Virus record (IMG/VR): IMGVR_UViG_3300045988_005371
Location: 1-5,895 of that record
From: a virus
Reading direction: 5' to 3' (one strand)
Length of the DNA: 5,895 nucleotides
Below the pieces are notes generated by a model, which was given only the letters and a program-made list of their open reading frames with translations, searched no databases and had not been told where the DNA came from. Positions within the stretch are counted from its first letter, which is position 1. Every line of letters begins with the position of its first letter. The translations under genes were made by a program, and so were the position numbers. This document shows positions 1 through 5,895 of the stretch, one piece after another.

Positions 1-99
1 ATTTTTTTTTTTTATACTGAAAACAGTTAAACAGCACAAAAGTGCTCTTTTACAAAACCATTTATACAAAAATAATTTTTAGGAGGTATATGCTCTGAC
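1..99. repeat. Terminal direct repeat, copy A (identical to 5797..5895); overlap from linearising a circular genome
   Basis: Base-by-base comparison: A + T12 + ATACTGAAAACAGTTAAACAGCACAAAAGTGCTC...AGGAGGTATATGCTCTGAC is present at both ends. Position 1 corresponds to 5797. Confidence 0.95.
81..98 (+). promoter_or_regulatory. Consensus Shine-Dalgarno AGGAGG (81-86) followed by a two-codon mini-ORF ATG-CTC-TGA (90-98)
   Basis: Read directly. The ATG lies only 3 nt after the SD and the stop comes after one sense codon. Confidence 0.5.
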
Positions 100-214
100 T
101 CTCAAAGAAATTAACGCGCTGTTTAGCAACATCCGCAAAATCTTAGCCATGTTGGATAAGATTTACCACGCAGTAGAGGGCAACAAGCCCGAGGAGAAAA
201 CAATGAAGCCCTAG
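95..214 (+). CDS. Hypothetical 39-aa protein with putative non-canonical CTG start (LTLKEINALFSNIRKILAMLDKIYHAVEGNKPEEKTMKP)
   Basis: The frame is open from 83 to TAG 212-214. CTG 95-97 sits 8 nt after AGGAGG. The first in-frame ATG (149) has no SD. The amino-acid pattern looks like an amphipathic helix. Start codon and coding status are unproven. Confidence 0.25.
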   Translation: MTLKEINALFSNIRKILAMLDKIYHAVEGNKPEEKTMKP

Positions 215-250
215 AAATAAACAATAAACAACAAGTCCGAGGTGTAAACA

Positions 251-478
251 ATGAAGGGAAAAACATGGAACGTAAGAGACCAGACCGATACGAACCTTTT
301 GGAAGAACTGACGAGAACCTACAAGGAAATCGACAGCGCATACAAACTGCTACGACAGGCCGCAAAGTACAACGACGCAAAATACTACCTTGACATGGTG
401 TTCAGAAAAAAAGCAAAAGCAACAGAAATCGAGGTAGAAATCCTCAGAAGGGAAGTAAACCATGGGAAAGAGGAATAA
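251..478 (+). CDS. Hypothetical protein, 75 aa, predicted helical and charged
   Basis: ATG start at 251 with GAGGTG 6 nt upstream. It is co-oriented with and overlaps the next gene by 17 nt. I recognise no family. Confidence 0.6.
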   Translation: MKGKTWNVRDQTDTNLLEELTRTYKEIDSAYKLLRQAAKYNDAKYYLDMVFRKKAKATEIEVEILRREVNHGKEE

Positions 479-581
479 AGTCCGCAAGTCCAAAGACGCA
501 AAAATCTACAACAAGACCGCACGAAAAACAAAAGCAATCAACCTTGGCAGCGGAGCAATGCGAGGAGGCATTAGATTATGA
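462..581 (+). CDS. Small highly basic DNA-binding/packaging protein (J / VP8-like), 39 aa: MGKRNKVRKSKDAKIYNKTARKTKAINLGSGAMRGGIRL
   Basis: Below the ORF-track length cutoff, so translated by hand. It has 13 K/R and 1 acidic residue in 39 aa. As I recall, the C-terminal RGGIRL is typical of gokushovirus small basic proteins. Its stop overlaps the next start as ATGA (578-581), and it sits directly before VP5/VP3. Confidence 0.7.
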   Translation: MGKRNKVRKSKDAKIYNKTARKTKAINLGSGAMRGGIRL

Positions 582-817
582 TTAACGTGTATGGCATCTA
601 CGACCAGTGTGCTATGTGCTACATCACCACCATTAACGAGCGCGACGATAAAGTCGCCGAACGCAATTTTAAAATTGCACTGACCGACGAACACAACATC
701 ATGAGCAAGACACCGAGCGACTACCGACTCGTGAGGCTCGCAAAGTTCGACGAGAACAACGGCACTTTTGAAGAAGCAAAGGAGAACATTTTCGATGGCA
801 TTTCGCTCAGTAAGTAA
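578..817 (+). CDS. VP5: VP5-like non-structural protein (gokushovirus ORF5 family), 79 aa
   Basis: GAGGAGG lies 9 nt upstream of the ATG. The layout (short N-terminal beta-like segment, A-x-R-x-F, then P-x-DY-x-L-x-x-L-x-x-FD-x-x-x-G-x-F) matches what I remember of Chlamydia-phage-type ORF5 proteins. Its position between the basic protein and VP3 is canonical. Confidence 0.65.
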   Translation: MINVYGIYDQCAMCYITTINERDDKVAERNFKIALTDEHNIMSKTPSDYRLVRLAKFDENNGTFEEAKENIFDGISLSK

Positions 818-1304
818 CTTCAGAGAAACCAGAACAGCAAAACCAACCGAAGCCGGAGAAAGCGTAAGGCGCACGTACATTTGGGACATCAACGAAAAAG
901 GCGAAAAAGTGCTGAAACTCGACCAGATCATTGACCAACAGGCAGAAATCGACTCCTACTTGGAAGAAACCAAGCTGGAAAACATCATCCGACGGGCAAG
1001 CATCGACCCGAACATCGCGGCGCGAATCGCGCCAGACTTAGGCGGAGGAATTCAAGATTTTACCGAAGCACCGCATACACTCGCGGAAATACAAAACATC
1101 ATGATTCGCGCAGAACAAATCTGGAACGAGGTGCCAAAAGAAATCAAGCTCAAATTTGACAACGACGTGGACAAGTTTATCTCAAGTTTCGGAAGCGTCG
1201 AATGGGCCAAAAACCTTGGTATTATGACGGAAGAGACACCTAAAGAAGAACCCAATCGGAGAGTAGAGACTAGCAAAATAACGAAAACCGAGGAGGAAAA
1301 ATGA
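795..1304 (+). CDS. VP3: VP3 internal scaffolding protein, 169 aa from the first ATG
   Basis: The track ORF begins at a TTG (768). The first ATG is at 795 with AAGGAG 11 nt upstream. The segment DFTEAPHTLAEIQNIMIRAEQIWNEVPKEIKLKFDNDVDKFISSF resembles the conserved gokushovirus scaffold core. The stop overlaps the VP1 start (ATGA 1301-1304). Confidence 0.8.
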   Translation: MAFRSVSNFRETRTAKPTEAGESVRRTYIWDINEKGEKVLKLDQIIDQQAEIDSYLEETKLENIIRRASIDPNIAARIAPDLGGGIQDFTEAPHTLAEIQNIMIRAEQIWNEVPKEIKLKFDNDVDKFISSFGSVEWAKNLGIMTEETPKEEPNRRVETSKITKTEEEK

Positions 1305-3001
1305 ACAGAAACACAGACGCAGGATTTAATCAGGTCCCAAGACTGGACATCACGCGAAGCCGCTTTAAAAGGCGGCAGAACGTAAAACTAACCATGAACG
1401 CCGGACAACTCATCCCGTTTTATGTGGATGAGGTGCTTCCGGGCGATACCTTTAGTGTCGACCAGGCGGCAATCATCCGCATGACAACCCCTATCTTCCC
1501 AGTCATGGATAACTGCTACATGGACATCTATTACTTTTTCACGCCGAACCGCATTCTGTGGAAAAACTGGAAGCGATTTATGGGCGAAAATGACACCGGG
1601 CCGTGGGCACAAAAACAAGAATACACAATCCCGCAAATCAAAGTCCAAGAAAGCGCCGGCAAAAAAGAATTGCCGCTGGAAGGCAGCCTCATGGATTACA
1701 TGGGAATCCCGACGAAAGTATGCAAGGACAAAAGTACAGAATTCGAAGTAAACGCACTGCCATTTAGAGCTTACGCAATGATATGGCAAGAGTGGTTCAG
1801 AGACCAAAATGTAGATAATCCGGCTATTAACAGCGTCGAAGACGCAACAGTAACCTACGCAGACGCCAACGACCCAAAAAACATTGAAAAACTCCTTCAG
1901 GAAGCATATCGAGGCGGCAGACCATTACCAGTAAACAAATTTCACGACTATTTCACCAGCGCACTGCCGAATCCGCAGAAAGCGGGAGAGCCAGTAAGCA
2001 TTCCGCTTAGCGGAAGTGCACCGCTAGGAATGTACAATCCGTCAACAGGAAAAGTAACAATCAACAGCGCCGAAATGAAACAAATCGCAAAAGATGTAGG
2101 ACTGTTAAACTCAGGCAGCACCTTTAACGCCGCAGATTGGGACGTCGGAGACGGGCCAGTTGCAAACAACGGACTGGCAGTGGGAAAAAATACACAGTCC
2201 ACATACACTGGAATAACCTTAGGAGCAGACCTCTCAATGGTCAACGCAACGACTATCAACCAGCTGCGACAGGCGTTTCAAGTACAAAAGTACTACGAAC
2301 AGTTAGCACGAGGCGGCAGCCGATACCGCGAGATGATTTATTCGCTGTTCCATACCAAAATCAGCGATAAAACTGTACAAATCCCGGAGTATCTGGGCGG
2401 TACGCGCATCACAATCAACATGAGCCAGGTAATCCAGACCAGCGGCACAACAGCTGAAAGTCCGCAGGGCAACACGGCAGCAGTATCCGTTACACCGTAC
2501 AACGGCAGTATGTTCACCAAGAGCTTCGAAGAGCACGGCTTTGTTATCGGTGTATGCTGCATCCGGCATGACCATACTTACCAGCAGGGACTCGAACGAA
2601 TGTGGAGTCGGAAAACCAATCTGGATTTTTATTATCCCGTCTTTGCAAATCTGGGGGAACAAGCAATCCTCAAAAAGGAAATCTATCTGAGCGGCACAGA
2701 AAAAGACGAACAGGCATTCGGATACCAAGAGGCATGGGCAGAATACCGCATGAAACCGAACAGAATAAGCGGCAAATTCCGAAGCAACGCAACAGGAACG
2801 CTGGATAGTTGGCACTATGGCGACTATTACACCGAAGCGCCGAGCTTAAGTCAAGCATGGATGAAGGAAGGAGACTCTGAAATCCAGAGAACACTCGCAG
2901 TAGACAACGAACCTCAATTTATCATGGACACGGTCATTGACAACACCAGTGTCAGACCTATGCCTATGTACAGTATTCCGGGTCTCGTAGACCATCACTA
3001 A
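1301..3001 (+). CDS. VP1: VP1 major capsid protein (Microviridae F-type jelly roll), 566 aa
   Basis: AGGAGG lies 4 nt upstream. Hallmark motifs are present: N-terminal RSRF...N.GQLIPFYVDEVLPGDTF, then TINQLRQAFQVQKYYEQLARGGSRYREMIYSLF, and a YQEAWAEYR-type C-terminal region. Confidence 0.97.
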   Translation: MNRNTDAGFNQVPRLDITRSRFKRRQNVKLTMNAGQLIPFYVDEVLPGDTFSVDQAAIIRMTTPIFPVMDNCYMDIYYFFTPNRILWKNWKRFMGENDTGPWAQKQEYTIPQIKVQESAGKKELPLEGSLMDYMGIPTKVCKDKSTEFEVNALPFRAYAMIWQEWFRDQNVDNPAINSVEDATVTYADANDPKNIEKLLQEAYRGGRPLPVNKFHDYFTSALPNPQKAGEPVSIPLSGSAPLGMYNPSTGKVTINSAEMKQIAKDVGLLNSGSTFNAADWDVGDGPVANNGLAVGKNTQSTYTGITLGADLSMVNATTINQLRQAFQVQKYYEQLARGGSRYREMIYSLFHTKISDKTVQIPEYLGGTRITINMSQVIQTSGTTAESPQGNTAAVSVTPYNGSMFTKSFEEHGFVIGVCCIRHDHTYQQGLERMWSRKTNLDFYYPVFANLGEQAILKKEIYLSGTEKDEQAFGYQEAWAEYRMKPNRISGKFRSNATGTLDSWHYGDYYTEAPSLSQAWMKEGDSEIQRTLAVDNEPQFIMDTVIDNTSVRPMPMYSIPGLVDHH

Positions 3002-3011
3002 GAAAGGGGGA

Positions 3012-3041
3012 AGACCCGGGTTTTCCCGGGTCTATTTTATT
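3012..3041 (+). terminator. GC-rich hairpin plus U-rich tail after VP1 (attenuator or partial terminator)
   Basis: AGACCCGGG (3012-3020), TTTT loop, CCCGGGTCT (3025-3033) form a perfect 9-bp stem, followed by ATTTTATT up to the VP2 ATG. Confidence 0.5.
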
Positions 3042-3848
3042 ATGGCGTTAGCAGCAATCGGAAGCGCACTACTCGGAATCGGTAAACAACTGCTCCCGAC
3101 AATCGCCGGAGGTCTCATAAACAAATTCATGGGCGGAAATCTGACAGAGAGCAACGGAGGAAGCCAGCAACACAACCAAAGCTACAGCCAAGGCGGAGGC
3201 CAAAGCAGCAGCGAAAGCGGCGTAAACCGAGCACAAAATCTGCAAGACTGGAATAGCATGCTAGGAGCAATTCAGGGAAACATGCAAAGCCAGCAGAAAT
3301 TTAACCGTCGAAGCATGTTCGAACAGATGGGCTACAACACCATGGCAGCAATCACACAAGGTGTATATAACCAGATAAGTAACAATGCAGCGATGAGCTA
3401 CAACAGCGCAGAGGCGGCAAAAAATCGTGCATGGCAAGAGCAAATGAGTAACACAGCATATCAAAGAGCAGTGGAAGATATGCGTAAAGCCGGCATCAAC
3501 CCAATCCTAGCATACCAGCAAGGCGGAGCAAGTACGCCGGGTGGAGCACAAGGCACTATTAGTGGGGCAAGCATGGGACTGGCGAGCAGTAGTGCAGCAA
3601 GCGCAAGTGCTCTAGGAGTAAGTCAAAACCACAACAACACATGGAGCAGGAGCGAAAGTAACTGGTACAACGCAGCACAGGCGGTCGGAGACGCAACAAG
3701 CTGGAGTCATACAAGTGCAGACAAGGCGCTGAAGGAATTCAGAAACGTCCTTAGCAGCCTCGACAACTTAGGAAATCAAGGCGGCCAATACAATCATCAA
3801 AATGGCGGTGGCAAAACTCACGGCGGCGGCGCAGGAAGAGGAAGGTAA
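3042..3848 (+). CDS. VP2: VP2 minor capsid / DNA pilot protein, 268 aa
   Basis: Hydrophobic N-terminus (MALAAIGSALLGIGKQLLPTIAGGLI). Q/S/G-rich low-complexity segments. Conserved motif MSNTAYQRAVEDMRKAGINPILAY typical of gokushovirus VP2. Located right after VP1. Confidence 0.85.
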   Translation: MALAAIGSALLGIGKQLLPTIAGGLINKFMGGNLTESNGGSQQHNQSYSQGGGQSSSESGVNRAQNLQDWNSMLGAIQGNMQSQQKFNRRSMFEQMGYNTMAAITQGVYNQISNNAAMSYNSAEAAKNRAWQEQMSNTAYQRAVEDMRKAGINPILAYQQGGASTPGGAQGTISGASMGLASSSAASASALGVSQNHNNTWSRSESNWYNAAQAVGDATSWSHTSADKALKEFRNVLSSLDNLGNQGGQYNHQNGGGKTHGGGAGRGR

Positions 3849-3849
3849 A

Positions 3850-4869
3850 ATGGGATGCAATAAACCATTAATCCGGTTTTATGTACCTCACGACAGAGAA
3901 GCGAGTGGGCGAGTATACTCACTCGCTTCTTTTAACAAAATACATAAGACAAACCTTAGGTATGAAGACCTAATGTACAGAAAAGATGTAATGTTGATAC
4001 CGTGCGGACAATGTACCGGATGCAGACTACGCAAGCGCAAAGATTGGTCAACGCGGATGGAACTAGAAGCATATGGACACAACAAAGAAAGTATCTGGTT
4101 TATCACACTAACTTACGATGATGACCATGTACCAACACAGGACACAAATACAGGCGAAATCTACAAAGGCGGCATAAACATCTGGGAAGGCCTCTCAGAG
4201 CGTCCGAGAACGGCGCAAACTCTAAGCGTAGAGGATACCCAACTATTTATAAAAAGGCTCAGAAAGGCCGTCAAAGAGCCTCTGAGATACTTTTTAGCAG
4301 GAGAGTACGGAGACAACACAGCGAGACCGCACTATCACATGATACTATATGGGTGGTATCCAGACGACTTAAAGCCAATTCACAAATTGTCAAGACACGG
4401 TCATTATACAAGCGATAAGCTAGTAAAAATCTGGGGACAGGGTGCAGTTGACATAGCGCAAGCAACCCCAGAAACATATAATTATGTTGCAGGGTATGTA
4501 ACCAAAAAGCTGTACGGCAACGACAAAAAACGTTACCAAAAAATGGGTTTAATACCACCATTTTGCACAATGAGCCGAAAGCCGGGACTCGGGGACAAGT
4601 GGTTCGAAGACAACCAAACAAGACTCTGGCAGCAAGGGTACATACAACTTACCAACGGCAAGAGAGCGACAATACCAGAATACTATTGGCGGAAACTGGA
4701 AGCCGAAAACCCTGAAAAAGCATGGAGAATCAAGAAGAATCGACAAGAAAAAGCTATAGCGTCCTTAATCGAAAGAAACGCGGAAACCGATAAACCATAC
4801 GCAGAACAGTTAAAAGACAAAGAAGCATCCATGTCGAAGAAAATGAGCAAAGCCAAAGGCGTATTTTGA
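3850..4869 (+). CDS. VP4: VP4 replication initiation protein (HUH rolling-circle endonuclease), 339 aa from ATG 3850
   Basis: Cys cluster PCGQCTGCR (Cys52 at 4003). Motif 1 FITLTY. HUH motif HYH at 4330-4338. Catalytic motif YVAGYVTKK (Y212/Y216/K219, 4483-4506). ATG 3850 follows the VP2 stop by 1 nt and has a GGAAGAGGAAGG purine tract upstream. The 3802 start would overlap VP2 by 47 nt. Confidence 0.95.
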   Translation: MGCNKPLIRFYVPHDREASGRVYSLASFNKIHKTNLRYEDLMYRKDVMLIPCGQCTGCRLRKRKDWSTRMELEAYGHNKESIWFITLTYDDDHVPTQDTNTGEIYKGGINIWEGLSERPRTAQTLSVEDTQLFIKRLRKAVKEPLRYFLAGEYGDNTARPHYHMILYGWYPDDLKPIHKLSRHGHYTSDKLVKIWGQGAVDIAQATPETYNYVAGYVTKKLYGNDKKRYQKMGLIPPFCTMSRKPGLGDKWFEDNQTRLWQQGYIQLTNGKRATIPEYYWRKLEAENPEKAWRIKKNRQEKAIASLIERNAETDKPYAEQLKDKEASMSKKMSKAKGVF

Positions 4870-4879
4870 CACTTTGGTG

Positions 4880-4929
4880 TCACTCAGCCAAGTAACTATC
4901 AAGTAAGCTACTTGGCTGAGTGATTTTTT
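4880..4929 (+). terminator. Strong rho-independent terminator after VP4
   Basis: Perfect 15-bp stem: TCACTCAGCCAAGTA (4880-4894) pairs with TACTTGGCTGAGTGA (4909-4923). The loop is 14 nt and is followed by T6 (4924-4929). Confidence 0.85.
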
Positions 4930-4941
4930 AATTTGTTAAAT

Positions 4942-4981
4942 GCACACGCACGCGCACGTAATCGCGCACGCGCACGTGCAT
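4942..4981. repeat. Two GC-rich alternating purine-pyrimidine tracts containing a 13-nt direct repeat CGCACGCGCACGT (4947-4959, 4965-4977)
   Basis: 4942-4959 and 4963-4981 alternate purine and pyrimidine without interruption. They are bracketed by ATGCAC (4940-4945) and GTGCAT (4976-4981) and embedded in AT-rich sequence. Confidence 0.8.
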
Positions 4982-5010
4982 TATATTATTATTTTTATTA
5001 TTAACTTGTT

Positions 5011-5026
5011 GTAGTAGTAGTAGTAG
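5011..5026. repeat. (GTA)5 trinucleotide microsatellite
   Basis: GTAGTAGTAGTAGTAG read directly. It lies after an ATT/TTA-rich run at 4981-5004. Confidence 0.9.
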
Positions 5027-5037
5027 GGAGTGTTGAA

Positions 5038-5121
5038 ATGTTGAATACTACGAATTTTTATCCTTGGAACGATATTTTTTGGTTAATCTTAATGTTGATA
5101 CTTTTGTGGAAAACTTGTTGA
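5038..5121 (+). CDS. Candidate 27-aa hydrophobic micropeptide MLNTTNFYPWNDIFWLILMLILLWKTC
   Basis: ATG 5038 has GGGAG (5026-5030) 7 nt upstream and the stop is TGA 5119-5121. The segment IFWLILMLILLW is membrane-like. The ORF lies inside the repeat array downstream of a strong terminator, so it may be fortuitous. Confidence 0.25.
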   Translation: MLNTTNFYPWNDIFWLILMLILLWKTC

Positions 5122-5186
5122 ATTGTTGAAAGTGTAGCAATATGCACAAAAACCTTTGTGCAACATTTTGTGGAAAACCTGTTGAA
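5102..5186 (+). repeat. Two 21-nt direct repeats TTTTGTGGAAAAC(T/C)TGTTGAA (5102-5122 and 5166-5186)
   Basis: 20 of 21 positions are identical and the copies are 64 nt apart. Each contains TGTGGAAAA, whose complement TTTTCCACA fits the relaxed DnaA-box consensus TT(A/T)TNCACA. Confidence 0.85.
5143..5162. other. Perfect 8-bp hairpin TGCACAAA-AACC-TTTGTGCA between the 21-nt repeats
   Basis: All 8 pairs were checked. The loop is AACC. Alternative TTTGTG partners exist at 5103-5108 and 5167-5172. Confidence 0.7.
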
Positions 5187-5325
5187 AGTGTTAAAAGTGT
5201 TGAAAAAAGAATTAAAGGCCGTCCGGCAAGCAAAACCGAAAAGTTGCGTCATGCTCTTCGCACGGCGCACCGCGCCTAGCGCATGACCTTCAAGACAAAA
5301 TTCTTCTATTTTTTTTTAAAAAACC

Positions 5326-5354
5326 TTGACTTTTTCCAAAAAATATGATAGAAT
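5326..5354 (+). promoter_or_regulatory. Near-consensus sigma70/sigmaA promoter with extended -10 (TTGACT, 17 nt, TGaTAGAAT)
   Basis: -35 TTGACT at 5326-5331. The spacer is exactly 17 nt. TG is at 5346-5347 and -10 TAGAAT at 5349-5354. A T9A6 UP-like element sits at 5309-5323. A perfect TATAAT also occurs at 5354-5359. Confidence 0.75.
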
Positions 5355-5356
5355 AT

Positions 5357-5373
5357 AATCAAAGAAAGGAAGG
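5357..5373 (+). repeat. 17-nt leader repeat AATCAAAGAAAGGAAGG, copy 1 (contains the SD of ORF 5381)
   Basis: Identical to 5567-5583. Confidence 0.9.
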
Positions 5374-5380
5374 AATTAAA

Positions 5381-5560
5381 ATGAAGCAAAAGGAATACAA
5401 GTTCTTGGCAAAAATCACCTACAACGACGGCAAAGAAGAGTTAAATCCTTTTATCGACTACACGGCAAGCGCAAGAGCGCGAGCCAAAAAAGTAGCAAGG
5501 AGACCAGACGTATACACAGTAAAACTATACAGGATAGACAAAACCGAAGAATTTATCTAA
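5381..5560 (+). CDS. Hypothetical accessory protein, 59 aa (MKQKEYKFLAKITYNDGKEELNPFIDYTASARARAKKVARRPDVYTVKLYRIDKTEEFI)
   Basis: ATG 5381 has an AAGGAAGG SD upstream. The track start at 5345 lies inside the promoter -10 region. It is the first gene of a unit bounded by a promoter and a terminator. I recognise no family. Confidence 0.7.
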   Translation: MKQKEYKFLAKITYNDGKEELNPFIDYTASARARAKKVARRPDVYTVKLYRIDKTEEFI

Positions 5561-5566
5561 AGACTG

Positions 5567-5583
5567 AATCAAAGAAAGGAAGG
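5567..5583 (+). repeat. 17-nt leader repeat AATCAAAGAAAGGAAGG, copy 2 (contains the SD of ORF 5592)
   Basis: Identical to 5357-5373. Confidence 0.9.
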
Positions 5584-5591
5584 CAACAAAA

Positions 5592-5783
5592 ATGAAAAAG
5601 CCTAAACTAAACGAAAAAACCATCACAAGACTCGAAATCTACGGACAAGTATGGTGCAACAAATATTACTACGAGCTGAAAGACTACATAGACACAGAAG
5701 GAAACCGTTACACGATGCTTGAACGGACAAATCTTAGAACCGGAGGCATAGACGAATTCAATTGGGAAGAATACATTAAATAG
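5592..5783 (+). CDS. Hypothetical accessory protein, 63 aa (MKKPKLNEKTITRLEIYGQVWCNKYYYELKDYIDTEGNRYTMLERTNLRTGGIDEFNWEEYIK)
   Basis: ATG 5592 has the same AAGGAAGG SD upstream. The TAG stop lies inside the terminator stem. I recognise no family. Confidence 0.7.
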   Translation: MKKPKLNEKTITRLEIYGQVWCNKYYYELKDYIDTEGNRYTMLERTNLRTGGIDEFNWEEYIK

Positions 5784-5809
5784 GCTTGACAAGCCTATTT
5801 TTTTTTTTT
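5778..5809 (+). terminator. Rho-independent terminator of the two-ORF cassette
   Basis: TAGGCTT (5781-5787), GAC loop, AAGCCTA (5791-5797). Flanking A/T pairs extend the stem to 10 bp. It is followed by T12 (5798-5809). Confidence 0.75.
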
Positions 5810-5814
5810 ATACT
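5786..5814 (+). promoter_or_regulatory. Putative main-operon promoter TTGACA, 17 nt, TATACT, overlapping the terminator
   Basis: Consensus -35 TTGACA at 5786-5791 spans the hairpin loop. The spacer is exactly 17 nt and is mostly the T-tract. -10 TATACT is at 5809-5814, equal to 13-18 in the first repeat copy. It points into the gene block that starts at the 81-86 SD. Confidence 0.6.
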
Positions 5815-5895
5815 GAAAACAGTTAAACAGCACAAAAGTGCTCTTTTACAAAACCATTTATACAAAAATAATTTTTAGGAGGTATATGCTCTGAC
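5797..5895. repeat. Terminal direct repeat, copy B (identical to 1..99)
   Basis: See copy A. Confidence 0.95.

Follow-up and report, generated by a model that had tools for sequence, protein, structure and literature searches.

A gokushovirus intergenic region that combines an origin-type hairpin with a candidate DnaA-dependent unwinding module

What function might a 511-nt non-coding spacer serve in a 5.8-kb phage genome? The window that we analyzed (5,895 nt, IMG/VR record IMGVR_UViG_3300045988_005371) carries a 99-nt terminal redundancy and represents a circular gokushovirus genome of 5,796 nt. Positions 4870-5380 are non-coding and account for 8.8% of the circle. A first-pass annotation had reported that this spacer has no coding-strand open reading frame of 60 aa or more, and indeed the two longest on the plus strand are only 45 and 42 aa. 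The minus strand has two of 61 and 70 aa, neither of which is conserved. The spacer is flanked by a strong hairpin with a T-run on one side and by a sigma-70-type promoter on the other. The same annotation had listed purine-pyrimidine tracts, a microsatellite, heptamers, 21-nt repeats, hairpins, and a GC-rich island, and all were found within 4870-5380. However, its statement that the other gaps do not exceed about 40 nt was not entirely accurate because the circle junction lies within another non-coding stretch, of ~260 nt (5784-5796 plus 1-250).

A cis-acting role in replication, one of the functions proposed for the spacer, is likely. More specifically, and with slightly better than even confidence, we interpret 4870-5380 as a replication-control region of the phage, in which a Rep origin hairpin is joined to a captured DnaA-dependent unwinding module. 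This interpretation is based on sequence comparison.

The conserved origin-type hairpin occupies 4876-4929 and is assigned to the minus strand. The plus strand reads GGTGTCAC and is composed of a stem arm (4880-4897), the loop ATCAAGTA (4898-4905), the other stem arm (4906-4923), and T6 (4924-4929). On the minus strand, the order is stem-TACTTGAT-stem-GTGACACC. When folded as single-stranded DNA, 4880-4923 had an energy of -17.1 kcal/mol (z = -7.06 versus shuffles). Compensatory changes were found at six of the nine stem pairs, and GTGTCA and CAAG were invariant. The hairpin was on the sense strand in 171 of 180 family genomes. The same element occurs in Chp2, SpV4, and diverse gokushoviruses, where TACTTGAT is on the sense strand. 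It looks like the gokushovirus form of a rolling-circle (Rep/VP4) origin, and this assignment is part of the reading that we favor.

The loop holds the nick octamer of phiX174. Protein A cuts the phiX174 viral-strand origin at CAACTTG^ATATTAATAAC (we verified the phiX174 sequence as CAACTTG^ATATT), and the octamer that the loop shares with it is ACTTGATA/TACTTGAT. As in phiX174, the hairpin adjoins the Rep gene, and Rep is in the same HUH family. Unlike in phiX174, the octamer is within the loop of a stable, covarying hairpin and is then followed by GTGACACC, the remainder of the 30-nt origin is absent, and the octamer is complementary to the genes in this clade. On the minus strand, a nick of the phiX174 type would separate positions 4900 and 4899. 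The clade with the antisense octamer has a mirrored codon third-position skew, and hairpin orientation tracks the skew. This is consistent with the minus (octamer) strand being the single-stranded one.

The hairpin had been annotated as a terminator. An intrinsic terminator is a GC-rich stem-loop directly followed by a T-run, and 4880-4923 with its T6 has that form, so this part of the annotation stands. Our terminator scan missed the hairpin because it was limited to loops of 3 to 8 nt and counted no more than 20 stem pairs. Transcription of the VP1-VP4 operon probably also ends at the hairpin in this genome. However, a terminator is not the whole story, given the conserved loop and the covarying stem. 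Furthermore, the T-run is missing in many gokushovirus relatives that retain the hairpin, and therefore termination is not its sole role.

The second conserved element is a module of ~215 nt (4981-5206). It starts with an AT-rich tract on the plus strand (4981-5004, all A/T), which is a candidate DNA-unwinding element, and the near-invariant AACTTGTTG (5003-5011). Together these form a sharply defined left end (4981-5011) that is 95-100% conserved across 158 sequences. Next is (TAG)5, which can also be read as (GTA)5 (5012-5026). This is the "microsatellite" of the first-pass annotation, and it corresponds to five DnaA-trios (3'-GAT-5'). Among 147 genomes scored, the three box-proximal triplets were TAG-TAG-TAG in nearly all, and the second triplet was variable (TAG, TCG, CCG, ACG, or GAG). 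A GGAG spacer (5027-5030) then separates the TAG run from two tandem 9-mers, TGTTGAAAT (5031-5039) and TGTTGAATA (5039-5047), which start 8 nt apart and appear to be the counterparts of a trio-proximal DnaA-box pair. The GC content of 5000-5150 is 0.29.

Eight further DnaA-box-like 9-mers follow in a single orientation between 5093 and 5206, where the module ends. They start at 5093 (TGTTGATAC), 5105 (TGTGGAAAA), 5116 (TGTTGAATT), 5124 (TGTTGAAAG), 5169 (TGTGGAAAA), 5180 (TGTTGAAAG), 5189 (TGTTAAAAG), and 5198 (TGTTGAAAA), all on the plus strand. The module therefore has ten 9-mers of the form TGT[T/G]GAAAN on one strand, which had been listed as GTTGAAA "heptamers." The further 9-mers make two clusters, in which a canonical TGTGGAAAA box comes first and weaker TGTTGAAAN boxes follow in the same orientation. 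A small hairpin or palindrome (5143-5162) separates the clusters. The 21-nt repeat (5102-5122 and 5166-5186, 95% identical) consists of a strong box, 2 nt, and the weaker box or boxes. Thus, the AT tract, microsatellite, heptamers, and 21-nt repeats are all present as annotated, but they are parts of one module resembling an oriC core rather than separate features.

The basal unwinding system (BUS) in the dnaA-dnaN spacer of Bacillus subtilis and other Firmicutes consists of DnaA boxes 6 and 7, DnaA-trios (defined in PMC8287927 and PMC7561715), and an AT-rich element. The phage module has the same parts, and their order and orientation agree with those published for the BUS (PMC8287927, PMC6669920, PMC7561715), which supports an oriC reading. 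The BUS rule requires at least three consecutive trios (NAN, preferably 3'-GAT-5', which is 5'-TAG-3'; PMC8287927), and the module has five at 5012-5026. It also has the short G/C-rich spacer (GGAG, 4 nt), boxes oriented to the trios, and, beyond the trios as seen from the boxes, an AT-rich unwinding element (4981-5004). For the boxes, the rule asks for one that is no more than 16 bp from the trios and has up to two mismatches to TTATCCACA; a second box in tandem, with up to four, usually accompanies it. The trio-proximal TGTTGAAAT and TGTTGAATA have three mismatches each to TTATCCACA, one beyond the limit of two. Boxes within the limit were found in 64 of 147 family genomes, and the family consensus, TGTGGAAAA (one mismatch) plus AGTTGAAAA, also passes.

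Real origins were encountered in a search that did not target them. A blastn search of a plasmid collection matched two Firmicute replicons, those of Priestia megaterium and Acetoanaerobium noterae, within their dnaA-dnaN spacers, with poor E values (2-8). Matches to Acinetobacter and Enterococcus faecium plasmids looked like chance or coding sequence. When a profile of the phage-module family was used, its top matches were the same sites in both dnaA-dnaN loci (E = 3e-7 and 8e-4 in 6 kb). Both origins have an AT-rich segment, (TAG/TAA)5-6, GGAG or GGGC, and two 9-mers starting 8 nt apart, in that order. The module AT tract aligns with their AT-rich unwinding elements, and their TAG runs are at the equivalent place (TAGTAGTAGTAATAG and TAGTAGTAATAGTAATAG). 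The A. noterae origin continues as GGAG-TGTTGATT-TGTGGATAA, with a spacer identical to that of the phage and TGTTGATT as its own proximal box, and the P. megaterium origin continues as GGGC-TGTGGAAA-TGTGGATAA. We judge it slightly more probable than not that the module is a close copy of a Firmicute oriC unwinding core. By analogy with these origins, it would bind DnaA, unwind, and act together with Rep.

The 9-mers were also compared across the family. There are about nine per genome, all on one strand. Boxes with no more than one mismatch to TTWTNCACA averaged 4.9 per genome in this orientation versus 0.39 in the opposite one. At the homologue of the 5031 box, 41 genomes have TGTGGAAAA and position 4 is G in 87 of 158, and a perfect TGTGGATAA is at the 5105 position in 44 genomes. 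The canonical TGTGG form alternates with TGTTG at three homologous positions. Among 1,218 units, the variable base was T in 1,031, G in 182, A in 5, and C in none. In the commonest unit, TGTTGAAAA, T is at the site that matches C6 of TTATCCACA; every described DnaA box that we know of has G there. The phage 7-mer TGTTGAA is also one base from the Spo0A box (TGTCGAA) of phi29 and the Bacillus oriC, and phi29 couples its replication to host state through Spo0A boxes. However, the diagnostic C of that box was found in 0 of the 1,218 units, and it was rejected as a match.

The first-pass annotation had considered a neutral spacer of this size unlikely, with comparison to relatives set beforehand as the test. 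The relatives bear this out, and the region is not neutral. They retain the hairpin and the module as sharp conserved blocks, which keep ~70% DNA identity where Rep has ~35% protein identity. The module was found, with sharp ends, in 177 of 180 related genomes, and its median DNA identity was ~71% where protein identity was 30-40% for VP4 and ~42% for VP1. In five genomes the module was 92-95% identical even though VP4 was only ~43% identical, which indicates module exchange. The module has the same orientation as the genes in 132 genomes and is inverted in 27, it lies on one side of VP4 or the other, and some genomes have only the module flipped, with its flanks unmoved. Occurrence in both orientations and on both sides of VP4 fits a double-stranded, strand-neutral element. 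The AT-rich end is towards the hairpin in 96 of 97 complete genomes (median distance 36-92 nt), although only two ancestral arrangements underlie this rule and about six genomes break it. When Chp2, SpV4, phiMH2K, and 69 diverse gokushoviruses were examined, the BUS-like pattern was present only in members of the module family. We also considered AACTTGTTG as a determinant of the packaged strand, but genomes with the module in opposite orientations share the same skew, which makes this unlikely.

The 9-mer array (TGTTGAAA boxes) might instead bind another protein, either from the phage (for example, VP5 or VP8) or from the host (a response regulator, a nucleoid protein, or a partition/centromere protein). 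In that case, the TAG run would resemble DnaA-trios only by coincidence, and the module would serve as a regulatory or centromere-like platform. The dominant unit, TGTTGAAAA, is not a canonical DnaA box, the PHROG that VP5 matches is annotated as a DNA-binding protein, and the tandem period of 8 to 9 nt resembles the short-repeat centromeres that exist on Firmicute plasmids. Even so, the order AT-rich/(TAG)n/GGAG/8-nt pair agrees column by column with two real origins, which coincidence would have to account for, and a perfect TGTGGATAA replaces TGTTG at homologous positions. The sites are also fixed while phage proteins diverge to 35% identity, for which a conserved host ligand is a better fit. 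We therefore consider this explanation unlikely. It is less probable still that the module is a decoy, with about ten boxes on each copy of the replicative form soaking up DnaA and stopping host initiation. DnaA is titrated by the datA locus and by DnaA-box clusters, the replicative form of Microviridae is multicopy, and the phage boxes are dense and in one orientation. However, the best conserved parts (95-100%) are the trios and the AT-rich element, neither of which a decoy needs, and the position of the module beside the Rep hairpin would be left unexplained.

Two further explanations take the spacer as single-stranded DNA or as a gene. Microviruses require a complementary-strand start, the region is between a terminator and a promoter, and the composition of the module has a strong strand asymmetry, all of which would suit a complementary-strand origin (the phiX174 primosome site, the G4 origin, or the plasmid sso type) or the packaging signal that the first-pass annotation had also proposed. 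We regard this as very improbable. Such origins are orientation dependent, whereas the module is found in either orientation and is sometimes flipped alone. Furthermore, its single strand was less structured than 199 of 200 shuffles, and a packaging signal is disfavored on the same two grounds. The GC hairpins that flank the module are possible candidates, but they were not significant. We give the least credence to a small protein or non-coding RNA that had escaped recognition. The frames of 42-45 aa (plus strand) and 61-70 aa (minus strand) could be cited for it, as could the "hypothetical protein" annotated there in some GenBank relatives. However, the frames are not conserved between clades, several of which have no open reading frames, and variability had no 3-nt periodicity (0.158/0.144/0.196). 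The proposed non-coding RNA found no support either, because the module has no significant fold and an Rfam search of the spacer at permissive E values gave top scores of 15-23 bits against thresholds of 40-114. A tRNA/tmRNA scan found none.

Some known systems were also compared. Host DnaA is recruited via origin boxes by P1 oriR, pSC101, F, RK2, and the R6K "A site" (ABC primosome). These helper-box origins have a few boxes plus 17-22-bp initiator iterons and no DnaA-trios, unlike the phage module, and the box within a single-strand hairpin that the R6K A site requires is absent from the module. An iteron-type plasmid origin (17-22-bp repeats) was rejected because the phage units are 9-mers with a period of 8 to 9 nt, and no plasmid-type initiator is encoded in this genome. 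A XerC/XerD dif-like site of the enterogokushovirus type (28 bp) was also rejected. With the E. coli and B. subtilis dif sequences as queries, the best match was 17 of 28, equal to the shuffle mean. Among 185,579 species genomes (one per species), there was no matching prophage or host-origin copy of the module. The only matches were a 5.7-kb microvirus contig in the "Bacteroides sp. CAG:545" metagenome-assembled genome and a chance 24-mer within a coding region of a 130-kb contig. The BUS is the system with the same parts. Even so, the module differs from it by being in a 5.8-kb rolling-circle phage rather than beside dnaA/dnaN, by having mostly TGTTGAAAN rather than TGTGGATAA boxes, by packing them 8 to 9 nt apart in a single orientation, and by being fused to the invariant AACTTGTTG.

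We know of no rolling-circle phage that needs DnaA. If the oriC-core reading is right, host DnaA-ATP would bind the module boxes on the double-stranded replicative form, polymerize onto the trio strand, and melt the AT-rich end, which is turned towards the Rep hairpin in almost every genome. This opening might expose the hairpin loop (TACTTG|AT) to cutting by VP4. Alternatively, it might load host helicase so that copying of the replicative form, and perhaps its plasmid-like maintenance, follows host initiation potential. A broader model, which we put forward tentatively and consider somewhat doubtful as a whole, is that in this large gut gokushovirus clade a captured oriC core beside the Rep hairpin gates replication or persistence of the replicative form through DnaA. 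In the same model, a flipped Rep origin would lead to virions with the mRNA-complementary strand ("negative-sense" microviruses).

Gokushoviruses are among the most abundant gut phages, and almost none have been cultured. In the literature that we searched, neither the hairpin origin nor the module has been described in gokushoviruses, and no report links DnaA-type unwinding with Microviridae. If our reading is true, the module would be the first origin element reported for Microviridae that depends on a host initiator. It would also provide a mechanistic basis for the pseudolysogenic carrier state that cultured gokushoviruses show (PMC7062461). A DnaA-type module points to Firmicute-type hosts. 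As a compact natural BUS variant, the module might be useful for working out the rules of DnaA-trio recognition, and the pan-gokushovirus hairpin (stem-TACTTGAT-stem-GTGACAC) might be a simple metagenomic marker of the Rep origin and the packaged strand.

Between the hairpin and the module is an alternating purine-pyrimidine tract (CG/CA, 4941-4980), an imperfect palindrome with two copies of CGCACGCGCACGT. It is present in many relatives and replaced by other sequence in others, which makes it an optional spacer between hairpin and module. It folded no better than dinucleotide shuffles (z = +0.35). Z-DNA or a cruciform could form at the tract, and the inversions observed among relatives may have used it as a substrate. 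Similar purine-pyrimidine tracts occur in other microviruses. On the other side of the module is the GC-rich island (~5217-5290), with a GC content of 0.51 versus 0.29-0.33 in adjacent sequence. Its weak hairpins (GTCATGC...GCATGAC around GGCGC-ACC-GCGCC) were not significant against dinucleotide shuffles (z = -1.18). The island is kept in close relatives, differs in distant ones, and stays put when the module is inverted.

The spacer ends with a plus-strand sigma-70-type promoter, TTGACT-17-TGaTAGAAT (5326-5354, with a TG extension). Within 5326-5380, it and the Shine-Dalgarno sequence AAAGGAAGG would serve variable accessory genes (5381-5560 and 5592-5783) that differ between relatives and matched no known family. 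Matches to Lactococcus and Streptococcus phages were weak and covered the promoter only. Distant relatives have a comparable TTGAC.../TG.TA.AAT promoter at the equivalent place.

The first 99 nt of the window are identical to its last 99 nt, so the genome is circular and 5,796 nt long. Every gene is on the + strand, and together the genes form a gokushovirus set: a small basic protein (462-581), VP5 (578-817), the VP3 scaffold (768-1304), the VP1 capsid protein (1301-3001), the VP2 pilot protein (3042-3848), and the VP4 Rep (3850-4869), followed by two small accessory ORFs (5381-5560 and 5592-5783) without a Pfam or PHROG family match. The first-pass annotation had described the 511-nt spacer after VP4 (4870-5380) as free of sizeable coding-strand ORFs, which holds (the longest on the + strand has 45 aa), and as exceptional among small gaps, which needs amending because a second non-coding stretch of ~260 nt spans the circle junction (5778-5814 and 1-250). 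Every spacer element that it listed was found. These are a strong hairpin (4880-4923) followed by T6, a purine-pyrimidine tract (4941-4980), an AT tract (4981-5004), (TAG)5 (5012-5026), ten TGT[T/G]GAAAN units, all on one strand, a 21-nt repeat, a small palindrome (5143-5162), a GC island (~5217-5290), and the promoter TTGACT-17-TGaTAGAAT (5326-5354), which drives both accessory ORFs. The purine-pyrimidine tract and the GC island are present as described, but neither folds better than shuffled sequences. The tract is optional within the family and has no special structure, and the island is conserved among close relatives only. Microviruses that are otherwise unrelated (Dulem viruses and pig-faeces microviruses) also have CGCACGCGCACG-type alternating tracts comparable to 4941-4980, with 90-96% identity over ~30 nt, which hints at shared function or convergence.

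We compared 180 distinct genomes including the window (80 from IMG/VR via VP4 and more than 100 via a conserved 24-mer). From 4870 to ~5300, close relatives (VP4 identity, 85-96%) remain 84-95% identical in DNA, and in a group with VP4 at 56% only the hairpin and a block at 4996-5206 are retained, at 73-79% identity. This block, hereafter the module, was present in 177 of the 180 genomes by profile search, and the other three are linear contigs of unproven completeness. Its ends are sharp, with TATA-AACTTGTTGTAG at the left and GTGTTGAAAAC at the right, and its flanks vary from lineage to lineage. The module has ~71% DNA identity to the window while protein identity is 30-40% for VP4 and ~42% for VP1. 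The region had been expected to be absent or hypervariable in relatives if it lacked a function, and instead hairpin and module are kept across lineages. In five genomes (L087, L095, L096, L141, and L183), the module is 92-95% identical to the window (4994-5207) despite VP4 at ~43%, which indicates that lineages have exchanged the module through recombination. In these five genomes the GC island on the right of the module is likewise 92-95% identical to the window, and their hairpin is different.

A blastn search of a plasmid collection, not directed at origins, gave two short matches, each near position 1,450 of a replicon whose sequence begins with dnaA. One of these replicons is annotated, and its match falls in the dnaA-dnaN spacer, where the Firmicute origin has its unwinding half. 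In module orientation, the P. megaterium site reads AT-rich, TAGTAGTAGTAATAG, GGGC, TGTGGAAA-TGTGGATAA; the A. noterae site reads AT-rich, TAGTAGTAATAGTAATAG, GGAG, TGTTGATT-TGTGGATAA; and the window reads AT-rich plus AACTTGTTG, TAGTAGTAGTAGTAG, GGAG, TGTTGAAA-TGTTGAATA. The three sequences can be aligned column by column. Exactly these origin sites were also the top matches of the phage profile in two 3-kb loci (E = 3e-7 and 8e-4). In the basal unwinding system of bacterial origins, tandem DnaA boxes are followed by a short GC spacer, three or more DnaA-trios (3'-GAT-5'), and an unwinding element, and the orientation of the proximal boxes is essential (PMC8287927, PMC6669920). C. difficile has the same layout (PMC7561715). 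The arrangement of the phage module is that of this published system; the window's own proximal box pair misses the published mismatch rule by one. No such pattern was found outside the module family among 69 diverse gokushoviruses, Chp2, SpV4, and phiMH2K, a restriction that marks the module as a clade-specific acquisition. Full-text literature searches found no paper linking Microviridae or gokushoviruses to DnaA boxes.

The 9-mer units number 9.3 per genome across 147 genomes, with the consensus TGTTGAAAA. At their position 4, T was counted 1,031 times, G 182 times, and A 5 times; C never occurs there, which rules out the Spo0A box, TGTCGAA. With up to one mismatch allowed, TTWTNCACA boxes occur 4.9 times per module in one direction and 0.39 times in the opposite one; the whole window has 19 such matches, 5 of them inside the module. 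Three homologous positions are enriched for the canonical TGTGG form, namely the trio-proximal box (G in 87/158), 5105 (60/158, with a perfect TGTGGATAA in 44 of the 60), and 5169 (69/158). This form turns up less often at 5180 (20/158), and the remaining six positions have it only rarely (in 0 to 8 of 158). The canonical box and TGTTG interchange at the same sites of a tightly constrained element, so a single ligand probably reads both, and the canonical form points to DnaA as that ligand. The main weakness of this reading is that TGTTGAAAN has, at one conserved position, a base found in no described DnaA box. Each 21-nt repeat has a strong box, 2 nt, and weaker boxes in the same direction, a layout reminiscent of E. 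coli oriC with its low-affinity site arrays.

The module runs in the direction of the genes in 132 genomes; in another 27 it is inverted. It lies downstream of VP4 in gene orientation, as in the window; directly upstream of VP4 and inverted, in a clade with VP4 at ~35% (e.g., KT264784); or downstream of VP4 and inverted there between two unaltered flanks (L063, L124, L148, and MG945447). Since both orientations and positions are tolerated, a role of the module as single-stranded DNA or as a transcript is unlikely. When folded as a single strand, its left half is outdone by 199 of 200 shuffles and its right half is unremarkable against them, and Rfam and tRNA searches of the region gave no match. 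A coding reading was rejected: variability has no codon periodicity, and the ORFs are not conserved. The ~215-nt module alone is also inverted in place in L176 and L084 (KT264801; MG945447 is L082). Such modules are flanked by a pair of inverted repeats, a purine-pyrimidine tract on one side and ACGCGCAC on the other, and recombination between these repeats, or active inversion, could account for the flips.

The hairpin at 4880-4923 had been read as a terminator, and its T-run is missing from many copies. It has the form GGTGTCAC-stem-CTATCAAGTAAG-stem on the sense strand in 171 of the 180 genomes, with compensatory changes at 6 of 9 stem pairs and with GTGTCA and CAAG invariant. The reverse complement, stem-TACTTGAT-stem-GTGACACC, is on the sense strand of Chp2 (2907-2938), five diverse GenBank microviruses, and 37 of 69 diverse IMG/VR gokushoviruses. 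SpV4 has a variant on its sense strand (513-543) without the GTGACAC tail and with the loop ATTACTTGTTATA. The loop octamer is the phiX174 cleavage site CAACTTG^ATATT, as read from the phiX174 record (origin annotated at 4306). The conserved, covarying stem and this loop make the hairpin the best candidate for the VP4 origin. Full-text literature searches found no paper describing this hairpin. In L088, L102, L121, and relatives (VP4, ~35%), the origin-type hairpin separates the VP4 start codon from a Shine-Dalgarno-like GAGGTG, so Rep translation and hairpin formation could be coupled in the upstream arrangement.

Relative to the genes, the hairpin is flipped in the window's family, a second clade (L218-L223), and L259. 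VP1 third-position composition tracks this orientation (window; L201-L269, L193, L194, and L196-L200). With the TACTTGAT loop on the sense strand, the median AT skew is -0.63, and 3 of 37 values are positive; with the loop on the antisense strand, it is +0.21 to +0.69 in 11 of 11 (Mann-Whitney p = 1e-6, uncorrected for phylogeny, with about three independent flips). Mirrored skew is the expected product of cytosine deamination on the single-stranded, packaged strand, and it suggests that the window's clade may package the strand complementary to its mRNAs. The skews of the window family (AT, +0.26; GC, -0.18) hold for either module orientation, which argues that the hairpin, rather than AACTTGTTG in the module, defines the strand.

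Of the 97 complete genomes carrying both elements, 96 have the module turned with its AT-rich end towards the hairpin. This regularity is only suggestive, since it goes back to just two ancestral arrangements and is broken by about six in-place inversions. The median distance between that end and the hairpin is 36 nt in the upstream arrangement and 92 nt in that of the window. We infer that DnaA-ATP would fill the boxes on the replicative form, extend onto the TAG strand, and melt the AT-rich end. This opening might aid extrusion or melting of the adjoining Rep hairpin for nicking. Alternatively, it might load the host helicase, leading to replicative-form copying and plasmid-like persistence. 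Circular phage DNA of a cultured gokushovirus persists without integration (PMC7062461).

The position of the spacer promoter is conserved among relatives, where it drives variable cargo genes. Relatives carry other cargo, including an M15 peptidase, in place of the genes at 5381-5560 and 5592-5783, a variable accessory slot that follows the origin region. The window's GenBank relatives are faecal gokushoviruses of humans, pigs, and monkeys. A Firmicute-type host is suggested by the strong Shine-Dalgarno sites and by promoters of the TTGACA/TATAAT kind. The sole genome-bin host link is a weak one: L189 (CAVKUS010000079.1), a complete 5.7-kb genome of the inverted-module clade, is binned in the MAG 'Bacteroides sp. 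CAG:545', which conflicts with the Firmicute-like promoters and ribosome-binding sites. The strongest promoter match, TTGACA-17-TATACT (5786-5814), lies at the circle junction, and its -35 is overlapped by a terminator whose hairpin is a perfect 10-bp one (5778-5800). Farther on, AGGAGG (81-86) precedes an ATG whose frame stops after two codons, and the open 39-codon frame beyond it would require a CTG start at 95.

Follow-up and report, generated by a model that had tools for sequence, protein, structure and literature searches.

The Gokushovirinae are the dominant ssDNA phages of animal guts. Their replication signals are essentially unmapped, and current papers point only to hairpins, by analogy with phiX174 (PMC9865509). 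The locus considered here lies in a circular gokushovirus genome of 5796 nt encoding VP1-VP5 (IMG/VR record IMGVR_UViG_3300045988_005371; the window analysed is the whole stretch of 5,895 nt), and it raises the question of what a dense array of short, same-orientation repeats does downstream of the gene for the Rep protein VP4. The phiX174 paradigm consists of gpA, the Rep helicase and the PriA primosome, and we know of no DnaA requirement in rolling-circle phages. An earlier note had read the array as a candidate replication origin made up of Rep iterons, a hairpin and DnaA-dependent priming sites on single-stranded DNA. From that reading we retain a replication-related cis element, which is very probable, and the relevance of host DnaA to it; the iterons, the hairpin and the single-strand priming are given up below. 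With a probability of about 70%, positions 4980-5206 represent a phage-borne replica of a DnaA-dependent unwinding module, the 'oriC2/incC' basal unwinding system (BUS) of the Firmicutes dnaA-dnaN region.

The heptamer TGTTGAA occurs exactly six times in the window, always on the + strand (5031, 5039, 5116, 5124, 5180 and 5198) and at the positions noted earlier; chance would give 1.15 copies per whole window, and six were reached in 1 of 200 shuffles. The grouping into pairs and triplets is also borne out, with start-to-start distances of 8 nt (5031/5039 and 5116/5124) and 9 nt (5180/5189/5198). Near-perfect heptamers are present as reported, their number within the region rising from three to four once the TGTGGAA copies are included (TGTTGAT at 5093, TGTGGAA at 5105 and 5169, and TGTTAAA at 5189, all on the + strand with one mismatch). 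Two 21-nt repeats (5102-5122 and 5166-5186) are identical at 20 of 21 positions, the complement of each contains a DnaA-box-like match to TTWTNCACA (− strand, 5105-5113 and 5169-5177), and a perfect 8-bp inverted repeat with a 4-nt loop (5143-5150/5155-5162) separates them, all as previously described.

Judged from the sequences, TGTTGAA and TGTGGAAAA are a single motif, TGT[T/G]GA[A/T]A, present in 10-11 copies of the same orientation, because T and G are swapped among relatives both at position 5034 (T in 63 and G in 38 of 101 genomes) and at position 5108 (G in 60, T in 41). Position 5111 is also divided (A in 52, T in 48). In its generalised form TGTKGAWA, the motif was observed nine times against 0.96 expected, a number that none of 200 shuffles reached, and seven of the nine copies fall inside 5031-5205. 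The full feature is wider than the 5031-5204 originally flagged: the repeats do lie within those bounds, which omit an A/T run, a (TAG)5 tract and a G-rich spacer at 4980-5030. The feature begins at about 4980, with the A/T run, TAACTTGTTG and (TAG)5, and ends at 5206; its DnaA-trio tract, G-rich spacer and A/T run are the most diagnostic part. Its elements are as follows.

4980-5004, unstranded: candidate duplex-unwinding element (DUE), a 25-nt pure A/T run, the longest A/T-only run of the genome.
5002-5011, + strand: TAACTTGTTG, phage-specific and invariant by 9-mer conservation; as a lead only, a candidate VP4 recognition or nick site.
5012-5026, + strand: putative DnaA-trio tract, five times 5'-TAG-3' (five times 3'-GAT-5'), fitting the trio consensus 3'-GAT-5'.
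5027-5030, unstranded: G-rich spacer GGAG of 4 nt, its letters variable and G/purine-rich in relatives.
5031-5039, + strand: putative trio-proximal DnaA box TGTTGAAAT, within the pattern matched at bacterial origins.
5039-5047, + strand: putative second (distal) tandem DnaA box TGTTGAATA, with GTTGAA invariant in relatives.
5048-5092, unstranded: spacer of fixed length and variable sequence, with wholly different letters between lineages.
5093-5131, + strand: box cluster 2, with TGTTGATA at 5093, TGTGGAAA at 5105, TGTTGAAT at 5116 and TGTTGAAA at 5124.
5139-5165, unstranded: lineage-specific spacer with head-to-head box-like ATATGCACA (− sense) and TGTGCAACA (+ sense).
5169-5206, + strand: box cluster 3, with TGTGGAAA at 5169, TGTTGAAA at 5180, TGTTAAAA at 5189 and TGTTGAAAA at 5198.

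In the bacterial BUS, DnaA boxes are followed across a spacer of at most 16 bp, containing a GC gap of about 4 bp, by at least three trios (3'-GAT-5' consensus) on a 5' tail, and the reported distance from the distal box to the trios peaks at 10-13 bp (PMC8287927; PMC7561715). The dnaA-dnaN regions of B. subtilis and C. difficile show this order as DnaA boxes 6/7, GC cluster, DnaA-trios and A/T-rich DUE (Richardson 2016; PMC8287927; PMC7561715), and DnaA-dependent melting of the C. difficile dnaA-dnaN origin has been demonstrated experimentally (PMC7561715). DnaA domain IV binds duplex boxes, and assembly of the trio filament needs adjoining duplex boxes (PMC8287927; PMC7561715).

The phage module shares the trio-strand order of the BUS, with a 5' A/T run, TAG trios, a G-rich gap of about 4 nt and tandem boxes at the 3' side. 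Where the bacterial rule asks for three or more consecutive trios with a central A (3'-NAN-5'), the phage has five TAG at 5012-5026, the same trio sequence. A box should lie within 16 bp of the trios, with the trios as a 5' tail on the strand that reads TGTGGATAA; the phage boxes at 5031 and 5039 begin 4 and 12 nt to the 3' side of the final trio, on that same strand. GGAG fills the gap at 5027-5030, the distal box starts the same 12-13 nt past the trios, and extra box clusters are found nearby in both systems. The A/T run at 4980-5004, the sole 25-nt window of the genome with 100% A+T, is placed beyond the trios and away from the boxes, likewise as in bacterial dnaA-dnaN origins, and relatives vary its letters and keep its A/T-richness.

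The box rule accepts at most two mismatches to the E. coli consensus TTATCCACA, or a fit to a species-specific box. Proximal box TGTTGAAAT has three mismatches to TTATCCACA and one to the host-type TGTTGAAAA, and in relatives with G at 5034 (38%) the proximal box has one or two mismatches to TTATCCACA; the box of the window thus fits the published rule only given the host-specific box, and otherwise only those 38% of relatives do. The phage box spacing of 8-9 nt is tighter than a 9-bp box plus gap, a feature that counts against the BUS reading, as does the lack of a known DnaA requirement in rolling-circle phages. The module also differs from a chromosomal oriC in its setting, a 5.8-kb rolling-circle ssDNA phage in which it sits 110 nt downstream of the Rep gene VP4, not between dnaA and dnaN, and no rpmH-dnaA-dnaN arrangement is present. 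Further differences are the invariant TAACTTGTTG, which directly adjoins the trios on their 5' side, box clusters at phage-specific fixed offsets, and absence of the second (dnaA-upstream) origin half.

A degenerate 29-nt pattern derived from phage positions 5017-5045 matched 60 bacterial contigs. At 58 of these sites, in Firmicutes and mostly in Ruminococcus/Oscillospiraceae, dnaN and/or dnaA flank the match (both in 47; DnaA and DnaN identities were verified with NCBIfam), and the orientation is constant with one exception. The phage trio tract agrees with the trio strands of B. subtilis and C. difficile as well as with those of the 60 loci, in which the counterpart of the G-rich spacer reads GGGGC or GGGAC, and the T/G interchange at box position 4 is seen within phages and within bacteria alike. 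None of the 60 contigs encodes VP1 or VP4, and a prophage or attachment site was therefore rejected. High-identity similarity to Ruminococcus/Oscillospiraceae origins (83-94% in blastn) ends after 31-41 nt, which led us to reject a recent capture from a sampled host; with similarity this short, the phage module may reflect either homology by capture or convergence on a host factor.

The boxes themselves point to particular hosts. TGTTGAAAA is the commonest origin 9-mer in Ruminococcus/Oscillospiraceae, and its dominance co-occurs with the base-contacting DnaA substitutions T435S and H439Y. Bacteria with the DnaA motif DHST[IV][VK]Y have a mean of 8.9 TGTTGAA-type boxes versus 1.2 canonical ones, and those with DHTTVLH have a mean of 1.0 versus 3.8. 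By sequence, the phage boxes belong to the TGTTGAAA(A) variant that Oscillospirales-type bacteria (Ruminococcus, Oscillospiraceae) use, which makes Ruminococcus/Oscillospiraceae the predicted hosts.

No fewer than 147 distinct microvirus genomes contain the module; their boxes keep fixed offsets while the spacer letters vary, so the heptamer phasing that the earlier note wished to see checked is conserved in relatives. In these 147 genomes, 88% of the + strand box copies fall within 190 nt. A box at offset +4 after the last trio is present in 79% of them, and the next cluster, beyond the 5048-5092 spacer, starts at +66 in 78%; the cluster 2 offsets (+66, +78, +89 and +97) are held in 78-87%, and those of cluster 3 are +141/142, +152/153, +161/162 and +170/171. 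The trios of 101 relatives read TAG, NMG, TAG, TAG, TAG, four being invariant and the second alone varying. TGTTAAAA at 5189 is a degenerate copy in this genome, 5193 being G in 93 of the 101 relatives, and therefore the consensus of that box is TGTTGAAA. The block can be ~91% identical between genomes in which VP1 is ~50% and VP4 ~44% identical. The module is missing from the cultured gokushoviruses Chp2, phiMH2K and SpV4 and is therefore not required for gokushovirus replication generally. A scan of IMG/VR for the canonical version (TAGTAGTAG-N3-7-TGTGGATAA) gave 32 matches, none of which had a tblastn match to VP1 or VP4 of this phage. Our literature search on DnaA boxes or trios in Microviridae, gokushoviruses or phages found nothing relevant, and we found no earlier report of a DnaA-origin mimic in a gokushovirus.

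The block encodes no conserved protein. An ORF at 5142-5279 was rejected as coding: its length ranges from 10 to 85 aa in relatives, a 1-nt indel shifts the frame while the DNA motif stays, and it has no Pfam or PHROG match. Some GenBank relatives carry it as an annotated hypothetical protein. Minus-strand ORFs were dismissed because all recognised (Pfam/PHROG-supported) genes lie on the + strand. ORFs 5381-5560, 5592-5783 and 251-478, considered because they might encode proteins that bind the block, gave no PHROGs match and no convincing family, the last showing two weak sub-threshold Pfam DUF matches only. A known RNA family was likewise rejected, since the Rfam covariance models had no match at E ≤ 1 across the whole window.

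Same-orientation direct repeats adjoining a perfect 8-bp hairpin are also what one would expect if TGTTGAA were an iteron of VP4, an HUH Rep, with the stem-loop at 5143-5162 carrying or positioning the rolling-circle nick site. Nucleotide stretches shared by all these phages occur in this block alone, and the VP4 origin may therefore well be nearby; in addition, TAACTTGTTG resembles the phiX174 nick context. However, the same repeats occur at the chromosomal origins of bacteria without VP4, the T/G swap joins them to the DnaA-box-like motif, and the block stays at ~91% identity against ~44% for VP4. Iterons of an HUH Rep are expected to co-vary with the cognate Rep, whereas here the motif is the same across VP4 proteins that are 36-95% identical and is unchanged as they diverge to 36-44%. 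The hairpin fares no better as a core element or selected structure: across 101 relatives no compensatory substitutions were found, a 1-nt deletion breaks the 5' arm in 30 of them, other lineages carry unrelated sequence in its place, and the 4-nt loop is variable where a Rep nick stem-loop would be conserved. Its best reading is a pair of box-like sequences placed head to head, and VP4 iterons are a highly improbable explanation. Slightly less improbable, yet still hard to sustain, is a complementary-strand origin on the incoming single strand, at which a DnaA-box hairpin (similar to the E. coli 'A-site' of the ABC primosome) or flanking hairpins would recruit DnaA or another primosome and prime the minus strand. 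The trios do lie on the + (coding) strand, which by family rule we take to be the packaged one; the 5143-5162 stem makes a partial DnaA box (TGTGCA) double-stranded; strong hairpins are present at 4880-4923, 4939-4982 and 5248-5287; and microvirus minus-strand initiation is thought to need a hairpin (PMC9865509). In contrast, 10 of the 11 boxes are direct repeats lacking a complementary partner and so would be single-stranded in virion DNA, while DnaA domain IV binds duplex DNA and trio filament assembly requires adjoining duplex boxes. Other lineages do not conserve the one hairpin that contains a box. DnaA-dependent priming on a single strand, as suggested in the earlier note, is thus not the preferred reading, since every box is a direct repeat and remains unpaired in the ssDNA fold. 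In the covariation analysis, only close relatives align over the flanking hairpins 4880-4923 and 5248-5287. The sso of Gram-positive rolling-circle plasmids is heavily base-paired ssDNA recognised by RNA polymerase or PriA. Like the phage block, it is non-coding, orientation-specific, read by host factors, and more conserved than the replicons, with their different Reps, between which it is exchanged, but the phage block is largely unstructured as ssDNA.

DnaA is known to regulate transcription as well, and datA-like sites that titrate it exist. An array of about 11 boxes on the multicopy replicative form could thus titrate DnaA-ATP, shutting down host initiation or sensing growth state, or DnaA could regulate a promoter 120 nt downstream, with no replication start at this locus. 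High box density and the multicopy state of the replicative form would suit such a role, as would a conserved sigma-70-type promoter at 5326-5354 (TTGACT-17-TAGAAT with a TG extension). A sink or operator, however, could do without trios, a G-rich spacer or an A/T run arranged and oriented exactly as in an origin, and these are the most invariant parts; over 120 nt separate the array from the −35 element, and a search for a sigma-70 promoter inside the array returned only a weak minus-strand match. We consider this reading unlikely, though the least so of the alternatives. The Clostridia, the class of the predicted hosts, include spore-formers, and TGTTGAA fits the Spo0A '0A box' TGTCGAA at six of seven positions, which would allow the phage, like phi29, to be silenced by Spo0A in hosts that sporulate. 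The 0A box has a conserved CG at positions 4-5, whereas position 4 of the phage motif is always T or G and never C (in 11 copies and in the two variable boxes of 101 relatives), and the motif is linked to trios and co-occurs with DnaA residue changes. Spo0A control is accordingly barely credible.

The putative DnaA-dependent unwinding module also accommodates TAACTTGTTG, which lies outside both search patterns; each of its 9-mers recurs in 91-100% of 138 genomes. It was looked for upstream of the trios in bacterial origins and is absent there. With the phiX174 origin (CAACTTG followed directly by ATATTAATAAC; taken from the NC_001422 annotation, rep_origin at 4306) it shares AACTTG, and the common stretch is that hexamer only; Chp2 lacks AACTTG altogether. 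The two phages belong to the same virus family, the present block holds AACTTG in an invariant context, and in both the host primosome/helicase must load on the + strand for minus-strand synthesis. Unlike the phage module, the gpA origin lies in coding sequence (gene A) without DnaA boxes, and the primosome site of phiX174, located in the F-G intergenic region, is a hairpin that PriA recognises and no duplex array for DnaA.

The architecture suggests that the phage recruits the host initiator DnaA, and we infer that, in the double-stranded replicative form, the module most likely works through DnaA, either as an origin or as an unwinding element. The boxes, being unpaired in the ssDNA fold, would need duplex DNA. 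Read 5' to 3' on the + strand, the predicted module comprises the A/T element, five TAG trios, the 4-nt G-rich spacer, two tandem boxes and two four-box clusters. Host DnaA-ATP would occupy the box array in the replicative form, and a DnaA filament would extend from it onto the + strand trios and melt the adjoining A/T run. The opened region could then serve one or both of two uses. Host helicase and primase might be loaded on the + strand and prime minus strands, so that the replicative form would replicate in a DnaA-dependent way; or the bubble might expose TAACTTGTTG, which lies at its edge, as a single-stranded substrate for the HUH nuclease VP4. DnaA-box origins are familiar from plasmids and temperate phages (P1 oriR, pSC101, F and RK2) and from oriC minichromosomes. 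P1 oriR, pSC101, F and RK2 resemble the phage locus as mobile replicons with host DnaA boxes adjoining an A/T-rich region. They differ in that their DnaA boxes are few and stand beside iterons that serve their own Rep, and in replicating by the theta mode, whereas the phage array consists wholly of host-type boxes plus trios and the phage's own initiator is an HUH rolling-circle nuclease.

Thus, the locus offers a testable candidate element linking a rolling-circle ssDNA phage to host DnaA, which, to our knowledge, neither the phiX174 paradigm nor the searched literature anticipated. Its box dialect (TGTTGAAAA, H439Y-type DnaA) provides a host-prediction handle, pointing to Ruminococcus/Oscillospiraceae for more than 140 uncultured phages, and as a by-product a DnaA-box variant and the matching DnaA residue change are documented in a major gut bacterial order. 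If functional, the element would be a compact module of ~230 bp for replicon building in hard-to-engineer gut Clostridia, and it would suggest plasmid-like carriage or host cell-cycle coupling of microviruses. A bolder version, which we regard as possible and on balance doubtful, is that the gut gokushoviruses include a large group with an acquired, working copy of the host origin-opening module, so that host DnaA would fire replication of the double-stranded form instead of, or upstream of, the rolling-circle Rep; TAACTTGTTG, bordering the bubble that DnaA opens, would then be the long-sought Rep nick site. Were this true, these phages would be 'minichromosome viruses', able to persist in a plasmid-like state and to couple to the host cell cycle.

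The window represents a complete circular gokushovirus genome. Positions 1-99 are duplicated exactly at 5797-5895, and this 99-nt terminal direct repeat indicates a circular genome assembled with an overlap, giving a true length of 5796 nt. All recognised genes are located on the + strand:

578-817, + strand, VP5
768-1304, + strand, VP3
1301-3001, + strand, VP1
3042-3848, + strand, VP2
3802-4869, + strand, VP4 (Rep), with HUH and Y motifs present

The block analyzed here (4980-5206) is located in 475 nt of non-coding sequence separating the VP4 stop codon (4869) from a conserved extended -10 promoter-like site at 5326-5354 (TTGACT-17-tgTAGAAT; consensus TTGACA...TGGTATAAT). This site lies upstream of two small ORFs (5381-5560 and 5592-5783), which share a common leader AATCAAAGAAAGGAAGG ahead of each (5360-5380 and 5570-5591) and have no match in Pfam or PHROG. 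Two other promoter-like sites (49-76 and 5845-5872) are one site counted twice through the terminal repeat. Three strong hairpins flank the block: a terminator-like structure just past the VP4 stop (4880-4923, an 18-bp stem with a T-run after it), a CG-rich imperfect palindrome with two copies of CGCACGCGCACGT (4939-4982), and a GC-rich hairpin (5248-5287). In most relatives, similar (CGCGCAC)n palindromes lie ahead of the A/T run.

The earlier note had proposed a candidate origin at 5031-5204 composed of TGTTGAA iterons, two 21-nt DnaA-box-like repeats and a hairpin. All six perfect TGTTGAA copies of the window are indeed found there on the + strand, against 1.15 expected genome-wide from shuffled sequences. 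The two 21-mers are identical at 20 of 21 positions, the inverted repeat at 5143-5162 is perfect over 8 bp, and TTWTNCACA has two matches in the region, which also contains four one-mismatch + strand heptamers rather than the three counted previously. Column-by-column counts over 101 distinct sequences showed that the conserved unit consists of copies of a single motif, TGT[T/G]GA[A/T]A, separated by spacers that drift chiefly through A/T swaps. At motif position 4, 63 sequences have T and 38 have G in the copy covering 5034, and in the copy covering 5108 the base is G in 60 and T in 41, so that the heptamers and the DnaA-box-like repeats, previously treated as separate classes, form one family. 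The copy at 5189 (TGTTAAA) is a degeneration of TGTTGAA private to the window. Directly upstream of the 5031-5204 region, three further elements are invariant or nearly so, and ahead of them comes the longest A/T-only run of the genome (25 nt):

5' of the trios, TAACTTGTTG
5012-5026, TAG-NMG-TAG-TAG-TAG
3' of the trios, a G-rich tetranucleotide

In whole-genome megablast comparisons with GenBank phages, this non-coding block was the sole detectable similarity for many gokushoviruses. Sensitive searching recovered it from 45 records, and it lies approximately 100-300 nt downstream of VP4 in the seven loci with annotation or with VP4 position examined. An exact-pattern scan of IMG/VR matched the 21-mer in 97 microvirus contigs, some of which share ~91% nucleotide identity with the window over ~300 nt of the block and only ~50% (VP1) and ~44% (VP4) identity in the proteins. 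A second IMG/VR scan, restricted to the trio-plus-proximal-box pattern, revealed at least 120 contigs (all but one microvirus-sized among the matches listed), including 46 new genomes without the exact 21-mer, in which the spacer sequences are unrelated and the plan is kept. Counted from the last trio, boxes start at +4, +66, +78, +89 and +97 in 78-87% of 147 distinct genomes and, when the motif is applied strictly, at +12 in 38%, with an invariant GTTGAA core at the latter position. Further starts occur at +141/142, +152/153, +161/162 and +170/171, and 88% of all + strand box copies fall in a 190-nt segment. The heptamer phasing is thus retained in relatives, and constant spacing with free spacer sequence is the pattern that a protein-DNA assembly of defined geometry would give. 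Both vertical divergence, which leaves differing spacers, and transfer between distant lineages, which yields near-identical spacers in genomes with ~44% VP4 identity, appear to have shaped the block.

On the + strand, the block has the same order of elements as the basal unwinding system (BUS) of bacterial oriC: an A/T run, (TAG)n, approximately 4 nt of G-rich sequence, and tandem boxes oriented TGTGGATAA. The BUS includes DnaA boxes, a spacer of up to 16 bp with a GC gap of ~4 bp, and at least three DnaA-trios (with 3'-GAT-5' as consensus) forming a 5' single-stranded tail on which DnaA oligomerises (PMC8287927). In B. subtilis, the strand complementary to the trios reads 5'-CTACTATTACTTCTACTA-3' (PMC10201434), which makes the trio strand TAG TAG AAG TAA TAG TAG. 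The C. difficile dnaA-dnaN origin, with experimentally demonstrated DnaA-dependent melting, contains 5'-CACCTACTACTATTACTACTATGA-3' (PMC7561715). Both published trio sequences agree with that of the block.

One genome per GTDB species (596 Gb) was scanned with the phage-derived pattern GTAGTAGTAGNNNNNGTKGAAANGTTGAA, whose 22 fixed bases imply well under one chance match. Matches came from 60 mostly long contigs belonging to Ruminococcus, Oscillospiraceae, Ruthenibacterium, Lachnospiraceae, Selenomonas (three isolates among them), Phascolarctobacterium and other groups, and none of the 60 contained VP1 or VP4. In 58 of them the site is flanked by dnaN and/or dnaA (both within the fetched 8 kb in 47), with identities upheld by NCBIfam. 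Both genes are encoded on the strand opposite the pattern in all but the Fusobacteriota locus L137 (dnaA on the other strand), the A/T-and-trio side facing the dnaN start and the box side the dnaA end, which is the arrangement of B. subtilis and C. difficile. This position indicates that phage 5012-5047 is, at the sequence level, a replica of a Firmicutes chromosomal origin core. None of the sampled origins is similar in nucleotide sequence over more than ~31-41 nt (83-94% identity), beyond which the likeness is one of motif grammar, for example TGTTGAAAACTTGTTGAAAGTGTTGAAAAC in the bacterial locus L123.

Across the bacterial loci, the trio-proximal origin core TAGTAGTAG-GGNNN-GTKGAAA-NGTTGAA is kept from Oscillospirales to Negativicutes (Selenomonas, Phascolarctobacterium). 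Two loci, L135 (a 5071-nt contig binned as Rhodothermaceae) and L155 (Ca. Improbicoccus), show neither dnaA nor dnaN in the sequence fetched. The Alistipes binning of L147 looks doubtful, since its DnaA is 85% identical to one of three Firmicutes DnaA queries and its boxes are of the TGTTGAA type. Complete oriC-like modules (A/T run, (TAG)3-5, GGGG, and arrays of TGTGGATAA) were also present in large "viral" IMG/VR contigs of 9-162 kb (L234/L243/L258, L242, L249, L254, L256, L257 and L262) and, with TGTTGAAAA-type boxes, in L188 (23.6 kb). They may be pieces of bacterial origins wrongly classed as viral; alternatively, they may represent dsDNA phages or phage-plasmids whose origins depend on DnaA.

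The most frequent 9-mer in the Ruminococcus, Oscillospiraceae and "Eubacteriales" origins is TGTTGAAAA (110 occurrences), with TGTGGAAAA as a minor form, whereas the origins of Selenomonas and Lachnospiraceae have the trio-proximal core in common with these and otherwise carry canonical TTATCCACA boxes. Loci encoding DnaA with DHST[I/V][V/K]Y have on average 8.9 TGTTGAA-type and 1.2 canonical boxes, compared to 1.0 and 3.8 in loci with DHTTVLH. The changes correspond to T435S and H439Y (E. coli numbering), two of the six reported base-specific contact residues (R399, P423, D433, H434, T435, H439). Bacteria with this DnaA use TGTTGAAAA instead of TTATCCACA boxes, a DnaA-box variant with no description in the sources consulted here. 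This co-variation is the strongest evidence available that the phage heptamers represent DnaA boxes. Full-text searches turned up no description of DnaA boxes or trios in Microviridae, for which recent work infers replication signals from hairpins alone (PMC9865509).

The iteron reading of the earlier note, in which TGTTGAA would be specific to Rep, is contradicted by the occurrence of the repeats in bacteria and by their failure to co-vary with VP4. Spo0A boxes (TGTCGAA), which resemble the heptamers, are excluded since position 4 is never C. The hairpin at 5143-5162, perfect in the window, shows no compensatory change; a deletion breaks it in 30% of relatives, and other lineages have different sequences in its place. 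Its arms can be read as head-to-head box-like sequences (ATATGCACA / TGTGCAACA). An ORF from 5142 is not conserved (10-85 aa, frameshifted while the DNA motifs stay), and no Rfam family matched. The observation stands, and its interpretation was right in part, in proposing an origin-like element with DnaA involved; the mechanism suggested here differs from that of the note and is more interesting.

Since the boxes are unpaired in the block as single-stranded DNA and DnaA domain IV binds duplex boxes (PMC8287927), the module should act on the double-stranded replicative form. In the simplest reading, following the oriC model, DnaA-ATP bound to the boxes would extend along the + strand trios and open the A/T run. 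The model for B. subtilis has the DnaA filament as the scaffold from which helicase is loaded onto the trio strand (PMC10201434); the phage trio strand is the + strand, the template for priming minus strands, and helicase would be loaded there, a job performed in phiX174 by the PriA primosome. The main rival is pure DnaA titration or transcriptional control. A further idea, compatible with the unwinding role, addresses the Rep nick site. TAACTTGTTG, the sole other sequence conserved in all these phages (91-100% of 138 genomes), is absent from bacterial origins and borders the predicted bubble. With AACTTG in common with the phiX174 nick context CAACTTG|A, it may be a VP4 substrate laid bare by DnaA-driven melting, which is no more than a lead resting on this hexamer.

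The module is absent from Chp2, phiMH2K and SpV4, and the scan matches for a canonical-box version included no microvirus, which makes it a trait of a broad clade from the gut, whose VP1 shares 42-95% identity with that of the window, and not of all gokushoviruses. Chlamydia phage 2 (AJ270057) has, in the VP3-ORF8 intergenic region (2817-2842), a tandem pair of TGTGCAAAA, 12 nt apart, fitting the DnaA-box consensus TGTGNAWAA, the only such matches in that genome and a possible hint that a further gokushovirus lineage uses DnaA. For the gut clade, the box dialect, which tracks the DnaA type, predicts Oscillospirales-type bacteria as hosts, consistent with the faecal sources of all relatives.

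Follow-up and report, generated by a model that had tools for sequence, protein, structure and literature searches.

Microviruses, which are among the most abundant phages of the human gut, are usually described as having rigid genomes with very few accessory genes and little exchange (PMC9239249). The locus analyzed here raises the question of why such a phage would devote approximately 490 nt, or 8% of its genome, to a small two-gene unit, and what the products of that unit might do. The window (the whole 5,895-nucleotide stretch of DNA under study, from the IMG/VR record IMGVR_UViG_3300045988_005371) holds a complete circular gokushovirus genome of 5796 nt. A preliminary description, made from the sequence alone, had named the carrier a microvirus, and its assignment to the Gokushovirinae is supported, with all core gokushovirus genes (VP1, VP2, VP3, VP4, VP5, and VP8) located elsewhere in the window. 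Our overall reading, held at a probability of approximately 0.55, is that the locus is a moron-type accessory transcription unit in a gene-swapping hotspot, and that its genes independently encode host-protein binders.

Layout of the unit and its predicted transcription signals

The unit occupies positions 5326-5814 and comprises a near-consensus extended -10 promoter, two ORFs led by Shine-Dalgarno sequences, and a hairpin followed by T12, all of which had been noted previously and were confirmed in place. It fills a position, hereafter the slot, that lies after the conserved non-coding region downstream of Rep and before the promoter of the main operon. The conserved region contains six copies of TGTTGAA, compared to 1.15 expected, as well as GC hairpins; an Rfam search of the whole window gave no match. 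A 45-aa ORF at 5142-5279 was rejected as a gene, since its frame is not conserved among relatives and changes between them. The GC content of the cassette ORFs is 38-40%, compared to 45% for the genome, and their GC3 (0.47-0.48) falls within the range of the core genes (0.44-0.54), giving no indication of foreign composition for either ORF.

The promoter P1 (5326-5354, plus strand) consists of a -35 element TTGACT (5326-5331), a 17-nt spacer, a TG dinucleotide (5346-5347), and a -10 element TAGAAT (5349-5354), and scores 10 of 12 matches in addition to the TG of the extended -10. A perfect TATAAT at 5354-5359 was rejected as the -10 element, because it would lie 22 nt from the -35. Upstream of the -35 is an A/T tract (5304-5323, plus strand; T9 at 5309-5317 and A6 at 5318-5323), which resembles an UP element and, from the E. 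coli consensus, may function as one. The tract was found only with the TTGACT-type promoter allele, which accompanies slots that begin with ORF A or with its distant relative F2. Promoter-like matches alone are not enriched in the window (10, compared to 8.6 expected), and the weight therefore rests on conservation: a near-consensus promoter, in one of two alleles, is kept at the homologous place in nearly all cargo-bearing relatives, in agreement with the earlier claim that the unit has its own (predicted) promoter.

ORF A (5381-5560, plus strand; 59 aa) occupies the first slot position, with GGAAGG located 7 nt upstream of its ATG, and ORF B (5592-5783, plus strand; 63 aa) the second, with GGAAGG 8 nt upstream. 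A 71-aa form of ORF A, proposed by gene callers from the ATG at 5345, was rejected because it starts inside the promoter and its extension is missing from distant homologues. Both Shine-Dalgarno sequences are contained in a 17-nt leader, AATCAAAGAAAGGAAGG, that is duplicated exactly before the two ORFs (0.01 expected), with copy 1 at 5357-5373 (Shine-Dalgarno 5368-5373) and copy 2 at 5567-5583 (Shine-Dalgarno 5578-5583), both on the plus strand; the copies belong to a 25-nt repeat family (D3).

The preliminary description had also regarded the unit as insulated by terminators on both sides. Both hairpins are indeed present. The intrinsic terminator of the main (structural/replication) operon (4879-4930, plus strand) follows directly on the stop codon of Rep (VP4) and consists of a hairpin at 4879-4924 (-28 kcal/mol, z = -6.0; inverted repeat I2), conserved in relatives, and T6. 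It lies approximately 400 nt before P1, with the conserved non-coding region between, and forms the upstream boundary of that region and the slot. The cassette terminator (5778-5809, plus strand) is formed by a 10-bp stem (5778-5787 with 5791-5800), a GAC loop, and T12 (5798-5809), and the ORF B stop codon sits within its stem. The predicted hairpin (5778-5800; -10.1 kcal/mol, z = -3.8) is formed by 19 of 19 sequence variants, and compensatory changes were found among these variants at 6 of 11 pairs, with 91% of cells paired, a result matched by none of 500 shuffles; the claim of a separate (predicted) terminator was thus borne out by conservation and covariation. Insulation holds less well, in that the downstream hairpin also carries the -35 element of the main-operon promoter P2 (5786-5814, plus strand; 11 of 12 matches, conserved in relatives), whose TTGACA lies in the stem and loop and whose -10 element, TATACT (5809-5814), follows the T-run. 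Moreover, relatives carrying only a gene of family C have neither the terminator nor a second promoter, and P1 is their main promoter, so that the term "insulated unit" is not true of every arrangement. Empty-slot relatives have a single promoter in place of P2.

These features suggest a simple course of expression. Host sigma-70-type RNA polymerase would be expected to initiate at P1, near position 5361, and to produce a short bicistronic mRNA with a 20-nt leader, from which A and B would be translated separately, each via its own Shine-Dalgarno sequence. Transcription would end at the hairpin and T12, and P2 would drive the block from the small ORF through Rep. Judged from the sequence, the layout of the unit described above, together with its accessory status, is very probably correct.

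Two small proteins and their families

AlphaFold models of both proteins are confident. ORF A, a basic (pI 9.6) and soluble protein with no hydrophobic segment, is predicted to adopt a beta-beta-alpha-beta fold (pLDDT 93.5), and ORF B, which is near-neutral and soluble, an alpha-beta4-alpha fold (pLDDT 93.3). The highest 19-residue Kyte-Doolittle means are -0.21 for A and -0.33 for B, and no transmembrane segment was found in either by this measure. Homologues of A form 28 clusters with 61-95% identity, and those of B form 17 clusters with 56-92% identity. The median dN/dS is 0.13 for A and 0.33 for B (up to approximately 0.5 between close pairs of B). The estimates draw on as many as 20 distinct sequences, whose synonymous sites are saturated. 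The low ratios and the confident models establish that A and B are real genes. It is accordingly very improbable that a variable non-coding spacer simply carries them as chance frames or as passengers without function, as might be supposed for orphan sequences that are frequently deleted and have no known domain: the frames are under purifying selection, their Shine-Dalgarno sequences are conserved, compact folds are predicted, hundreds of homologue clusters exist, and, unlike A and B, the non-coding 45-aa frame shifts between relatives.

Neither protein could be linked to a characterized family. Pfam, PHROGs, PADLOC, and NCBIfam yielded nothing useful when scanned with A, B, and five further cargo families, and sequence-profile searches of the PDB with A and B gave no match, consistent with the earlier remark that neither protein carries a recognizable motif. 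Foldseek comparison of the two models with the PDB returned best E-values of 0.18-0.29, and a search of BFVD with A retrieved uncharacterized small phage proteins only. Resemblances of A to Dmd, p56, and RAM-domain proteins were rejected as non-significant similarities between small folds (Foldseek E about 1 for RB69 Dmd and phage PZA p56). Across PADLOC, Pfam, NCBIfam, PHROG, PDB, and BFVD, no significant sequence or structure match of A or B to known anti-defence or defence families was found. The profile and structure searches proposed at the outset therefore left two confident folds with no significant characterized match. A and B are also not core proteins under another name, as they match no Pfam or PHROG core family and are missing from most close relatives.

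More distant relationships were detected by profile comparison. A and the family F2 align with a probability of 87% (hhalign, P = 4e-6), and the combined A/F2 superfamily contains 459 clusters; among the matches listed, its members are 59-83 aa long and have so far been seen only on phage-sized contigs (8.4 kb or less). When the combined A/F2 alignment was used to search 1.84 billion representatives exhaustively by profile, only 34 proteins were recovered, all of 46-113 aa and consisting of small proteins or deletion chimeras, and no cellular homologues were found. ORF B shows loose similarity to the families F21 and G, and its comparison with C (hhalign, P = 0.003) gave a weak hint only.

A and F2 share a pI of about 9.5, a charge of +4.5, and a conserved Lys/Arg-rich helix, and A/F2 proteins are always encoded first, adjoining the conserved region with its TGTTGAA repeats and GC hairpins. 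These properties, and the restriction of the listed superfamily members to phage-sized contigs, would suit a small basic nucleic-acid-binding protein that tunes phage replication, transcription, or packaging through that region, with B-like proteins as cofactors. We consider such self-regulation rather unlikely, because most relatives with the same conserved region carry neither A nor F2, making any role of this kind dispensable, and Foldseek searches of the PDB and BFVD matched no known DNA- or RNA-binding fold.

Slot contents across relatives

The distribution of the two genes was surveyed in 83 distinct relatives, sampled via the non-coding anchor regardless of cargo. The slot proved to be polymorphic: it holds C in 12 genomes, F4 in nine, B in nine, C with F10 in eight, F2 in five, F10 in five, A with B in two, and other contents in the remainder, and it is empty in 10, or about one in eight. 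A separate survey of 48 slots gave the same picture. In all, at least eight orphan families (A, F2, B, C, D, F4, F10, and G) alternate with one another or with nothing, between a conserved GC hairpin on one side and a block containing the small ORF and p75 on the other. Their order is nearly fixed (A/F2, then B/C/F4, then D/F10 or an M15 peptidase), with one exception in which B occurs with F2. In a sister clade, whose Rep is about 56% identical, the slot holds an A homologue followed immediately by the M15 peptidase. The cassette is thus missing or replaced in most close relatives, as the accessory, moron-like layout proposed earlier implies, and the existence of empty-slot genomes suggests that its proteins are dispensable for lytic growth.

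The same survey bears on whether A and B function together. They had been presented as a self-contained two-gene unit and, among other roles, as a possible regulator pair. In the window they are adjacent, similar in size, and predicted to be co-transcribed, as an obligate toxin-antitoxin or regulator pair would be. However, A was found in four of the 83 slots and intact B in 16, of which 14 lack A, and A also occurs with C, with the M15 peptidase, or alone. The co-occurrence of A and B in just two slots argues against both kinds of pair, and no toxin or antitoxin was matched in PADLOC or Pfam. An obligate two-component system is therefore largely refuted: A and B are independent single-gene modules.

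The boundaries of these modules can be seen in the relatives. In genomes with B only, the conserved upstream sequence runs straight into leader copy 2, and A is cleanly absent between the repeats, placing at copy 2 the junction where the A module is present or absent. Deletion scars were also found where slots have been emptied or reduced: the 3′ part of B persists as a remnant in L003, L045, L048, L051, and L060, and P1 is fused with P2 in L018. Other remnants are chimeric, a fusion of F2 with the M15 peptidase being one example. Among GenBank genomes the nearest is KT264790, with 86% nucleotide identity; its slot has another promoter, a pair of unrelated ORFs, and a terminator of the same type, and hhalign gave no support for these ORFs as divergent copies of B and A. 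Homologues of A (66-76% identity) and B (57-67%) are present in viruses whose Rep is just 34-57% identical to that of the window, which indicates exchange between lineages. Gain and loss of modules are thus shown by comparison of the sequences, and the underlying mechanism is probably recombination. Each module would correspond to a leader plus its ORF, and modules would be gained, lost, and swapped among co-infecting gokushoviruses through short shared sequences. Candidate joints are the 17-nt leader, the TTGACA hexamers found in P1 and P2, and the GC hairpin that has GCATGACC at its end.

The peptidase in the sister clade also brings to mind a lysis locus, in which A and/or B would act as soluble inhibitors of cell-wall synthesis or as lysin partners, in the manner of single-gene lysis proteins. 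Lysis-associated accessory genes are known in microviruses (PMC9239249; PMC3394797), no recognizable lysis gene was found in the window, and the window also lacks the 35-38-aa transmembrane ORF that lies between VP8 and VP5 in 24 of 40 relatives. This explanation is disfavoured, and its probability is slight: about one in eight slots is empty, L018 and L031 have neither cargo nor the transmembrane ORF, A and B contain no membrane segment, in contrast to holins and single-gene lysis proteins of the phiX174 E type, and A coexists with the M15 peptidase rather than replacing it.

Possible functions and comparison with known systems

The retention of approximately 490 nt under purifying selection, despite the cost of capsid space, implies a real but condition-dependent benefit. 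A and B are soluble single-domain proteins of approximately 60 residues without sign of a catalytic site, properties from which we propose that they act by binding. The partner of each would be a host protein, and the likeliest outcome would be that a defence system is overcome or host machinery redirected; the benefit would vary with the host strain, which would explain retention in some lineages and deletion in others despite a size-limited genome. In phages, accessory regions form hotspots of variation in which counter-defence genes abound and which can often be dispensed with (bioRxiv 10.1101/2023.04.06.535777), and methyltransferases with a presumed role in evading restriction have already been described in microviruses (PMC9239249). 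The host-directed function is nevertheless tentative, and falls somewhat short of even odds. Guilt by association offers no help, since none of the cargo families of the slot is known to have an anti-defence relative; the sole recognizable cargo, in the sister clade, is the lysis-related M15 peptidase; and the dN/dS of A is low, which is unusual for a protein in a fast arms race.

The main rival, though an improbable one, is competition between phages, in which A and/or B would block superinfecting microviruses or other phages. The proteins would be made from the replicative form or a persisting episome, and turnover at the slot would follow from frequency-dependent competition between gokushoviruses that circulate together. 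The turnover of alleles and of presence or absence seen among near-identical genomes suits exclusion loci equally with anti-defence loci, and gokushoviruses have been reported to exclude superinfecting relatives and to persist as immunity-conferring episomes (PMC7062461; Kirchberger et al. 2021 PNAS, as cited in later papers). The fairly fast evolution of B in close pairs would also be in keeping with competition. On the other hand, many injection-blocking exclusion proteins are membrane proteins, unlike A and B. There is likewise no sign of a temperate life, as no Rep relatives were found in 185,579 species-representative genomes; in a further search for the host, the only matches of the A profile were an Acinetobacter lwoffii scaffold of 851 bp and a contig of 5.7 kb assigned to a Bacteroides MAG, neither of which was trusted as evidence of the host. 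Finally, the exclusion determinant described for gokushoviruses (Kirchberger et al. 2021 PNAS, as cited in later papers) is located in the pilot protein VP2 rather than in a separate cassette.

A broader version of the host-binder reading, less likely than that reading itself, is that the slot does for microviruses what anti-defence islands do for large phages. It would then be an ordered array with three positions for interchangeable genes of approximately 60 codons (A/F2-like, then B/C/F4/G-like, then D/F10/peptidase). Each product would stoichiometrically inhibit a different target in host immunity or housekeeping, and the genes would be shuffled among gokushoviruses through recombination at the promoter, leader, and terminator. 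Were this the case, ssDNA phages would for the first time be known to have counter-defence proteins other than methyltransferases, and the families would make up a collection of very small binders known so far from microviruses alone. More generally, a defined hotspot in one gut gokushovirus lineage, with its own predicted transcription signals, recognizable recombination joints, and orphan families swapped among viruses that are in some cases only distantly related, indicates that accessory genes change hands among these tiny phages more often than is commonly supposed. The slot offers a compact entry point to how ssDNA phages handle host defences or each other, and a source of proteins of approximately 60 residues that are predicted to be well folded.

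Phage morons, a concept reportedly due to Hendrix and Juhala, are independent units of promoter, gene, and terminator that have inserted between genes otherwise adjacent in lambdoid and other dsDNA phages. The cassette resembles them in its predicted sigma-70-type promoter and intrinsic terminator, in its location between blocks that adjoin in empty-slot genomes, and in its small genes, unneeded by the virion and replication modules. It differs in being carried by a roughly 5.8-kb ssDNA microvirus with a tight packaging limit, in its core-like GC3 and lack of cellular homologues, in drawing its cargo from a microvirus-only gene pool as an ordered series of alternatives, and in a terminator that doubles as the -35 of the next promoter. 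Classic morons are typically expressed from a prophage, a feature that may not apply to the cassette.

With the accessory regions of dsDNA phages (bioRxiv 10.1101/2023.04.06.535777), the slot shares a variable cluster of small, apparently non-essential genes, fast turnover, conserved flanks, and horizontal exchange, and closely related genomes carry several unrelated families in alternation at the same syntenic position; unlike those regions, its cargo includes no known counter-defence member. No description of such a region in Microviridae was found in the searchable literature. Like the M15 peptidases and DNA methyltransferases known in microviruses (PMC3394797; PMC9239249), the cassette genes are optional additions to the core set, and the peptidase occupies the very same slot in the sister clade, whereas A and B are orphans of approximately 60 aa without an enzyme domain or cellular relatives. 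Unexplained proteins of approximately 65 aa have been noted to link microvirus families, and accessory repertoires were described as limited and gene exchange as rare (PMC9239249), in contrast to the diversity of families and frequent exchange seen at the slot.

At the level of single proteins, Dmd of T4/RB69, a 60-aa antitoxin that neutralizes RnlA/LsoA (PDB 5i8j), is similar to ORF A in size and has a comparable small alpha/beta fold. The Foldseek TM-score is 0.68 (query-normalized), but with E = 1.1, an rmsd of 5.8 Å, and no sequence similarity, so that the likeness may serve as a lead from model resemblance only. Within gokushoviruses, the closest parallel in kind is the hypervariable region of the pilot protein VP2 (gene at 3042-3848), which reportedly confers superinfection exclusion (Kirchberger et al. 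2021 PNAS, as cited in later papers). Both are hypervariable and probably conflict-driven parts of the genome; the VP2 region lies inside a structural gene, whereas the cassette consists of free-standing small genes in a transcription unit of their own, located 3′ of Rep.

Genome organization and signals bounding the cassette

The window spans one full circular microvirus genome (5796 nt) and its ends overlap by 99 nt (1-99 = 5797-5895), so that three features occur twice: the cassette terminator, the predicted main-operon promoter P2, and the beginning of the first operon ORF. All genes lie on the + strand: a small conserved ORF (about 39 codons, 95-213), a 75-aa ORF (p75, 251-478), VP8 (462-581), VP5 (578-817), the VP3 scaffold (ending at 1304), the VP1 capsid protein (1301-3001), the VP2 pilot protein (3042-3848), and VP4/Rep (3850-4869). 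The nearest GenBank genomes are Gokushovirinae from human, pig, and monkey faeces, the best match being KT264790 (86% identity across 87% of the genome). The small ORF that follows P2 (81-213; 39 codons) is 67-97% identical among relatives, where it starts at a GTG immediately 3′ of AGGAGG (AGGAGGTGTTTGCT). This position reads GTA in the window (AGGAGGTATATGCT), which leaves only two candidates, an in-frame CTG (95) and an ATG (149; 21 aa); the start is thus non-canonical or shortened.

Between the Rep terminator and the cassette promoter (P1), about 370 nt (4931-5300) are non-coding and recur in conserved form in many gut gokushoviruses, among them a clade with Rep at just ~56% identity. This region contains a 40-nt GC-rich palindrome (4942-4981), six + strand copies of TGTTGAA (1.15 expected) between 5031 and 5204, and TTTTGTGGAAAAC(T/C)TGTTGAA in two copies. 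Two hairpins (5143-5162, 5248-5287) are also present. The region gave no Rfam match; it may serve as a replication origin or be bound by proteins. A 45-aa ORF (5142-5279) was rejected as a gene, because relatives keep the nucleotides while the reading frame shifts after ~22 codons (...VENAIRG, then RPASKTEK... or SSAAGRKVTS...).

All elements listed in the preliminary description were found at their assigned positions. P1 is a predicted extended -10 promoter (-35 TTGACT, 5326-5331; 17-nt spacer; TG, 5346-5347; -10 TAGAAT, 5349-5354), with a UP-like T9/A6 tract immediately upstream. At the end of the cassette, a hairpin (5778-5800, -10.1 kcal/mol, z = -3.8) leads into a run of twelve T. The predicted upstream terminator, which would close the Rep operon, combines T6 with a far more stable hairpin (4879-4924, -28 kcal/mol, z = -6.0). 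Promoter-like matches in this A/T-rich genome show no excess over chance (10 found in the window versus 8.6 expected), so the case for P1 rests on comparison with relatives: nearly all that bear cargo have a near-consensus promoter with a TG motif, at a constant distance from a conserved GC hairpin. KT264790 matches the promoter consensus perfectly at the homologous site (TTGACA-17-TGgTATAAT), and its terminator there is of the same type. Two alleles were distinguished. The TTGACT/TA(G/C)AAT type, with an upstream T-run and A-run, is present in all 11 slots (the genomic site of the cassette in relatives) that begin with small-protein family A or F2, two of them with one extra -35 mismatch (TTAACT in locus L027, TCGACT in L044); TTGACA-16/17-TATAAT is present in nearly all remaining cargo-bearing slots. 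This partition indicates that the promoter travels with the first module.

The cassette terminator occurs as 19 sequence variants among relatives, all of which fold, and compensatory double changes were observed in 6 of 11 pairs (for example, UAGGC/GCCUA in the window versus GAGGC/GCCUC, CAGGGC/GCCCUG, and GGGGAU/AUCCCC elsewhere). In the alignment, 91% of cells are paired, compared with 83% in shuffles (0/500 reach 91%), and pairing is also well above that of slid controls. Within ~35 nt (5778-5814), the last part of ORF B is overprinted with two further signals, the terminator hairpin and the -35 of P2 (TTGACA), which sits in the hairpin loop, its -10 (TATACT) lying at 5809-5814. The last codons of B (K-E-A-stop) form part of the hairpin arm in most relatives, the stop being the TGA of TTGACA; in the window, a G-to-T change gives an earlier TAG stop, with a compensating change in the opposite arm. 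Slots that contain family C only (L012, L015, L022-L025, L065) have neither terminator nor second promoter 3′ of the cargo, and there cargo and the entire main operon appear to form a single unit transcribed from the P1-homologous promoter.

Two single-gene modules in a variable slot

ORFs A (5381-5560, 59 aa) and B (5592-5783, 63 aa), each with GGAAGG 7-8 nt 5′ of its ATG, are genuine genes. Homologues form 28 clusters for A (61-95% identity) and 17 for B (56-92%), all on contigs of ~1-8 kb. Median dN/dS is 0.13 for A (11 distinct sequences) and 0.33 for B (20) by pairwise Nei-Gojobori comparison, in which distant pairs have saturated synonymous sites. AlphaFold models are compact (A, beta-beta-alpha-beta, pLDDT 93.5; B, alpha-beta4-alpha, pLDDT 93.3), and both this fold confidence and the selection on the ORFs contradict the view that they are non-coding or junk. 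Both proteins are hydrophilic and lack membrane segments, A being basic (pI 9.6) and B near neutral. Their GC3 is in line with that of core genes, which accords better with a long history in the microvirus gene pool than with recent capture from a host. A 71-aa form of A, proposed by gene callers, was rejected: it starts inside the promoter and its extension is missing from distant homologues.

The ~450 nt 3′ of Rep are non-coding, conserved, and common to many gut gokushoviruses, and the sequence beyond is not conserved. The slot was surveyed from Rep-based loci and, independently of cargo, from a 17-nt anchor within the conserved GC hairpin, which yielded 83 distinct slots. These contain C alone (12), nothing (10), F4 (9), B (9), C+F10 (8), F2 (5), F10 (5), F10 with a new family, G (4), B fragments (3), B+F10 (3), F2+F4 (3), or rarer combinations; A+B occurs in only 2. 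In total, A is present in 4 and intact B in 16. The KT264790 slot holds two unrelated ORFs, C (61 aa) and D (56 aa), and that of a sister clade (Rep ~56% identical) an A homologue followed by an M15 peptidase. Order is almost fixed (A/F2, then B/C/F4/G, then D/F10/peptidase), with one exception (B+F2). These co-occurrence data contradict an obligate A-B pair, including the regulator pair proposed earlier. The cassette had been described as a two-gene, moron-type unit; the moron-type transcription unit stands, and the two-gene unity does not, as A and B assort independently. A moron-type transcription unit within an accessory-gene hotspot, composed of two independently assorting single-gene modules, is well supported, and we hold its anatomy and accessory status with high confidence.

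A 17-nt leader, AATCAAAGAAAGGAAGG, precedes A and B in exact copies. In B-only relatives, the conserved upstream sequence reaches leader copy 1 and resumes from copy 2; A is thus missing exactly between the repeats. Emptied or reduced slots retain scars, such as the -35 of P1 fused to the T-run (L018) or the 3′ end of B alone (L003, L045, L048, L051, L060). An F10-like ORF with ATA replacing its ATG (L028) and two chimeric database proteins (P0188, P0190; F2 N-terminus with M15 peptidase C-terminus, and non-coding frame with A C-terminus) are decay products of slot genes. Viruses with a Rep just 34-57% identical to the window's carry homologues of A (66-76% identity) and B (57-67%), indicating that modules cross lineages. 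Four mosaic genomes (L106, L113, L115, L120) have Rep 42-43%, VP5 28-29%, and B 57-67% identical to the window's, and in L106 and L115 the slot-adjacent small ORF and p75 are 79-91% identical. This pattern points to putative recombination between distant gokushoviruses, involving a block that comprises the non-coding region, the slot, and the first genes of the operon. The slot joints could have arisen where short stretches of common sequence permit recombination or template switching.

A 35-38-aa ORF with a single transmembrane segment and a conserved C-terminus (...IDIIKNW..) lies between VP8 and VP5 in 24 of 40 distinct close relatives (e.g., L002, 3012-3128), and is absent from this junction in the window (581/578) and 15 other genomes. 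This second presence/absence locus, independent of slot cargo, encodes a candidate lysis or membrane protein.

Family relationships and possible functions

As the preliminary description had reported for A and B, no motif was recognized: profile searches of cargo families against Pfam, PHROG, NCBIfam, and PADLOC, and PDB sequence searches, gave no match. Foldseek found nothing significant in the PDB for either model and, for A, only uncharacterised small phage proteins in BFVD. A is remotely homologous to F2 (hhalign probability 87%, P = 4e-6), with an intermediate sequence (P0194). The combined A/F2 profile matched 459 clusters in 5.8 billion proteins; among the 120 listed, lengths are 59-83 aa, contigs are ≤8.4 kb, and the sole informative name from any source is "hypothetical protein [Microviridae sp.]". 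Only 34 proteins, all 46-113 aa, emerged when 1.84 billion representatives were searched exhaustively with an HMM. B is loosely related to F21 and G via a common N-terminal helix, MK(K/M)P(K/R)(L/F) (probability 24-68%), and weakly linked to C (P = 0.003).

Among other cargo, F4 (55-60 aa; no database match) may be a small zinc-binding protein, to judge from its conserved C-x3-C-x2-C-x-C ... C pattern; D, also unmatched, has a strongly acidic pI of 4.4. Distant A-like genes (42% identity) occur in an 851-bp scaffold of an Acinetobacter lwoffii SU1904 isolate assembly (L121) and a 5.7-kb contig of a metagenome-assembled genome bin, Bacteroides sp. CAG:545 (L122); these are more probably the result of contamination or mis-binning than pointers to the host.

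A and B are small, soluble, single-domain proteins that bear no catalytic signatures; they take up 8% of a genome of limited size and still show purifying selection, and slot genes are repeatedly deleted and swapped among near-identical genomes. We tentatively infer, at a probability of about 0.4, that A and B are independent host-directed binders, because the slot pattern is that of dsDNA-phage accessory regions, which are rich in counter-defence and host-modifying genes (bioRxiv 10.1101/2023.04.06.535777), and microviruses are already thought to carry anti-restriction methyltransferases (PMC9239249). The main rival, a role in phage-phage competition, is unlikely. That the basic A/F2 proteins are self-regulatory nucleic-acid-binding proteins would suit their charge and the adjoining TGTTGAA-repeat region, but any such role must be dispensable, and this reading is quite improbable. 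Ranked after it is a suggested role in lysis, for which the M15 peptidase sharing the slot is the sole hint, and against which stand the empty slots and the lack of membrane segments in A and B.

Unexplained proteins of ~65 aa linking microvirus families were noted, but not analysed, in a study which concluded that microviruses have limited accessory repertoires and rarely exchange genes (PMC9239249). Described gokushovirus hypervariable regions are those of VP1, VP2, and the VP8-VP2 spacer of enterobacterial prophages (PMC7062461), none of which coincides with the slot. No description of the slot was found in the searchable literature. Among dsDNA phages, both morons and accessory hotspots are familiar, and the slot is a variant of this layout.
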